In this document: positions 1-64,000 of the stretch, piece after piece
How the letters are laid out: each line of letters opens with the position of its first letter
Numbering within the stretch: the first letter of the stretch is position 1
Origin: a virus
DNA: 64,000 nt
IMG/VR virus record: IMGVR_UViG_3300045988_126140
Span: 1 to 64,000 of that record
Reading direction: 5' to 3' (one strand)
The notes under the pieces: generated by a model
What the model was told of the DNA's origin: nothing
Databases searched by the model: none
What the model saw: the letters and a program-made list of their open reading frames with translations, nothing else
Made by a program: the position numbers and the translations under genes

Positions 1-665
1 AATTGGACCTTTAAAAATGCACATTATAGTAGTTTTAAAAAAGGAAATATTAAATGCCCTTATGAACAGAGATATTATGAGATAGGTTATTTTGGAGAAG
101 GGAAATATAAAGTTAGTGAAAATGGTAAGACAACTAGATATTTTAATGCATGGTATAATATGTTGAAAAGATGTTATAGTGAAAAATATTATAATAAAAA
201 TCTAACATATACTAATTGTGAAGTTGATGAGGATTGGTTAAATTTTCAAAATTTTGCTAAGTGGTATAAGGAAACTACTATGAAATAGAGGGCGAACAAA
301 TGGAATTAGACAAGGATATATTATATAAACATAATAAAATATATTCACCAGAAACCTGCATTTTTGTACCTCATGGTATTAATGCTTTATTTACTAAAAG
401 CGATAAAACTAGAGGAGATTCATGTATAGGAACATATCATCGTAAAAACTATAAATACCAAGTATATTGCCGTATGATTAATCCGAAAACTGGTAAATCT
501 AAAAGGGAACATTTAGGATTTTATAATACTCAAGAAAAAGCATTTGAAATATACAAATATTACAAAGAGAGAAACATTAAAGATGTGGCAGATTATTATA
601 AAGATGTAATTCCACAGAAATTGTATAATGCTTTATATGAGTATGAGGTAGAAATTAATGATTAA
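1..665 (+). pseudogene. HNH/AP2-type homing-endonuclease-like paralog (copy 1 of 9), 5' end cut by the window edge and frameshifted
   Basis: Frame 1 (1 to ~285) reads ..KCPYEQRYYEIGYFGEGKYKV..WYNMLKRCY..NFQNFAKWYKE. Frame 3 (300-665) reads ..LDKDILYKHNKIYSPETCIFVP..HLGFYNTQEKAFEIYKYYKE. Both halves align colinearly with intact paralogs such as 15505-16269. Restoring one A in the run at 271-275 would give ..KENYYEIEGEQMELDKD. Confidence 0.8.
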
Positions 666-670
666 AATAA

Positions 671-685
671 AAAATAATTAATAAA
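671..685 (+). repeat. 15-mer AAAATAATTAATAAA (exact)
   Basis: Read directly. Followed by promoter P1. Confidence 0.95.
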
Positions 686-689
686 ACTA

Positions 690-718
690 TTGACAATAAT
701 TTAGTTGTGGCATATACT
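690..718 (+). promoter_or_regulatory. sigma-A-type promoter P1 (TTGACA-17-TATACT)
   Basis: TTGACA at 690-695 and TATACT at 713-718, directly after the 15-mer at 671-685. Confidence 0.6.
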
Positions 719-751
719 TGTTAGTATAAGATATATAGGGAGGTTGGTAAT

Positions 752-1252
752 ATGAATAAAAGTAAAAACGAAATATTCACTGAAAGGCTAGAAGGTTTTA
801 TATTAAAAGAGATAGAAGAAAAAGTAGAAAAGCTTAAAAATTTAAATATTTTAGAAGCGACAATAAAATTAACATCTAAAGAGCTGTATGAATATATCGA
901 TAATAATATAGGAGATTCAGAGAACTTTGTGTTATTAGCTAAAATAAATGGAAATTATCAAATCGAAATCTTATATTATTACAAAAATAAGTTTATAAGA
1001 GCAATTACTCAAGAAGGTAATGAAGGTATAATTGACATTTATACTCTTTTAAGAATCTGTCTTTTACAAAATACTAATACACCTTCAGTTGAATTTACAA
1101 TTCATAAATGTGAACTTCATGGAAAAGAGACATTAGACCCATCTGAACTTTCTGAATTGAACAGCTTATTAAGTTGCGAACACGAATCTTGCGAATCATG
1201 TGATTATTATGATATTGAAGAAGTTAATTTGTTAGATGATAAAAATAATTAA
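752..1252 (+). CDS. hypothetical early protein (166 aa), acidic C-terminus with a CxxC cluster
   Basis: ATG follows a GGGAGG SD downstream of promoter 690-718. C-terminus contains CEHESCESC. The ORF ends ..KNN inside a near-copy of the 15-mer (1242-1256). No family recognised. Confidence 0.75.
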   Translation: MNKSKNEIFTERLEGFILKEIEEKVEKLKNLNILEATIKLTSKELYEYIDNNIGDSENFVLLAKINGNYQIEILYYYKNKFIRAITQEGNEGIIDIYTLLRICLLQNTNTPSVEFTIHKCELHGKETLDPSELSELNSLLSCEHESCESCDYYDIEEVNLLDDKNN

Positions 1253-1284
1253 TAAGGGTTATTTTTAATTAGTTTATGTTAATA
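1253..1284 (+). promoter_or_regulatory. degenerate copy of the CATAGGTAATTT-N12-TGTTAATA promoter family
   Basis: TAAGGGTTATTT (8/12), then 12 nt, then an exact TGTTAATA at 1277-1284. Confidence 0.35.
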
Positions 1285-1317
1285 TATAAGTATAAATTAA
1301 TAAAGGAGGAATATAAT

Positions 1318-1674
1318 ATGAATAAATATTTAATTGAAATGGCAGACGGAGGTATAATAGATATATGCGACGATATAGAATGCGATGATTACGGTTGTCC
1401 TACTTGTGGATTTAATGGACACTATACAAATCATATGAAAATAACATTAGAAAAGAATATTTTAGAAATAGAATTTGGAGGAATGTATACATTTGATATA
1501 CCAGATTACTTGGATATAATGAAGATATTTACTCAAAATAATGACAATATCAAAAATATGACAGAAGAAGAGTTTATAGACTTTCTTAAAGAAGAGTTAG
1601 ATAATTTAACTTGTTATGAAGTAGAAATGAGTAGAAAAGAAAAAATATATAAAAAAGATAAAGAAATATGGTAA
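1318..1674 (+). CDS. hypothetical protein (118 aa) with a CDDIECDDYGCPTC cluster
   Basis: Track ORF is 1276-1674. The preferred ATG at 1318 sits 7 nt after AAAGGAGGA. No family recognised. Confidence 0.7.
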   Translation: MNKYLIEMADGGIIDICDDIECDDYGCPTCGFNGHYTNHMKITLEKNILEIEFGGMYTFDIPDYLDIMKIFTQNNDNIKNMTEEEFIDFLKEELDNLTCYEVEMSRKEKIYKKDKEIW

Positions 1675-1703
1675 TGTATAAGTATAAATAAAGAGGTATA
1701 AAT

Positions 1704-1928
1704 ATGAATAAAGCTATTGATTATTTAAAGAGAGAGCTTGAGGTCGAATTAATAGAAGATGGATTTTTCTATTCGATATTTGAAAGTGATAAATATAGAG
1801 TGAAACTTATATTTAGAGATAGAACATTTAGAAAAGATAGTTATCAAATATACATAAATGATTATTTTATTAAATTTACTAAATGGAAGGATTTATATGG
1901 AATTGTTGATAGTTTTAAAAATAATTAA
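1704..1928 (+). CDS. hypothetical protein (74 aa)
   Basis: ATG follows an AGAGGT SD. The ORF ends ..FKNN inside the 15-mer at 1918-1932. Confidence 0.7.
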   Translation: MNKAIDYLKRELEVELIEDGFFYSIFESDKYRVKLIFRDRTFRKDSYQIYINDYFIKFTKWKDLYGIVDSFKNN

Positions 1929-1932
1929 TAAA
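1918..1932 (+). repeat. 15-mer (exact)
   Basis: Overlaps the ..KNN stop of 1704-1928. Followed by P2. Confidence 0.95.
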
Positions 1933-1937
1933 ATACA

Positions 1938-1965
1938 TTGACAAATAATTTAGTTATGATATAAT
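1938..1965 (+). promoter_or_regulatory. sigma-A-type promoter P2 (TTGACA-16-TGaTATAAT)
   Basis: TTGACA at 1938-1943 and extended -10 TGATATAAT at 1957-1965. Confidence 0.7.
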
Positions 1966-1988
1966 TATTAGTATAAGGAGGAATAAAT

Positions 1989-2060
1989 ATGAGTGGTCTA
2001 GTAATATTACTAATAGTAATAATAGTTTTGACAATTATAGACGTGATATTAAGGGGATAA
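1989..2060 (+). CDS. 23-aa hydrophobic peptide (MSGLVILLIVIIVLTIIDVILRG)
   Basis: First ORF after promoter 1938-1965. ATG lies 6 nt after AAGGAGGA. One predicted TM helix. Below the ORF-track size cutoff. Confidence 0.45.
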   Translation: MSGLVILLIVIIVLTIIDVILRG

Positions 2061-2155
2061 GGAGGAAGATTTTTATAGAGAGTTTGTAAAGATAGGAATA
2101 TATAGTGATAATAAAGTAAAGTATTCTTTTTTATATAATTAAGGAGGGTTAATGT

Positions 2156-2314
2156 ATGAAAATTAAATGTAGTTTCGGGGAGTTTATAACATTTTATGAT
2201 GAATCAGATAAAGAAATAATAACAATACAAAGTGACGATATTAAAAATACATTAAAAGATATTTTTATCTTATTAGATTATTGTGATATAAAATATATTT
2301 ATGAGGAGGATTAA
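2156..2314 (+). CDS. hypothetical small protein (52 aa)
   Basis: ATG follows AAGGAGGG. The 3' end (..YEED) supplies the GAGGAGG SD of the ligase gene. Below the track cutoff. Confidence 0.5.
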   Translation: MKIKCSFGEFITFYDESDKEIITIQSDDIKNTLKDIFILLDYCDIKYIYEED

Positions 2315-2317
2315 TAC

Positions 2318-3616
2318 ATGGGAGAATTATTTATTAAATTAGAAAAATTACAAAATATAAGTGGAACAAACGAAAAAAAGAAATTCATAAAAGAAAATCG
2401 AGACGACCAATTATTCTTAGATACTTTAGATTTTTTATTAAATCCATATAAAATTACGAACATATCTAAGAAAAAAATTAATAAAAAAGTGCAAATTATA
2501 GATAATCAATTAAAAGACTTAAATGAATTTTACGATTATCTAATTGACAAATCGACAGGAAAAGATAAAGATATTTCAATAATACAAGCATTTATAAGAG
2601 AACATGAAGAGTTTAAAGAGCAATTAGAAGAATTAGCTTGTAAAAGTATGAGATTAGGAGTACAAGGTAAATTAGTTAATAAGGCTTTAGGATATAATTT
2701 AATACCACAATTTAATGTGCAATTAGCATCTAAATACGAAGATAAAAATATTAAAGGAAAAGAATTTATTATATCAACAAAAATAGATGGTGTTAAAACA
2801 ATATGTATTATAAATAAAGATGGCAAGGTTAAATTTTATAGCAGACAAGGAAAAGAGTTTACTGATTTAGTAGATATAGAAAAATCAATAAATAAATTAG
2901 GATTAAAAGATTTCGTGTTCGACGGTGAAATTTATTATAATGGTGAAGTTGAAGATAGTAAAGATGGATATAAAAAAACAATGAACAATATATCAATAAA
3001 AGGTGAAAAACATAATTTAAAATATATTGTGTATGATTGCCTTACAAGTGTAGATGAATTTTATAATGGTATGTGTAAATTGCCTACAATAGACAGAAAA
3101 AGAAAATGTAAAGAATTATTAATAAACTTAAATGGGTATGTTGAATATTTAGGTGAATTATATCTTGGTAAGGATAAGACTGTAATACCTAAATTATTAG
3201 AACAGGCTGATAAGAATGGAGAAGAGGGCATCATAGTATCTATAGCGAGTGCAAAATGGGAAGGTAAGAGAACTAAAAATTGTATGAAATTAAAATCATT
3301 TAATGATTATGATGTTTTGGTTACTGATGTTTTGCTTGGTGATGGAAAATATAAAGACGTATTAGGTAAAATTGAAGTACAATTTAAATATAAAGGGAAT
3401 GTGTATACTAATTATATAGGTAGTGGTTTTACGGATTGTGAGAGAGAATATTATATAAATCATAAAGATGAATTAATAGGAAAAGTAATAACTATTAAAG
3501 CATTTGAATTAACTGAAAATCAAAAGGACGGTGTAGGTTTGAGATTTCCTACATGGCAAGGTAAAGAGTATATAAGATTGGATAAGAATGGAATAGATGA
3601 TACTAATGTTGAATAG
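2318..3616 (+). CDS. ATP-dependent DNA ligase
   Basis: Nucleotidyltransferase motifs are present in order: STKIDGVK (motif I, KxDG), FVFDGEI (III), EEGIIVS (IV), CMKLKS (V). Confidence 0.85.
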   Translation: MGELFIKLEKLQNISGTNEKKKFIKENRDDQLFLDTLDFLLNPYKITNISKKKINKKVQIIDNQLKDLNEFYDYLIDKSTGKDKDISIIQAFIREHEEFKEQLEELACKSMRLGVQGKLVNKALGYNLIPQFNVQLASKYEDKNIKGKEFIISTKIDGVKTICIINKDGKVKFYSRQGKEFTDLVDIEKSINKLGLKDFVFDGEIYYNGEVEDSKDGYKKTMNNISIKGEKHNLKYIVYDCLTSVDEFYNGMCKLPTIDRKRKCKELLINLNGYVEYLGELYLGKDKTVIPKLLEQADKNGEEGIIVSIASAKWEGKRTKNCMKLKSFNDYDVLVTDVLLGDGKYKDVLGKIEVQFKYKGNVYTNYIGSGFTDCEREYYINHKDELIGKVITIKAFELTENQKDGVGLRFPTWQGKEYIRLDKNGIDDTNVE

Positions 3617-3625
3617 GGGATATTT

Positions 3626-4411
3626 ATGGGGAGTAAAATAGATAGAACAGGCGAAGAGAATATCAATAATTTTGGAAGTAAAATGGTTATAATAGAGTAT
3701 AGAGGGGCATTAGATATAGATGTTTACTTTCCAGAGTATGACTGGGTTGCTAAAAATAAACAATATGGTGATTTCAAAAAAGGTGAAATATCATGTTCTT
3801 ATGAAAGAAGATATTATGGGATAGGATATATTGGTGAAGGGAAGTATAAAATAAGTGATGAAAATGGAAAAGAAACTAAGTATTATAAAGTTTGGCATGA
3901 CATGTTAAGAAGATGTTACAACTCGAAGTATCATGAAAAATATTCAACATATAAAGATTGTGAAGTAGTTGAAGAATGGTATAATTTACAAAACTTTGGA
4001 AATTGGTTTACAGATAATTATTATGAAATAAAAGGACAAAGAATGCATTTGGATAAAGATATATTAGGTAAACATAATAAATTATATTCACCTAATAATT
4101 GTATGTTTGTCCCTCAAAGAATTAATACATTATTTGTTAAATGTGATAAGGTTAGAGGAGAATATCCTGTAGGAGTATATTATAATAAACAAAATAAAAA
4201 ATTTAGAGCACAATGTAGTGTTTATAATTTTGAAGAAAATAAACAGAAACAAATATATTTAGGGTTATATGACACGTCAGAAAAAGCGTTTCAAATTTAT
4301 AAAAAGTTTAAAGAAAAGAATATTAAAGATATGGCTGATTATTATAAAGACCAAATACCAGAAAAACTTTATCAAGCCATGTATAATTACAAAGTAGAAA
4401 TAACAGATTAA
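3626..4411 (+). CDS. HNH/AP2-type homing-endonuclease-like protein (copy 2)
   Basis: Paralog family signature: DRTGE.NINNFGS, CxYERRYYGIGYIGEGKY, W..MLRRCY, LDKDIL..HNKLYSPNNCMFVP.RIN (degenerate His-Me/HNH core), and a C-terminal YLGLYDTSEKAF..YK AP2-like segment. The 15-mer follows the stop codon. Confidence 0.8.
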   Translation: MGSKIDRTGEENINNFGSKMVIIEYRGALDIDVYFPEYDWVAKNKQYGDFKKGEISCSYERRYYGIGYIGEGKYKISDENGKETKYYKVWHDMLRRCYNSKYHEKYSTYKDCEVVEEWYNLQNFGNWFTDNYYEIKGQRMHLDKDILGKHNKLYSPNNCMFVPQRINTLFVKCDKVRGEYPVGVYYNKQNKKFRAQCSVYNFEENKQKQIYLGLYDTSEKAFQIYKKFKEKNIKDMADYYKDQIPEKLYQAMYNYKVEITD

Positions 4412-4413
4412 TA

Positions 4414-4428
4414 AAAATAATTAATAAA
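4414..4428 (+). repeat. 15-mer (exact)
   Basis: After the stop of HNH copy 2. Followed by an SD. Confidence 0.95.
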
Positions 4429-4442
4429 ATGGAGGGTGTATT

Positions 4443-4988
4443 ATGAATATAGATAATATAAAATCTATAGATTTTGTTTTCGAAAATTGTGAAACCATGA
4501 GAATACCGATTGAAAGCTTTAAAAGCTTAGAAATAGAAAAAGCAAATGATGATTCTTATTCTCTTTCATGTATTATAGAAGGAGTAGATAAAATACAGGA
4601 CTCTTTATATAAAGAATATTTTAATCCATTTCAACGTATTGTTGATTATGATGATATAACTTCTATAGAAATAAGATATAAAAATGGAGACGTAAACAAT
4701 TTATACATGATTTGGGAAGGTGATTATTCTAATTTTTATCAAGAATCGTGTTTATTAAAATTTAATAAAATAAAAATAGATATAAATAAAGAAGTTAAAC
4801 AAGCTAAAATAAAAAGAAATATAGGGAAAAAAGCTGTGGAAATATTGGATTATATTTATCAAGATGTAGATGTAAATTTTTGTAATGATTGCGTTTATCA
4901 CGAGGATTGTAAAAAAATGAAACAGAATAAAGATATTGATATATGTGATGTATTATATTTTTTATCAAATTCATATGAAAATAATTAA
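4443..4988 (+). CDS. hypothetical protein (181 aa), C-terminal FCNDCVYHEDC motif
   Basis: Good SD (GGAGGG). Ends ..YENN inside the 15-mer at 4978-4992. Confidence 0.75.
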   Translation: MNIDNIKSIDFVFENCETMRIPIESFKSLEIEKANDDSYSLSCIIEGVDKIQDSLYKEYFNPFQRIVDYDDITSIEIRYKNGDVNNLYMIWEGDYSNFYQESCLLKFNKIKIDINKEVKQAKIKRNIGKKAVEILDYIYQDVDVNFCNDCVYHEDCKKMKQNKDIDICDVLYFLSNSYENN

Positions 4989-4992
4989 TAAA
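4978..4992 (+). repeat. 15-mer (exact)
   Basis: Overlaps an ..ENN stop. Followed by P3. Confidence 0.95.
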
Positions 4993-4997
4993 ATATA

Positions 4998-5025
4998 TTG
5001 ACAAATAATATAGGTATGATATAAT
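4998..5025 (+). promoter_or_regulatory. sigma-A-type promoter P3
   Basis: TTGACA at 4998-5003 and TGATATAAT at 5017-5025. Confidence 0.7.
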
Positions 5026-5068
5026 CATTACTATAAGGAGGAGATAATATGAAATATAAATTTTAAAT

Positions 5069-5100
5069 CATAGGTAATTTCAATAACAGTTTTGATAATA
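5069..5100 (+). promoter_or_regulatory. phage-specific promoter C1 (CATAGGTAATTT-N12-TGATAATA)
   Basis: Exact upstream box at 5069-5080, with TGATAATA at 5093-5100. Confidence 0.6.
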
Positions 5101-5177
5101 CTATAATAAGAAGGTGATTAAAATGTAAACTTAAAAGAAATACCTCGACAAAAGTAATTAATAAAGGAGAGATAAAT

Positions 5178-6020
5178 ATGAGTAATATAATTGATATAAA
5201 TAGAAATAAAAAGATAAAAAGTATACCGAGCACAGAGGTTGCTAAAATGATGAAAAAGGAACATTGGGAAGTATTAAGAATGTTAGAAGGATATGAACCA
5301 CCTAAAGGTAGTAAAAGTAGAAAAGTTATTGGAATAATACCAACACTTACCGACCACAACATTGTGGTGAGTGATTATTTTATTGAAAGCACATATAAAG
5401 ATGCAAGTGGTAAGTTAAATAAATGTTATGAATGTACTAAAATGGGTTGTGAATTATTAGCTAATAAACTTACTGGAGAAAAGGGAATATTATTTAGTGC
5501 TACATATGTAAAAAAATTCAATGAAATGGAATCAACACAAATGCAAACAATAGACACAACAGAATTATCACCTAGCCTTCAGTCATTCAAAATGTTATTT
5601 GATAGTATGGTTGAACAAGAATTAAAACAGAAACAAATGGAAAAAGATATAAAAGGACTTCAAAATTCATTAGATAATATACAAGACTTAATATCATTGT
5701 CGAAAGATAATTGGAGAGCAGATGTGAAAAATATGGTTAATAAGATAACATATAAAACTGGTATAAATCATAAGGTTGTATATGATGAAGTATATAAAGA
5801 AATAGATAACAGATTTGGAGTAAATTTAAATACTAGATTGAAAAATAGAAAAAATAATGCTATTAAAAATGGTGTAAGTAAAACAAAAGCAGATAAAATA
5901 AATAAATTAGACATAATAAACGAAGACAAGTTATTAATTGAGGCAATATTAATTGTAATAAAAGATTTAGCAATTAAATACGGTTTATATGAAGAAAATG
6001 ATTTAACAATAAATATGTAA
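5178..6020 (+). CDS. Rha-family phage regulatory protein (antirepressor-like)
   Basis: N-terminal IPSTEVAKMMKKEHWEVLRMLEG .. YFIESTYKDASGKLNKCYECTKMGCELLANKLTGEKG resembles the Phage_pRha domain. Preceded by tandem promoters at 4998-5025 and 5069-5100. Confidence 0.6.
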   Translation: MSNIIDINRNKKIKSIPSTEVAKMMKKEHWEVLRMLEGYEPPKGSKSRKVIGIIPTLTDHNIVVSDYFIESTYKDASGKLNKCYECTKMGCELLANKLTGEKGILFSATYVKKFNEMESTQMQTIDTTELSPSLQSFKMLFDSMVEQELKQKQMEKDIKGLQNSLDNIQDLISLSKDNWRADVKNMVNKITYKTGINHKVVYDEVYKEIDNRFGVNLNTRLKNRKNNAIKNGVSKTKADKINKLDIINEDKLLIEAILIVIKDLAIKYGLYEENDLTINM

Positions 6021-6023
6021 TTA

Positions 6024-6038
6024 AAAATAATTAATAAA
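6024..6038 (+). repeat. 15-mer (exact)
   Basis: After the rha stop. Followed by an SD. Confidence 0.95.
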
Positions 6039-6057
6039 ATCTAGGAGGATATATATT

Positions 6058-7194
6058 ATGGAAAGAATAATAAACTTTACTGGGGAACTTGATGCTGAAT
6101 TAGGAAATTATGTAGTTAATGAATTATTAGATATATATGATAAAAATAAAGCTATAATTGAAACAAATGAAAGATTAAAATATCAAAGTGATTATCTACC
6201 ATTATACGCTGATGTAGTAGAATTTAGAATAAATAGTAACGGGGGAGATTTATATAAATTTTTAGAAATATATGATTTAATGGAAAGGATGAAGCAAGAA
6301 CAAGGAATAATATTTAAGGCAAGAACAAGTAGTCACGCTTATTCAGCAGGAATGTATTTGTTTTGTGCTTGCGATTATAGAACAATGAGTAAATTTGGTA
6401 GTTTAATGTATCATGAAATGTCTATGATGAGGATGGATAAATTAAGCGACTTAGAAAGTGAAACAAAAAGAATGAATAAAATACAAAAAATATTAGATGA
6501 TATAGTTACTCGAGATACTGGTCTAACTCAAGAAATTTTGGATAAATATAAAGGACGTGATTTTTGGATAGATTTTGATAAAGCTTTAGAATATGAAATA
6601 ATAAAGGAAGAACCTAGCGAAGAGGAGCGATTAGCAAAAGCATTAGAAGATATGGATAAAGAAGAAATGACAGAATCAGAATGGAACGCTTTTATCGAAG
6701 AGATGAAGGAATTGATTAATATTATTCCAGATAAGCCTACAGAAAAAGAAATACAAGATAAAATAAAAGAAATAGAAGGGGATACAGAACCAGATATGAC
6801 ATTAGGGGAAGCTGTTAAAGAGGTATTAGGCGAAGACTTTAGATGTAATGAAGAAGTTGAATGTGATGAGTTTGAAAATAGATGTTGTTATATGTGTGAG
6901 AACTTTGATAAATGTGATAAATTATGTAAATATGCAGAAAAAGCAGATATATGTGAACATATGGAGAATAAATTAGATGAATTAGATAGTGAATGTGAAA
7001 ATTGCACTTGTAAAGAAAATAAACAAGAAGATATAAAAGAATGTGAGGAACCAACTGAGTGTGGGTTACATCGTGGAACTAATATTTGTTGCCATTTCTG
7101 TCCAGACTTTAATGAATGTACAGACTTTCATAAATGTGCATTCACTGATGACGTCTTTGATTGTGAATATTTAAAAGAACCTTTGGATGACTAA
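6058..7194 (+). CDS. ClpP/S14-like serine peptidase with a C-terminal tandem cysteine-rich extension
   Basis: FRINSNGGD, SHAYSAGMYLF (Ser) and LMYHEMS (His) match ClpP-fold landmarks. The last ~115 aa hold two CC-x2-C-x2-F-x2-C repeats. Confidence 0.65.
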   Translation: MERIINFTGELDAELGNYVVNELLDIYDKNKAIIETNERLKYQSDYLPLYADVVEFRINSNGGDLYKFLEIYDLMERMKQEQGIIFKARTSSHAYSAGMYLFCACDYRTMSKFGSLMYHEMSMMRMDKLSDLESETKRMNKIQKILDDIVTRDTGLTQEILDKYKGRDFWIDFDKALEYEIIKEEPSEEERLAKALEDMDKEEMTESEWNAFIEEMKELINIIPDKPTEKEIQDKIKEIEGDTEPDMTLGEAVKEVLGEDFRCNEEVECDEFENRCCYMCENFDKCDKLCKYAEKADICEHMENKLDELDSECENCTCKENKQEDIKECEEPTECGLHRGTNICCHFCPDFNECTDFHKCAFTDDVFDCEYLKEPLDD

Positions 7195-7208
7195 AAATAA
7201 TTAATAAA
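7194..7208 (+). repeat. 15-mer (exact)
   Basis: Begins at the last base of the ClpP-like gene's stop codon. Followed by hairpin H1. Confidence 0.95.
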
Positions 7209-7223
7209 TTTTATAATACGAAG

Positions 7224-7240
7224 AGGGAGGAATCCTCCCT
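7224..7240 (+). promoter_or_regulatory. intercistronic GGGAG stem-loop H1
   Basis: AGGGAGGAaTCCTCCCT, followed by AGAAAGGAG SD. No U-tract. Confidence 0.5.
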
Positions 7241-7260
7241 AGAAAGGAGAATAAAAGAGT

Positions 7261-7392
7261 ATGAGCAAATATTGTATTCATTGTAATAAAGAATTAAAAA
7301 ATGGAGAGCTAAGTTATTGTGAAAGCTGTTTTAATAAATTGAAAACTAAAGGAATGTTTACAACTGAAAAAGAAAAAACATCAAAGAAGTAG
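7261..7392 (+). CDS. 43-aa zinc-ribbon protein (CIHC..CESC)
   Basis: ATG follows AGAAAGGAGA. Two CxxC pairs. Below the track cutoff. Confidence 0.5.
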   Translation: MSKYCIHCNKELKNGELSYCESCFNKLKTKGMFTTEKEKTSKK

Positions 7393-7464
7393 TTGTGTAC
7401 TATAAAGATAAAGTGTTAGAAAGATTTATTAATAGCATACAAAACTATAAAGGAGAGATAAGAT

Positions 7465-9366
7465 ATGGATAGACACTGCAAAATTTGTGGGAAGAAACTA
7501 ACGGATGGGGACAATATAAAAAGGGAATTATGTAATAAGCATTATTTACAGATAAAAAAATATGGATTTCCATGGGACGATAATAGAAGAACAGAAATAG
7601 ATTTAAATGAATATGAAGAATATCCTAAACATTATGAAATGAAGTTATATGATGAATTTCAAGAGGAACTAGAAGATAAAGTTTTAATTGATAAAGATGA
7701 TTATGAATTAATAAAAGATATTAGATGGAATAAAAGGAGAACTTCTGTTGTGGCAAAAATTAATGGTAAAACTATACCTTTACAAAATTACATATTAAAT
7801 ACAGACGAAAAAATAAACTTTGTGTCACAAGATATACTAGACTGTAGAAGAAATAATTTATATATTAAAAAGAAAAAAGATAAAAAGCATAAACATTATG
7901 ATATATCTAAAAAGAATAAAGATAAAATTATAATAGATTTTGCAGGGAGTAGTAAAACACAAGTAACAGGGAGTGCAATAATTGTATCTTATCCAGTAGG
8001 TGATAATAAATATGAAAGATTGTTAGTTGAATTTGGACAAAGTCAAGGTAATGGAGGTTTATATGACGAATATAAAGCTAATAAGGGGGTGGTTGATGAT
8101 GTGTTAAGTAGAATAGACAATCTACAAGCTTGTTTTATTCTACATACACATCTTTAACTAGACCATATTGGAAATCTCCCGTCTTTAATAAATAATCATA
8201 TATCAGTACCTTTAATAACTACTAGAGAAAATAGATTACTATTAGAACCGTTATTACTTGATGGGGCATACATAATAGAAAGAAATGTTAAAGCATTGCA
8301 AAAGCAGAAATATAAAGTAGAACCTTTATATAGTGAAAGCGATGTATATCTACTAATGAATAATGTAATAGATAAAGAAATGCATAAAGTATATAAATTA
8401 AATGACAGAGTAAGTTATGAGTTTGTCAATTCTGGGCATATTTTAGGTGGCTGTCAATTGATTCTTTACATAAAAACTCTATCTGGAAACACTAAAAAAA
8501 TTCATATAACATCAGATTTAGGTAGTAATTATAATAAAGCACCATTTGTATTAAAAAGGGATAATATACAATCCTCTAGTGTAAGTATAGTTGAAGGAAC
8601 GTACAATGACTTAGACAGAGGTTTTAAATCTAAAAAACAAGTGGAAAAGGAAAGAATTAAATTAAAAGAAATAATTAAAAAAGAATTAAGTAAAAACAAA
8701 AGAATATTATTTGGGGCATTTGCACAGTCAAGAACTCAAAACTTAATGATATATTTGTATGAATATTTTAAAGACGACCCTAATTTCGATACGAAGATAT
8801 ATGTAGATGGGAAACTATGTCATTCTATTACTAATGCTTATTTAGAAATATTACAAGGTGAAGAAAAAGAATATTTTAGAGAAGTGTTAAATTGGAAAAA
8901 TTTTATTTATGTAAAGGATTATCAAAATAGCTTGAGTGTAGCAACTAATAATGAAAAGAAAATTGTTATCTCTGGTGGTGGTATGTATACACAAGGGCGA
9001 ATATTAAACCATTTAAAAACAATGGTGGAGGATAAAGATTCTACTATTATAATGGTTGGGTATTGTGGAATAGGTACTATAGGTAGAGAACTTCAAAGAA
9101 AAGACAATAAAACTATAAAAATAGAAGGATTAGAATATAAGAAAAAATGCAAAATATATGAAATGAATACTTGGTCATCTCATATAATGGCTAACGAGAA
9201 TATAGATTTTATGTGTAACATAAATACACCGTTAATATTAATACATCATAGTGATAAAGACGGTAAATATAAATTTAGAGATGTTATAGAAGATGAATTA
9301 AGAACTAAAGGTAATAGTGCTAAAATAATAGCAGTCGATGAGAATAATTCAGTGTTTTTTATTTAA
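7465..9366 (+). CDS. beta-CASP metallo-beta-lactamase-fold nuclease with an N-terminal HNH-like zinc module, interrupted by an in-frame TAA at 8155-8157
   Basis: Track ORFs 7465-8157 and 8296-9366 share one frame, and the frame stays open from 8158. Motifs are ..ILHTHL*LDHIGNLP (HxHxDH split by the stop), NSGHILGG, ITSDLG, VEGTYN (beta-CASP A), WSSHI (B), LILIHHSD (C). The N-terminus has CKICG..CNKHYLQIKKYG plus ..DILDCRRNNL. Confidence 0.7.
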
Positions 9367-9377
9367 GGAGGGATGTA

Positions 9378-10013
9378 ATGAATAATTTAATTGTAATTGA
9401 AAATAATGAGCAATTAATTAGCTTACGTAAACTATATGACGCATTAGAAATAAAAAGTAAATTCAATGATTGGAAAAATAGAATGTTTTCTTATGGATAC
9501 GAAGAAAATATAGATTATATAGCTGTTACTCAAAAAAAAGTAACAGCTCAAGGTAATAGTTCTGAATACATAGACTATTATTTAAAAATAGATGTAGCAA
9601 AAGAAGTATGTATGATTCAAAGAAATGATAAGGGGAGAGAATTTAGAAGGTATTTTATTGAAGTTGAAAAGGCATATAACGATTTACAATTTAGAATAGG
9701 AGATAAAAAACATCAACTTAAATGTATGGAGATGTTGCAAGATTTTTTACCAGAAGAATTAAAGCAGGAAAAAATATCGTATATAAAAGCAAATACTGTA
9801 GTTAATAAATGTACCAGCAATTATTTCGGCTTCCCTAAGATGTTAAAGAAGGTTGAGATGAATGATGAAATGTTAAAAGTAAGAGAAGAAATACTAGATG
9901 ATTATCTAAAATTATTCGAGGTATTACAAGATAATGGTGAGGTCAAAGAAGCTTTATATAAAAAATATGATAAACGAAAATTATTATTAGAATCAAAAAA
10001 TGAAAATAATTAA
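9378..10013 (+). CDS. AntA/AntB-type antirepressor
   Basis: LISLRKLYDALEIKSKFNDWKNRMFSYGYEENIDY .. DVAKEVCMIQRNDKGREFRRYFIEVEK matches the AntA domain pattern. Ends ..NENN in the 15-mer. Confidence 0.75.
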   Translation: MNNLIVIENNEQLISLRKLYDALEIKSKFNDWKNRMFSYGYEENIDYIAVTQKKVTAQGNSSEYIDYYLKIDVAKEVCMIQRNDKGREFRRYFIEVEKAYNDLQFRIGDKKHQLKCMEMLQDFLPEELKQEKISYIKANTVVNKCTSNYFGFPKMLKKVEMNDEMLKVREEILDDYLKLFEVLQDNGEVKEALYKKYDKRKLLLESKNENN

Positions 10014-10017
10014 TAAA
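10003..10017 (+). repeat. 15-mer (exact)
   Basis: Overlaps an ..ENN stop. Followed by P4. Confidence 0.95.
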
Positions 10018-10022
10018 ATGTA

Positions 10023-10050
10023 TTGACATTATATTCCAATATGATATAAT
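10023..10050 (+). promoter_or_regulatory. sigma-A-type promoter P4
   Basis: TTGACA at 10023-10028 and TGATATAAT at 10042-10050. Confidence 0.7.
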
Positions 10051-10073
10051 TATTAATATAAGGAGGTGTTGAT

Positions 10074-10238
10074 ATGAGTATAGAAGAATTAAAAGATTTA
10101 TTACATAAGTTAGACTCCAATGAAGTATGTGAGTTATTATCTAATAAACAATGTGAGAAGTGTTTCTTTTATTATAAAGACACTAAAGAATGCATCAAGA
10201 CAGTATTCGTAGAAGGAACATTGGGAGAGTTAGAATAG
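10074..10238 (+). CDS. hypothetical 54-aa Cys-motif protein
   Basis: First ORF after promoter 10023-10050, with an AGGAGGTG SD. Contains CEKCFFYYKDTKEC. Confidence 0.55.
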   Translation: MSIEELKDLLHKLDSNEVCELLSNKQCEKCFFYYKDTKECIKTVFVEGTLGELE

Positions 10239-10269
10239 AAGGAATGTTAAATGAAATAGGAAGTAAATA

Positions 10270-10284
10270 AAAATAATTAATAAA
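10270..10284 (+). repeat. 15-mer (exact)
   Basis: Followed by an SD. Confidence 0.95.
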
Positions 10285-10300
10285 AAGGAGAGATGTTGAT

Positions 10301-10477
10301 ATGATAAAATTAATAACTAATGGTAGTTTAGAAGTAGTGAAAGTTTATAATACAATATACTCTGCAAGAATGGATTTGAGACAAAGAAATGCAGAAAAAT
10401 ACTTAGTTGAATATTGTGATAAAATATATGGCATCAATAGATTCTTAGCATTAATAGAAGGAGGTGAAGAGAAATGA
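10301..10477 (+). CDS. hypothetical 58-aa protein
   Basis: AAAGGAGAG SD directly after the 15-mer at 10270-10284. Its stop overlaps the next start (ATGA). Confidence 0.55.
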   Translation: MIKLITNGSLEVVKVYNTIYSARMDLRQRNAEKYLVEYCDKIYGINRFLALIEGGEEK

Positions 10478-10623
10478 ATTTAAAAGATTTGATTATAAGA
10501 TGTATTATTATAATCTTATCTCTAGTATTAATTTTTCGAGTAGAATTTGTAACTCCTTATGTAGTAGTTTTAGTGTCATTAATAATAGGTGAGATAATAT
10601 ATAGTTTAAGATATAAAAAATAA
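10474..10623 (+). CDS. 49-aa membrane peptide
   Basis: ATGA-coupled to the previous ORF. Two hydrophobic stretches (IIRCIIIILSLVLIF, VVVLVSLIIGEII). Confidence 0.5.
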   Translation: MNLKDLIIRCIIIILSLVLIFRVEFVTPYVVVLVSLIIGEIIYSLRYKK

Positions 10624-10628
10624 TAATT

Positions 10629-10660
10629 CATAGGTAATTTTATATGTGGTCATGTTAATA
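10629..10660 (+). promoter_or_regulatory. phage-specific promoter C2
   Basis: CATAGGTAATTT at 10629-10640 and TGTTAATA at 10653-10660. Confidence 0.65.
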
Positions 10661-10721
10661 CACTAATATAAGAGGTGATTAAAATGTAAAATATATGAAA
10701 TGCCAAAATAAAATATTAATA

Positions 10722-10736
10722 AAAATAATTAATAAA
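10722..10736 (+). repeat. 15-mer (exact)
   Basis: At the end of the C2 leader. Followed by an SD. Confidence 0.95.
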
Positions 10737-10750
10737 GGAGAGATGTGTAT

Positions 10751-11878
10751 ATGAGTAATTTAAACTTCGTTATGGTAGGTAGATTATCAATTGCACCAGA
10801 TAGAGAAAATAGAAAAGCTTTTAGCGATAAATTATTAAATAGTGGTTGTAATATTAGACAATTTTATTTGAATATGAAATGTGATAAAGATAACTTTAAT
10901 CTTCAAATAAAATCTTTCATGAATAATGTTAAAAGAACTTCAGATGGAACACTTAATGTTAATGATTCAACTATATATACCATATTAGATAATGACGGTA
11001 AATATGAATCAACTAACTTTAAATATAAAGATAAAGATAAATATGAAGATAGAATCGCAAACTTCCGTAAACTGGTATTTGTAGACGAAAACGAAGAAAG
11101 AGTAGAGTGCAGTAATGAATTTGATTATTCAATGGCAGTGCACTCAATATTAAAATCAGATGCTTATAAAGACAAAAAATTTAAAGTACAAGGTAATATA
11201 GAATATTCAAGTTATACTAATCCTAAAACACACGAAGAAAAGATTTATACAAATTACAATGTGCAAAGAATATATGTTATAAATGACGAGGCAGAAGAAA
11301 AAGCATTAGCAAACGTAGAATTTTATATAACAGAAGATTGTTTAGACGATAGCAGATTAGAAGAAGAGAATCTATTAGTTATAAATGGATATATACCAGA
11401 GTATAATTCTAAGAAAAAGGCTGATATAGGATTTTATCAATCATTTGAATACCCATTAGGTGAGGATAGTGAGAAAGCTAAGAAAATGGCTAAATTAATA
11501 GATAAAATGTTATTAGATAACTTTGACGATAATGAATTATGTAAAATGGGGTATAGAGTTAATTTAATAAATAGAAGAGAAGAAGTACCATTTAATGAAG
11601 ATATGTTAAGTGATGAAGAAAAAGAACTTGTTAAATACGGATTAATGGACATTGAAGATTTGAAACAGCAATATGGTGTAGGAATGGGTAGTATGCAAAG
11701 AAGAATGGAAATATCTTCAATAGGTAGAGGATATAGTAAAGGAGCAATACCAGTACCTTTAACATTAAACGAGTTATTAAGTAAAGGTGATGAACCTAAG
11801 AAAGAATTAGTGGACGAGGACGGAGACTTAGATATACTTGGTGAAGAAGATAACGACGATGATTTATTCGATTTTTAG
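10751..11878 (+). CDS. putative single-stranded DNA-binding protein (atypical, 375 aa) with an acidic C-terminal tip
   Basis: N-terminal NFVMVGRLSI resembles an SSB OB-fold start. The C-terminus ..EEDNDDDLFDF mimics the SSB DDDIPF tip. Lies beside recombination genes. ATG 10751 is preferred over the track start 10745. Confidence 0.5.
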   Translation: MSNLNFVMVGRLSIAPDRENRKAFSDKLLNSGCNIRQFYLNMKCDKDNFNLQIKSFMNNVKRTSDGTLNVNDSTIYTILDNDGKYESTNFKYKDKDKYEDRIANFRKLVFVDENEERVECSNEFDYSMAVHSILKSDAYKDKKFKVQGNIEYSSYTNPKTHEEKIYTNYNVQRIYVINDEAEEKALANVEFYITEDCLDDSRLEEENLLVINGYIPEYNSKKKADIGFYQSFEYPLGEDSEKAKKMAKLIDKMLLDNFDDNELCKMGYRVNLINRREEVPFNEDMLSDEEKELVKYGLMDIEDLKQQYGVGMGSMQRRMEISSIGRGYSKGAIPVPLTLNELLSKGDEPKKELVDEDGDLDILGEEDNDDDLFDF

Positions 11879-11882
11879 ATTG

Positions 11883-11897
11883 AAAATAATTAATAAA
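11883..11897 (+). repeat. 15-mer (exact)
   Basis: Followed by hairpin H2. Confidence 0.95.
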
Positions 11898-11904
11898 ATT
11901 ATAA

Positions 11905-11924
11905 AGAGGGAATTAATTCCCTCT
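11905..11924 (+). promoter_or_regulatory. intercistronic GGGA stem-loop H2
   Basis: AGAGGGAATTAATTCCCTCT (perfect palindrome), followed by AGGAAGGAG SD. Confidence 0.5.
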
Positions 11925-11941
11925 AGGAAGGAGTTGGTAAT

Positions 11942-12169
11942 GTGGAAGAGTTGAAGTTATATATTGATTATATCAATACAAAAGATTTATATTTGATTCA
12001 ATTATATAAAATAGATGAAAATGAGGAAGTTTTAGAATACTTAGAAAAATATACAACTCATAACGTATACGGTGCTGTAAATAAAGTAAAAGAAATAACA
12101 AATAGATATCCTAAGATTACAATAATAAGTGAAGATATAAGTTTTAATGTATATTATATGAATAAATAA
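11942..12169 (+). CDS. hypothetical protein (75 aa), GTG start
   Basis: GGAAGGAG SD. The only in-frame start is GTG at 11942. Confidence 0.55.
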   Translation: MEELKLYIDYINTKDLYLIQLYKIDENEEVLEYLEKYTTHNVYGAVNKVKEITNRYPKITIISEDISFNVYYMNK

Positions 12170-12178
12170 ATTTTAAAT

Positions 12179-12210
12179 CATAGGTAATTTTGAAGTTGGA
12201 ATTGTTAATA
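12179..12210 (+). promoter_or_regulatory. phage-specific promoter C3
   Basis: CATAGGTAATTT at 12179-12190 and TGTTAATA at 12203-12210. Confidence 0.65.
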
Positions 12211-12279
12211 CGATAATATAAGGGGTGATTAAAATGTAGAATATATTAGTTATAAGATATAAATAAAAATAACAAATTA

Positions 12280-12294
12280 AAAATAATTAATAAA
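12280..12294 (+). repeat. 15-mer (exact)
   Basis: At the end of the C3 leader. Followed by an SD. Confidence 0.95.
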
Positions 12295-12306
12295 AGGGTG
12301 ATTGAG

Positions 12307-13557
12307 ATGTATCAGAATGAGGAACATAAGAGAGGAGTAATTGAAAGGGGAGATGGTTACGAATATATAGGAAGTTATTACTGGAATGAAGTGACTATAG
12401 ATGGTAAGAATAAAAAACAAACTAAAAGTTATATAAGAGTAAAATGTCCCTATTGCAGTAAAGAATATGATATAGATGTTTATTCTTTTGTTAAAGGAAA
12501 TAAATCAAAATGTAATTATTGTTGTAATTTTTATGAAAAATCTTTTGCCTATCATATTCAACAAGAATTACAAGAATCACTTAATAAATATTGGGATTGG
12601 GAGAAAAATACAGTTAATCCTTATTTGATAAATAAAAATTATAAAAAAAAGGTAGTTATTAAATGTGATAAGAAAGATTATCATAATGATTTTGGAGGTT
12701 ATGAGGTTAAGCCAATAGATTTTATAAAAGGTGTCAGATGCCCTTATTGTCATAACTTTAAAGTACATCCTAAAGATTCATTCGCACAATGGGGGATAGA
12801 TACTTTTGGCGAAGATTTCTTAAAAAGATATTGGTCGCCTAAGAACACAATCAATCCATGGGAAATAAAGCCAGGTAGTGATAAGAAAGTATGGTTATTA
12901 TGTCAAGAAAAAGATTATCATAATGATAACGGTGGATATTTAATATGTTGTGAACATTTTCATAGTGGCGTAAGATGTACTTATTGTGGAAAAAATGGCA
13001 AATTGCATAAATTAGATAGCTTTGCTTATTTATATCCCGAAAAAGCCAAATATTGGGATTATAAAAAGAATAATAAATCTCCTTATGAGGTCTCTCCTAG
13101 AAGTCATAAAAAATATAAATTTATATGTGAAAAATGTGGTGAAGAATTTGAAAGAGGCTTAACAGTTTTAAATAAAAGCGATTTAGGTGTTGTTTGTAAT
13201 AATTGTAATTCATCTGTATTAGAAAAAAATACTGCAAAGATACTTAATAAATATAATATTAAATATTATAAAGAATATATATTTAATGATTTAATAGGTG
13301 TTGGTAATAATAATTTAAGATTTGATTTTTATCTACCAGATTATAAGTTACTTATTGAATGTCAAGGAATACAACATAAGATATGGCAGAGAACGTGGAT
13401 GAGTAAAAAGGAATTTAAAATAATATTAGAGCATGATAAACGTAAGGAGGAGTATTGTAAAAGAAATAATATTGAACTAATAAAGATTTGGTATTATGAT
13501 ATCGACAATATTGAAGAAATATTGACACATAGATTGAATTTAAATAAAAATAATTAA
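12307..13557 (+). CDS. triple zinc-ribbon protein with a C-terminal Vsr/PD-(D/E)xK-like endonuclease domain (homing-endonuclease-like)
   Basis: Three repeats of W(D/S)..KN..P....P.S.KK.W..C....YHND.GGY......G.RC.YC (DUF4379-like treble clefs). C-terminal LRFDFYLPDYKLLIECQGIQH. ATG 12307 is preferred. Confidence 0.7.
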   Translation: MYQNEEHKRGVIERGDGYEYIGSYYWNEVTIDGKNKKQTKSYIRVKCPYCSKEYDIDVYSFVKGNKSKCNYCCNFYEKSFAYHIQQELQESLNKYWDWEKNTVNPYLINKNYKKKVVIKCDKKDYHNDFGGYEVKPIDFIKGVRCPYCHNFKVHPKDSFAQWGIDTFGEDFLKRYWSPKNTINPWEIKPGSDKKVWLLCQEKDYHNDNGGYLICCEHFHSGVRCTYCGKNGKLHKLDSFAYLYPEKAKYWDYKKNNKSPYEVSPRSHKKYKFICEKCGEEFERGLTVLNKSDLGVVCNNCNSSVLEKNTAKILNKYNIKYYKEYIFNDLIGVGNNNLRFDFYLPDYKLLIECQGIQHKIWQRTWMSKKEFKIILEHDKRKEEYCKRNNIELIKIWYYDIDNIEEILTHRLNLNKNN

Positions 13558-13561
13558 TAAA
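13547..13561 (+). repeat. 15-mer (exact)
   Basis: Overlaps a ..KNN stop. Followed by an SD. Confidence 0.95.
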
Positions 13562-13576
13562 AGGAGAAGTGATAAT

Positions 13577-14650
13577 ATGGCTATAAAAAGAAATAAAGTG
13601 AAAGTTGATTTAACATCTTACTCACATTATATATTAATGGGTGAAGCGAAAATAGGAAAAACAACAACAGTTTATGAACTAGCAAAACAAGAGTATAGTT
13701 TAGATGAAATGTTATTAATCAGTTGTGGAAATGAACAAGGTTATAAGGCATTACCAGATATACAATACGAAGAAGTTTTAAAATTTAGCAAAAAAGAAGA
13801 TTCAGAAGGTAACAGAGGGTTTGTGCAAGTAGTAGATGATTTGGTTAAGAATTATAAAGAATTAGGCATAAAAATGGTAGTAATAGATACATTAGATACT
13901 TTATTTGATATAGGTATAGAACAAGTCATGGAAGAAAGTAGAAGACAAACAGGTAAACCATCTAAAAGTTTGAACGATTGTTTTGGTGGGTATTCCAGAG
14001 GTAGAGATAGATTATTAGAATTAGTAATGAATGAGATACATAAATTAGATAGATTGCCTGTTGCACTATTTATTTTAGGACATACTAAATATAAAGGTAA
14101 AAAAGATACATTAACAAACGATGAATACGAACAACTTACAACAAATTTAAGATTTGACTTTTATTCACCAATATCTAATTCAGCACAAATGATAGTTAAT
14201 TTAGCAACAGAAAGAGTTATTGAAGATGGCGTGCAAGTAGATGCTAAAAGATATATGTATTTTACTTCTAATGGTTTAATTGATTGTGGGAGTAGATTTG
14301 AAGGTCTACCAGAAAAATTAGAATTATCAGCAGAAAACTTTATGAAAGCATTTAAAATGGGCGTTGAAAATTCATTAAAAAAATCAAAGGTTAAACATAA
14401 TGTAGAAGAATTAAGAAAAGAGGAGAAAAAAGAACAAGAATTAGAAGTTAAACAAGTACAACAAGAAGTTGAACAACAAGAAAAAGCAGAAGAGCAAACA
14501 AATATAGATGAGTTAAAATCTCAATTAAAAGATAAACTTAAAGATACGAATGCTAAGAATATAGTAAAAGAATTTATGAAAGAAAAAGGTGTTAAAAGTG
14601 TTGCATCATTAGATGCTGAACAATTACAAGAAGTATTAACCTTATTATAG
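13577..14650 (+). CDS. AAA_24 / Sak4-like RecA-fold ATPase (recombination mediator)
   Basis: Walker A ILMGEAKIGKTT, Walker B MVVIDTLD, and a K/E-rich C-terminal tail. Confidence 0.65.
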   Translation: MAIKRNKVKVDLTSYSHYILMGEAKIGKTTTVYELAKQEYSLDEMLLISCGNEQGYKALPDIQYEEVLKFSKKEDSEGNRGFVQVVDDLVKNYKELGIKMVVIDTLDTLFDIGIEQVMEESRRQTGKPSKSLNDCFGGYSRGRDRLLELVMNEIHKLDRLPVALFILGHTKYKGKKDTLTNDEYEQLTTNLRFDFYSPISNSAQMIVNLATERVIEDGVQVDAKRYMYFTSNGLIDCGSRFEGLPEKLELSAENFMKAFKMGVENSLKKSKVKHNVEELRKEEKKEQELEVKQVQQEVEQQEKAEEQTNIDELKSQLKDKLKDTNAKNIVKEFMKEKGVKSVASLDAEQLQEVLTLL

Positions 14651-14662
14651 TCAATAAAACGT

Positions 14663-14686
14663 ATAGGGAGTTTTTAAACTCCCTAT
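14663..14686 (+). promoter_or_regulatory. intercistronic GGGAG stem-loop H3
   Basis: ATAGGGAGTTTttAAACTCCCTAT, followed by ..AATAAGGAGG SD. Confidence 0.5.
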
Positions 14687-14708
14687 ATATGAATAAGGAG
14701 GAAGTGTA

Positions 14709-14924
14709 ATGAAAGAAAAACATAGATTAACATTACAAGAGGCAAGAGAACAATATAGAAGTCAAAATCAAAAATGTGAATACTGTGAATTTTGTGGTAA
14801 AGAAGTGGATTTTGAAGACTATGGTGGAGTAATAGTGGACTATGATATTCTATGGTGTTATGTTAAAGATGAAAAATGTGATAATAAACCATGTGAATTT
14901 TATCAAGTAAAAGAAGGTGATTAA
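14709..14924 (+). CDS. hypothetical Cys-rich protein (71 aa)
   Basis: AAGGAGGAAG SD. Contains CEYCEFCG and CDNKPCEFY. Confidence 0.7.
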   Translation: MKEKHRLTLQEAREQYRSQNQKCEYCEFCGKEVDFEDYGGVIVDYDILWCYVKDEKCDNKPCEFYQVKEGD

Positions 14925-15512
14925 ATGTCAAAGTCTAAAATAGTTACTTGTAAATATTGTAAATCTAAAATACCTAAAGATACTGCATATGTAGAAGAGT
15001 ATTTAACTAATAGTTGCGTACTACGAAATAATTATTATTGTAGTGAAGAATGTTTAAATGAAAAACAAAATGAGATTAAGAAAAAAGAATGGTTGAAAAA
15101 AATTAAAAAAGAAAATAGAGAAAAAATTAGAGGTCTATGTAATTTAAATGAGAAAGAAAAGAATATATATTTTCAAAGCACTTATAAAAGTATTACTGAT
15201 AATTTTTCACAAGAAGATATATATGAATTTATTAATAAATATGAAAAAGATATGTTAGACATATTAAATAATATAGATTTTAAAACTGTTAATTCAAGAA
15301 TTAAATATTGTTTATCAATGTTAGAAAATCAATTACAACATTATATAGCCGAGAATCAATTAGACAAACAAGAACCTAAAGAAAAAACAGAAGAAGTTAA
15401 AGAAGTAGAACCAAATTTTGTAGATGAGGATTTCGATATAGTAGTTAATGTAAAGAAAAGAGAGCGTAGAAGCTTAGAACAAATACTGAATGGAGAAATT
15501 AATAATGAATAG
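14925..15512 (+). CDS. hypothetical protein (195 aa), N-terminal zinc-ribbon-like CKYC..CSEEC
   Basis: Start abuts the previous stop (TAAATG). Confidence 0.7.
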   Translation: MSKSKIVTCKYCKSKIPKDTAYVEEYLTNSCVLRNNYYCSEECLNEKQNEIKKKEWLKKIKKENREKIRGLCNLNEKEKNIYFQSTYKSITDNFSQEDIYEFINKYEKDMLDILNNIDFKTVNSRIKYCLSMLENQLQHYIAENQLDKQEPKEKTEEVKEVEPNFVDEDFDIVVNVKKRERRSLEQILNGEINNE

Positions 15513-16269
15513 AATAGGGGAGAAAAAATTAAACAATTTTGGGAGTGAAATTATAATTGTAGATTATAGAAAATATTCAGACATAGATGTTTATTTTCCT
15601 CAATATGACTGGGTTGCTAAAGGAGTGCAATATGGAAATTTTAAAAATGGCAAAATTAAATGCCCTTATGAAAGAAGTATTTATGGTGTAGGTTATTTAG
15701 GAGAAGGTAAATATAATCCTTATGAAAACAGAAGAGCCACTAAGGTATATGCTACTTGGAAGGATATGTTAAAAAGATGTTATGATGAAAAATATCAAGA
15801 AAAATATTCAACTTATAAAAATTGCAGTGTTACTAAAGAATGGCATAATTTTCAAAACTTTGCTGAATGGTATTATAATAACTATTATGAGATTGAAGGA
15901 GAAACAATGTGTCTTGACAAGGATATCTTATATAAACATAATAAAGTTTATAGTCCTAAGACGTGTGTATTCGTACCACAAGCTATAAATAAATTATTTG
16001 TTAAAAGAGATAATGATAGAGGTGAATCAGTTATTGGGACATATCCTTTTCAAGGGAAATATGTAGCACAATGTAGCATTATTAATCTAAAAACAGGTAA
16101 ATCAAAACACGAATATTTAGGTTATTATACTACTCAAGAGAAAGCATTTGAAGTGTATAAATATTATAAGGAAAAGAATATTGAGGAAGTTGCTGATTAT
16201 TATAAAGGTTTAGTCCCAGAAAGATTATATAATGCGTTATACAACTACGAAGTCGAAATAACAGATTAA
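15505..16269 (+). CDS. HNH/AP2-type homing-endonuclease-like protein (copy 3)
   Basis: Family signature as for 3626-4411. ATG 15505 lies 9 nt after GGAG and overlaps the upstream stop. A 14/15 copy of the 15-mer begins in the stop codon. Confidence 0.8.
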   Translation: MNRIGEKKLNNFGSEIIIVDYRKYSDIDVYFPQYDWVAKGVQYGNFKNGKIKCPYERSIYGVGYLGEGKYNPYENRRATKVYATWKDMLKRCYDEKYQEKYSTYKNCSVTKEWHNFQNFAEWYYNNYYEIEGETMCLDKDILYKHNKVYSPKTCVFVPQAINKLFVKRDNDRGESVIGTYPFQGKYVAQCSIINLKTGKSKHEYLGYYTTQEKAFEVYKYYKEKNIEEVADYYKGLVPERLYNALYNYEVEITD

Positions 16270-16301
16270 AAATAATTAATAACAAAATAGGAGTTGATAT
16301 T

Positions 16302-17426
16302 ATGGATGAAAAAAATAGAAAAAGATATTTTCTTGCAAACGAGGATTTATATCAATTAACGGTAGATTTTGAATGTTTATTATTTGCTTTTGAAAAATTA
16401 AACCTTCTAACTTCTACAAAACTAAAACCAGACATTGAAGAATGTATCTTAATTAGTGATTTTAGTGCTTATCAATTCGTAGATTATGAAGAATTAGAAG
16501 CCACTAATAAAGATACCTTAACAAGAATAGCAATATTATTATGTAAACAAATATTAAAATTTAAATACGGAGAATCAATGAGTATACCTATTATTGAAAA
16601 TTATGAAAAAGCTTATGATAGATGGAAGGTGAATAACATAAGTAAAAAAGAAACAAAAGAATGTAAATTAGACGATGTTATACTTGACAAAGAAATAAAA
16701 GAGGACGTGCTTAGTACAATAAACTTTGTAAAAAATATGGAAAAATATAAAGAAATTGGATGTGAATTACCAAGTGGTATATTACTAGAAGGGTCTCCTG
16801 GAACTGGGAAAACATTACTTGCTAAATCAATAGCCAGTGAATCTAATATGAATTTTAAATCAATAGTAGCTTCAGATTTTGCCGAAAAATACGTAGGGGA
16901 GTCAAGTAAAAAGGTGCAAAAAATATTTGATGACTTAAAAAATAAAGGTGGAGGAATTCTTTTTATAGATGAAATTGACGCTATAGGTGTAAATCGTGAA
17001 GGTGACGATAACAAGGAATATAGAAGTGCAATGAACAAACTATTATCTTGTATGAATGAAGCAAGTGATAATAAGATTATAGTTATAGGAGCAACAAATT
17101 TAGTAGAACAATTAGACCCAGCATTAATTAGAGAAGGGAGATTCGATAAGGTTATAACTATTCCTTTGCCTTCTTATGAATTAAGAGTTGAATTATTTAA
17201 ATTATACGTTGGTAAACTTAAACATGAAAAGGATATAAATTATGAATTATTGGCTAAAATAACAGAAGGTAAAACTGGAGCATTTATTCATACAGTTTGT
17301 AATCATAGTGGTATATATGCTGTAGATAAAGGTTTATGTAAAGTTAATCAAGGTTGTTTATTACATACAATAGAAAGAATGGTTAGAGATAAAAAAGTAA
17401 AAAAATCAACTATTGGATTTAAATAA
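16302..17426 (+). CDS. classic-clade AAA+ ATPase (FtsH/Cdc48-like module)
   Basis: Walker A GSPGTGKT, Walker B ILFIDEIDA, second region of homology GATNLVEQLDPALIREGRFD. Confidence 0.85.
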   Translation: MDEKNRKRYFLANEDLYQLTVDFECLLFAFEKLNLLTSTKLKPDIEECILISDFSAYQFVDYEELEATNKDTLTRIAILLCKQILKFKYGESMSIPIIENYEKAYDRWKVNNISKKETKECKLDDVILDKEIKEDVLSTINFVKNMEKYKEIGCELPSGILLEGSPGTGKTLLAKSIASESNMNFKSIVASDFAEKYVGESSKKVQKIFDDLKNKGGGILFIDEIDAIGVNREGDDNKEYRSAMNKLLSCMNEASDNKIIVIGATNLVEQLDPALIREGRFDKVITIPLPSYELRVELFKLYVGKLKHEKDINYELLAKITEGKTGAFIHTVCNHSGIYAVDKGLCKVNQGCLLHTIERMVRDKKVKKSTIGFK

Positions 17427-17446
17427 TAATATAAGAGGTGATTATT

Positions 17447-18502
17447 GTGCAGAATAAAAAAAGAAGAATAATCTATGAAATATATTTTCCAGCATTTTGT
17501 AAAGACCTCCAAGATTTAACAAATAAAATACATTATTTCAAGGAATTAGGAGTAACAACCTTATGGCTGACTCCTATCTTCCCTAGTCCAACAGAACATG
17601 GTTATGACACTACTGATTATTTTAATATCAAAAAAGAGTACGGAACTCTTGAAGATTTTGATAATTTCATTAAGAAAGCTCATGAAAATGGGTTAGAAAT
17701 TCTTTTGGATTTAGTTTTGTGTCATACGAGTTCAGAACATAAATTATTTAAAGATTCTATTCAAGGTAAAAATGATTGTTACTTTTGGAGTGATAAAAAA
17801 TTAGATGATACCTGGAAAATTTGTAATGATAATGGTCAATATTATCAAGCAAAATGGTATTATACAATGCCACAGTTAAACAATCAATCTGAAACAGTAA
17901 GAGATATGATAAAAGAAGTGGTAAAGTTTTGGCTAATAGAACATAAAGTAGATGGATTTAGACTTGATGCCATTAAATATGCAAGTGGCGACCCAATCAA
18001 TTTCTGGAAATGGTTTTGTGAGGAAGTTTACAAAATAAAACCAGATACTTACCTAATCGGTGAATGCTGGGAAACATTTGATATAAGTAATAAATATGCT
18101 ATAGAGAGTGGAATGAAAACATTCAATTTTGAACAAGCTGGTTGGATGAAAAATAAAGTATTGCATAATGGTGAGTTTAAAGTTGTAAACAATGTAGATA
18201 ATGCAGTTATCTTCTTGGATAATCATGATATGAGTAGAATAGCCGTTGATTGTACTTTCAATCAAGATAAAATTAAGAAATTACTGGACTTAATGTTCAC
18301 GTTTAAGAACAACGACATATGCATATACTATGGTGATGAAATCGCAATGGGTGTTCCTAATGGTCATGTACACTGTGGTGGTTGTGGAGATTTTCATTCC
18401 CGTACTAAAATGGATTGGAATGAAGTAGAGAAACAAAGAAAAGACCCAAACTCCTTATTTAATTATATGAAAAAATTAATAAAAGAGTTTAAAAATAATT
18501 AA
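17447..18502 (+). CDS. GH13 (alpha-amylase family) catalytic-barrel enzyme, compact, no signal peptide
   Basis: GH13 regions are present: DLVLCHTS (I), DGFRLDAIKY (II, nucleophile Asp), GECWE (III, Glu), FLDNHDM (IV, Asp), MPQLN (V). GTG 17447 is preferred because the track start 17438 lies inside the SD. Confidence 0.8.
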   Translation: MQNKKRRIIYEIYFPAFCKDLQDLTNKIHYFKELGVTTLWLTPIFPSPTEHGYDTTDYFNIKKEYGTLEDFDNFIKKAHENGLEILLDLVLCHTSSEHKLFKDSIQGKNDCYFWSDKKLDDTWKICNDNGQYYQAKWYYTMPQLNNQSETVRDMIKEVVKFWLIEHKVDGFRLDAIKYASGDPINFWKWFCEEVYKIKPDTYLIGECWETFDISNKYAIESGMKTFNFEQAGWMKNKVLHNGEFKVVNNVDNAVIFLDNHDMSRIAVDCTFNQDKIKKLLDLMFTFKNNDICIYYGDEIAMGVPNGHVHCGGCGDFHSRTKMDWNEVEKQRKDPNSLFNYMKKLIKEFKNN

Positions 18503-18506
18503 TAAA
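18492..18506 (+). repeat. 15-mer (exact)
   Basis: Overlaps the ..KNN stop of the GH13 gene. Followed by P5. Confidence 0.95.
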
Positions 18507-18511
18507 ATCTA

Positions 18512-18539
18512 TTGATAAATAATTTGGTTATGATATGAT
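18512..18539 (+). promoter_or_regulatory. sigma-A-type promoter P5 (TTGATA / TGATATGAT)
   Basis: TTGATA at 18512-18517 and TGATATGAT at 18531-18539. Upstream of the HNH pseudogene. Confidence 0.55.
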
Positions 18540-18568
18540 AATTTATATAAAAAGGGGGATTAATAATC

Positions 18569-19351
18569 ATGGGGAGTAAAATTGATAGAACAGGAGAGAT
18601 AAATTATAACACTTTTGGAAGCAAAATGATTATAGTAGAATATAGAACAAACAGAGACATGGATATATATTTCCCAGAGTATGACTGAACTGCTAAAAAT
18701 ATTCAATATGATAAATTTAAAAATGGCAATATTAAATGTCCGTATGAAAGAAGAACATTTGGAGTTGGCTATTTAGGTGAAGGAAAATATAGAACAAAAG
18801 AAAATGGGAAAACAACTAATTGTTATGAAACATGGCACAATATGTTATTAAGGTGTTATGATGAAAAATATCATGAAAAATATCCTACATATAAGAATTG
18901 TAAAGTTTGTGAAGAGTGGCATAATTATACAAATTTTGGTGATTGGTTTGTAGATAATTATTATGAAATTGAAGGTCAAAAGATGTGTTTAGACAAGGAT
19001 ATATTGTATAAAGGAAATAAAATTTATTCACCAAATACTTGTGTTTTTGTACCTAATAATATAAATGTCTTATTTGTAAAAGGCAATAAAATGAGAGGGG
19101 ATTATCCTATAGGGGTTGATTATAATAAAATTAATGGAAAATTTAGAGCAAGATGTAGTATTTATGATTTTAAAGAAAATAAAAATAAATCAAAACATTT
19201 AGGATATTATAATACACCAGAAGATGCATTCGAAACATATAAGCAATTTAAAGAACAATATATTAAAGAGGTTGCAGATTATTATAAAAATTTAATACCA
19301 AGAAAATTATCTGATGTATTATACAATTATAAGGTAGAAATAACAGATTAA
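18569..19351 (+). pseudogene. HNH/AP2-type paralog (copy 4) with an in-frame TGA replacing the conserved Trp
   Basis: MGSKIDRTGE..FPEYD*TAKN. TGA at 18686-18688 sits where all paralogs have TGG (..YDW..). The same frame continues into track ORF 18842-19351. It has its own promoter at 18512-18539. Confidence 0.8.
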
Positions 19352-19364
19352 TAATAATTAATAA

Positions 19365-19393
19365 ATAGCTCAAGTTAAATCGACTTGAGCTAT
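19365..19393 (+). terminator. stem-loop terminator candidate after HNH pseudogene copy 4
   Basis: 11-bp perfect stem ATAGCTCAAGT/ACTTGAGCTAT with a 7-nt loop, then ATTTGT (weak U-tract). Confidence 0.5.
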
Positions 19394-19470
19394 ATTTGTA
19401 GGTATAAATTATCAATGAATAAATTAAAAGGGCTTAGAATGGCGTATAAAAGGTCAAAATTTTTATCAAT

Positions 19471-19502
19471 CATAGGTAATTTTTGGTGAATTAATGTTAA
19501 TA
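19471..19502 (+). promoter_or_regulatory. phage-specific promoter C4
   Basis: CATAGGTAATTT at 19471-19482 and TGTTAATA at 19495-19502. Confidence 0.65.
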
Positions 19503-19530
19503 CGGTAATATAAGAGAGGAGTGATAGAAA

Positions 19531-19590
19531 ATGTATTATAATGAGGAACATAAAAAAAGAGTAATTGAAAGTGGGGATGGTAATTATTGA
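19531..19590 (+). pseudogene. 19-codon remnant homologous to the 5' end of the zinc-ribbon nuclease gene (12307)
   Basis: MYYNEEHKKRVIESGDGNY* compared with MYQNEEHKRGVIERGDGYEY. Both follow a CATAGGTAATTT promoter. Confidence 0.7.
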
Positions 19591-19611
19591 ATATAGAAAA
19601 AGTACAGATTG

Positions 19612-19626
19612 AAAATAATTAATAAA
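19612..19626 (+). repeat. 15-mer (exact)
   Basis: Followed by the dnaB SD. Confidence 0.95.
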
Positions 19627-19638
19627 GGGGTGATAAAT

Positions 19639-21198
19639 ATGAAAATATTATATGAAGAATTGCCAGACTATCTACAAAAAAATAGAAAAAGCATTGAAGG
19701 AACTGTTTTGGGAGTTTTATTCCAAGACATAATGAGTGTTAAAGAATATAACTTAGACGATATATTTATAACACATGAAGGAATGGTATTATATAGAATC
19801 GTTAAAACGCTTTCAGATAATAATGTATTAAAGGCGACAGATTTGGATATTAAACTTCAATGTGAACCTTCTCTAGTTAAAGAGTATACTGACTTAGGTG
19901 GTTTTAAAATGGTAGAAATATTAATGAGAACAACAGAATTAGAAAATGCCAATTCATACATTGATTCGTTGCTTAAACATAATATGTTAATATCATTTTG
20001 GGAAGATGGGTTGGATTTAACAAAAGAGATAACTATAACAACTAAAAAAGGTGAAACTCAAATATCATGGATAGAATTAGCTGAAAAAATGACAACAGAT
20101 GAATTATTAAATTTTAAAGAAAGTAGAGACACTTCTTATCTGCCAATTAGTATTAATTCGGATGTAAAGGAACACGTTGGTGAAATAAGCATGGACTTTA
20201 TTGAAAATCTTGAAAATGGTAATGAGGTTGGATTTTTATTTGAAAATGTCTTATCTTCTAAGTTTTTACCAACTATAAGTAAAGAAATACTAGGGCTAAG
20301 AAAGAGAACATTGAATTTTATCGCCAGTTCTATAAATATTGGGAAAAGTACATTATTATCTAATCTAGCCTTATCTTTAGCATCCAATGGGTATAGAACG
20401 TTGTTGATGACAAACGAGGAAGACATAAGTGCTTTCAAGATTAAATTCCTAACTTATTTGGTAAATAATGAAGTAGGATATAAAAAAATAAATCAAAAGA
20501 AAATTAAATCTGGTGGATTAACTGACGAAGATAAACTAGCACTTAGGGAGGCAAGAAATATATATAATGAAAAAATAGCAGACAATTTAATAATTGTAAG
20601 TACTAATACAATGAATATGGGTAGTATGAAAAAAATAATTAGGAAATATTCATTAAGTAGTAAAGGTTTAGATGTGTTTCTATTTGATACATTTAAGATG
20701 AGTAACGGTACAGATGATGACTGGAAAGCTTTAGTAAAACAATCTCGTGAAATCCATGAATTGACAAAGATTTATGATATATGTGCTGTAATGACTTATC
20801 AATTAGCAATGTCTAATAATGGGTCATTATTCTTAGACATTGGTATGATGGCGAACTCGAAACAAATTGGGGAAGTGGCCAGTGAAATTTTTTTAATGAG
20901 AACTTTATATAAGGAAGAGTTGGATAAGGATTCTAAAGCATATTGTAAACCTTTTAAAAGAGTAAAGAAAGGCGATAGATGGGTCGAAGAAGAGGTTGAG
21001 TTGAGTCCAGATTCAAACTACCGTGTACTCTTCCTCGGAAAATCAAGAAGTGCAACTGTATCAAGTGATAGTAATACAGCTTTCATATTACATATGAATA
21101 CATATAGCACAAAGATTAGTGAAGTATGTTTTTGCCATCCCGTCAGAATGAATATAAACAATATCAATCAACAAAATAATAAATTTGGTAAAAAGTAG
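19639..21198 (+). CDS. dnaB: DnaB-family replicative helicase
   Basis: Walker A SSINIGKSTLL and Walker B-like VFLFDTF, with a DnaB-like N-terminal domain. ATG 19639 lies 8 nt after AGGGGTGA. Confidence 0.75.
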   Translation: MKILYEELPDYLQKNRKSIEGTVLGVLFQDIMSVKEYNLDDIFITHEGMVLYRIVKTLSDNNVLKATDLDIKLQCEPSLVKEYTDLGGFKMVEILMRTTELENANSYIDSLLKHNMLISFWEDGLDLTKEITITTKKGETQISWIELAEKMTTDELLNFKESRDTSYLPISINSDVKEHVGEISMDFIENLENGNEVGFLFENVLSSKFLPTISKEILGLRKRTLNFIASSINIGKSTLLSNLALSLASNGYRTLLMTNEEDISAFKIKFLTYLVNNEVGYKKINQKKIKSGGLTDEDKLALREARNIYNEKIADNLIIVSTNTMNMGSMKKIIRKYSLSSKGLDVFLFDTFKMSNGTDDDWKALVKQSREIHELTKIYDICAVMTYQLAMSNNGSLFLDIGMMANSKQIGEVASEIFLMRTLYKEELDKDSKAYCKPFKRVKKGDRWVEEEVELSPDSNYRVLFLGKSRSATVSSDSNTAFILHMNTYSTKISEVCFCHPVRMNINNINQQNNKFGKK

Positions 21199-21211
21199 GT
21201 GACAAACCTAT

Positions 21212-22231
21212 ATGAAAGAGTATTTAAAAAATAATCCAGAACAAATTGAAAAAATATTAAGTTATTACAATTATCATAGTATTAATATAACAGATAAAGA
21301 AATTAGATGTGCAAAAGTAGGAGGAGATAACCCTAGTGGCTGTAGAATCAAATTAAATGATAATTTATCAGCTACAGATTTTACAACGTCTTATAATGGG
21401 GATTTATTCTCTTTAATAGCTACTCATACAGGTTTAACCTATGGAGAAGTATTAAAAACAATTACAACTATGTTGGGTAAGAAAATAGAAGGTAACTATC
21501 AATCAGAGGAAAAAAGTTTATTCGATGGTTTCTTCGATAGCTTATATGTACCTTATGAAGATGAAGAAAAGGAAGTGACTTATGATGAAAGTGTTTTAGA
21601 TAAATATAATAATGGATATAAATGGTTTAAACGTTTCGCAGATGATGGAATTTTACCTTCGAGTCAAGTTAAATTTAATATAGGGTTTGATGAAGAATCA
21701 AATCGTATTACAATACCTCATTATAATGAACATGGAAAACTCGTGGGAATTATGGGTCGTATAGATAGTGACGAACCAACAAATTATAAATATCTTCCTA
21801 TAATAGCTTTTGAAAAGCACAAAAACCTTTATGGATTGTATCAGAATAAGGAATATGTTAAAGAGAGTAAAGAAGTATATGTATTTGAATCAGAGAAATC
21901 AGTTATGTTAGGAGATAGTCTAGGTTATAAATCCTTTGTGGCATTAGGAGGAAACAGTATATCCAAGACACAAGTAGAACAATTATTGAAATTAAATGTG
22001 AACAAAATCATTATAGCACTTGATGAAGGATTGGATACAGAAATAATAAAAAAAGATATAAAGACGATAAAAGATTGTCTTTTTATGAAGGATAATATTA
22101 GAATAGGTTTCATATTAGATAAAGAAAATAAATATCTGCCTAAAGGGTCAAAAGCTTCACCAATAGATTTAGGAAAAGAAGTATTTGAAAAACTTTGCAA
22201 TGAATGTATTTTGGGAGGTAAAAATAATTAA
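21212..22231 (+). CDS. dnaG: TOPRIM DNA primase
   Basis: TOPRIM landmarks VYVFESEKSVM and IIALDEGLD. Immediately downstream of the helicase. Ends ..GKNN in the 15-mer. Confidence 0.7.
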   Translation: MKEYLKNNPEQIEKILSYYNYHSINITDKEIRCAKVGGDNPSGCRIKLNDNLSATDFTTSYNGDLFSLIATHTGLTYGEVLKTITTMLGKKIEGNYQSEEKSLFDGFFDSLYVPYEDEEKEVTYDESVLDKYNNGYKWFKRFADDGILPSSQVKFNIGFDEESNRITIPHYNEHGKLVGIMGRIDSDEPTNYKYLPIIAFEKHKNLYGLYQNKEYVKESKEVYVFESEKSVMLGDSLGYKSFVALGGNSISKTQVEQLLKLNVNKIIIALDEGLDTEIIKKDIKTIKDCLFMKDNIRIGFILDKENKYLPKGSKASPIDLGKEVFEKLCNECILGGKNN

Positions 22232-22235
22232 TAAA
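22221..22235 (+). repeat. 15-mer (exact)
   Basis: Overlaps the ..KNN stop of the primase gene. Followed by an SD. Confidence 0.95.
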
Positions 22236-22251
22236 TAGGAGGAGTGATATT

Positions 22252-22398
22252 ATGAAAAATTTAAATAATCAATACAAATTAATATTATTAGGTATGATTT
22301 TATGGATATTAGCTGTTGTTTTAGGATGTTTTGGATTTAATAGCACAGCTATATTATTAATTATACTTGGTGGTGTGTTGACATATTTAAATATGTAA
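22252..22398 (+). CDS. 48-aa membrane peptide
   Basis: AGGAGGAG SD after the 15-mer at 22221-22235. Two TM-like segments. Confidence 0.5.
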   Translation: MKNLNNQYKLILLGMILWILAVVLGCFGFNSTAILLIILGGVLTYLNM

Positions 22399-22415
22399 AT
22401 AAAGGAGGAATAATT

Positions 22416-23342
22416 ATGAAAGGAATTAATTTTGAAGATAAAAATATTAAATTTGTATTATTACCAATAGGTAGATATTTAATAGATGGGGAAGTTGTTA
22501 ATAATAACACTTGCACTAAAATTGAAGTAAAAGTAAAAAATGAAAAAGACATAAGAGAAATAGAAGAAACTAAAATTGTAGACTATTATTTACATGTTGA
22601 CACAAAAGAAAAGATAACAAATGAAGAATATAATTCTAAAATCAATCAATTATTAGAAAAATCATATTATGACTATGACGTGGACGAGCGAATATTCACA
22701 ACGTTAGAAGATGAGTATGCTTATAAGAAATTTAAAAGTTTATATAAACCAATATATAAAATCATACAGACATTTAGTGAACCACTCAAGGTAGAAATGA
22801 AAACGTATCAATATGATACAGGGAATAAATTTATAAAGAATTGTTTCTTAAATGGAAATAGTTCATATGATTTGTATACTTATAATCGACATGATGCTTG
22901 GATAGATATAGTTGAAAATTGTTTTAAAGAATTAAAATTTGAGTACATTCCAAACTGTGATTATGGACATACGAAAGATAAGAAAGTCTGGGGGAATTCT
23001 ACTCATTCATGTATAAGATATGTTACAGCTTTTGGAGGATATGTATTTGATGATAGATTTAACCTTCCAAACAAATGTATATATGGTACATTAGAAGATT
23101 TAAAAGAAAGATATAAAAAGGATTATGATAGAATAAGAGATGTAATAATTAGGAAATATAATAAAGCATATAAAGATATAGACCCTAAAAAAGTTGATTA
23201 TAAAAAAGTAATCGAAGAATTATATCGTATAGATGGTATTATAAATAACATTGATGTTAAAAAACAATCAATAGAAAAACAGAAAGGAGCAATAAGCAGA
23301 ATTGACAAATTAATACAATATTTAGAAAGTAAATACGAATAG
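22416..23342 (+). CDS. hypothetical protein (308 aa)
   Basis: AAGGAGGA SD. No family recognised. Confidence 0.75.
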   Translation: MKGINFEDKNIKFVLLPIGRYLIDGEVVNNNTCTKIEVKVKNEKDIREIEETKIVDYYLHVDTKEKITNEEYNSKINQLLEKSYYDYDVDERIFTTLEDEYAYKKFKSLYKPIYKIIQTFSEPLKVEMKTYQYDTGNKFIKNCFLNGNSSYDLYTYNRHDAWIDIVENCFKELKFEYIPNCDYGHTKDKKVWGNSTHSCIRYVTAFGGYVFDDRFNLPNKCIYGTLEDLKERYKKDYDRIRDVIIRKYNKAYKDIDPKKVDYKKVIEELYRIDGIINNIDVKKQSIEKQKGAISRIDKLIQYLESKYE

Positions 23343-23403
23343 GAGAGTTTATATATAAAACACAATGGAACTTTTGTAGAATAATTAATAAAGGAGTGAT
23401 GTT

Positions 23404-24180
23404 ATGAGTGGTAAAATTGATAGGACAGGGGAAGTAGGTTATAATAATTTTGGTAGCGAGATGATTATTATTAGATATAAAACTAATAAAGATATTGATA
23501 TTTATTTTCCAGAGTATAATTGGATGGCTAAAAATAAACAATATGGTGATTTCAAAAAAGGTGAAATTAAATGTCCATATGACAGAAATATTTATGGAGT
23601 GGGTTATTTGGGAGAAGGGAAATATAAATGCAAAGAAAATGGCAACCTTACTAGAGTTTATCAAATATGGAATAGTATGCTTCAAAGATGTTATGATGAA
23701 AAACGCCATAAAAAACAACCGACATATATTGATTGTGAAGTAAGCAAAGATTTTCATAACTTTCAAAATTTTGGAGAATGGGACAAGGAGAATTATTATA
23801 GAGTTAAAGATGAAAAAATGTGCTTAGACAAAGACATACTTTATAAACATAATAAAATATATTCTCCAGATACCTGCATCTACGTACCACAGACCATTAA
23901 TAATTTATTTGTTAAAAATGATAAAAACAGAGGTGAATCAGTTATAGGTACAAGTCCTTTTAAAGGTAAATATATGGTAAGATGTCAAATGATTAATCCG
24001 AAAACAAGTAAATCAAAAAATGAATATTTAGGTTATTATGATACTCAAGAAAAAGCATTTAAAATATACAAGTATTACAAAGAAAAGAATATAAAAATGG
24101 TAGCTGACTATTATAAAGAACAGATACCAGACAAATTATATGATGCACTATATAATTATGAAGTAGAGATAGATGATTAA
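23404..24180 (+). CDS. HNH/AP2-type homing-endonuclease-like protein (copy 5)
   Basis: Family signature. Near-copies of the 15-mer lie on both sides (23378 and 24180). Confidence 0.8.
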   Translation: MSGKIDRTGEVGYNNFGSEMIIIRYKTNKDIDIYFPEYNWMAKNKQYGDFKKGEIKCPYDRNIYGVGYLGEGKYKCKENGNLTRVYQIWNSMLQRCYDEKRHKKQPTYIDCEVSKDFHNFQNFGEWDKENYYRVKDEKMCLDKDILYKHNKIYSPDTCIYVPQTINNLFVKNDKNRGESVIGTSPFKGKYMVRCQMINPKTSKSKNEYLGYYDTQEKAFKIYKYYKEKNIKMVADYYKEQIPDKLYDALYNYEVEIDD

Positions 24181-24204
24181 AAATAATTAATAAGGAGTGA
24201 TTTT

Positions 24205-25074
24205 ATGAAAGAAAATAAAAAAGAAAAATACTCATATTCAAAATTAAGTTGTTATGGCAACTGTCCTAAGAACTATTATCTAACTTATATAGAACACGTT
24301 GAAAGAAGTCAAAATATTTATGGGAGTGCAGGTGGTGATGCTCACGAACTGGTACAAGCCCTAGAAATAGGAGAAATGACAAATGAACAAGCCGTTGAAG
24401 AATGGGAATCAAAAATGGATATATATGAATTCTGTGGTGAAGCTAATTTTCCAACAATTAATGCTAAGAAAAATTATATAACAGATGTAACGGCTTATTT
24501 CAGAAATTTTAAACCAATACCTATAAATGGTAGAGAAGTATTAATAGAAAAGGAATTTGAAGTTGAGATTGAAGGAATTGTTATTCGTGGATTCATCGAT
24601 TTAACATTGATTGACCACAACAAAAAAGAGATTGAAGTGATTGATTATAAAACATCAAGCAAGAGTGGATTTACAAATAAAAATCTAATTAAAAAATGTT
24701 ATCAATTGATTTTATATTCATTAGCATTACAAAAGTTATATCCAGATTATAAAATAGTTAAATGTGCCTTTGATATGCTCAAGTATGGAAAGCATAAAGA
24801 GACAGGTAAGGTTAAAGAAAGAAAAGATATTCCACCAGGAAAAGAGAAAGAATACGAAAGATATTTTATTGAGATACCATTTAATCAAGAAAACATAGAT
24901 TTATTTAAAGAATTTGTAAATAAAAGCATGGAAGATATTAATAAAGCTAAAGAGGAGGATTTATGGAGTGTAAATAAAACTAATTTTAGTTTCTTCTGTA
25001 AAAATCTTTGCTCGACAGCAGAACATTGTGTTGAATATCAAAAATATAAAAATAAATACAATAAAAGAAAATAA
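24205..25074 (+). CDS. Cas4/RecB-like PD-(D/E)xK exonuclease with a probable Fe-S cluster
   Basis: N-terminal Cys (LSCYGNCP), IDL..EVIDYKT (D..ExK), QLILYSLAL (QxxxY), and C-terminal FFCKNLCSTAEHC. Confidence 0.75.
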   Translation: MKENKKEKYSYSKLSCYGNCPKNYYLTYIEHVERSQNIYGSAGGDAHELVQALEIGEMTNEQAVEEWESKMDIYEFCGEANFPTINAKKNYITDVTAYFRNFKPIPINGREVLIEKEFEVEIEGIVIRGFIDLTLIDHNKKEIEVIDYKTSSKSGFTNKNLIKKCYQLILYSLALQKLYPDYKIVKCAFDMLKYGKHKETGKVKERKDIPPGKEKEYERYFIEIPFNQENIDLFKEFVNKSMEDINKAKEEDLWSVNKTNFSFFCKNLCSTAEHCVEYQKYKNKYNKRK

Positions 25075-25082
25075 TTAATAAA
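25068..25082 (+). repeat. 15-mer (exact)
   Basis: Overlaps the stop of the Cas4-like gene. Followed by C5. Confidence 0.95.
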
Positions 25083-25083
25083 C

Positions 25084-25115
25084 TATAGGTAATTTTCTGT
25101 GTGCTAATGTTAATA
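25084..25115 (+). promoter_or_regulatory. phage-specific promoter C5 (dnaE)
   Basis: TATAGGTAATTT at 25084-25095 and TGTTAATA at 25108-25115. Confidence 0.6.
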
Positions 25116-25139
25116 CACTAATATAGGAGGTGGTAATAA

Positions 25140-26726
25140 ATGGAATACAGATATAATAATTACCATAAACATGATTATTACACAAATGTAAGACAACTTG
25201 ATGTTGTTTGTAGCCCAATGGAATATATCCAGAGGGCTAAGGAATTAGATGGTGATAAAGCGATATTCTTCAGCACTAATCATGGATATCAAGGAAATAT
25301 ACACGAATATTACACAATGTGTAAAGAAAATAATATAAAACTTATAGCAGGTGTAGAGGCATATTATGTGTCTAATAGATTAGAAAAAGACAAATCTAAT
25401 TATCATTTAGTAATAATAGCTAAAAATAAAAATGGATATAAACAAATTAACAAAATAATGTCAGAAGCAAATATAAGTGGATTTTACTATAAACCCAGAA
25501 TAGATGATGAATTATTATTTAGTTTAAATCCTAATGACGTAATAATTACAACGGCTTGTGTTGCTTCAAGATTAAGAGATATTGAGGGTGCTGAAGACTG
25601 GATAATTAAAATGAAAAATTATTTTGGCAATAACTTTTATTTAGAAGTGCAAAATCATAACACTAATATTCAAAAAGAATATAATAAAAGACTTCTTAAT
25701 TATGCTAAAAAATATAATATAGAGATAATTCATGCAAATGACTCACATTATATTAAACCCGAAGATTCAAAATATCGAGACTTATTTTTAAGGGCAAAGG
25801 GTATTGTATATGAGGAAGAAAGCAATTTTATATTAGATTATCCAGATTATGAAACAATAGTAGAAAGATATAAGGTACAAGGTATTTTATCAGATAAACA
25901 AATCAAACAAGCTTTAGATAATACATTAATATTTGATAACTTTGAAGGAATAGAATTAGACGATGATATTAAATTACCTTCTATATCTAACAATCCAAAT
26001 AAGGAATTAAAACGAATATTAAATAATGAATTAAAAAAAATACCAAAAGAAGAAAGACAAGAATATATAAATGCTGTAAAATACGAATTAAATATAATAG
26101 AAAAAACTCATATGGAAGATTATTTTATTCTTGATTATCATATTGTTAAAAAAGGTATGAAAGACTATAACGGACTATTAACTAAAACTGGAAGAGGGTC
26201 AGCACCTTCATTTATCATAACTAAGTTTTTAGGATTAACGGAAATAGACAGACTAAAAGCACCTGTGCCATTATTCCCTACCAGATTCATGTCTATAGAA
26301 CGTATATTACAAGCAAAATCCTTACCAGATATAGATTTAAACTGTTGTAATCCAGAACCATTTATTAAAGCTACAGAAGATTTATTAGGAGCTGAAAATT
26401 GTGCATGGATGCTTAGTTTTAAACCTTTACAAAGAGCATCTGCATTTAGATTATATTGTAAATCTTTAGATATGAAAGTGTCTGAATATGACGAAGTAGC
26501 TAAGAATTTAGACGATTATATTGATGATATTAACTGGAAAAATATAATAGAAGAATCAAAACATTTTGTAGGAGTGATTGAAAGTATTTCCCCTTCACCT
26601 TGTTCAATGTTACTTTATACAAAACCAGTTGATGAAGAAATAGGACTTATAAAAACTAAAGATGGAATATGTGCTAATTTAGACGGCTATAATTGCGATA
26701 AATATAAATATTTAAAAAATGATTAA
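25140..26726 (+). CDS. dnaE: DNA polymerase III alpha (DnaE-type), exon 1: PHP domain plus palm start
   Basis: PHP N-terminus (YHKHDYYTN.., HLVIIAKN, HANDSHY). The ORF stops 1 codon after ..KYKYLKND, which is the KFD of the conserved KFDFLGL motif. Confidence 0.85.
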   Translation: MEYRYNNYHKHDYYTNVRQLDVVCSPMEYIQRAKELDGDKAIFFSTNHGYQGNIHEYYTMCKENNIKLIAGVEAYYVSNRLEKDKSNYHLVIIAKNKNGYKQINKIMSEANISGFYYKPRIDDELLFSLNPNDVIITTACVASRLRDIEGAEDWIIKMKNYFGNNFYLEVQNHNTNIQKEYNKRLLNYAKKYNIEIIHANDSHYIKPEDSKYRDLFLRAKGIVYEEESNFILDYPDYETIVERYKVQGILSDKQIKQALDNTLIFDNFEGIELDDDIKLPSISNNPNKELKRILNNELKKIPKEERQEYINAVKYELNIIEKTHMEDYFILDYHIVKKGMKDYNGLLTKTGRGSAPSFIITKFLGLTEIDRLKAPVPLFPTRFMSIERILQAKSLPDIDLNCCNPEPFIKATEDLLGAENCAWMLSFKPLQRASAFRLYCKSLDMKVSEYDEVAKNLDDYIDDINWKNIIEESKHFVGVIESISPSPCSMLLYTKPVDEEIGLIKTKDGICANLDGYNCDKYKYLKND

Positions 26727-27851
26727 TGAATAGTCGTCCATATAGGAAACTATGTGGAGTATGACACCTTAAACTGCTTGAAATCCCTAAAGCCTAATAT
26801 ACTACAACGTAAGATGTGAGTCTAAACGTGAATGTTGCGAAAGCAGAAAAAAATATTAGGATTGCCTATGCTGAAATAAAAGCCGTAAGGTGCTAAGGGT
26901 CGATTAATGGGTAACGAGCAGGGAAATAATGTTTGAATAGTAATTTAGAAATAGGAGTTGAGTTTTTTGCATAAAAGTAATGCAGGTTTTGATTTTTGGG
27001 ATAATGAAAAAGAACAGGTGTTAAATTTATATATTAATAAAGAACTGTCTGCCAATGAGATAAGTAAAATATATGGATGTAATGGAACTACTATTTCAAG
27101 ACAATTAAAGAGATGGAACATTAAAACTAGAAAAAGAAGTAATGCCAAATATAAAGTTGATAATAATTTTTTCTCAAATATAGATAATGAAGAAAAAGCG
27201 TATTGGTTAGGATTATTATTTGCCGATGGTCATGTATCTAAAGATGGAGTTTTAATGTTATGTATGAAAGATTTAGATATAATTGAAAAATTTAAAAAAT
27301 CTTTAAAGAGTGAACACCCTATAAAATACGATAAATATAATAACCCATATATAAATATACGTTGTAAACAAATATGTGAGGATTTAAGAAAAATAGGTTT
27401 TAACAATAGGAAAAGTTATGAAGTAGATTTTAATAAAATATTATCCTATGTACCCAATAATTTGTTGCATCATTTTGTAAGAGGTATGTTTGATGGTGAT
27501 GGGTCTATTAAAGTTTATAGATATGAATATCTAAATAAACCTCAATATCATTTTGGATATACGGGACTTAAAGAAGTTTGTGAATTTATTCAAGATTTTT
27601 TAAATTTTAATAATAAAATAATTAAAGAAGGAGAAGTTACTTACACCTGTAAAACAAGAAATTTAAATAAAATAAAAGAAATATATTACAAATTATATGA
27701 AGACGCACATATTTATTTAAACAGAAAATATGAAACATTTAAAAAGGAAATACTATAACTATTCAAACATTAACCTTCAAAGACTATAATAGGTGTATCC
27801 TAATAGGTAAAGCTAAGGATAAAGGAATAGTCTAGTCCGACTCTTAAATGA
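26724..27851 (+). mobile_element. group I-like intron with a LAGLIDADG ORF, interrupting dnaE (boundaries approximate, 3' end between 27840 and 27875)
   Basis: About 230 nt of relatively GC-rich, stem-rich sequence lies 5' (26727-26957) and about 100 nt lies 3' (27759-27870) of a free-standing endonuclease ORF. Polymerase homology resumes at GISYLTVNV (27876). Confidence 0.7.
26958..27758 (+). CDS. LAGLIDADG homing endonuclease (double-motif) with an N-terminal HTH
   Basis: WLGLLFADGHV and VRGMFDGDGSI. HTH-like ANEISKIYGCNGTTISRQLKRW. TTG start (26958, or in-frame 26967), no ATG available. Confidence 0.85.
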   Translation: MSFLHKSNAGFDFWDNEKEQVLNLYINKELSANEISKIYGCNGTTISRQLKRWNIKTRKRSNAKYKVDNNFFSNIDNEEKAYWLGLLFADGHVSKDGVLMLCMKDLDIIEKFKKSLKSEHPIKYDKYNNPYINIRCKQICEDLRKIGFNNRKSYEVDFNKILSYVPNNLLHHFVRGMFDGDGSIKVYRYEYLNKPQYHFGYTGLKEVCEFIQDFLNFNNKIIKEGEVTYTCKTRNLNKIKEIYYKLYEDAHIYLNRKYETFKKEIL

Positions 27852-29357
27852 GTGTTAAAGTATTGGGAAACCAACGGTATCTCGTATCTAACCGTTAACG
27901 TTTGGGATATAATAAGGAAAACTTGTAAATTGGCTAATATAGATATACCATCAATAACCGAAATTAATAATCTTTTAGATGATAAGACATGGGATATTTA
28001 TGAGAAAGGATTAACTTCGACTATCAACCAAGCAGACTCCAAGTTTGCTACGGATTTAATTAAAAAATATAAACCTAAAAGTGTGGCTGAAATGAGTGGT
28101 TTCGTAGCTTCTATAAGACCTGGCTTTGCATCTTTATTAGATACATTTATAGATAGGAAAGAATATACGACAAATGTAAAAGAATTGGATGAATTATTAT
28201 CTGAAAGTTATCATTTTATGTTATATCAAGAGTCAATCATGAAATATTTAATATGGTTAGATATTCCAGAATCAGAAAGTTATACGATAATTAAGAAGAT
28301 AGCGAAAAAGAAATTTAAAGAAAAAGAATTAATTGAATTGAAAGAGAAATTAAAAAAAGGTTGGTTAAATGTTGTTGGCAAAGAAGAAGGATTTGAAGAA
28401 ACGTGGAAAGTAGTAAATGACTCCAGTAAGTACGCTTTTAATGCTAGTCATTCACTATCTTATGCTTATGATAGTTTATATGGAGCTTATTTAAAATCTC
28501 ATTATCCATTAGAATATTATACTGTTGCTATGAATAACTATACTGGTGACGAAGAAAGAACAACTAGACTAACAGAAGAAATGAAACATTTTAACATTAA
28601 ATTAAAAAATCCTAAATTCCGTTATTCTAAAGGTGAATATTTTATGGATAAAGAAACTAACTCTATTTATAAAGGCATTTCCTCAATTAAATTTATATCA
28701 AAAGATGCAGGTGAAATTTTATATAATCTTAAAGATAATAAATATAATTCCTTCATAGATTTATTAATAGACATAGGAAATAAAATAAATAGTAAAAATA
28801 TAAATATATTAATTAGGCTTGACTTTTTCTCTGAATTTTCAACAATACCTAAATTATTAAAAGTATATGAATTATATCAAACTTTTTATGGTAAAAAACA
28901 AATATCTAAAGATAAATATCCTAATTTAAATAAAATATTTACTAAATTTGCTATAAAAGAGTCAGATAAAATGTTTAAATTCAATAATACATTACCTATG
29001 CTTAAATATATGGAATCTAAAGTAAAAAATAAAGAAAATAACACAGCACAACTTATACAAGACTATTTTGAATTTACTGGTAGCTGTGATATTAAAGATA
29101 AATCATTTGGTAACAAATATCTTGTAGTTGACATTGATACCAAATATGCACCTAAAATAACCCTTTATTCACTTTCTAAAGGTAAATCAACTACTATTAA
29201 GATATATAAAAAGCATTTTAAATTAAACCCTCTTAAACTAGGTGATATAATTGGCATAAAAGATGCACAATGGAAACATAAAAAGAAAAAGGTAGATGAT
29301 AAATGGATTCAAACTGAAGAGAAAGAACTTATAGTAGAAAGTTATAAAATTTATTAA
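27852..29357 (+). CDS. dnaE: DNA polymerase III alpha (DnaE-type), exon 2
   Basis: Colinear with the DnaE fingers/thumb: LTVNVWDII, FVASIRPG, MLYQESIM, FNASHSLSYAYDSLYGAYLKSHYP. The true exon start is unknown; homology begins by 27876. Confidence 0.85.
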   Translation: MLKYWETNGISYLTVNVWDIIRKTCKLANIDIPSITEINNLLDDKTWDIYEKGLTSTINQADSKFATDLIKKYKPKSVAEMSGFVASIRPGFASLLDTFIDRKEYTTNVKELDELLSESYHFMLYQESIMKYLIWLDIPESESYTIIKKIAKKKFKEKELIELKEKLKKGWLNVVGKEEGFEETWKVVNDSSKYAFNASHSLSYAYDSLYGAYLKSHYPLEYYTVAMNNYTGDEERTTRLTEEMKHFNIKLKNPKFRYSKGEYFMDKETNSIYKGISSIKFISKDAGEILYNLKDNKYNSFIDLLIDIGNKINSKNINILIRLDFFSEFSTIPKLLKVYELYQTFYGKKQISKDKYPNLNKIFTKFAIKESDKMFKFNNTLPMLKYMESKVKNKENNTAQLIQDYFEFTGSCDIKDKSFGNKYLVVDIDTKYAPKITLYSLSKGKSTTIKIYKKHFKLNPLKLGDIIGIKDAQWKHKKKKVDDKWIQTEEKELIVESYKIY

Positions 29358-29359
29358 TT

Positions 29360-29391
29360 CATAGGTAATTTTCAAGTTATAAATGTTAATA
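29360..29391 (+). promoter_or_regulatory. phage-specific promoter C6
   Basis: CATAGGTAATTT at 29360-29371 and TGTTAATA at 29384-29391. Confidence 0.65.
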
Positions 29392-29458
29392 TAGTAATAT
29401 AAGGAGGTGATAAAAATGTAAAATATTAATAAAAATAACAAATAAGGAGGAGAATAAT

Positions 29459-29812
29459 ATGTATTGTATTAAAAATATAGACCATATAAAAATAAACGAC
29501 TTATATTTAAGGACTATAAATGGTTATAAAATTTATAAAAAAGGAAAAGACGTATTATTATATATAGATAATGAAGTATTTACAAATGAAATAAGAAAAT
29601 TTTTATTAAGTGTTATTGTTAATAGTAATAATTTGTATAATATATCTATAGTAGAAACAACAATAGACGATATGGGTGTTACAAATAAATTAAAAACAAT
29701 TTTTCTATGCGAAATAGCAGAAGGTACAATATATGAAAAAAAATATGACGAAATATCATCTGTATTGCCAATATTCCGAGTAATAAATGTTTATGAAAGT
29801 GAGGTGGAATAA
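29459..29812 (+). CDS. hypothetical protein (117 aa)
   Basis: AAGGAGGAG SD at the end of a start-stop leader. Ends ..YESEVE inside the 41-nt repeat. Confidence 0.7.
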   Translation: MYCIKNIDHIKINDLYLRTINGYKIYKKGKDVLLYIDNEVFTNEIRKFLLSVIVNSNNLYNISIVETTIDDMGVTNKLKTIFLCEIAEGTIYEKKYDEISSVLPIFRVINVYESEVE

Positions 29813-29834
29813 ATGTTATTAAAAATATATGGAG
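29794..29834 (+). repeat. 41-nt direct repeat, copy A
   Basis: TGAAAGTGAGGTGGAATAAATGTTATTAAAAATATATGGAG. Matches 30097-30137 at 39/41. Confidence 0.9.
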
Positions 29835-30115
29835 TAATAAGTATTTTAAATATAATATTAGGATTAAAACTAAAAAATGATTTAAATAAAAATACAGAAT
29901 TTGTTGATGTGCTGTTAGCACATCAATTAGGAATAATAATATATGACAGACATATTAAACGAAAAAAAATAATAATAAATTCTATATTACCTATCTATAA
30001 CTTATTTACTTTAATTGAAAACAGTACGTTTTTTATATTTAATATATTTAAAGACAAAAATGGAAATAAAGCAATGTTAGAAGTATTAAAAGATTTTGAA
30101 AGCGAGGTAGAATAA
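29813..30115 (+). CDS. hypothetical protein (100 aa), bracketed by 41-nt direct repeats
   Basis: Starts MLLKIYG and ends ..FESEVE. Its 5' 22 nt and the upstream 19 nt recur at 30097-30137. Confidence 0.6.
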   Translation: MLLKIYGVISILNIILGLKLKNDLNKNTEFVDVLLAHQLGIIIYDRHIKRKKIIINSILPIYNLFTLIENSTFFIFNIFKDKNGNKAMLEVLKDFESEVE

Positions 30116-30137
30116 ATGTTATTAAAAATATATGGAG
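30097..30137 (+). repeat. 41-nt direct repeat, copy B
   Basis: TGAAAGCGAGGTAGAATAAATGTTATTAAAAATATATGGAG, exactly 303 nt downstream of copy A. Confidence 0.9.
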
Positions 30138-30166
30138 GTGATAATAATGGCAAAAGTTGTAGATAG
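30116..30166 (+). pseudogene. truncated second copy of the 29813 gene start (MLLKIYGG..), cut by the HNH cassette
   Basis: ATGTTATTAAAAATATATGGAG is repeated; the frame ends after 16 codons, inside the HNH gene start. Confidence 0.55.
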
Positions 30167-30926
30167 GACAGGAGAGAGAAATATCAATAATTTTGGAAGT
30201 GAAATAGTGATAACGGGTTGTAGAAAAGCCATAGATATAGATGTTTATTTCCCAGAGTATGATTGGATAGTTAGAAATGTGCAATATGGTAATTTCAAAA
30301 AAGGCAATGTTAAATGTCCTTATGAACCTAGTATATGTGGTATTGGATATATCGGAGAAGGTGAATATAAAGTTAGTGAAAATGGTAAAAAAACTAGAGT
30401 TTATAAAACATGGAGTGGTATGTTACAAAGATGTTATGATGAAAAATGTCAAGAAAAACATCCTACTTATAAAGATTGTAAAGTTAGTGAAGAATTTCAT
30501 AACTTCCAAGACTTTGGTAAATGGTTTGATAATAATTATTACGAAATAGAAGGAGAAAAGATGTGTTTAGATAAAGATATACTTGTTAAACACAATAAAA
30601 TATATTCTCCAGAGAATTGTATTTTTGTACCTCAAACGATAAATAACTTGTTTGTTAAAAAAGATAAAAATAGAGGTAATTCAGTTATAGGTACAAGTCT
30701 TCGTAAAAATAATAAATATATAGTATATTGTCAAATATTTAATCCAGAAACTGGTAAATCAAAAAATAAATATTTAGGTTTATATGAAACTCAAGAAAAA
30801 GCATTTGAGGTTTATAAATATTATAAAGAGAAAAACATTAAAAAAGTTGCTGACTATTTTAAAGAACAGATTCCACAAATCTTATACGATACTTTATATA
30901 ATTATGAAGTAGAAATAGATGATTAA
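30147..30926 (+). CDS. HNH/AP2-type homing-endonuclease-like protein (copy 6)
   Basis: Family signature. ATG 30147 lies after GGAGGTGA. An exact 15-mer starts at its stop. Confidence 0.8.
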   Translation: MAKVVDRTGERNINNFGSEIVITGCRKAIDIDVYFPEYDWIVRNVQYGNFKKGNVKCPYEPSICGIGYIGEGEYKVSENGKKTRVYKTWSGMLQRCYDEKCQEKHPTYKDCKVSEEFHNFQDFGKWFDNNYYEIEGEKMCLDKDILVKHNKIYSPENCIFVPQTINNLFVKKDKNRGNSVIGTSLRKNNKYIVYCQIFNPETGKSKNKYLGLYETQEKAFEVYKYYKEKNIKKVADYFKEQIPQILYDTLYNYEVEIDD

Positions 30927-30940
30927 AAATAATTAATAAA
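30926..30940 (+). repeat. 15-mer (exact)
   Basis: Starts at the last base of the stop codon of HNH copy 6. Followed by an SD. Confidence 0.95.
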
Positions 30941-30952
30941 GGAGGATTTATT

Positions 30953-31207
30953 ATGGATAAATTAGAATACGAAATAAACGTATTAAAACCAAAAGAAGGA
31001 GATATACTTTTATTTAGATATAAAACAATTGACGGAGAACCAATAGCTACGGACGAAGAACTTTCAGATTTTCATAATCGTGTTAGGAAAATATTCAAAG
31101 GAGACGTAATTACTGTACCAGATTATATAAACGTAGATTTGGTAGATAAAAAATTCTTAGAGGATTCAATAAAAGTTATGCAAGAAATGTTAAATAGCAT
31201 GGAATAA
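30953..31207 (+). CDS. hypothetical protein (84 aa)
   Basis: AAAGGAGGA SD. Flanked by exact 15-mers at 30926 and 31207. Confidence 0.7.
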   Translation: MDKLEYEINVLKPKEGDILLFRYKTIDGEPIATDEELSDFHNRVRKIFKGDVITVPDYINVDLVDKKFLEDSIKVMQEMLNSME

Positions 31208-31221
31208 AAATAATTAATAAA
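31207..31221 (+). repeat. 15-mer (exact)
   Basis: Followed by the thyX SD. Confidence 0.95.
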
Positions 31222-31237
31222 AAAGGAGAATGATAAT

Positions 31238-31975
31238 ATGATGAAAGTAAAATTAATTGGGAAATATGGAAACGTAGAAGAAGTGATAGCTATGGCAGGT
31301 AAATTATGTTATAGTCCTGTAGGTATAGACGAATTAGAAGAAGGTTTAACAGAAGATAAAATACAAGGTTTTATAAAAAGATTAATAGATATGGGGCATG
31401 AGTCTCCATTAGAACATTGTAGTTTTTCATTTGCAGTGGAAGGTGTTAGTAGAGCTTTAACTCATCAATTAGTAAGACATAGAATAGCATCTTATAGTCA
31501 ACAATCTCAAAGATATGTTAAGGAAGAAGAAGGTAAATTTGAATTTATAACTCCTAGCATAATTAAAGAAATGGGAGAAGATTATGTCAAAGAATACGAA
31601 GATGATATGCACTCAATTCATGCTATGTACTTAAAATGGCAAAAAAATATAAAACAATATGTTGAAGAAAATGATTATCCTACTTATGGTATGAATTCAA
31701 CTAAAGTGGCTAATGAAAATGCAAGATATGTTTTACCTAATGCTTCAGAAACTAAAATAATAGTTACAATGAATGTTAGAAGTTTATATAATTTCTTTAG
31801 TAAAAGATGTTGTAATAGAGCACAAGAAGAAATTAGAGAACTTGCAGAGAAAATGTTAGAAATATGCAGAGAAGAAGCACCATTGTTATTTAGTAAAATA
31901 GGAGCACCTTGTCAATATGGGTCTTGTCCAGAAGGTAAAATGAATTGTGGAAGTCCAAAAGAGAGATTAATATAA
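31238..31975 (+). CDS. thyX: flavin-dependent thymidylate synthase ThyX
   Basis: ThyX signature VRHRIASYSQQSQRY (RHRxxSxxxxSxR). Confidence 0.9.
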   Translation: MMKVKLIGKYGNVEEVIAMAGKLCYSPVGIDELEEGLTEDKIQGFIKRLIDMGHESPLEHCSFSFAVEGVSRALTHQLVRHRIASYSQQSQRYVKEEEGKFEFITPSIIKEMGEDYVKEYEDDMHSIHAMYLKWQKNIKQYVEENDYPTYGMNSTKVANENARYVLPNASETKIIVTMNVRSLYNFFSKRCCNRAQEEIRELAEKMLEICREEAPLLFSKIGAPCQYGSCPEGKMNCGSPKERLI

Positions 31976-31987
31976 AAGGAGAATGAT

Positions 31988-32729
31988 ATGATTGAAAAAA
32001 ATGTAATATATAACGAAGACTGTTTTTCTTTAATGGAACAAATGGTTGAAGAAAATTTCAAAGTAGATGTTATACTGACTCAAAGTCCTCCCTAACTTAT
32101 CTAAGGAGGACTACATAAATCTATTTCAACACTTTAATAAAATATTAATTGATAATGGAACAGTGTTAATTGAAATCCCATACGATAGAAAGAAACCAAG
32201 TTATGTATTTCAAATAATAAATGAAATAGAAATAAATACGGAATTTATGTTAGGTGACATTATATATTGGAATAAAACTGACATTCTTCCAGATAATATG
32301 AGTTGTAATCAATCAACAAAGAATGTATCACAAATACATTTATTTTGTAGAAAAAGCGAATTTAAAACTTACAAGACTAACAAAAAGGTTAAAAGTTTTA
32401 GAATAACAGGGCAAAAAACATATAGTAATATATCTAATATAATTAATGCACCAGTTAGAGACAAAGGTATTAAAACATTCAATCATAAAGTATTTTCAAC
32501 TGAATTAGTAAAAGAATTGTTATATAAATATGTGAAAAAAAGAGGAATTGTCTTTGATTGTTTTTGTGGTGTAGGTAGCACATGTTTAGCAACATTGGGT
32601 GAAAATATTTATTATATAGGAAGTGAAATAGATAAGAAACAATATGAATATAGTTTAATTAGAATTTTAAAAAGAAAACAAGAAATAAAGAAGGAGTATT
32701 ATAAAAATTATAAAAGAAAGAAGGAGTGA
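31988..32729 (+). pseudogene. N6A/N4C DNA methyltransferase (PF01555-like order: motif IV then I), frame broken inside SPPY
   Basis: Frame 2 reads MIEKNVIYNEDCFSLM..DVILTQSPP then TAA (32093-32095). Frame 3 continues NLSKEDYINLF..NGTVLIEI..VFDCFCGVGSTCLA (motif I). A 2-nt gap relative to SPPYNL would explain the break. Confidence 0.7.
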
Positions 32730-32733
32730 TGTA

Positions 32734-33510
32734 ATGGGGAGTAAAATTGACAGAACTGGTGAAGTGGGTCATAACACATTTGGTAGCAAGATGATAATTG
32801 TTGATTATAAAAAATGGAACGATATAGATGTTTATTTTACAGAATATGATTGGATTGCTAAAGGAGTACAATATCAAAATTTTAAAAAAGGAAATATTAA
32901 ATGCCCTTATGAAAGAAGTGTTTATGGAGTAGGATACATTGGAGAAGGTGAATATAAGACAAGAGAAAATGGTAAAATTACTAGAATGTATATAACTTGG
33001 CACAGTATGTTAAAAAGGTGTTATGATGAAAAATATCATGAAAAATATCCTACATATATCGGTTGTGAAATATCAGAGGATTTTCATAATTTCCAAAATT
33101 TTGCTAAATGGTATCATGACAATTATTATGAAGTTGAAGGAGAAAGAATGGAGTTGGATAAAGATATACTTATTAAAGGAAATAAAATATATAGTCCAGA
33201 GACCTGTATATTTGCACCACAAACAATTAATAGTTTGTTTACTAAATGTGATAATGCTAGAGGAGATTCAGTTATAGGTGCAAGTTTTGTAAATGGCAAA
33301 TATCGAGTGAGTTGTAATTTGATTAATCCAGTAACTGGAGAATCAAAAAGAAAACATTTAGGCTATTATGACACACAAGAAAAGGCATTTGAAGCCTACA
33401 AACAATTTAAAGAAAACTATATTAAACAAATTGCTGATTACTATAAAGAACAAATACCTATTAACCTATATAACGCTTTATATGATTATGAAGTTGAAAT
33501 AACAGATTAG
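32734..33510 (+). CDS. HNH/AP2-type homing-endonuclease-like protein (copy 7)
   Basis: Family signature. An exact 15-mer lies at 33511. Confidence 0.8.
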   Translation: MGSKIDRTGEVGHNTFGSKMIIVDYKKWNDIDVYFTEYDWIAKGVQYQNFKKGNIKCPYERSVYGVGYIGEGEYKTRENGKITRMYITWHSMLKRCYDEKYHEKYPTYIGCEISEDFHNFQNFAKWYHDNYYEVEGERMELDKDILIKGNKIYSPETCIFAPQTINSLFTKCDNARGDSVIGASFVNGKYRVSCNLINPVTGESKRKHLGYYDTQEKAFEAYKQFKENYIKQIADYYKEQIPINLYNALYDYEVEITD

Positions 33511-33525
33511 AAAATAATTAATAAA
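33511..33525 (+). repeat. 15-mer (exact)
   Basis: After the stop of HNH copy 7. Followed by P6. Confidence 0.95.
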
Positions 33526-33537
33526 TAAAAAATAGTA

Positions 33538-33566
33538 TTGACATCTATCGCCTTGTATGTTATTAT
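33538..33566 (+). promoter_or_regulatory. sigma-A-type promoter P6 (TTGACA-17-TATTAT) for the DGQHR gene
   Basis: TTGACA at 33538-33543 and TATTAT at 33561-33566. Confidence 0.6.
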
Positions 33567-33583
33567 TTATATGAGGTGATAAT

Positions 33584-34699
33584 ATGAAAATATTAGATTT
33601 ACAAAATATATATAAAGAAAATGAAAGTGAATATATTGTATTAAAAACGTTTAAGAATGTTGTAAAAATAGCACAAGATAAATATTTGACATACCTATCC
33701 GCTTATAATATTGGTGAACTTTGGGAGAAACAACAATTAACATATTACTCTCAAACTCAAAGAGGCATAAAATATAGAAAAATTAATAATAAAATAGTAG
33801 AAAAGACAATAGTTAAAGAAAGTAATATAAATGAAATGAGTAATCTTATACTTAAAGGACAACTTAGTGTAACACAATTAAGCTTTAATGTATTAAAAAC
33901 AGATAGAGAAGTATTAAATTATAATGAAAATAAAAAAGAATTATTTATCAAAGGAAGTATATCTATATTAGATGGTATGCATAGAGTGAAGGCTTGTTAC
34001 AAAGCATATAAGTCAGCACAAATTCTTAATGACTCTAAATTAATTAACAATGCGAAATCACTTTTATTCCCTATTATTATTTCGCATTTATCTAATGAAG
34101 AAGCCAAGATTGTGTTTTCTCAAATGTCTAAAGGATTAAAAATAAGTAAATCTTTAGCCGAGAGTTTTGACAGCACTAAAGCTAGCAACCGAATCATATT
34201 AAGGTTAAATGAACATTCTGTTCTTAAAGGCATGATTGACGTAAGAAAAAATAGCGTAAGCAAAGATGATATGGAACACATAGTAACTTTTAATACCCTA
34301 AAAATGGCAATAGATGAATCGTTCCCCTCAATTAAAAATGAATCAGAAGAGAAGGAAATATATATGTTTTTATCTTCATTTTTCAATGAACTATTTTGTT
34401 TATTCCCTCACATGAAAGATGGAGAAGGACGTATATTAATCAGAAAAGAATCATTAGAATGTGAAGATATTATGTTCCATGCTTATATATCATTGGCTGA
34501 AGACTTATATATGAAGCGAAAATCTGGCAAATGGAAAGAAGAGTTAAAAGCTTTAGAAGAAATAGATTTTTCAAAATCTAATAGTATTTGGGATTGCATA
34601 ATTAAAGAAGGGAAAGAATCTTACATCACAATTAATACTAAACAATCAAGAGCATTGATGATAAGAGTGTTTAAACAAGAGTTTTATAGTAATTTGTAA
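33584..34699 (+). CDS. DGQHR/DndB-like ParB-fold protein
   Basis: QTQRG .. SILDGMHRVKA corresponds to the QR ... DGQHR pattern of DndB/DGQHR-domain proteins. It has its own TTGACA promoter (33538-33566) and its own terminator (34704-34736). Confidence 0.55.
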   Translation: MKILDLQNIYKENESEYIVLKTFKNVVKIAQDKYLTYLSAYNIGELWEKQQLTYYSQTQRGIKYRKINNKIVEKTIVKESNINEMSNLILKGQLSVTQLSFNVLKTDREVLNYNENKKELFIKGSISILDGMHRVKACYKAYKSAQILNDSKLINNAKSLLFPIIISHLSNEEAKIVFSQMSKGLKISKSLAESFDSTKASNRIILRLNEHSVLKGMIDVRKNSVSKDDMEHIVTFNTLKMAIDESFPSIKNESEEKEIYMFLSSFFNELFCLFPHMKDGEGRILIRKESLECEDIMFHAYISLAEDLYMKRKSGKWKEELKALEEIDFSKSNSIWDCIIKEGKESYITINTKQSRALMIRVFKQEFYSNL

Positions 34700-34703
34700 T
34701 TTT

Positions 34704-34736
34704 ATCACCATCTGTAAAAGGGTGGTGATTTTTATT
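34704..34736 (+). terminator. rho-independent terminator after the DGQHR gene
   Basis: Stem ATCACCATC/GGTGGTGAT (one G-U pair), an 8-nt loop, then TTTTTATTATT. Confidence 0.7.
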
Positions 34737-34739
34737 ATT

Positions 34740-34771
34740 CATAGGTAATTTTTGGCTAACGATTGTTAATA
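34740..34771 (+). promoter_or_regulatory. phage-specific promoter C7
   Basis: CATAGGTAATTT at 34740-34751 and TGTTAATA at 34764-34771. Confidence 0.65.
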
Positions 34772-34795
34772 TATTAATATAAGGAGGTAGATGTT

Positions 34796-36004
34796 ATGGA
34801 AAATCAATGTGGAGTAACAGTAGTTGATTGTATACCAGGAGCAGGTAAAACAAGCTGGGCAATCGATTATATGAATACAAATACAAATAAAAAATTTATT
34901 TATATCACACCTTATTTAGATGAAATACAAAGAGTGTTAGATGGGTGTGTAGATAGAGCTTTCTATGAACCTAAAACAGACAGAGGTGAAGGTTCTAAAT
35001 TAAAAGACTTTAACAAATTGTTAAGTCAAGGTAAGAATATCGTATCCACGCATTCACTATTTGCTATGATAGATGAAAGCACTTTAAAATATCTGAAAGA
35101 GTATAATTACACTTTAATACTTGACGAGGTATTCAATGTTGTGGAAGAAATTAAAATAACCAAAAGTGACCGAGAGATTTTATTAAGAGATAAAGTCGAC
35201 GTATCTGAAGACGGTAAATTAACATGGATTGATAAAAATTACAAAGGCATATTATTTAGGTATAAAAATGCGATTGAAAAAGGAGATTGTTACATATATG
35301 ATAATTGCTTTATGTTATGGACTTTCCCAGTCTCTATCATGAAAGCTTTAAAACATACTTACATATTAACCTATATGTTTACAGGGCAAATACAAAGGTA
35401 TTACTACGATATGAATAATGTCGAGTATGAATATAAATCAGTGAATAAAATTAATAACAAATATGAAATTGTAGATTATAATAAACATGAAGATTTATCT
35501 CATATAAAAGACTTGATAAATATATGTGACGATTCAAAATTAAATAAAATAGGTGAAGATAAATATGCATTGAGTAAATCTTGGTATATGAAACAAGATG
35601 AGAATAAAGGAGATGGATTTGATGTATTAAAAAATAATATGTATAATTATTTTAGACATAAAGTCAAAGGAAAAGGTCAAGATAATATGTTTACTTGTTT
35701 CAAAGATTTTAAGAATCAATGCAAAGGCAAGGGTTATAGTAAAGGATTTGTATCTTGCAATGCTAGAGCAACCAATGAATATAGACATAAGAAAAATTTA
35801 GCATATGTAGTAAATATATTCAATAATCCAATGATATTAAAATTCTTCAGAAGCAAAGATGTTGAAGTTGATGAAAATACATTTGCATTATCAGAATTAA
35901 TTCAATGGATGTTTAGGTCGCAGTTAAGGGATGGAAAAGAAATTAATATTTATATACCATCTAAAAGAATGAGAATATTATTAGAAAATTGGTTACAACA
36001 ATAA
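34796..36004 (+). CDS. P-loop NTPase, helicase-like
   Basis: Walker A IPGAGKTS, Walker B LILDEVFN, and a C-terminal QWMFRSQLR (helicase motif VI-like). Driven by promoter 34740-34771. Confidence 0.55.
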   Translation: MENQCGVTVVDCIPGAGKTSWAIDYMNTNTNKKFIYITPYLDEIQRVLDGCVDRAFYEPKTDRGEGSKLKDFNKLLSQGKNIVSTHSLFAMIDESTLKYLKEYNYTLILDEVFNVVEEIKITKSDREILLRDKVDVSEDGKLTWIDKNYKGILFRYKNAIEKGDCYIYDNCFMLWTFPVSIMKALKHTYILTYMFTGQIQRYYYDMNNVEYEYKSVNKINNKYEIVDYNKHEDLSHIKDLINICDDSKLNKIGEDKYALSKSWYMKQDENKGDGFDVLKNNMYNYFRHKVKGKGQDNMFTCFKDFKNQCKGKGYSKGFVSCNARATNEYRHKKNLAYVVNIFNNPMILKFFRSKDVEVDENTFALSELIQWMFRSQLRDGKEINIYIPSKRMRILLENWLQQ

Positions 36005-36125
36005 TTAAGATAAAACGTGGCAAAATTAAAAACACACATTTAAAATAATACGACAAAATTATAATATTTCAATGTTAAAAATTGTTATCTCTTATAAAAA
36101 AGTATTATATAGGGAGCTATTCGTC

Positions 36126-36156
36126 AAGAGTTTAATTTAAAACCGATTAAACTCTT
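36126..36156 (+). terminator. stem-loop terminator candidate after the NTPase gene
   Basis: 11-bp perfect stem AAGAGTTTAAT/ATTAAACTCTT with a 9-nt loop, then a T-rich TCCTCTTCACTTTTTC. Confidence 0.5.
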
Positions 36157-36224
36157 TCCTCTTCACTTTTTCATTTATTCATTACATTCATAAATTCAAA
36201 GTGACAATAATAAAAATTCAAATT

Positions 36225-36256
36225 CATAGGTAATTTTTACTCATTAATTGTTAATA
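36225..36256 (+). promoter_or_regulatory. phage-specific promoter C8
   Basis: CATAGGTAATTT at 36225-36236 and TGTTAATA at 36249-36256. Confidence 0.65.
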
Positions 36257-36281
36257 TATTAAATATAAGGGGTGATGTAAA

Positions 36282-36746
36282 TTGGATGTAATACAAAGGA
36301 ATAAAACAGAAACGATAGATACAATACATGATTTGTTAAATTGTTGGAAATTTAATATAGAAAGTGAATATTCTAATCTAATAGACTTAACTAATATAAT
36401 TCTAATTGTATCAGATAGAGATGTGGATATTATGTTAGATAAGTTATTGACTGCAATTAATACATTTGAAACATCGTTATCGTATGATAAAATAAAATGT
36501 AAAGATTTTTATTTAGTTGTGTTGAAATTTTATTTTGATAATTTAGATATTAATATACATCTACAATTTAGAGTGATATCATATGAAAAATATTTGGAAT
36601 TAACATATCATTTAAAATATAGTTGTGTGTTATTTGATATGAATTATAATAAATTCAAAGAAATTGATTTAGATAAGGCAAAGAAAATAATTAACAAAGA
36701 ACCAGAGAATATGTTTATAGATTATGGTATTATTAATTTATATTAA
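36282..36746 (+). CDS. hypothetical protein (154 aa), TTG start
   Basis: Only TTG 36282 is available after the AAGGGGTGA SD. Two ATG-TAA pairs flank the start. Confidence 0.55.
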   Translation: MDVIQRNKTETIDTIHDLLNCWKFNIESEYSNLIDLTNIILIVSDRDVDIMLDKLLTAINTFETSLSYDKIKCKDFYLVVLKFYFDNLDINIHLQFRVISYEKYLELTYHLKYSCVLFDMNYNKFKEIDLDKAKKIINKEPENMFIDYGIINLY

Positions 36747-36759
36747 AGGAGGAGATATT

Positions 36760-36795
36760 ATGGAGAATAGAACAGGTGAAAAAATAAATAATTAA
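36760..36795 (+). pseudogene. 11-codon scar of an HNH/AP2 paralog N-terminus (MENRTGEKINN*)
   Basis: AAGGAGGAG SD, then M-E-N-R-T-G-E-K-I-N-N. Matches ..DRTGEENINNFGS of the family. The scar runs into a partial 15-mer and promoter 36799. Confidence 0.5.
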
Positions 36796-36798
36796 ATT

Positions 36799-36830
36799 CA
36801 TAGGTAATTTTTATAAAAGTTTTGTTAATA
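36799..36830 (+). promoter_or_regulatory. phage-specific promoter C9 (nrdDG)
   Basis: CATAGGTAATTT at 36799-36810 and TGTTAATA at 36823-36830. Confidence 0.65.
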
Positions 36831-36854
36831 TAGTAATATGAAGGAGGTGATAAT

Positions 36855-36944
36855 GTGAATGATAGAGTACATAAATGGTTTTACATAGGCATTTGTTGTT
36901 CACTGATTAGTATTTTATTCTTTGTATTAGAAATAATTTTATAA
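36855..36944 (+). CDS. 29-aa hydrophobic peptide, GTG start
   Basis: GGAGGTGA SD. MNDRVHKWFYIGICCSLISILFFVLEIIL. The stop abuts the 15-mer at 36944. Confidence 0.4.
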   Translation: MNDRVHKWFYIGICCSLISILFFVLEIIL

Positions 36945-36958
36945 AAATAATTAATAAA
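36944..36958 (+). repeat. 15-mer (exact)
   Basis: Followed by the nrdD SD. Confidence 0.95.
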
Positions 36959-36971
36959 AAGGAGCGATTAT

Positions 36972-39230
36972 ATGATAGTTAAAAAAAGAAATGGAAATAT
37001 GGTGGCATTTGATAAAAACAAAATAATAGTAGCTATTCAAAAAGCAATGTTAGAAGTAAATATAAATACAGATAGAGCTTATGATATAACCGAAAAGGTG
37101 TTAGATAAAATATCAGATAAAAATGAAATATCTATAGAAGAAATCCAAGATATTATTGAAGAAACTTTAATAGAAAAAAATTATCCTACAGTAGCTAAAG
37201 CATATATACTTTATAGAGAAAAAAGAAAAAGAACTAGAGAGAACCAAGCTAGACTATATGAAGAATCTCAAAAACAAATATCAGAAATTATGGCAATGAA
37301 AAACATAGAAAATTCAAACGCAAATGTGGATGAGGCTTCATTTAGTGGCAAAAATTCCAAGGTAACTTCTTATTTTTTAAAAGAATATGCTTTGAATAAT
37401 TTAATGAGACCAGAGGTTGCAAAGGCACATAGAGATGGTTTATTATACACTCACGATTTAGATAATTATGCAAGTGGGATGCATAATTGTTTATTTATAG
37501 ATTTTGAAGATTTATTTAATAATAAAGGTGGTTTTACAACTAGAAATGGTGATGTAAGAAAACCAAATGATATTATGACATTTTTTCAATTAGTAGCAGT
37601 AACATTTCAATGTGCCTCTCAATGTCAATATGGTGGAATCGCTAGTAATAAAATAGATTATGATGCATCTCCTTATGTAGCTATAACCTTTAGAAAAAGT
37701 TTTAGAAATGCTTTAATGGATATAGATGGAATAAGTAAAGAACACGCAGAATTAATAATGAAAAATATAGAAGATACCAACGGAGACATTATAAAATTAG
37801 AAAATGAAAAGCTTAAATTATTTTATCCTAAACATTACAAAGTTGCAGAAAGACATACTATAGAAAAAACCATGCAAGGAGCAGAGTCTTTATACCATAA
37901 CCTTAATACTCTTGAGTCTAGAGCAGGAAGTCAAGTTCCTTTTACAAGTATAAATTTTGGGACAGACACATCACCAGAAGGAAGATTAGTATCTAAGGCG
38001 TTATTGACAGCTAGTATAAATGGTATTGGTAAATTTAATAAAACATCAATATTCCCAATAAGTATATTTAAATATGCAAAAGGAATAAATGATAAAGAAG
38101 GAACTCCAAACTACGATTTAAAATTATTAGCTTTAGAATCTTTATCAAAAAGAATATATCCTAATTTTTGCAATGTTACAATAGAGGGTGAAGGTGATAT
38201 AAATGACCCAGATACCCAATCAGCAACTATGGGATGTAGGACGAGATTGGGATATGATATAAATGGTATGGGTTGGCACAAATCTGGTAGAGGTAATATA
38301 ACACCTGTAACATTGAATCTTGTTGATATGGGAATTAGACATGGTATCTGTTTAGGTGAAAGAGATGTTGCAGATATTGACGGATTTATGGATGAATTAG
38401 AAGAAAATCTAAAATTGTCTGAAACAGCATTATTAGATAGATATGAATGGATTTGTTCTCAAAAATCTAAAAGTGGATTCTTCACTCATCACAACGGATT
38501 AATGAAAAATCTCTTAGGAAGAACGCTGAAAGATGAAGAAGATGTGAAAGAATCAATGAAACATGGTACATTAGCTTTAGGATATATAGGAATTGCAGAA
38601 TGTATGTATGCTATGTTTGGTGAAACTCATACATATAATAAAAATGTTTATAATTTTGCATTAAAAATAGTACAAAGAATCAATTCATTTGCAAAAGAGT
38701 GTGTAGAAAGAAATCATCTAAATTTTAGTTGTTATGCTACTCCAGCGGAGGGTAGTTGTTTTACATTAAGAAATAAATTAGTTGAAAAATATGGTATTAT
38801 AAAAGGTGTTACAGATAGAGAATACATAACTAACTCACACCATATACCTGTGTATGAAAAAATATCTATTAAAAACAAAATAGATTTAGAAGCACCTTTC
38901 AGTAAATTAGCGACTGGTGGATATATTTTATATGTTGAATTAGAATCATCTTTTATGAATAATATAACTGCTGTTGAAAAAATAATAGATTATGCAATGA
39001 GTAAAGATGTTTATTATTTTGCATTAAATTTTCCAATAGATACTTGTATGAATTGTGGATATTCTTCAGAAATAAAAGAAAACTGCCCAAAATGTGGCAG
39101 TAATAAAATTGAAAGACTTAGACGTGTCACAGGTTATTTAACTACTGATTATTCTAAATTTAACAATGGTAAAATAGCTGAAGTAGAAGATAGAGTTAAA
39201 CATTCTGTTGGTGATATTAATGAATATTAG
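36972..39230 (+). CDS. nrdD: anaerobic ribonucleoside-triphosphate reductase (class III)
   Basis: N-terminal ATP-cone (VKKRNGNMVAFDKNKI), C-terminal zinc ribbon CMNCGY..CPKCGS, and glycyl-radical motif RRVTGYL. Confidence 0.9.
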   Translation: MIVKKRNGNMVAFDKNKIIVAIQKAMLEVNINTDRAYDITEKVLDKISDKNEISIEEIQDIIEETLIEKNYPTVAKAYILYREKRKRTRENQARLYEESQKQISEIMAMKNIENSNANVDEASFSGKNSKVTSYFLKEYALNNLMRPEVAKAHRDGLLYTHDLDNYASGMHNCLFIDFEDLFNNKGGFTTRNGDVRKPNDIMTFFQLVAVTFQCASQCQYGGIASNKIDYDASPYVAITFRKSFRNALMDIDGISKEHAELIMKNIEDTNGDIIKLENEKLKLFYPKHYKVAERHTIEKTMQGAESLYHNLNTLESRAGSQVPFTSINFGTDTSPEGRLVSKALLTASINGIGKFNKTSIFPISIFKYAKGINDKEGTPNYDLKLLALESLSKRIYPNFCNVTIEGEGDINDPDTQSATMGCRTRLGYDINGMGWHKSGRGNITPVTLNLVDMGIRHGICLGERDVADIDGFMDELEENLKLSETALLDRYEWICSQKSKSGFFTHHNGLMKNLLGRTLKDEEDVKESMKHGTLALGYIGIAECMYAMFGETHTYNKNVYNFALKIVQRINSFAKECVERNHLNFSCYATPAEGSCFTLRNKLVEKYGIIKGVTDREYITNSHHIPVYEKISIKNKIDLEAPFSKLATGGYILYVELESSFMNNITAVEKIIDYAMSKDVYYFALNFPIDTCMNCGYSSEIKENCPKCGSNKIERLRRVTGYLTTDYSKFNNGKIAEVEDRVKHSVGDINEY

Positions 39231-39708
39231 TGGAATAGTGTATGATTCAGTTGTTGATGGAGAAGGTTTAAGAAATACAATATTTGTATCGGGCTGTTTT
39301 CATTTTTGTAAAAACTGCCATAATCCACAAACATGGGACTTTAATTATGGTTATGAGTTTACAGAAGATTTACAAGATGAATTTATAGAAAAATGCAAAG
39401 AAAATATTTTATTAAATGGAATAACTATAAGTGGGGGAGACCCTATTTATAGTTATCGAGAATTAATTCCTTTTTTAAAGAAGTATAAAAAGAAAAATCC
39501 CACACACGATATTTGGTTATATACTGGATTCAAATATGAGGGTATAAAAAACAATGAAATATTAAAATTAATAGATGTTTTAGTTGACGGAGAATATATA
39601 GAAGAATTAAAGGATTCAACATTGTCTTTTAGAGGTAGTAGTAATCAAAGAATTATAGACGTGCAAAAAAGTTTAAAAGAAAATAAAGTAATATTATTGA
39701 ATATATAA
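39220..39708 (+). CDS. nrdG: anaerobic RNR activating enzyme (radical SAM)
   Basis: CFHFCKNC (Cx3Cx2C) and GITISGGDP. ATG 39220 overlaps the nrdD end. Confidence 0.85.
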   Translation: MNISGIVYDSVVDGEGLRNTIFVSGCFHFCKNCHNPQTWDFNYGYEFTEDLQDEFIEKCKENILLNGITISGGDPIYSYRELIPFLKKYKKKNPTHDIWLYTGFKYEGIKNNEILKLIDVLVDGEYIEELKDSTLSFRGSSNQRIIDVQKSLKENKVILLNI

Positions 39709-39712
39709 ATTA

Positions 39713-39727
39713 AAAATAATTAATAAA
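39713..39727 (+). repeat. 15-mer (exact)
   Basis: After the nrdG stop. Followed by C10. Confidence 0.95.
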
Positions 39728-39759
39728 CATAGGTAATTTTTATATCAGTTTTGTTAATA
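39728..39759 (+). promoter_or_regulatory. phage-specific promoter C10 (now reading into tnpB)
   Basis: CATAGGTAATTT at 39728-39739 and TGTTAATA at 39752-39759. Confidence 0.65.
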
Positions 39760-39778
39760 CACTAATATAAGAAAAGGA

Positions 39779-39788
39779 GGTGATAATA
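39779..39788 (+). repeat. left copy of the 10-bp direct repeat GGTGATAATA flanking the TnpB element
   Basis: Identical to 41082-41091. Confidence 0.9.
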
Positions 39789-39795
39789 TTGTAAG

Positions 39796-40926
39796 ATGAA
39801 ATCATTAAAAATAAAATTATATCCTACAAAACAACAAGAAATATTATTCTACAAACATATTAATTGTCAAAGATATATTTATAATTGGGCTTTAGGTATT
39901 AACAATGAATTATATAAAGAAAATAAAATGAAATATTCTAGTAATGAATTGTGTAAAATGCTTACTCAATATAAAAAAGATAATACTTGGTTAAATGAAG
40001 TATCTAGTGCAACGTTAAAAGAATCAATTAGAAATCTAGATAAAGCTTATACTAATTTTTATAAAGGTAGAGCCAATTTACCTAAATTTAAGAGTAAAAG
40101 AAAGTCTAAATTAAGCTTTTATAGTAGATATGATAAAATTAAATTTTACCAAAATAATACTGTTAATTTAGAAAAAATAGGTAGGGTAAAATATAAATCT
40201 AGCTATAATATAGATTTGACTCAAATAATTAAATTTAGTAATCCTCATGTATCATATAATGGTAGATGTTGGATATTAACTGTAGGTATAAGTGTAGATA
40301 GTGAAATGCATAAATTAACAAATGAAGTAATAGGAATAGATTTAGGCATAAAAGAATTAGCAATATGTAGTAATGGAATGATATTTAAAAATATAAACAA
40401 AGATTTAACTATTAAGAAATTAGAAAAACGACTTAAAAGATTGCAAAGAAAAGTAAGTAAAAAATATGAATTAAATAAAGAAGGGAGGAGTTATCAAAAA
40501 TCTAATAATATAATTAAACTTGAAAATAAAATAAATAGATTATATCGAAAATTACATAATATAAGATTAAATTATATACATCAAACAACTTCTACAATAG
40601 TGAAAACCAAACCTTGTATGATAGTTATGGAAGATTTATGTATTAAAAATATGATGAAAAATAAATCAATTGCTAAACAAGTTCAAAAGATAGGGTTATA
40701 TGAATTTATTAGACAGATGAAGTATAAATGCGAATGGAATGGTATCAGATTTGAACAAGTAGATAGATATTTCCCATCAAGCAAAATATGTAGTAATTGT
40801 TTTAATATAAAGAAAGATTTAAAATTATCTGATAGAACATATTATTGTGAAAAATGTGGTTTAACTATTGATAGAGATTTTAATGCAAGTATTAATCTTA
40901 TGAATTATGGAAAGTCATTATTATAA
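39796..40926 (+). CDS. tnpB: TnpB (IS200/IS605-family RNA-guided nuclease)
   Basis: N-terminal KIKLYPTKQQE motif. RuvC triad GIDLGIKE (D), VMEDLCIKNM (E), DRDFNASINL (D). Zinc finger CSNC..CEKC. Confidence 0.9.
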   Translation: MKSLKIKLYPTKQQEILFYKHINCQRYIYNWALGINNELYKENKMKYSSNELCKMLTQYKKDNTWLNEVSSATLKESIRNLDKAYTNFYKGRANLPKFKSKRKSKLSFYSRYDKIKFYQNNTVNLEKIGRVKYKSSYNIDLTQIIKFSNPHVSYNGRCWILTVGISVDSEMHKLTNEVIGIDLGIKELAICSNGMIFKNINKDLTIKKLEKRLKRLQRKVSKKYELNKEGRSYQKSNNIIKLENKINRLYRKLHNIRLNYIHQTTSTIVKTKPCMIVMEDLCIKNMMKNKSIAKQVQKIGLYEFIRQMKYKCEWNGIRFEQVDRYFPSSKICSNCFNIKKDLKLSDRTYYCEKCGLTIDRDFNASINLMNYGKSLL

Positions 40927-41091
40927 GAATTTCTATAACATGTAGTGTTTCGTTAAACACGAATTTACGCCTTTGGACTATTAATAACTAGAGTAGGTAT
41001 TTTTCTGAAATAGAATAGAATGAAAAAGGAATGAAGATTTATTTAAGTTTAATTTATAGATTTTTATAGATTTTCGATAACGGTGATAATA
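40927..41091 (+). ncRNA. putative omega RNA (reRNA) scaffold of TnpB
   Basis: About 165 nt of non-coding sequence lies directly 3' of tnpB. It has hairpins (GTGTTTcgttAAACAC at ~40945-40960) and a tandem TTATAGATTTT x2. The location is canonical for TnpB guide RNAs; the fold was not verified. Confidence 0.4.
41082..41091 (+). repeat. right copy of the 10-bp direct repeat GGTGATAATA
   Basis: Identical to 39779-39788. Followed by the leader ATG-TAA at 41095-41100. Confidence 0.9.
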
Positions 41092-41155
41092 AAAATGTAA
41101 AATACATTCTAAATAAAATATTAATAAAAATAACAAATTTTAAGGAGATGATGTT

Positions 41156-41395
41156 ATGGTAATGATTTTTATAGATTCAAAAATAGAACATCTGCAAGAA
41201 ATCGTAGGACAAAGGGTTAGTTTGGATTTTGATAGTATGACAGGTGAATTATATATTAATGCATTACAAACAGGAAAATATATCAAATTATCATCTAATA
41301 TAAATATAAATAATGAAGGTAGATATGTAATAATTTCAGATAATGATAATGACAGTTTATTTATAATGAAAGATTTAGAAGGAGATGAAATATAA
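41156..41395 (+). CDS. hypothetical protein (79 aa)
   Basis: TAAGGAGAT SD at the end of the leader. Confidence 0.7.
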   Translation: MVMIFIDSKIEHLQEIVGQRVSLDFDSMTGELYINALQTGKYIKLSSNININNEGRYVIISDNDNDSLFIMKDLEGDEI

Positions 41396-41396
41396 T

Positions 41397-42149
41397 ATGA
41401 ATTTAAAAGTAGGAGATAAAGTTAAAATAAAAGAAGATTTGAGTGAATGTGAATTTGGATATTGTGGTTATATGGAAGAGTTTGCAGGTAAAGAGACAAC
41501 TGTAATAAGTACTTTTGGTAAAGGTGTGATAAAGTTAGATATAGATGAACAAGTCTGGGATTGGTCAGAAAATGTATTAGAATTAATAGAGGAAGGAAAA
41601 ACAATGAAAATGAAAAGAATAGATTATATATTAAATGCCAAAGATAACATGCAAGCAATATTAGATGAAACAGTGTTAGATTGTGATATATGCCCAGTTG
41701 ACAGTGGGGTTTGTAATGGTGATTGCGAATTTTATTATAAAGAATATCTAAATGAAGAAATAGAAGTTGATAAATCCAAACTGAAATTAGTTGAAGAAAA
41801 CATAGAAGTTGAAACAGTGGAATGTGATAAAGAAGTTGTTAATAACCCAGTTAATCCATTTATAGAAGAATATAAAAAGATAGTAACTGAAACAATGAAT
41901 TTATGTGAAAAGAAAAATAAAGATTATGGAAATGCAACAGATGAATCATTCAAACAATTTGGTGATGTAAGTTATCAAGTAAGATGCTTTGACAAATGGA
42001 GTAGGATAAATACATTATTGAAGAATGGAAAAGCTGAAGTTTCTGAATCATTAGAAGATAGTTTACTGGATTTAAGTAATTACTTATTCCTTTGGGTTAC
42101 AAGTAGAAGATTAAAAGAAAAAGGTGATACTATATGCCAGGAAAAATAA
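41397..42149 (+). CDS. SH3-like N-terminal module fused to a DUF1599/MazG-like all-alpha domain
   Basis: C-terminal KKNKDYGNATDESFKQFG..VRCFDKWSRI..EDSLLDLSNYLFLW matches the DUF1599 pattern. The N-terminal KVGDKVKIKEDL.. is homologous to the N-terminus of the 43434 gene. Confidence 0.55.
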   Translation: MNLKVGDKVKIKEDLSECEFGYCGYMEEFAGKETTVISTFGKGVIKLDIDEQVWDWSENVLELIEEGKTMKMKRIDYILNAKDNMQAILDETVLDCDICPVDSGVCNGDCEFYYKEYLNEEIEVDKSKLKLVEENIEVETVECDKEVVNNPVNPFIEEYKKIVTETMNLCEKKNKDYGNATDESFKQFGDVSYQVRCFDKWSRINTLLKNGKAEVSESLEDSLLDLSNYLFLWVTSRRLKEKGDTICQEK

Positions 42150-42916
42150 ACAGAAAAGGGGAAGAAAATATAAATACTTTTGGTAGTAAAATGGTTATAG
42201 TAGAATATAGAAAGGCTATGGACATGGATGTATATTTTCCCGAATACAATTGGACATCTAATCATAAACAATATGGTAATTTTAAAAAAGGCAATATCAA
42301 ATGTCCATATGATAGAAGTGTCTATGGAGTAGGTTATATTGGTGAAGGAAAATATAAGGTAAAAGAAAACGATGAGGTCACCAGAGCTTATAAGACTTGG
42401 AATCATATGATGGAAAGATGTTATGATGAAAAACTTCATAAAAAACACCCAACTTATAAGAATTGTAAAGTTAGTGAAAAATGGCATAACTTTCAAAACT
42501 TTACTGAGTGGTATGAAGATAACTATTATGAAGTTGATGATGAAACAATGTGTTTAGATAAAGATATATTAATTAAAGGTAATAAGATATATTCACCAGA
42601 AACTTGCATTTTTGTACCAAATACAATTAATGTATTATTTACCAAGAGAGATAGTAAGAGAGGAGAAACATGTATAGGTACAAGTTATCATAAAAGATAT
42701 AAAGTATATGAAGCTAATTGTCATTTAATAAACCCTAAAACTGGAAAATCTAAAAATAAATATTTAGGGAGATATAACACAGAACTAGAAGCGTTTGAAG
42801 TGTATAAATATTATAAAGAAAAGAATATTAAGGAAGTGGCAGATTACTTTAAAAAAGAAATACCAGACGAATTATATCAATCATTACATGATTACATAGT
42901 TGAAATTACAGATTAA
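42134..42916 (+). CDS. HNH/AP2-type homing-endonuclease-like protein (copy 8)
   Basis: Family signature. The start overlaps the upstream gene. This is the only copy without a 15-mer after its stop. Confidence 0.8.
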   Translation: MPGKINRKGEENINTFGSKMVIVEYRKAMDMDVYFPEYNWTSNHKQYGNFKKGNIKCPYDRSVYGVGYIGEGKYKVKENDEVTRAYKTWNHMMERCYDEKLHKKHPTYKNCKVSEKWHNFQNFTEWYEDNYYEVDDETMCLDKDILIKGNKIYSPETCIFVPNTINVLFTKRDSKRGETCIGTSYHKRYKVYEANCHLINPKTGKSKNKYLGRYNTELEAFEVYKYYKEKNIKEVADYFKKEIPDELYQSLHDYIVEITD

Positions 42917-42936
42917 AATATATCTAAAGAAAGGAG

Positions 42937-43434
42937 GTGATTATTATTTTATTATCTTTAGACGCAAGTATAGCTAGTACAGGATATGCTATATTTGATA
43001 AAGAAAAATTAATAATATATGGTAAAATTGTTACTAAAAAGAAAGATTTTAAAACCGAAGATTTAAGAATAAATCATATATGTGATGAAATAAAGCAACT
43101 AATAATTGAATATAATATAGATAAAATAATTGTAGAAGACCAATTTACTGGTGTTAATCAATCAACAATACTGTTATTAAGAAAGTTAATAGGAGCTATT
43201 TTGAGGACGGCTAATGAATTCAACATATCATTATCGTACTATTATCCTGCACAGTGGAGAAAAATCATAGGAATTAATAGTGGGAAAAGTATAGATAAAA
43301 AAGAGAAGGCGTATAGATTTTTAGTTAATAATAACATTATAGATTTTGAATTTATACCAAAGGGAGTTCAAAAGAATGATGATATTATTGATGCGATATG
43401 TATAGGTATAGCATATATGAAAGGAGAGATGTAA
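42937..43434 (+). CDS. RuvC-like Holliday junction resolvase (phage type)
   Basis: LSLDASIASTGYAIFD (Asp1), IVEDQF (Glu), DDIIDAICIG (C-terminal Asp pair). No canonical start codon lies downstream of the SD. Confidence 0.7.
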   Translation: MIIILLSLDASIASTGYAIFDKEKLIIYGKIVTKKKDFKTEDLRINHICDEIKQLIIEYNIDKIIVEDQFTGVNQSTILLLRKLIGAILRTANEFNISLSYYYPAQWRKIIGINSGKSIDKKEKAYRFLVNNNIIDFEFIPKGVQKNDDIIDAICIGIAYMKGEM

Positions 43435-44174
43435 TGAGTAAATTTAAGATTGGTGATAAAGTGAGAATAAGAGAAGATTTAAATGAATATAATTTCCATG
43501 ATATAATACCAGAAATGTTAAAATATGCAGGGAAGGAATTTGAAATAATAGATATACGTTATAATGCTATCTTTGGCGAATGTTATGTGTTAAACGATGT
43601 TAATTATTTTTGGTATGGAGATGCGTTAGAATTAGTAAATGAATCAGAAATTAAAATATTAGGTGTCGATTATACAACAAGCACATTAAAAATAGAGGAA
43701 AGTGTCTCACAAAAAGTAAGGGGATTTGAAATTGTGTCTGATGAATTTAGAAAACATCCAGACGTAGATATACAATTGCCTAAACGTGGAACTAAAAAAT
43801 CAGCAGGATATGATATATGTACTCCTATAGATATAATTATCCCTCCTAATGGTATATCTGATGCAATTCAAACTGATTTAAAAGCATATATGTTAGAAGA
43901 CGAAGTATTAGAAATAGTACCAAGAAGTAGTATAGGATTTAAAAAAGGATTGATGTTGATTAATACTGTAGGAATAATAGATTCAGATTATTATAGCAAC
44001 CCAGATAACGATGGTAATATAGGATTTAAATTTAAAAATTTAACAGATAAAACAGTAGAAATAAAAGCTGGAGAAAGAATATTACAAGGGATATTTAAAA
44101 AATATTTAACAACAGATTATGACGATTGTGATATTGAGAGAATGGGCGGAATAGGAAGTACGGGGATTGAATAA
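43434..44174 (+). CDS. dut: dUTPase with a ~90-aa SH3-like N-terminal extension
   Basis: dUTPase motifs AGYDI, PRSS, GIIDSDY, ERILQ and RMGGIGSTG. ATG 43434 overlaps the ruvC stop (TAATG). Confidence 0.85.
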   Translation: MSKFKIGDKVRIREDLNEYNFHDIIPEMLKYAGKEFEIIDIRYNAIFGECYVLNDVNYFWYGDALELVNESEIKILGVDYTTSTLKIEESVSQKVRGFEIVSDEFRKHPDVDIQLPKRGTKKSAGYDICTPIDIIIPPNGISDAIQTDLKAYMLEDEVLEIVPRSSIGFKKGLMLINTVGIIDSDYYSNPDNDGNIGFKFKNLTDKTVEIKAGERILQGIFKKYLTTDYDDCDIERMGGIGSTGIE

Positions 44175-44189
44175 AAAATAATTAATAAA
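44175..44189 (+). repeat. 15-mer (exact)
   Basis: After the dut stop. Followed by C11. Confidence 0.95.
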
Positions 44190-44199
44190 ATTTTTATCG

Positions 44200-44231
44200 G
44201 ATAGGTAATTTTAGTTGCTTATCCGATAATA
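44200..44231 (+). promoter_or_regulatory. phage-specific promoter C11 (weaker: GATAGGTAATTT-N12-CGATAATA)
   Basis: Upstream box 11/12 and downstream box 6/8 at the correct spacing. Embedded in the inverted repeat ATCGGATAGG..CTTATCCGAT. Confidence 0.45.
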
Positions 44232-44257
44232 TATAAGTGTAGAAAGGACGTGATAAA

Positions 44258-44434
44258 ATGAACAGATATGATATATTACATGAATTAACATTAGAACAAT
44301 TAGCCGAAGTATTGGGCAAATATAAATTATGTAATATATGTAAATACCAATCAGATAATAAATGTCTAAGTATTTCACATAAAGAAAGTAATTGTTATGA
44401 AGGTATAGAACTATTTTTAAGAGAGGAGATATAG
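44258..44434 (+). CDS. hypothetical 58-aa Cys-motif protein
   Basis: Follows promoter-like 44200-44231. Contains CNICKYQSDNKC..C. Confidence 0.5.
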   Translation: MNRYDILHELTLEQLAEVLGKYKLCNICKYQSDNKCLSISHKESNCYEGIELFLREEI

Positions 44435-44436
44435 AT

Positions 44437-44664
44437 ATGAAAATAGGAGATAAGGTTAAATTAATAATAACTGAAAGTGAATTGGATAAAATATTAAAAG
44501 ATAACAAAGATTTGGAAAATGAAATCATGGAATGTTACAATGTAAAGATAGGAATAATAGTTGATAAATTTTTACCAAGTAAATTCATTTCAGAAAATTA
44601 TTATTGTTTAGATACAAATGACAATGTGGCTTGGAAAGAGAGTGAATTAGAATTAATAGATTAG
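44437..44664 (+). CDS. hypothetical protein (75 aa)
   Basis: GAGAGGAGAT SD. N-terminal MKIGDKVK resembles the 41397/43434 module start. Confidence 0.65.
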   Translation: MKIGDKVKLIITESELDKILKDNKDLENEIMECYNVKIGIIVDKFLPSKFISENYYCLDTNDNVAWKESELELID

Positions 44665-44674
44665 GAGGTATGAT

Positions 44675-44824
44675 ATGCTTGTGTTAACTCTAGTTTTAAT
44701 GGGGCTTTTGATTGGAATAATATTCAGTTGTTTAGGTTATACCGTAGATTTACCAACGTATATTTTTACTTGTGTGAGTTGGTTTATAGGTACACTTATA
44801 GTTGAATGGTGGGATAAGAAATGA
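44675..44824 (+). CDS. 49-aa membrane peptide
   Basis: TAGGAGGT SD. Two TM-like segments. ATGA-coupled to the next ORF. Confidence 0.5.
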   Translation: MLVLTLVLMGLLIGIIFSCLGYTVDLPTYIFTCVSWFIGTLIVEWWDKK

Positions 44825-44976
44825 AACTTTTAATTAATTTTATATTATTAATTATACTTAGTTATGTTTTAGAAGAATCTTTTAAATTAGTAAAACCATA
44901 CAAACATATAATGATTGCAACCATTATTTTCTTTGCTATATTAATATTTTTTAATAGTTTTGATTTATTATTTTAG
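44821..44976 (+). CDS. 51-aa membrane peptide
   Basis: ATGA overlap with the previous ORF. Two TM-like segments. Confidence 0.5.
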   Translation: MKLLINFILLIILSYVLEESFKLVKPYKHIMIATIIFFAILIFFNSFDLLF

Positions 44977-44988
44977 GGAGGATATATT

Positions 44989-45309
44989 ATGAAAATGAAT
45001 AAAAAACAATTAAAACAGTTTGATGCTTATGTAGAAGAACTAGGAAGAGGACTTAAAAATACAATATTATGGGAGTCAAGTGATAAATATTTAAGACAAC
45101 AATGCGAATTTAAATACGATTCATTTTTAGTAAATTATATTGAACGTTATATGGATATTCAATATGAAGACATAAAAAACGATATGAAATTAAAATCAAG
45201 ATTTGATAAAATTTTATTTCCAGTATTAAAAGATATGAGAGAAGAGTTAAAAGTTGAACACGAAGAAAGAATAAAGGAAGAAAGAAAAAGAAATGAAAAA
45301 AGGACATAA
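44989..45309 (+). CDS. hypothetical protein (106 aa), last gene of the + strand block
   Basis: AGGGAGGA SD. Followed by the bidirectional terminator. Confidence 0.7.
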   Translation: MKMNKKQLKQFDAYVEELGRGLKNTILWESSDKYLRQQCEFKYDSFLVNYIERYMDIQYEDIKNDMKLKSRFDKILFPVLKDMREELKVEHEERIKEERKRNEKRT

Positions 45310-45325
45310 AAGAAAGAAATAGTCC

Positions 45326-45390
45326 AAAAAATAAAAAAGTTGGGATAGATGTTAATTTAAAACACCTATCCCTTTATTTATGTTTATTTT
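45326..45390. terminator. bidirectional terminator between the convergent early (+) and late (-) blocks
   Basis: Stem GGGATAGATGTT/AACACCTATCCC (1 mismatch) at 45342-45372. An A-run lies upstream and TTTATTTATGTTTATTTT lies downstream. Confidence 0.7.
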
Positions 45391-45473
45391 ACAGGTATAA
45401 ATACCTTATGAAGAAATTTCAAACGCCTTAGAATCGATTTTACAGCGTCATTATTTCTGCAATACTCGGAAAT

Positions 45474-46388
45474 TTATATAATTTCTAAATATTTTTTATT
45501 GACAAACCCATAATCTGTATTTGTATAAACAGATACCCATCCATTCAATGAATATCCTATAGTTACAATTTCACCTTTCTTTAATACAAATTTAACTTTA
45601 CCTAAATTGCCATTTGAATCTGGTCTAGTTGCTCTAACATTTAAAGTTGTGCATCCGATTACTCTTGCTTGAACATTATAAGCTTTCTTATCTTCTATTG
45701 TTTTATTGGCAACTGTAGTTTCATTTGAAGTTTTTACTTCTTCTCCATATTTATATGCTTTTAATAATGGATAGAAATTATTTTCAAATGCTTTTTTAGT
45801 ATTTCCAAATCCCATAAAATTAGTACCAGGGCATGACTTACGACTCTTACCAGGATAATAATTCCACAAACAAGTACCACCAGAAGTAAACCATGCATGA
45901 GGTCTTATATAAGTAGAACTTATAGGTATATTAAATTTTTTAGCTAGTAAAGCATATACAAATATAACAGCTTTTTTTTGTTCTTTTGTCATTATATCTT
46001 GCCCTTTATCAAAATTACCATATATTTCCACACATATTGCATTTGTATTCCATCCTGCTATACCTATAGGTGTACTATTTAAGTTTCTACCAGTTGTTAT
46101 ATTGCCATTAGGAAATATATTGAAATGTTGTGCTATATAATGACCATGTCTATCTGGGCTATTCCAAGTAACTTTACCATAAGAGTCTAAAGATTTTGTT
46201 CTCCCTAATTCTCTATTATTACCATACACTCTTTTATCCGTATTATTCCAAGTCGAATAATCAGGTAATCCCATATGGTGAACTTGTAATCTGGTTATTT
46301 TTCTAGTTGGATGTTGTTTATCTAACCATTCTTTGAATTCTTTTTCAGTTTCTAATAATGTGAATCCATTTTGTGTTTTCATTATCAA
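45474..46388 (-). CDS. endolysin: N-acetylmuramoyl-L-alanine amidase (Amidase_2/PGRP) plus a C-terminal SH3 domain
   Basis: VHHMG, AQHFNIFPNGNITTGR, NAICVEIYGNF, RPHAWF..KSCPGTNF. C-terminal LNVRATRP..GWVSVY is an SH3b pattern. Confidence 0.85.
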   Translation of the reverse strand: MIMKTQNGFTLLETEKEFKEWLDKQHPTRKITRLQVHHMGLPDYSTWNNTDKRVYGNNRELGRTKSLDSYGKVTWNSPDRHGHYIAQHFNIFPNGNITTGRNLNSTPIGIAGWNTNAICVEIYGNFDKGQDIMTKEQKKAVIFVYALLAKKFNIPISSTYIRPHAWFTSGGTCLWNYYPGKSRKSCPGTNFMGFGNTKKAFENNFYPLLKAYKYGEEVKTSNETTVANKTIEDKKAYNVQARVIGCTTLNVRATRPDSNGNLGKVKFVLKKGEIVTIGYSLNGWVSVYTNTDYGFVNKKYLEII

Positions 46389-46400
46389 TCAACTCCTTTA

Positions 46401-46439
46401 TAAAATAAAAAAAGAGTAGACAAATTAACATCTACTCTT
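46401..46439 (-). terminator. intrinsic terminator-like hairpin between holin and endolysin
   Basis: On the - strand: AAGAGTAGA, a 10-nt loop, TCTACTCTT, then TTTTTTATTTTAT, followed by AAGGAG and the endolysin ATG. Confidence 0.55.
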
Positions 46440-46448
46440 TAGTAATAA

Positions 46449-46715
46449 TTATTTTTCGTCTTTATTAATTAAATTTCTATAAGCTTCATACAATCCTGTA
46501 CTTGCTAATCCTGTAATTAAACCACTTAAAATTACATTAAAATCATAACTTTGAGCATTAACTATTGCAACAAGCATACCTACAATTCCCATAATTAAAG
46601 GTATATATTTATTTGGTATTTTAGGTATTGAAGTTTTAATTATATACCCAATTGCTAAACAAAATAACATCACACCACCATTTATTAAACTCATGTATAA
46701 ATCTAAATCAATCAT
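46449..46715 (-). CDS. holin (88 aa, multi-TM)
   Basis: Three hydrophobic segments, GLASTGLYEAYRN, and a charged C-terminal tail. Immediately upstream of the endolysin. Confidence 0.7.
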   Translation of the reverse strand: MIDLDLYMSLINGGVMLFCLAIGYIIKTSIPKIPNKYIPLIMGIVGMLVAIVNAQSYDFNVILSGLITGLASTGLYEAYRNLINKDEK

Positions 46716-47017
46716 TATTTTTCACCTTCTCTTTCATGTTGTTTTATATCTCTAATATCCAATTTTAAATCATCCATATCATGTTTTAAATCGTCAATTT
46801 TAACATTTGTATCTCTTACTTCATTACTTATTCCTTTTATGGTCAATGAGAATTCATTTACAGTTTTATGAAATTCTTCTACTGAAGTTTTATATAAGTC
46901 TCTATTTTGATTAGCCTCGTTTAAAACTTGTTGTATTAAAATCCATACTAATATTACAAAAACACCCATTGCACCATAATTACTTAACACCTCCAATAAA
47001 TCCATTATTAGCACCAC
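46715..47017 (-). CDS. lysis-cassette membrane/coiled-coil protein (XhlA-like position)
   Basis: N-terminal TM segment (AMGVFVILVWILI) followed by a coiled coil. ATGA-coupled to the holin. Confidence 0.5.
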   Translation of the reverse strand: MVLIMDLLEVLSNYGAMGVFVILVWILIQQVLNEANQNRDLYKTSVEEFHKTVNEFSLTIKGISNEVRDTNVKIDDLKHDMDDLKLDIRDIKQHEREGEK

Positions 47018-47037
47018 CTTTCTTTATTAATTATTTA

Positions 47038-47733
47038 TTATAAGGCTATAGTTATTTCAATATATGGTCGAGTACTACCCGTACCACTAAAATATCCATA
47101 ATCTGTAACTGCGAATCCAGTTGGTGCTAATAGTCTAAAACCATCAATAGTACCATTTTGGATAGATTGTATTGCTGTGCTATTTAGTGTTAATGTTAAA
47201 GTTCCTCCTTTATTAAAATGAGTACTGCTACAATATTGAGTAGAATTAACATTACTCATTGAAAAACTTGTCGGTCTGTAAGTGCTCATATTAGTTGCTC
47301 CACTTATTATAGTGTTTAATCCTGCATAATAATACGAATGTAAATTAGTTAATTTTAATTTTACGCTTGTTATTGTTCCTAGCTGTCTAGCTTGTTCAAA
47401 TAAACTTTTAAAACATATTATTCCTAAATAATTAAAATTAGGATAATAACCTTGATATATTCTATCTCTTCTATCGTCATTGAAATTATCAGTAAATGTT
47501 CCAGTTGTACTAGAGCCACGATAACTTCCACTCCAATCAGCATAACCTTTTACAATATATGGTGAAGATGGAGTTGAACCTCCACCTCCAGAAGAGCCAT
47601 TGCCTAAATCTATTCTTTCCATACCATTAGAAGTTTTTTTATAAACAGGACAAATTTCCATACCATTAGAAGTTTTTCTATAGATAAGTATGTTATTTAA
47701 TGAACCATTTTTATTGATGTATATACCACTCAT
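47038..47733 (-). CDS. tail fibre-associated structural protein (231 aa)
   Basis: In-frame duplicated KTSNGME segment. A Gly/Ser linker GSSGGGGSTPSSPYIV is shared with the neighbouring 759-aa fibre. Confidence 0.5.
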   Translation of the reverse strand: MSGIYINKNGSLNNILIYRKTSNGMEICPVYKKTSNGMERIDLGNGSSGGGGSTPSSPYIVKGYADWSGSYRGSSTTGTFTDNFNDDRRDRIYQGYYPNFNYLGIICFKSLFEQARQLGTITSVKLKLTNLHSYYYAGLNTIISGATNMSTYRPTSFSMSNVNSTQYCSSTHFNKGGTLTLTLNSTAIQSIQNGTIDGFRLLAPTGFAVTDYGYFSGTGSTRPYIEITIAL

Positions 47734-47743
47734 AAAATCCCTC

Positions 47744-50023
47744 CTAATTAATATTTGAAATTTGTGAATCTGTTAAAACTGAATCATATACTTTGATATA
47801 CTCATAATCAGAATAACTATTTGTAGCATTGTATAAATATCTTAATGATGAAGCTCTTGTTGTATAAGTTCCCTCGTATTTAGTATCACCTACATTTAAA
47901 GTTAATTGTTTCTTAGTAGAGTTACATCTCATAACTAAAATTATTTCTCCTGTAGCAACTTTACCTGTTACATTATCACCATTAATTATAGCTTGGTAAA
48001 CTGTGCTTGAAGGCATTATATTACAAGCCATATTATCAGTCCAATTTCCTGTTCCTGCTCCTAAAGTCACAATGTTATCACCAGAAGCTACTACGCTTGC
48101 ATTTGTAGGATTAACTAATATTTTAGCCACCACTGTATAACTATTTAAATTTAACGAACTAACATTGCATAAGAAATATTTATCTCCATTAAATCTAACT
48201 CTACCATTAACCTTTTGCACAGTTCCATTAATTGTAGCTGATTTATCTCCTACTAAATCCACCCATTTATTTGCTCCACTCGTAAAATTAGATGCATTTA
48301 ATTCAAATACAGGATTAGGAACGATTGTAGTAGTTGTCAATGTAGCACTTGCTGTTATTATTACATTACCAGTAACTTTAGATATGTTAATTGTATTATT
48401 TGCCACTGAAGTAGAAGTTATATTTGTTCCACCCATTGTAACTGTTATAGAATTAATAGTATATCCACTATAAGCTGTTAATTTTGCACTATATGATTTG
48501 TTTTCTTCTATACTTGTTATATTATTATTTGTAATTACATTAGTTAAGTTATTTGAAATAACATATTTATTAGTACTTGGAGTAGTACTTCCTCCACTAG
48601 AAATTCCTTCTATTTTTATTAATATATCATTTACCCTAGCATCTGAAGGAAATTCTGAACCTGTATAAATTCTGATTCCATTTATTTCAATACAACCTAA
48701 TGCTAATCTACTATTATTGATTTCTCCATTTTTCTTCATTTCAAATTGAGAATTGTCAACGTTATAATCTATTTTTCCTTCAACTGAAACATTTATATCT
48801 CCGTTAACATCTAATCTGTCTGTTACATTTTTTACCGAATTAATTTCATTTATATCAGCTTTATTAACATAAGCTTTATCAAATCTATATTCTTCTGAAC
48901 CTAAATTAGAACTTATTCCTCTTTCGTAAGGTATTAAGCCTTCTTTAGTTGTACGAATAGCTCTAGTTTCATTGCCATCTTCAGTAATCATACCTTTATA
49001 ACCGTCTATCTCTTTAACTAATAAACCTTTTGTTTCATTTATTTTTTCAATGTAATTATTATGTGTATGATTTATATCGGCATATTTTTTATCGCAATTA
49101 TTTTTAAAATCTGCTAGAGTAGTTTTAACACTATCTTGTAAATCTTTTATATCTTTTTCGCTAGCAAATCCATCAAAATCAATATTGTTATTGTCCATAA
49201 TTATTTCAACTAACCATGTACCTATATAACTTAATCTACATTTATAATAACCTCTAGCAAGTCTATAAACATAATCTTTTTCTACACTTCTAAATGTTGC
49301 ATAAATTACTTCTAATGTATTTATATATAGTATAAATTCATTATGAAAGTCTATACTAGGAAGTTTTATAACTAAATCATTGTCTGTAGTTACACTTTGA
49401 TATTTATCTAAAGATAAACTTATTTCTCCATTTACAGGAAGTTTATTTACAACTAAATTGTCTAATGAATAATATAAAGCATCCTCTATTTTATTCATTT
49501 TTTGTGCTGTTATAGTGTCTTTATCATGCCATGTGGTTTTATTATATCTTTTATTTACATCAAATATTTCTATAGAATCTCCTATAGTTATATGAGAATT
49601 TCCTATACCACCTTGATTTACTCCACTTGAAGTATCTTCCGAATAATCAATTATAGGATTTACATGAAATTGATTATAAATTATAGGCAAATGGATTTCA
49701 CTATTGTCCTTACCGAATAATTTTATTTGAAAATTATAATCTCCTATTTCTACAACTTCATCAACTATATCTTCTGTAACTTTTAAAATTATTTCGTTAA
49801 TATCCACTGCTGTTTTAGGAAGAACTACTTTAGTTTTATTAGGTTTTTCTAATGTTATTTGAGAATAACTAGCACCTTCTATACCTTCACCATTGGAAAA
49901 TTTATAAGGAAAACCATCCACAGTAAAATAAAGCACTATATCTTTATCTTTTTTGCTTAAAAATATATCTCTATCTAATGTCGCTTTACCACTTTTTATT
50001 TTTATATTAAATTTACCGTACAT
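47744..50023 (-). CDS. receptor-binding/tail fibre protein with a BppU-like N-terminus and a LamG/concanavalin-like C-terminus
   Basis: The N-terminus MYGKFNIKIKSGKATLDRDIFLSKKDKDIVLYF parallels the 54328 gene. C-terminal NKWVDLVGD..NGRVRFNGDKYF is a LamG-like pattern. Confidence 0.6.
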   Translation of the reverse strand: MYGKFNIKIKSGKATLDRDIFLSKKDKDIVLYFTVDGFPYKFSNGEGIEGASYSQITLEKPNKTKVVLPKTAVDINEIILKVTEDIVDEVVEIGDYNFQIKLFGKDNSEIHLPIIYNQFHVNPIIDYSEDTSSGVNQGGIGNSHITIGDSIEIFDVNKRYNKTTWHDKDTITAQKMNKIEDALYYSLDNLVVNKLPVNGEISLSLDKYQSVTTDNDLVIKLPSIDFHNEFILYINTLEVIYATFRSVEKDYVYRLARGYYKCRLSYIGTWLVEIIMDNNNIDFDGFASEKDIKDLQDSVKTTLADFKNNCDKKYADINHTHNNYIEKINETKGLLVKEIDGYKGMITEDGNETRAIRTTKEGLIPYERGISSNLGSEEYRFDKAYVNKADINEINSVKNVTDRLDVNGDINVSVEGKIDYNVDNSQFEMKKNGEINNSRLALGCIEINGIRIYTGSEFPSDARVNDILIKIEGISSGGSTTPSTNKYVISNNLTNVITNNNITSIEENKSYSAKLTAYSGYTINSITVTMGGTNITSTSVANNTINISKVTGNVIITASATLTTTTIVPNPVFELNASNFTSGANKWVDLVGDKSATINGTVQKVNGRVRFNGDKYFLCNVSSLNLNSYTVVAKILVNPTNASVVASGDNIVTLGAGTGNWTDNMACNIMPSSTVYQAIINGDNVTGKVATGEIILVMRCNSTKKQLTLNVGDTKYEGTYTTRASSLRYLYNATNSYSDYEYIKVYDSVLTDSQISNIN

Positions 50024-50034
50024 AAAATCACCTC

Positions 50035-50424
50035 CTATTTACCAAAACAAGTTAAAAATACCGTAAAGCTACCTTCTAATTTTATCTTTGAATCCAAATG
50101 TCTTAATCCTATTTTTACTTTATCTTTTCCAGACGGAATAGCTACAACATTTAGATTGCTATAAATATATTTTGTAGATTCACAACTACAAGCTACTGTG
50201 AGAATCACATTAGGAAATGATTTTTTTAATGTGATTTCCTGTGTTATATTTTCCGAACTACCATCAGCAGTTAATGAAATAGTCATACATTCTACTATCA
50301 TTCCATTTATGTTGTTATAAATGTAATCGTCACCTAATGTAACTGAATTTGAATTATCTCCAATTGTAGTTGTTCCTAATGATTGCCATGCACCATCAAT
50401 TTTTCCTAATATTGATAAATTCAT
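50035..50424 (-). CDS. hypothetical structural protein (129 aa)
   Basis: Tightly packed within the tail operon, with a GGAGGTGG SD. Confidence 0.65.
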   Translation of the reverse strand: MNLSILGKIDGAWQSLGTTTIGDNSNSVTLGDDYIYNNINGMIVECMTISLTADGSSENITQEITLKKSFPNVILTVACSCESTKYIYSNLNVVAIPSGKDKVKIGLRHLDSKIKLEGSFTVFLTCFGK

Positions 50425-50435
50425 TAAACCACCTC

Positions 50436-52205
50436 CTAAAATCCATTTTTGTGATTAGCTCTTACATATGTTGGATAATCGAAATAGCAAGTATCGTAAT
50501 CTAAATCTCCATTGTATCCTGGAAGTCTTTTAGTAGCTGACATTTGCCATAACTTAACCTCGGTTCTAGTCCAAGTACAAGCTGAACTCCATTGAGCCAC
50601 CCATATGTGGTCAGTATATTTTATATTATTCCAATTCACATAACTTGTTGCCCATGAGTTATTAGTGTAAATTCCTGCCATATATCCTGCATCATTTATT
50701 ATTTGACAAAAAGTGTTCATACAATTTGTTAATACGGTTTTACCAGGATTCCCTAATTTATTAACTAAATCATTTTCTTGGTCGAAGAATACTGGGAATT
50801 CAAATGTTTGAGAATATTTATTTAATTGTTGAACCACCCAATTTGCTTCTATTTTAACTTTTTCAACTGTATTTGCATATGAGAAGAAATAAACACCTAC
50901 AGGGATTTTATTTTCAACACACAATTTTAAATATTCTTCAAATTTTGGGTCTATTATAGGTTGTCCACCTTTTCTGCTACCATAACCAATTCTTAATATC
51001 ACAAAATTTATACTACCATTTTCTTTTAAAGTTTTTAAATCTATTGTACCTTGCCATCTTGATATATCTATTCCATAACAAGGTACTGTAAATCCCGTAT
51101 TGCCACCTACTTCTCCTGTTCCTCCTGCATCAACTGTTATAGTAGATATAGCTACATATGAGGGATTAGCATTTATATATCCTATACTATTATTGTAACT
51201 TACTTTAACCCATGAAGTATTTGTATAGGTTTCAAGTATTGGCAATGTATATCCATTAGGTATAGCACCTAATACTGGATATTTTACACCCATACCACTT
51301 CTAACGTTTAAAGCATTACAAATTACTTTTGCAACTTTAGTAGTAGAAGATAATAATAATCCCACATACGCTTTACCTGTATTTTCTCCTATTGCAGTAG
51401 CAGTAGATTGGTCTTTACAGTTTATAGCGAATACGGGAAGACTGTGTGAAGAACTTAATCCCAAAGCATCATTGCTTATTGTTCCTGTTATTTGGAATAC
51501 TTTACCGTCTATGTCCTTTCCAGTGTTTGCAAATTTAACATATTGTCCAACATATCTTTGGTCGGTAGTTAAACATACATTTTTATCTGGATATTTATCA
51601 CTTGTAAATTCGGAATCTATATAATAACCCATTATAGTTGAGTCTAAAGTTAAGTTAGATACCCATACAGTTTTATCTTCAGCAGGTGGTTTTACAGGTG
51701 TTGGATTACTTGGGACATCTTTCCCGTCGTCGTCATCATCTTTAGGTTCTTCATAAATTCTTATCCATAATTTATATTTTGGGTCATTAGGAATATCTTT
51801 ACCAATATATATTTCTTCTTCCGTAAAATGTTCAAACATATATTTAAATATATCATTAAGAGAATCAAATTTAGTTCCTTCAATTAAACCTTCTTTATAA
51901 CTGCATAATTCTTTTCTCATAGTTTCAATTAATTCATCTTTGGTCATATCATTGTTGTCTAATAAAGCTCCTATACCTTTTACTTCATATGCAACTTTAA
52001 TTTCTGTATCTAACTCTTCAAAAGAAGAAACTATCAAACATTCTCTTTCTTCGTCATATTCTGGTTCTACTCCGTTTATTTTTTTAAACCCATATCTTTT
52101 CATTAGGTCTTCGTTAGTATTAAAATTAGTAATTAAAATCCCTTCTGAAGTTTTATAATTCATAGGAGCATATACTAATTCTCCGTTTATAATTTTTCCG
52201 TACAT
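50436..52205 (-). CDS. 589-aa tail-module protein with an SH3b domain and a C-terminal GH25 muramidase
   Basis: GIDISRWQGTIDL, FVILRIGYG, VGVYFFSYA, FFDQEND and WVAQWS are GH25 landmarks. ALNVRSGMGVKYPVLG..SWVKVSY is an SH3b pattern. Confidence 0.8.
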   Translation of the reverse strand: MYGKIINGELVYAPMNYKTSEGILITNFNTNEDLMKRYGFKKINGVEPEYDEERECLIVSSFEELDTEIKVAYEVKGIGALLDNNDMTKDELIETMRKELCSYKEGLIEGTKFDSLNDIFKYMFEHFTEEEIYIGKDIPNDPKYKLWIRIYEEPKDDDDDGKDVPSNPTPVKPPAEDKTVWVSNLTLDSTIMGYYIDSEFTSDKYPDKNVCLTTDQRYVGQYVKFANTGKDIDGKVFQITGTISNDALGLSSSHSLPVFAINCKDQSTATAIGENTGKAYVGLLLSSTTKVAKVICNALNVRSGMGVKYPVLGAIPNGYTLPILETYTNTSWVKVSYNNSIGYINANPSYVAISTITVDAGGTGEVGGNTGFTVPCYGIDISRWQGTIDLKTLKENGSINFVILRIGYGSRKGGQPIIDPKFEEYLKLCVENKIPVGVYFFSYANTVEKVKIEANWVVQQLNKYSQTFEFPVFFDQENDLVNKLGNPGKTVLTNCMNTFCQIINDAGYMAGIYTNNSWATSYVNWNNIKYTDHIWVAQWSSACTWTRTEVKLWQMSATKRLPGYNGDLDYDTCYFDYPTYVRANHKNGF

Positions 52206-52220
52206 ATAATACCTCCTTTA

Positions 52221-54314
52221 TTATAAATTAGTTTCATACTCTATATATTTTGCAGGTGAACTTCCCTTATAATTTTTTAAAACCATTGCTGTTGCATAAT
52301 TAGTTAAATTCCACCCTGGATTAAACACATACATATATTTAGCCTTTTCGTTATTTATAGTCACATCATTTGTTGTGGAAATATATTTGTCTAAAACTGT
52401 CCCCTTATCGTCTGTTATAGATATACGTGGTGTCCAAGAAATAACATGGCTATTCCCATCAAGTCTAAACAAACCATATCTTTTACCATTCTCGACAGGA
52501 ATTTTAAATGCGTAGTTTTCGGCACTGTCTGTAATAGACCCGTCTGCACCTATTACAGAATTAACATAATTATTAGTATTTAAAATGTTAATTAAAATGA
52601 TGTCTGATACACTAACAAATTCGTAATCGACTAAGTAATTTTCAAACTTATATTTTTTTGAAGAAAAGTCCATTAAATCTTCGGCATTATACCCTTCTAA
52701 TTTTATGTTTCTAAATGTATTTCCTTTTGAATTGTCACCTAGTACCATTAATTTCCTAGAGTTTGCTATAGTATGTGTACCAGCTTTTATTCTTACGTTT
52801 TCAAAAGTACACCCTTGTATATCAATATAACCATTAGAATTAGTATTATCAGCCTTTAAATACTTAGATAACCCTAGATTTAAGAATCCATATCCAGTTG
52901 CACCCGAATTAGTAATGAATATATCTCTAAAAACGCTGTCTTTCATATCATTTATTTCAAATCCTTTTGCTTGAGGTGCAACAGAAGAATTAACAACTTT
53001 ATTGCCATTAAATGTGACATTTTGTAACTTTATTTCTTCGTTGTTACTGTGCAAGTTAGACATTGCCAACCAAATAGTGCAATCGTTCACTACAGCATTT
53101 ATAATATTTATATTCTTACAGCTTCCTATGCTTATACCTCTACTACATTCATTTACATTTAGACTATAAACATACACGTTTTCGCATTTATTTTCAAAAT
53201 GTATTCCATCAAATCCACAATTTTTAGAATTGATATTGTAACAAGCCATATTTTTACAATTAGAGAAGCCTAGAGCCATACCCGATGCCCCTCCAATATG
53301 TCTAGCATTTTCAATATCAGCATTGCTTATTCTAATATCGCTAAATCCAAAATCGGGGCAATTAATTTCTATTCCGTCTCCGTCATATGTGGTATCATCA
53401 GTAGGTACAGTATTTTTATAACTATAATTATTTATAAACAAACCACTCCCAATAGTAGCATCAGAATAATCTATGCCGTCTACTGTTCTAAAGGTAGCAC
53501 CTTGTTCAGTACAACTATCATTAAATAGTATTCCATATCTAAGATTGCCATTTATTTTTAAATTATTGATTCTTGTATTTTTTGCACGAGTTTTGCAAAA
53601 TACACCACTATATTTAGTAGATAGTTCCATTTCTACATTATCAATAACTGCATCTGTTGTGTTTAATAATTCAATAACTCCATTGTTAAGACCATTAGAT
53701 TCACATTTGTTGATTATTTTAAGATTATGTAAAATAGAATTTTCATTTTTTAAAAGAATTTTAGCTCCACCAGTTACTTCTATAATACCATTAGCTAAAA
53801 TTCTTGAATCTATTACTATATTTTCAGAATTAGAATAAGTTATTTTTTTATTTCTCAAGTCTATTATTTGTTTTTTGTTTGAATTTAATATAGCGCTATT
53901 TAAATCATTATTATACACTTTTATACTTATCATATTATCTTCAAGAAATGCATTTACTTCATTTATAGCTCCTACAATTTCTTTACTTGTGGTTTGCAAT
54001 GTTTTATCATTTTTCTTTTGATAATTTGTTAATTCTACAGTTCCTCCACCAATTCCAGAATTAACATCTTCTCTTAACTGATTTATTGCACCTACAATAG
54101 ATTTGTTATCACCTGTAAGATTATCGTCTTCTTTCATTTGGATTTGACTCATTTTATTATTTATTTTTTCAGCAATATCTTTACATTGTGAATTTACCCC
54201 ATCTAAATTTTCTCTTAATGTTTTACCATCTTCACATAATATATTATCATCAGTAGACCAAAATGAAACGACATTTCCATTCTCATCAGCATATTTATTC
54301 TTCATATACTTCAT
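52221..54314 (-). CDS. tail spike / receptor-binding protein, probable right-handed beta-helix (pectate-lyase-like)
   Basis: Periodic N/G/I-rich repeats (..NCKNMACYNINSKNCGFDGIHFENKCENVYVYSLNVNECSRGISIGSCKNINIINAVVNDC..). The N-terminal fibre-like ENGNVVSFWSTDDNIL. Confidence 0.5.
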   Translation of the reverse strand: MKYMKNKYADENGNVVSFWSTDDNILCEDGKTLRENLDGVNSQCKDIAEKINNKMSQIQMKEDDNLTGDNKSIVGAINQLREDVNSGIGGGTVELTNYQKKNDKTLQTTSKEIVGAINEVNAFLEDNMISIKVYNNDLNSAILNSNKKQIIDLRNKKITYSNSENIVIDSRILANGIIEVTGGAKILLKNENSILHNLKIINKCESNGLNNGVIELLNTTDAVIDNVEMELSTKYSGVFCKTRAKNTRINNLKINGNLRYGILFNDSCTEQGATFRTVDGIDYSDATIGSGLFINNYSYKNTVPTDDTTYDGDGIEINCPDFGFSDIRISNADIENARHIGGASGMALGFSNCKNMACYNINSKNCGFDGIHFENKCENVYVYSLNVNECSRGISIGSCKNINIINAVVNDCTIWLAMSNLHSNNEEIKLQNVTFNGNKVVNSSVAPQAKGFEINDMKDSVFRDIFITNSGATGYGFLNLGLSKYLKADNTNSNGYIDIQGCTFENVRIKAGTHTIANSRKLMVLGDNSKGNTFRNIKLEGYNAEDLMDFSSKKYKFENYLVDYEFVSVSDIILINILNTNNYVNSVIGADGSITDSAENYAFKIPVENGKRYGLFRLDGNSHVISWTPRISITDDKGTVLDKYISTTNDVTINNEKAKYMYVFNPGWNLTNYATAMVLKNYKGSSPAKYIEYETNL

Positions 54315-54327
54315 TACCTCATACCCC

Positions 54328-55569
54328 CTAATTTATATAGCCCTCTTCAGAAGAAATTACATTAAAAGGAATTTTTGTGATAGTTCCCGTTGTTCCTCCC
54401 GATGTGTCACCTTTAATCACAGGCACATTTTCATCATGTATTAAAGTGTCTCCATACCAAATTTCATTTAAATAATTTAATTTTATTTGACATAATACAT
54501 CTTTTTTTAATATTGGTTGCGTTCTCCATGCTATGCTTGGAAATATTAGAATTAAATTATCCATTGTTGGTCTAATAAATAAATTTAATTCCACAAATTC
54601 ATCCATTTCTGGTAAAACAATGGTTGATAATGTTTCTGTTTTTAAATATTGATATTTGTCACCTGTTAAATTTAATTTATCTTCATCATCGGCAATAACT
54701 ACATTTAAATAATCTACTATTTGTTCTTTTTTATTTTTTATTTTATTAAATTTATATAGTTTGAAATAATCTTCATTAAAACAACATAAACCATATGTAT
54801 AAGTATCTGCATTACTTGTTATGTATGCATAATTTCTATTACCATCTAAATATATTATTTCAGTACTAGAATTAAAATCTTTTGCCCAACCTTTTAATAT
54901 ATAAGAACCTTTACTTAATTCTGATATTATTATAGGTGTATCTTCTGTGCCTTTTTTAATTGTATAGCCTTTACTTTCTTCTAATTCTATTAATTTTGTT
55001 TTATGTTGTAATATTTCATCTCTAATTTCGCTAGTTGCTTGTTCTAATTTATTTAATTTAGAATCGGTAATTACATCTCCAGATATCCAAACAGTTCTAT
55101 TATAAGACCCGTCATCATTGAAAGTTTTTAATTCTTTTCCATATTTAGCAACCTTTGTGTTATCTATTGCTGTTCCGTCAACTGTTCCATAAGATAAATC
55201 GTCATCGTCCACTTCGCATTCTTCAACTGACATTATAAAATAAGGTAATTTTATTCTTCCACCTTTATCATCATAAATTCTAATATGAACATGATAATTT
55301 CCTATTTCATCAATTTGATTCATTATTTCATTATTGATTGTAAATAATATTTTATTATCTATAATAGGTACTATATCTGATTTTATTTGTTTTTTTAGAG
55401 GACTAACTAATACTATATCAGATAACAAATAATTAGAACTTAAATCTAAATAATCAGTATCCATCAATTTGAAATATATATCTATGCCTTTATCGTGTTG
55501 AAATATTGATAGCTGACGATTTAAAATACTCTTTTGTTTATTAATAATTATTGAATATTCTTTTTTCAA
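54328..55569 (-). CDS. BppU-like baseplate upper protein
   Basis: The N-terminus KKEYSIIINKQKSILNRQLSIFQHDKGIDIYFKL parallels the N-terminus of the 47744 gene (BppU_N-like). Confidence 0.55.
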   Translation of the reverse strand: MKKEYSIIINKQKSILNRQLSIFQHDKGIDIYFKLMDTDYLDLSSNYLLSDIVLVSPLKKQIKSDIVPIIDNKILFTINNEIMNQIDEIGNYHVHIRIYDDKGGRIKLPYFIMSVEECEVDDDDLSYGTVDGTAIDNTKVAKYGKELKTFNDDGSYNRTVWISGDVITDSKLNKLEQATSEIRDEILQHKTKLIELEESKGYTIKKGTEDTPIIISELSKGSYILKGWAKDFNSSTEIIYLDGNRNYAYITSNADTYTYGLCCFNEDYFKLYKFNKIKNKKEQIVDYLNVVIADDEDKLNLTGDKYQYLKTETLSTIVLPEMDEFVELNLFIRPTMDNLILIFPSIAWRTQPILKKDVLCQIKLNYLNEIWYGDTLIHDENVPVIKGDTSGGTTGTITKIPFNVISSEEGYIN

Positions 55570-55592
55570 AATTTTATACCTCCTTTTAATTA

Positions 55593-55838
55593 TTAAATAT
55601 CTATTTCTAAATTATATTTAATCCAATTTATAAAATTTGATACATCCTCAATACCATATCCTTGTTCTAATGAATTTTCAGATAAAAATTCTTCCCTAAT
55701 TAATCTACTTAGAAATAATCTAAATTCATCCTCTGATAAATTTAATAAATATTTTTTAATATCTTCTTTTAAATGATTTATTCCACTATCTGTTGCTCCA
55801 GTATCATAAGCAAATTTTTCTAATATTTTATCTTTCAT
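55593..55838 (-). CDS. hypothetical protein (81 aa)
   Basis: AAGGAGAT SD. In-operon position. Confidence 0.65.
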   Translation of the reverse strand: MKDKILEKFAYDTGATDSGINHLKEDIKKYLLNLSEDEFRLFLSRLIREEFLSENSLEQGYGIEDVSNFINWIKYNLEIDI

Positions 55839-55853
55839 AATATAATCTCCTTT

Positions 55854-57380
55854 CTAAACATTTGTATTATTTTCAAGAGCATCTAATCTTGATTCTATGT
55901 TAGATAATCTCGAATTTATATTTCCTATTTTAGAATTTAAATCATTAACTTGATTTTGAACTTCTAAGATTTTATCATTTAATCTTTTTTCAATTTGTTG
56001 TAAATTAACTTCACTTGTTGCTGAATTAATTAAATTTATACAGTTTAACATTTGTGAATTTAATTTATTTCTAGCTTCCCTATATAATGCTAATCTTATA
56101 TTGAATTCTTTTCTCTCGTCTTTATTAAAAATTAAATCTTTCATATCTACTCGTATTGAATTAATGAAATTTGCATGTTTTGCTTTAAAATCATCAAAAT
56201 ATTCTTTTAATAATTGTTTATTATTATCGCCTAATTTTTCATTATTATAGTAAGATTGATAACTAGCTTCTATTTTAGAAACATAATTAACCATTCCATT
56301 TGCTAAAGCGTCCAACGAATTATATTGTGCTACCGTTAATTTCCCATCCACGTTTAACAATGAATTAGTTATAGGGAGCATATCATTTGAGTACTTTTGA
56401 TTTGCATCAAAATATCCTTGAATAGTTTGTTGTTCTTTAGCGAAAGAATTAATCAATGAAGCTTGTAATTCATACATATTGCTAGATAAATCATCTATTC
56501 TAGCATTTGTATTATAAACTTCATCTGATATAGTACTTGAAGCTCCTAATGTTTTTTCGCCTTCTGAACCTATAGACAATATTGTACTACATGAATCTTT
56601 AAAAGAAGATAATGTTATCAATATCGTAGTTATATTAGATGTTATGGAAGAAATATCTGCTAATGTTATATTTTCCCTATCATCCTCTGTGACGATTTTA
56701 ATTTCTACAATTAAATCAGCCAGCATTTTTTGCAGAGATAGTTGATATTCTAAAAAAGATGTTGTGTCTACGTCATTAGAATTTTCTGCCATCATATCAA
56801 TTAAAGCATCACTATATCCAAGCATTTCTTCAAATTTATTATTGATTGTATCTAATCTATAATTGACATCTGCTTTTTCTGCTGAATTAAATGTCTCATC
56901 GGAAAGTCTATCGGTTAATACAGTCTTTAAATCTATCATTAAAGAATTGGAATTTATTATTGCTGTATTTAATAATTCTTTAATTTGTTCAAATGATAAG
57001 TTTTCTTGATATTCTTTTGATAAACTTTCTATATTATCTTGAGTGATTTCAAGTTGTTTTTTATAAAATTTATTGTTTTCGTTCACATTCTGAAGTTTCT
57101 CTGCTATTGATTTCTTATTATATCCATCAAATAGCATTTCTAATAAATCTGTAGTGGTTGTAACCCCTATACCATCTATATTTTTAATTATAAATATCAA
57201 GTCTTCTTTGTCGTCTAATTTATTATTTGTGGGTATTAATTCTGATGATTTTATTTTCCAATAAATATATTTATTGTTAGTATATATATTATTTATATTA
57301 TATATTATATTGTCATACAATATTGTCATATCCTTTATGTAAATATATCCTTGATTAGGTGTATTATTAATTATTGCCAT
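55854..57380 (-). CDS. coiled-coil structural protein (baseplate/fibre-associated)
   Basis: Long heptad-rich, N/S/L-rich sequence. ATG 57380 lies 8 nt after GGAGG and is preferred over the GTG at 57389 inside the SD. Confidence 0.6.
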   Translation of the reverse strand: MAIINNTPNQGYIYIKDMTILYDNIIYNINNIYTNNKYIYWKIKSSELIPTNNKLDDKEDLIFIIKNIDGIGVTTTTDLLEMLFDGYNKKSIAEKLQNVNENNKFYKKQLEITQDNIESLSKEYQENLSFEQIKELLNTAIINSNSLMIDLKTVLTDRLSDETFNSAEKADVNYRLDTINNKFEEMLGYSDALIDMMAENSNDVDTTSFLEYQLSLQKMLADLIVEIKIVTEDDRENITLADISSITSNITTILITLSSFKDSCSTILSIGSEGEKTLGASSTISDEVYNTNARIDDLSSNMYELQASLINSFAKEQQTIQGYFDANQKYSNDMLPITNSLLNVDGKLTVAQYNSLDALANGMVNYVSKIEASYQSYYNNEKLGDNNKQLLKEYFDDFKAKHANFINSIRVDMKDLIFNKDERKEFNIRLALYREARNKLNSQMLNCINLINSATSEVNLQQIEKRLNDKILEVQNQVNDLNSKIGNINSRLSNIESRLDALENNTNV

Positions 57381-57434
57381 ACATTTCACCTCCTATAAAA
57401 ATAACACCTATAAAATATAGGTGTTTATACTAAA

Positions 57435-57449
57435 TTTATTAATTATTTT
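57435..57449 (-). repeat. 15-mer (exact, reverse complement TTTATTAATTATTTT on +)
   Basis: Immediately 3' of HNH copy 9 in gene orientation. Confidence 0.95.
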
Positions 57450-58225
57450 TAATCAGTAATTTCAACTATATAATTATACATACCATTATATAATTTTTCT
57501 GGTATCTGTTCTTTGTAATAGCCAGCTACTTCTTTGATATTCTTTTCTTTATAATACTTATAAATCTCAAATGCTTTTTCTTGAGTGTTATAAACACCTA
57601 AATGTTCCCTTTTTGATTTACCTGTTTTAGGATTAATCATATTACAACGTACTCGATATTTACCATTTTCACAAAGACTTGTTCCTATAACTGAACTACC
57701 TCTTGATTTGTCAGATTTGATAAATAATTTATTAATTGTTTGTGGTACAAATATACAAGTCTCTGGTGAATATATTTTATTGTGCTTAACAAGAATATCT
57801 TTATCAAGTTGCATCTGTTCATTACCAACATTATAATAATTATCATAATACCATTCAGCGAAATTCTGAAAACATAACCACTCATCACAAACTTCACAAT
57901 CTTTATAAGTCGGATACTTTTCGCGATGTTTTTCATTATAACATCTTTCTAACATATCTCTCCAAGTACAATAACATTTAGTCTTTTGACCGTTTTTGCT
58001 ACCCTTGCACCTACCCTCTCCGATATAACCCACCCCATAAACACTTCTTTCATAAGGACATTTAATCTTTCCTTTTTTAAAAGCACTATATTCTTTATTT
58101 TTAGCAGTCCAATTATATTCGGGAAAATAAACATCTATATTATCCCATCTTTTATAATCTACTATCACCATTTCACTTCCAAATGTATTATAATTTCTTT
58201 CTCCTATTCTATCCGTTTTATTCAT
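57449..58225 (-). CDS. HNH/AP2-type homing-endonuclease-like protein (copy 9), inserted in the late operon
   Basis: Family signature. Exact reverse-complement 15-mers flank both ends (57435-57449 and 58238-58252). Confidence 0.8.
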   Translation of the reverse strand: MNKTDRIGERNYNTFGSEMVIVDYKRWDNIDVYFPEYNWTAKNKEYSAFKKGKIKCPYERSVYGVGYIGEGRCKGSKNGQKTKCYCTWRDMLERCYNEKHREKYPTYKDCEVCDEWLCFQNFAEWYYDNYYNVGNEQMQLDKDILVKHNKIYSPETCIFVPQTINKLFIKSDKSRGSSVIGTSLCENGKYRVRCNMINPKTGKSKREHLGVYNTQEKAFEIYKYYKEKNIKEVAGYYKEQIPEKLYNGMYNYIVEITD

Positions 58226-58237
58226 AAATATCTCCCC

Positions 58238-58252
58238 TTTATTAATTATTTT
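58238..58252 (-). repeat. 15-mer (exact, reverse complement)
   Basis: Immediately 5' of the SD of HNH copy 9. Confidence 0.95.
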
Positions 58253-58319
58253 TATTGAGGAATAATTAATATTCCCTTTTTATTCTTTCCAATTGCAACT
58301 TCAATTAAACCTTTTGAGA

Positions 58320-61300
58320 CTATAATTTATCATACCAAGGTTGAGATTTTATTGTTTTGTCATCATCTTTGAATTTCCATATATTTATAGTACAACCACC
58401 ATATTTCATGTAATACGTCCAAGATTTATGGAAATAACCTACGCCATAATATCCATTACACCATTCTATAGCTTCTGTGAAACTCCATGACATTTTTCCG
58501 TCACCATATTCTAATATATAAACATCTGTATCTAAAGGTGACCCCATCATTTTCACAGCTTCTGAAGCACTCTTAGAAATCAACAAATCGAAATCAGTTG
58601 TATATCCTCCAGTATCTTTTACATACCAAATACCATCTCCATTATACTTTTTAGTTGACGGAATGTATAATTTCGTGTTATATGGTAAATTATGTGCACC
58701 ACATGACTTTCCTACTATTAAGTTTCCACCTGCACCTACAGGTGAAGGAGTTCCGTATGCTGTGCATCTACTATGTGTTAATTTAGCTACATAATTTATT
58801 CCATCTATTGTTCCATTTTCATAGAATACATTTGGATGTTCAGAATCAGAAACATTTGTATTTGTATTTCCGTTAGAACTGTTTTTATCAGCTTCAGCAA
58901 CTTGAGGTAATCTAAAGAATATCCATTGATTTTTATCAAAAGTTCTTTTTCCTTTTCTTATACCACTTGAGTAACCAGATGCTTCATACATTTCATAATC
59001 TGAATATCCATAAATCATAACGTGATGAGTTCTACAAGTAAATACATTATTTCTACTAAAACTTACTCCATCATTTACACAAAGAACAATGTCTCCTGGT
59101 TTTGCATCTCTTAAACCTTCTTCTTTATATAACCAATATTCAGCTCCTAGTTGTTTTAATTTCTGTTGTAAAGTTCCTGCACCACATGATAGTCCTTTTA
59201 AATCGGGTATACCTGCGTAATCATAACAACATCCTGTATAACTAGAACAATCCCATCCATATGTTTGGTTTAATACCACCCATGAAGGCTGTGTATATGT
59301 CACGCCACCGACCGTTTCATAACGTCCTTTGATTGTATTTGGTTTTCTATAATCTATTGTTCTATAATATTGAGAATAATTTGCTTGATGATTTACACAC
59401 ATTCTAACTATTTCTTCAGCTTTTTCCATAATCTTTTGTCTTATAGGATTTACTCCATTTGTCTCATTATCATCTTCATCATCTGGAGGAATAAAAGAAC
59501 TTACATTATTTTTAATTTGATATTTAATATTATTTAATAACATTTTACATCCTACTACGTTTAAGTCTAATCCATTATAAGTATAATGTGAGGCTAATAT
59601 ATCGCTTTCAACCATTCCACCTTGAACTGTTATAGATTTTAAGCTTAATTCATTTGCGATTTTTTGTAACATATTATTATAATTTTTAATTTGACTATTT
59701 AATTGTTCATAAGTGTAGTCTGTTGTTGCGTAATTTATACCGACAGGTAATTCATTTGCTACAAATATGTATTTTCCTGTGTATTTAGTTTTTATAGAAT
59801 TTAACAATGTCTTTATTTTGCTTATGTCACATAGGGAATCATTGTTTAATCCTAACATAACAACGATAGCTTTTGGGTCTGATGGATAAGTTGTAATATC
59901 AAAATCTTCTACAATATTTCCAAAATACGTCATTTTTGGGGCTAAATTATACTCTTGTAGATTTTGAATTCTTTTTGTTCCCATAATTAATACTTCATCT
60001 AAATCATCTATATTTATTTCTGCTTCTTTACCACTAACCGTAACTGTGCAAGATGCTTTTATTTTAGTATTTTTATTTGATATAGCTGTTATAGTACATT
60101 TTCCTTGACCTACACCTGTTATTAATCCTTCATTTGATACTTTAGCTATATTACCATCAGAACTAATATATGTTATTGATTGATTTGCATTAGTAGGAAT
60201 TACTGTAGGTAATAAATAAACTGATTCATGTTTATCTATTTCTAATGAATTTGTATTTAATCTGATACCTGTAACGTTAACATTACTACTATCCCCCATA
60301 TCAACTTCTACAACTACTTTACAAGTATCTGTTTTATTACCATCTTCTGTTATTACGGTTATTATGCAAGCTCCATATCCATTTCCTACTATTGCACCAT
60401 CACTTACACTTGCAATGTTTTCATCACTACTAATCCATATTACATTTTTATTTTTAGCTGTATCTGGTAGTATTGTCGCCTTTAAAATATATTCTTCATT
60501 TAAATTTATATTTAAAGTATGCTGATTTAAATCCACGCTTGAAACACTGTCAACATAAGCTTTATTAGGGGAAAAATCTAAGTCTAAATCCATACCAGTC
60601 ATTAATGTACTATTAACTTTATTGTATTTTTGTTTATTCCATAACCATTTATTAACTGATACAATTTTTTTTGTTTCTTTTGATTTTTTTAATAAATCAG
60701 CAATTACTCTAGTATCTTCTTTGTTAGTTTTTTTATTCGAGAAGGTTAAACTTAATTTATTGTCTTCATAATTCATAGTCCAACCTGTAAAGAAAACTAA
60801 TTCTTCTTTATCTCTTTCTTTATCATAAGTAGATATAACGTCCCCTAAGCCTAATTGAATTTCTGGACTCAATCTAGTTTTGTCACCTAACAATCTATTT
60901 ATAAAATTTACTGAATCTATCGAGAATTCTACTGTAGGTTTGCATTTAGATTCTAAAATATGTTTTCCTGTTTTTATTAATTCATTAGCATCTACAAAAC
61001 TATCATCTGAATATGTATCATAATAAATGTAATCTTTTAATTCACTTAATAAATTTTCATTAAATAATAAATTACCTGCGTCGTCTTCTGAAGTTTCTCT
61101 TCTACATAATTTGTTTAATCTATTAATTTTAATATCTAATTCTTTTAATTCTCTTTCTATTTTATATATTTGACTTGAAACAGATTGCAATTCTAAATTA
61201 GATACATCTAATTCACTTTTTATATCATCTAATAAATAATATTCTTCTTCAGTTTCCATATCTGTATAACCGTCTATTATATTTTGTAATTGATTGCATT

Positions 61301-62267
61301 TAGTCATAAGTATATTTTCTGAAGAATCCAATGTAGACAATTCTGAATTTTTTTGTGCTTTTAAACTTACATATTCTTTCCATTTTTCCATTCTTTTAGG
61401 AGTTAATTCTTCAAATAGTTTTAAAGCTCTAATTAATTCTTTGCTCATATCTTCGTTTTCTATAAAATATGAATAATTTTCAATATAATTTAATCCTGTT
61501 GGGTTTGCCTCCTCTACTATACACTCTTCTTCATTACCTTCAAGGATTAATCTAGTTACAATGTCAGAAGAATTAAAAGTTTTTTCCAACGATTTTAAGT
61601 AATTATCTTTATTTAAAACTAATTTTAAATCATTTCCAAATCCGTCAATATCATATAGATTTATTAATTTATTTTTTCTATCAAATATAGGAACGCAACA
61701 AAATTGTTCTGCAATGGTTTCGGTTATAAATGAATAAAAAGAAGTATTTGTTTCCTCTTGCATACGAAGTTTGGGTTCACCATTATCCATATATCTAACT
61801 GAATCATCTATATGACCTAATCTCCAACCTGTTTGTTGGTATAAATATTCGTCAAAAGAATAAGTATATGTATCTTCATCTTTATCTTTTAACATAAGCC
61901 CACAATCCGATAAAGCTATTGTATTTTTTTCTAATTTTTTTTCTAATCCATAAGCAGTAATTTCTTTTGTATGATTTGATTGATTTTCATTTATTTCTTT
62001 AATCACAAAATATTCGCCATCAACACATATTAATCTTTCTGCTATAACTTCATCATATACATAATAATTCACCATTTTCTTTGAGAAATTATCTCTATAT
62101 CTCAAAGGTATTGTAAAAGTTATCGTATCTACCTCGTCAATATTTCTACTTTCTTCTGTTAAATAAAATATAGGTATTTCTGCAATAACATCTCCATTTA
62201 ATTTTGTCAATACAATCTCTTGTATTGGTTTTAATTCCTTAATAATTACATCATTCATATCCATCAC
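58320..62267 (-). CDS. tail-associated lysin (Tal): N-terminal tail endopeptidase-like region, 2x Big_2, SGNH-like, NlpC/P60, 3D domain
   Basis: Big_2 repeats (ATILPDTAKNKNVIWISSDENIASV; PTVIPTNANQSITYISSDGNIAKV). IVVMLGLNND (SGNH block). GWDCSSYTGCCY..HHVMIYGY (Cys/His of NlpC/P60). C-terminal GKSCGAHNLPYNTKLYIP..WYVKDTGG..DFDLLI (3D domain). Confidence 0.75.
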   Translation of the reverse strand: MMDMNDVIIKELKPIQEIVLTKLNGDVIAEIPIFYLTEESRNIDEVDTITFTIPLRYRDNFSKKMVNYYVYDEVIAERLICVDGEYFVIKEINENQSNHTKEITAYGLEKKLEKNTIALSDCGLMLKDKDEDTYTYSFDEYLYQQTGWRLGHIDDSVRYMDNGEPKLRMQEETNTSFYSFITETIAEQFCCVPIFDRKNKLINLYDIDGFGNDLKLVLNKDNYLKSLEKTFNSSDIVTRLILEGNEEECIVEEANPTGLNYIENYSYFIENEDMSKELIRALKLFEELTPKRMEKWKEYVSLKAQKNSELSTLDSSENILMTKCNQLQNIIDGYTDMETEEEYYLLDDIKSELDVSNLELQSVSSQIYKIERELKELDIKINRLNKLCRRETSEDDAGNLLFNENLLSELKDYIYYDTYSDDSFVDANELIKTGKHILESKCKPTVEFSIDSVNFINRLLGDKTRLSPEIQLGLGDVISTYDKERDKEELVFFTGWTMNYEDNKLSLTFSNKKTNKEDTRVIADLLKKSKETKKIVSVNKWLWNKQKYNKVNSTLMTGMDLDLDFSPNKAYVDSVSSVDLNQHTLNINLNEEYILKATILPDTAKNKNVIWISSDENIASVSDGAIVGNGYGACIITVITEDGNKTDTCKVVVEVDMGDSSNVNVTGIRLNTNSLEIDKHESVYLLPTVIPTNANQSITYISSDGNIAKVSNEGLITGVGQGKCTITAISNKNTKIKASCTVTVSGKEAEINIDDLDEVLIMGTKRIQNLQEYNLAPKMTYFGNIVEDFDITTYPSDPKAIVVMLGLNNDSLCDISKIKTLLNSIKTKYTGKYIFVANELPVGINYATTDYTYEQLNSQIKNYNNMLQKIANELSLKSITVQGGMVESDILASHYTYNGLDLNVVGCKMLLNNIKYQIKNNVSSFIPPDDEDDNETNGVNPIRQKIMEKAEEIVRMCVNHQANYSQYYRTIDYRKPNTIKGRYETVGGVTYTQPSWVVLNQTYGWDCSSYTGCCYDYAGIPDLKGLSCGAGTLQQKLKQLGAEYWLYKEEGLRDAKPGDIVLCVNDGVSFSRNNVFTCRTHHVMIYGYSDYEMYEASGYSSGIRKGKRTFDKNQWIFFRLPQVAEADKNSSNGNTNTNVSDSEHPNVFYENGTIDGINYVAKLTHSRCTAYGTPSPVGAGGNLIVGKSCGAHNLPYNTKLYIPSTKKYNGDGIWYVKDTGGYTTDFDLLISKSASEAVKMMGSPLDTDVYILEYGDGKMSWSFTEAIEWCNGYYGVGYFHKSWTYYMKYGGCTINIWKFKDDDKTIKSQPWYDKL

Positions 62268-63008
62268 CTATATTACTTCTGGGAAACTACAATAAATAAT
62301 TATATTACATTCTCCTTCAACGATTAATTGATTATCTCCTTGTTTTAAAGTAATCCATTTTCTATTACAATCTGATATAGGATAATATCGTTTATTGGAT
62401 TTAACTAAACACATTTTATTATCTATTTTAATAGTTTCCTCTTCAAGTAAATTATTTATTATAAAATCGTTTACTTTTACTTTTTGATTTCTTTTACAAT
62501 TACTTTCAATTACAATTATAGGTTCATAATTTAAGTCTCCACTATTATGTATATCTATTAATTCTTTACCTTTTACTTCTTTTTCTATAGTTACTTTTTT
62601 ATATGCATATTGACTTAAAGGTTTAAATGTAACTTCTATACAACCTTTAGGTTCACCGTATGTAAATTTTTTTTGTATTTTCGTACATTTTAAATAATAC
62701 ACATAATCTAAATTGTCATAAGAAATAAATTCTTCAAAGTCATCACTTACTAACCATTTTTTAATTTCTCTAAAATTTTCACCAGTCCATATTAAAGGCA
62801 TTCCGTCTTTTTCTAAATATAATTGTAATGTTATATCTTCGGGTTCTTCTTCTTTTTCATTATATAAATCTAAATTATCTTCTTTTTCTAATGTTTTATT
62901 ATATGGAACTCCAAAATCATTTAGAACATCATTATCAGTGGTTAATATACTTAAAAATTTATCTTTAGATTGTTTTCCTTTCCAAATAAAATATTGACTT
63001 TTAAACAA
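62268..63008 (-). CDS. distal tail protein (Dit), assigned by position
   Basis: 246 aa, lying between the tape-measure gene and Tal with an abutting stop/start. No motif was verified. Confidence 0.5.
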   Translation of the reverse strand: MFKSQYFIWKGKQSKDKFLSILTTDNDVLNDFGVPYNKTLEKEDNLDLYNEKEEEPEDITLQLYLEKDGMPLIWTGENFREIKKWLVSDDFEEFISYDNLDYVYYLKCTKIQKKFTYGEPKGCIEVTFKPLSQYAYKKVTIEKEVKGKELIDIHNSGDLNYEPIIVIESNCKRNQKVKVNDFIINNLLEEETIKIDNKMCLVKSNKRYYPISDCNRKWITLKQGDNQLIVEGECNIIIYCSFPEVI

Positions 63009-63051
63009 TTACATCACCCTCCTTATAAAAGAGGGTTAATATATTAACCCT

Positions 63052-64000
63052 CTATAATGATTTGTTAACAATATCTTTTAAAGTTTTATTAATCATTTCT
63101 TGCATGTCGTCAAGAACATTTTCATCAACACTTCCTTCAACATTAATATTAATATCACCCACATTTAATGTTTTAGAAGTTGCATCCTTATTTATACCTT
63201 CTTTATAGTTTACATTTCCTAGTTGTTTAAATCCAAGTTCTTTAAATATATCTTTATAGTCTTTTAAATAATCCAAAGCCACTTCAAGATTATCACACAA
63301 TTCTGTTTTAATTGAATCACCTAATATTCCTACTGCGTCTCCACTTGTTTCTGCAAAGTCAATCAATTTATCTTGTAAATTAGTAATATTACCATTTAAA
63401 TCGGTAAAAGTATTAGTCATCATCGCATCTTTAACCATTTGTGCTATCTTTTGTTGAGTGTAAGTGTCATCTATATTTTGCGTCATGTCTTCTTTCTTTT
63501 TATCTAAAGCGTCTAATTGTTCTTGGAACATATTATCGATATCTTCATCAACCTTATTTTGAACTGTTTCATCTAATTTATCTTGAGCTTCTTTTAAATC
63601 GTCTAATAATTCTTTCAACTTAGATTTACCACTCATAGAATTATCTTTTTTTGCTAATTCTATTTTTTTATTAATAGTGTCAATTTCGTCTTGTTGTTCT
63701 TTTAAATTTTTTGCATAATCATCTTCATCACGTTGTTTTTTATAATCATCTCTTCTTTTTTCTATTAATTCTTTTTCTTTGTCGTATTGTTTTTCTATAG
63801 CGTCTTTACGTTTATCTATTTCATCTTTTATTACATCTGTGATTTTATCTTCTATGTCTTTCACTTTATTAAGTTTATCTTTTTGTAAATCTACTATGTC
63901 TTTTTGTAAATCAGCATAATTTTTTTCTGCGTCGGCTAAATCGTCATTTATTAAAGAAGTATATTCTTCTAATAAATCATTAACTTTTTCCAAATCTTCA
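63052..64000 (-). CDS. tape measure protein, C-terminal part (5' end outside the window)
   Basis: The frame stays open to the window edge. K/E/D-rich coiled coil. Located upstream of Dit and Tal. Confidence 0.6.
   Translation of the reverse strand, partial: EDLEKVNDLLEEYTSLINDDLADAEKNYADLQKDIVDLQKDKLNKVKDIEDKITDVIKDEIDKRKDAIEKQYDKEKELIEKRRDDYKKQRDEDDYAKNLKEQQDEIDTINKKIELAKKDNSMSGKSKLKELLDDLKEAQDKLDETVQNKVDEDIDNMFQEQLDALDKKKEDMTQNIDDTYTQQKIAQMVKDAMMTNTFTDLNGNITNLQDKLIDFAETSGDAVGILGDSIKTELCDNLEVALDYLKDYKDIFKELGFKQLGNVNYKEGINKDATSKTLNVGDININVEGSVDENVLDDMQEMINKTLKDIVNKSL

Follow-up and report, generated by a model that had tools for sequence, protein, structure and literature searches.

One question raised by this locus is how a tnpB gene that has neither a transposase nor a left end comes to lie between the SD and the start codon of a phage leader, and what role it plays there. 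The window, by which we mean the whole stretch of 64,000 nucleotides that was analysed, contains 12 + strand copies of a promoter family, together with SD plus ATG-TAA/TAG leaders that were confirmed as real; a σ70 promoter scan returned no excess of sites over shuffled sequence, and no match to the locus was obtained by megablast among GenBank phages. All features described below are on the + strand. The promoter copy of interest (ATAGGTAATTTT..TGTTAATA..TAATATAAG; 39729..39771) is phage sequence lying outside the element, and it is present likewise upstream of the naive, occupied and scar alleles of related contigs that are discussed below. Downstream of it AGGAG (39775..39779) constitutes both the core of the leader SD and, by the published TAM of the class and by the naive alleles, the predicted TAM. 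The insertion sits at the GG of this SD, AGGA[GG]TGAT, in the promoter-leader unit, and the left GG core dinucleotide (39779..39780), constant across sites A-E, forms the junction. The following TGATAATATTGTAAG (39781..39795), which spans the 15 nt from the junction to the tnpB ATG and whose counterpart in other copies is TGATATTATTGTAAG, is the element's internal SD spacer and not a true left end. Thus the SD ..AAAAGGAGGTGATAATA ends at 39788 and is succeeded by TTGTAAG and then by the tnpB ATG at 39796. Beyond tnpB (39796..40926) there are 155 nt of non-coding DNA, after which GGTGATAATA recurs (41082-41091) and the leader continues (AAAATGTAAAATAC..), its ATG-TAA start-stop mini-ORF (41095..41100) being split from its SD. 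In all of this the sequence description given in an earlier note (SD, 7-nt spacer, ATG, recurrence of the 10-mer, leader) checks out in every statement.

The presence of GGTGATAATA on both sides of tnpB (39779-88 and 41082-91) is on its own weak evidence for an insertion, because this 10-mer is a common SD-plus-spacer word in this phage, occurring 5 times in the window against 0.35 expected. Decisive evidence comes from the collapsed sequence AGGAGGTGATAATAAAAATGTAAAA, which is found exactly at the orthologous promoter/leader in four related viral contigs of 133-140 kb, so that the empty site reconstructed in the earlier note is real. The repeat is not a target-site duplication, a reading that was rejected when comparison of the other sites revealed GG as the only sequence always common to both junctions (sites A-E); the left 10-mer belongs for the most part to the element (GGTGATATTA in other copies) and the right 10-mer to the target. 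At the window copy no left end is present, the phage promoter abutting the junction as judged by comparison with the naive alleles. Within this phage clade only the copies at sites C and D retain a left end, of ~85 nt and homologous to that of full IS607 elements (z 9.6 for the left flank of site D and z 6.4 for that of site C). Because of this homology we dropped GGTGATATTATTGTAAG as a candidate left end of all copies, together with AGGAAGG as a variant TAM, and GGTGATATTATTGTAAG is read as the element's internal SD plus spacer. Not every left junction of the other sites shows a canonical TAM, and copies devoid of a left end occur at several SDs, each with an exact right junction.

From its sequence the element is assigned to the IS607 family as a non-autonomous member of the RAGATH-18 reRNA class, comprising tnpB, a 3' guide-RNA scaffold and a right end. 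The TnpB of 376 aa has the Pfam domains HTH_OrfB_IS605, OrfB_IS605 and Cas12f1-like_TNB, and its best PDB match is ISFba1 TnpB (8IAZ; phmmer E 5e-70, full length). Its RuvC D-E-D triad is intact, the motifs IDLG (aa 181), MEDL (278) and DRDF (359) aligning with D194/E290/D371 of ISFba1, as is the zinc ribbon (CSNC and CEKC), in agreement with the earlier note on both counts and with the dN/dS values given below. Immediately 3' of tnpB and on the same strand lies the RAGATH-18 motif, the core of the reRNA scaffold (40970..41031), which matches Rfam RF03064 with 50.9 bits against a gathering score of 44.9 and is the sole Rfam match in the window; the same motif is found in 12/12 relatives having an Rfam match. 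It is preceded by a 5' flanking hairpin (GTGTTT..AAACAC; 40940..40969, the start being approximate), and in an alignment of 16 relatives compensatory changes are seen in 14 of the 20 reRNA pairs. The 3' flank and right end (41032..41082), terminating in CGATAACG, contain two TTATAGATTTT repeats (41054-41064 and 41064-41074), and TTTATAGAT repeats are found also in the right and left ends of full IS607 elements. Conservation of this scaffold extends to ..AACGG in every relative, from phages and bacteria alike, and at every site the right junction is exact at AACGG, followed here by the right GG core dinucleotide (41082..41083).

The Pfam name OrfB_IS605 would by itself point to an IS200/IS605-type insertion, that is, one with a Y1 TnpA, with hairpins at its single-stranded ends and with an omega RNA that overlaps the ORF, and this was the frame adopted in the earlier note. 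That identity has been refuted and retains next to no probability: RAGATH-18 accompanies IS607 TnpB exclusively, the reRNA does not overlap the tnpB ORF at all, both junctions carry a GG core, the dinucleotide at which IS607 recombines its double-stranded ends, and the bacterial relatives (47-54% identity), whose right ends are homologous and likewise end in ..AACGG, encode a 208-aa TnpA of the serine type with MerR and Resolvase domains. No hairpin ends, ORF-overlapping omega RNA or Y1 TnpA in relatives were found. Full IS607 elements sharing the TTTATAGAT end repeats are moreover present on viral contigs, one of 138 kb, and viral relatives too have a TnpA. Of the features that define the IS607 class the window copy thus shows the protein domains, the downstream RAGATH-18, GG at both junctions without target-site duplication, and the TAM. 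It has neither the serine TnpA (MerR HTH plus Resolvase) upstream of tnpB nor a left end with subterminal TnpA-binding repeats, the phage promoter abutting GG, and tblastn of the 64-kb window with five IS607 TnpA proteins detected no serine TnpA (best E 1.3). The description of a tnpA-less TnpB with almost no left end is thereby borne out, and around 20% of published loci also lack TnpA. A caution for annotation follows, namely that 'IS605 OrfB' labels conceal IS607-class elements.

What then would the reRNA target? For the RAGATH-18 class of IS607 TnpB the TAM is AGGAG in 18 of 22 strains and GAGGG in the other 4, and for ISFba1 the reRNA starts 13 nt past the stop codon and guides of 20 nt work best (Ren et al. 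2024, Cell Res, PMC11061315). This homologue, which is matched over its full length at E 5e-70, is the source of the TAM, the guide length and the cut sites used here. The first non-conserved sequence past the scaffold, GTGATAATAAAAATGTAAAA (41083..41102), is accordingly the predicted 20-nt guide template and forms the beginning of the leader that the element interrupts; it is identical to the 20 nt that follow AGGAG in the naive alleles (L056-L059), where the TAM stands immediately 5' of a 20/20 match to the guide. The earlier note's proposal of a guide templated by the leader sequence adjoining the right end is therefore supported, and its first guess, GGTGATAATAAAAATG, was right to one base. 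The class TAM, AGGAG/GAGGG, is at the same time the core of the SD, such that elements land between the RBS and the start codon in sense orientation: at 14 of 19 independent junctions the RE-GG is followed 5-12 nt on by a start codon opening at least 40 codons. Neither Ren et al. 2024 nor the other literature searched was found to mention this link between SD and TAM. An insertion precisely between SD and ATG is thus correct as to position, yet it is no peculiarity of this copy, because it follows from the TAM of the class.

Since the guide starts with SD-proximal bases common to many leaders, and the leaders at 5115, 10674, 12226 and 29405 resemble the target, the element might be thought to have been domesticated as a regulator or weapon directed against the paralogous promoter-leader family of the same phage. 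We regard this as very improbable. In the TAM register the 29403 leader has 9/20 mismatches to the guide and the other three paralogous leaders have no AGGAG, while among all 169 AGGAG/GAGGG sites the window holds no self-target, the best having 6/20 mismatches; ISFba1 TnpB is reported to be sensitive to single mismatches. TldR-type repressors combine an inactive RuvC with a guide matching a resident promoter, whereas here the triad is intact and no in-register target is found in the window, and the element is polymorphic and occupies many unrelated sites in relatives. The suggested match of the guide to the leader family consequently stands for the interrupted leader, where it is trivial, and fails for the paralogues (at least 6/20 mismatches), leaving domestication against that family with no support.

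The related phages display a natural allelic series in one clade, in which naive, occupied and scar alleles are found alongside copies that either keep or lack a left end. At the insertion site of the window (site A; sites B-F lie outside the window) the naive allele is found in 4 contigs, the occupied allele in 8 and the scar allele in 5, and several of these contigs have an identical NrdG. The survey for the empty site that the earlier note had called for has hence been answered by four naive contigs with AGGAG and the exact 20-mer. The scar alleles (L048, L050, L051, L053 and L060) read ..TTGTAAGATGAAATCATT|CTAAATAAAAC.. and correspond to a 1302-bp deletion at a microhomology, CATT, whose left copy lies at 39803..39806 and whose partner lies at 41105-41108; in these alleles the target is missing. 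The flanks of the scar are occupied-like on both sides, and it would most simply represent a deletion in a carrier genome, and so a loss of the element and not homing; origin by aborted homing into a naive genome was considered and set aside in favour of simple deletion on account of those flanks. An 'empty' allele of the L048 type as the ancestral state was also rejected, since 11 nt from the start of tnpB remain within it and the family's other leaders conform to the naive type. A scan of JGI metagenomes with the right-end pattern gave one real match, at site A, and three chance matches.

In this phage clade the element occupies at least six sites, and no copy seen has a disrupted tnpB ORF. 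For pairs of copies from different sites dN/dS is 0.16-0.27, and copies at the same site differ by a dS of about 0.005, with identities of at least 98.9% at site A and at least 99.85% at sites B-D. Identities of the 400-nt flanks range over 89-100% at sites B-D and 94.5-100% for the occupied alleles of site A, and the element exceeds both of its flanks in identity in 88 of 96 pairs. This contrast is an indirect signature of super-Mendelian transmission in co-infection, and ordinary mosaic phage recombination could partly account for it. The phage genomes are highly mosaic and contain many HNH genes.

The comparisons establish the family of the element, its junctions to the nucleotide, its lack of tnpA and a left end, the untouched target in related phages and the conservation of both protein and RNA structure. 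We consider it probable that the element acts as a homing gene guided by RNA and relies on captured phage signals for its expression. In this view tnpB would be driven by the phage promoter together with the SD captured 7 nt upstream of the ATG, as the earlier note had suggested, and the transcript would read past the scaffold into the leader, no terminator being predicted between tnpB and the next gene. TnpB would bind and trim this transcript to yield a guide of about 20 nt, GTGATAATAAAAATGTAAAA, and on co-infection with a naive relative the complex would recognise AGGAG and the 20-mer and cut, whereupon recombination with the occupied genome would copy the element into the cut naive genome. 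Such a process would amount to transposon non-restorative homing, as in a free-standing homing endonuclease gene; the locus shows presence or absence of a gene at one site, with the empty allele as the predicted target. Immunity of the carrier genome would follow from the separation of TAM and target by the insertion, and that of the scar allele from the loss of the target. Action against TnpB-less sister phages, which the earlier note had raised, is the best-supported role, given that naive, occupied and scar alleles coexist and that the copies are mostly more alike than their flanks.

Alternatively, the element could be an inert relic, an old IS607 insertion that lost tnpA and its left end and is carried passively, the alleles and mosaic identities being due to drift and general phage recombination. 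The lack of both tnpA and a left end, the deletion scars that show the element being lost, and the mosaicism and HNH genes of these phages all accord with passive carriage, but a relic would hardly be expected to keep an intact ORF in every copy seen at a dN/dS of ~0.2, or an reRNA structure maintained via compensatory changes. Nor does it sit well with same-site copies that are near-identical where the backbone flanks differ by several percent, or with a guide matching circulating naive alleles 20/20 beside a perfect TAM, and we think it unlikely. Somewhat more credible, if still on the unlikely side, is that the element remains an ordinary transposon, for which the host or a co-resident IS607 element supplies a serine TnpA in trans and TnpB has only its classical restorative role after excision. 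The right junctions exact at AACGG at every site, the ~85-nt left end kept by the site C and D copies, and the occurrence, on viral contigs from this IMG/VR source, of full IS607 elements whose end repeats match are all consistent with mobilisation in trans, as is the ability of a TnpA filament at one end to capture the second while it is unbound (PMC6188088). The window copy, by contrast, has neither tnpA nor a left end, the promoter abutting the junction, as the naive alleles prove, and CboIStron needs a left end of ~40 bp for efficient excision; no product of precise excision can be told apart from the ancestral naive allele, and the losses observed are microhomology deletions.

In the homing reading that we prefer, new sites would most likely be seeded by a serine TnpA acting in trans on left-end-containing relatives, the left end being lost later between the SD of the target and the element's own internal SD. 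A bolder extension, which we regard as quite doubtful, is that the cassette without left end and transposase is an autonomous 'RBS-hopping' homing gene that seeds new SD sites without transposase, through TnpB-made breaks and short-homology repair, each time capturing a promoter and RBS. This might be possible because the TAM is the SD core, SD-like words (AGGAGGTGAT..) occur on both sides, and the guide is rewritten from the right flank. At the scar the breakpoint falls on target nt 23-26, the left junction of site F keeps the TAM and 14-16 nt of target, and the reported cut sites of ISFba1 are at nt 16 and nt 22; by analogy with ISFba1, whose cut sites these positions match, both could be footprints of break repair.

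The family of the element and its biochemistry are already published, and the element itself is not new. Its architecture and catalytic residues are those of ISFba1 and the RAGATH-18 class (Ren et al. 2024, PMC11061315; 8IAZ), with an AGGAG TAM adjoining the target and a RAGATH-18 scaffold wholly downstream of the ORF, ending in ..AACGG and followed directly by a flank-templated guide. It differs from ISFba1 in its diverged protein (phmmer E 5e-70, full length), in having neither TnpA nor left end, in residing in a gut phage of an estimated 130-150 kb (from the sizes of related contigs), and in the fusion of tnpB 15 nt behind a captured SD and promoter. Staphylococcus Twort-like phages and Clostridium phage c-st carry TnpBs of 50-52% identity with RAGATH-18; in phage PALS_1 the RE-GG lies 8 nt before a start codon, and TnpA is cut to a MerR-like fragment of ~85 aa of which only ~47 residues match IS607 TnpA. 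These copies retain upstream left-end or tnpA remnants, whereas the window copy has none. With CboIStron and IS607 TnpAS-TnpB (Zedaveinyte et al. 2023/2024) the element shares the GG core and a TAM overlapping the target motif of TnpA, and by analogy its TnpB may cut the element-free joint and promote homologous repair; unlike CboIStron it has neither a group I intron nor TnpAS, its TAM is AGGAG and not TGGG, and without excision the restorative role would be inapplicable.

A 2026 review proposed RNA-guided homing of transposase-less TnpBs between co-infecting phages in theory only, and the allelic series described here provides a test system for their spread by this route. In this context the closest comparison is with the phage homing endonuclease genes (T4 seg/mob) and with 'transposon non-restorative homing' (PMC13565253). 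As in those systems, there is presence or absence at one intergenic site, a nuclease predicted to target the empty allele, a carrier that would be immune through the split site, and degenerate or resistant alleles in the population. In the present case homing in phage co-infection is proposed, and the target would be recognised by RNA, such that each new insertion would retarget itself.

The tnpB element belongs to the IS607 family and not to IS605, the frame in which an earlier note made from the sequence alone had placed it; it is its RNA, the structural match of its protein and the serine-type TnpA of its relatives that point this way. The sole Rfam match within the window is RAGATH-18 (40970-41031, plus strand; 50.9 bits against a gathering score of 44.9), which serves as the guide-RNA (reRNA) scaffold for IS607-family TnpBs and co-occurs with those TnpBs only (Ren et al. 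2024; PMC11061315). According to the same study, this reRNA lies entirely 3' of the ORF, the guide after it is templated by the flanking DNA and has an optimal length of 20 nt, and the target-adjacent motif (TAM) is AGGAG in 18/22 strains and GAGGG in 4/22. The solved structure closest to the window protein is ISFba1 TnpB (8IAZ, E 5e-70), and the closest bacterial relatives (47-54% identical; Clostridium, Proteocatella and others) are complete IS607 elements, with a TnpA of 208 aa carrying MerR HTH and Resolvase domains and a right end (RE) ..TTTATAAAGTTTTATAAGGTTTTGGCAACGG homologous to ..TTTATAGATTTTTATAGATTTTCGATAACGG in the window. The reRNA structure is kept across 16 aligned scaffolds, with compensatory changes at 14 of the 20 pairs, and RAGATH-18 scores above the cut-off in 12/12 relatives for which Rfam gave a match, Staphylococcus phage PALS_1 and Clostridium phage c-st among them.

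The locus itself is organised exactly as the earlier note had described. A promoter-family copy upstream of tnpB (ATAGGTAATTTT..TGTTAATA..TAATATAAG, at 39729, plus strand) leads into the SD AAAAGGAGGTGATAATA, followed after only 7 bases (TTGTAAG) by the 376-aa tnpB ORF (39796 to 40926, plus strand), 155 nt of non-coding DNA and the second copy of GGTGATAATA (41082-41091), where the leader resumes with its ATG-TAA mini-ORF (41095-41100, plus strand), an arrangement shared with the intact leaders at 5070, 10630, 12180 and 29361. Pfam identifies the ORF as TnpB (HTH_OrfB_IS605, OrfB_IS605 and a Cas12f1-like zinc ribbon), and by structure alignment and motif positions the catalytic residues (IDLG, MEDL, DRDF) and the CxxC pairs are all intact; tblastn with five IS607 TnpA proteins detected no TnpA in the 64-kb window. 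The phage-specific, promoter-like family (tcATAGGTAATTTT-N13-TGTTAATA-N3-TAATATAAG) has 12 plus-strand copies in the window, among them those at 5070, 10630, 12180, 19472, 25085, 29361, 34741, 36226, 36800, 39729 and 44201, and is not sigma-70-like; related phages encode sigma factors of their own. Downstream of five of the copies lies an SD with a start-stop mini-ORF (ATG-TAA or ATG-TAG).

TnpBs 85-94% identical to that of the window occur on metagenomic contigs of 130-155 kb from relatives of the window phage, where they are distributed over six or more distinct sites: A, between NrdG and a 79-aa gene (the window copy); B, near sigma-factor genes; C, between YorF and ERF; D, upstream of a C5 methylase; E, on an IMG/VR contig; and F, between ThyX and a 120-aa gene. 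On the right, the junction falls exactly at ..AACGG at each of these sites, with different sequence beyond it from one to the next, and at sites A-E the only sequence constantly common to left and right junctions is GG. Since GG alone is shared and IS607 serine recombination has it as its core dinucleotide (bioRxiv 10.1101/2023.11.20.567912; PMC6188088), the 10-mer repeat is ruled out as a target duplication; its left copy belongs to the element (where other copies read GGTGATATTA) and its right copy to the leader. Position 8 of the left 10-mer (39786) is T at sites B-E and A, the target base, in all site-A copies, which makes the repeat perfect; a point mutation or a patch of gene conversion could account for this A.

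Other junctions vary in their own ways. The left junction of site F (L065-L068) is anomalous: about 30 nt upstream of tnpB it retains AGGAG and 14-16 nt of target (GGGGGATTTATGAGA), a stretch duplicated imperfectly on the right, and the internal SD comes only after this stretch; the spacer is altered from TGTAAG to GAG, poly-G length varies among these contigs, and the junction coincides with the reported ISFba1 cut position, nt 16. The site-B right junctions of L001, L003 and L073 (GTGGTACA, GTGACAAA and GTGATATA) differ almost only in guide nt 4-8, the neighbouring DNA being 96-99% identical, and could reflect rapid change of the TAM-proximal part of guide and target. Contigs L075-L077 (about 199 kb; TnpB 75% identical) lack tnpA and retain the full left end (LE), with an RE ending ..AGTAACG followed by AAGTG, a right junction without GG.

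The 25-mer AGGAGGTGATAATAAAAATGTAAAA, comprising the TAM and the 20 nt found after the scaffold, is present exactly in four IMG/VR contigs of 133-140 kb, with the same promoter before it and the same leader and 79-aa gene after it; over 2.8 kb of nrdD-nrdG the naive contig L057 and the window share 97.8% identity. The reconstructed empty site is therefore real and the insertion precise, AGGA-GG-TGAT.. becoming AGGA-GG-element-AAC-GG-TGAT.., with the TAM AGGAG at 39775-39779, the GG cores at 39779-80 (left) and 41082-83 (right) and the 20-nt guide template at 41083-41102. One question then is whether the guide addresses the whole family of leaders, as the earlier note had proposed. The only perfect guide match in the window is the guide's own template, preceded by GATAACG, which is not a TAM; the 29403 leader in TAM register has 9 mismatches, the other three paralogous leaders lack AGGAG, and the best of the 169 AGGAG/GAGGG sites in the window has 6 mismatches. 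Because the leaders are mismatched or lack the TAM, and ISFba1 TnpB is sensitive to single mismatches, the predicted guide is aimed at the naive allele of site A alone. Empty site-D alleles in L011-L014 (GAGGG followed by GATAAC..), one base or one indel off the site-D guide, may be escape variants.

Site A is occupied, with identical junctions, in eight contigs and naive, with TAM and exact 20-mer, in four; five (L048, L050, L051, L053, L060) carry a scar, ..GGTGATAATATTGTAAGATGAAATCATT joined to CTAAATAAAAC.., and one (L049) lacks the leader through a larger deletion. The scar allele retains the internal spacer together with 11 nt from the start of tnpB; tnpB itself, the reRNA and the target are gone, through a 1302-bp deletion between CATT repeats (39803-06 and 41105-08). 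As both flanks resemble occupied alleles, the scar is most simply a deletion in a carrier genome, and its 9/20 guide mismatches predict resistance to cutting. The right breakpoint CATT is target nt 23-26, directly past the ISFba1 target-strand cut (nt 22), which, the flanks being occupied-like, may be coincidence or a repair footprint; the scar also carries a C (AAAACATT) found otherwise only in naive L057.

Full IS607 elements on viral contigs (L083-L085; one contig of 138 kb) have an LE of about 110 nt, in which TTTATAGAT repeats match the RE repeats of the window element. The copies at sites D and C show homology to this LE in their left flanks (z 9.6 and 6.4) and, while lacking tnpA, retain about 85 nt of it; the site-D LE (L018:2918-2983) has TTTATAGAT and ATCTATAAA motifs, as in L085. 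Phage promoter sequence extends right to the SD at A, B and F, as naive alleles prove for A and F, and since it directly abuts the SD at site A, the window copy has lost its LE, tnpB starting 15 nt behind the captured AGGAGG. The almost absent left end is a real peculiarity compared with sites C and D. The likeliest route would be an ordinary insertion, after which a deletion from the target SD to the internal one (which with its spacer reads GGTGATATTATTGTAAG) removed the LE; no intermediate was found.

Since the TAM is the SD core, SD targeting is a property of the RAGATH-18 IS607 class. Among 19 independent right junctions, taken from phage sites, bacterial relatives and one Staphylococcus phage, 14 have a start codon opening at least 40 codons 5-12 nt past the GG, the rate for any GG in the same loci being 13%. 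Neither Ren et al. nor the other literature searchable here was found to state this link.

Between sites, tnpB is 87-93% identical, with dN/dS of 0.16-0.27. Among copies of one site, element identity is no lower than 99.85% at B-D and 98.9% at A, the 400-nt flanks being 89-100% identical at B-D and 94.5-100% among site-A occupied alleles, and the element is more alike than either flank in 88 of 96 pairs, a pattern that fits recent spread over diverged backbones. The window also contains an unusually dense set of free-standing homing-endonuclease-like genes, seven or eight paralogues of about 780 bp (42134-42916; about 3613-4434, 15480-16292, 18556-19374, 23391-24203, 30134-30949 and 32721-33533; partial 2-688), 61-82% identical in DNA to each family's reference copy; the one checked has its match among the PHROG HNH endonuclease families (phrog_953, E 2.5e-63). 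Other, distinct TnpB genes (365 and 403 aa; L011:1567-2664, L009:7938-9131, L019:1-218, L073:4107-4131) are also found in related phages, which hence have several TnpB paralogues per genome. Further homing elements polymorphic in this clade are a C5 methylase intein with Hint and LAGLIDADG domains, present in some phages and absent in others (L018, L021 and L022 compared with L019, L020 and L023), and an HNH_3/NUMOD1 gene splitting nrdD in some (L049, L054).

We envisage that tnpB would be expressed from the phage promoter and the captured SD and, since no terminator is predicted after tnpB, that transcription would continue past it to provide scaffold and guide. Once the RNA is processed, the TnpB-reRNA complex would cleave naive alleles of co-infecting relatives, and recombination would then copy the element into the cut relative. 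The interpretation of the earlier note is supported in part: its homing idea holds, its IS605 frame and its leader-family target do not. The system is of value for the link between SD and TAM and for its natural series of alleles, with which RNA-guided homing from phage to phage could be tested. Set against known systems, the window element is a new member, in degenerate form, of a family already published, and it most likely behaves by the 'transposon non-restorative homing' that a 2026 review put forward (PMC13565253).
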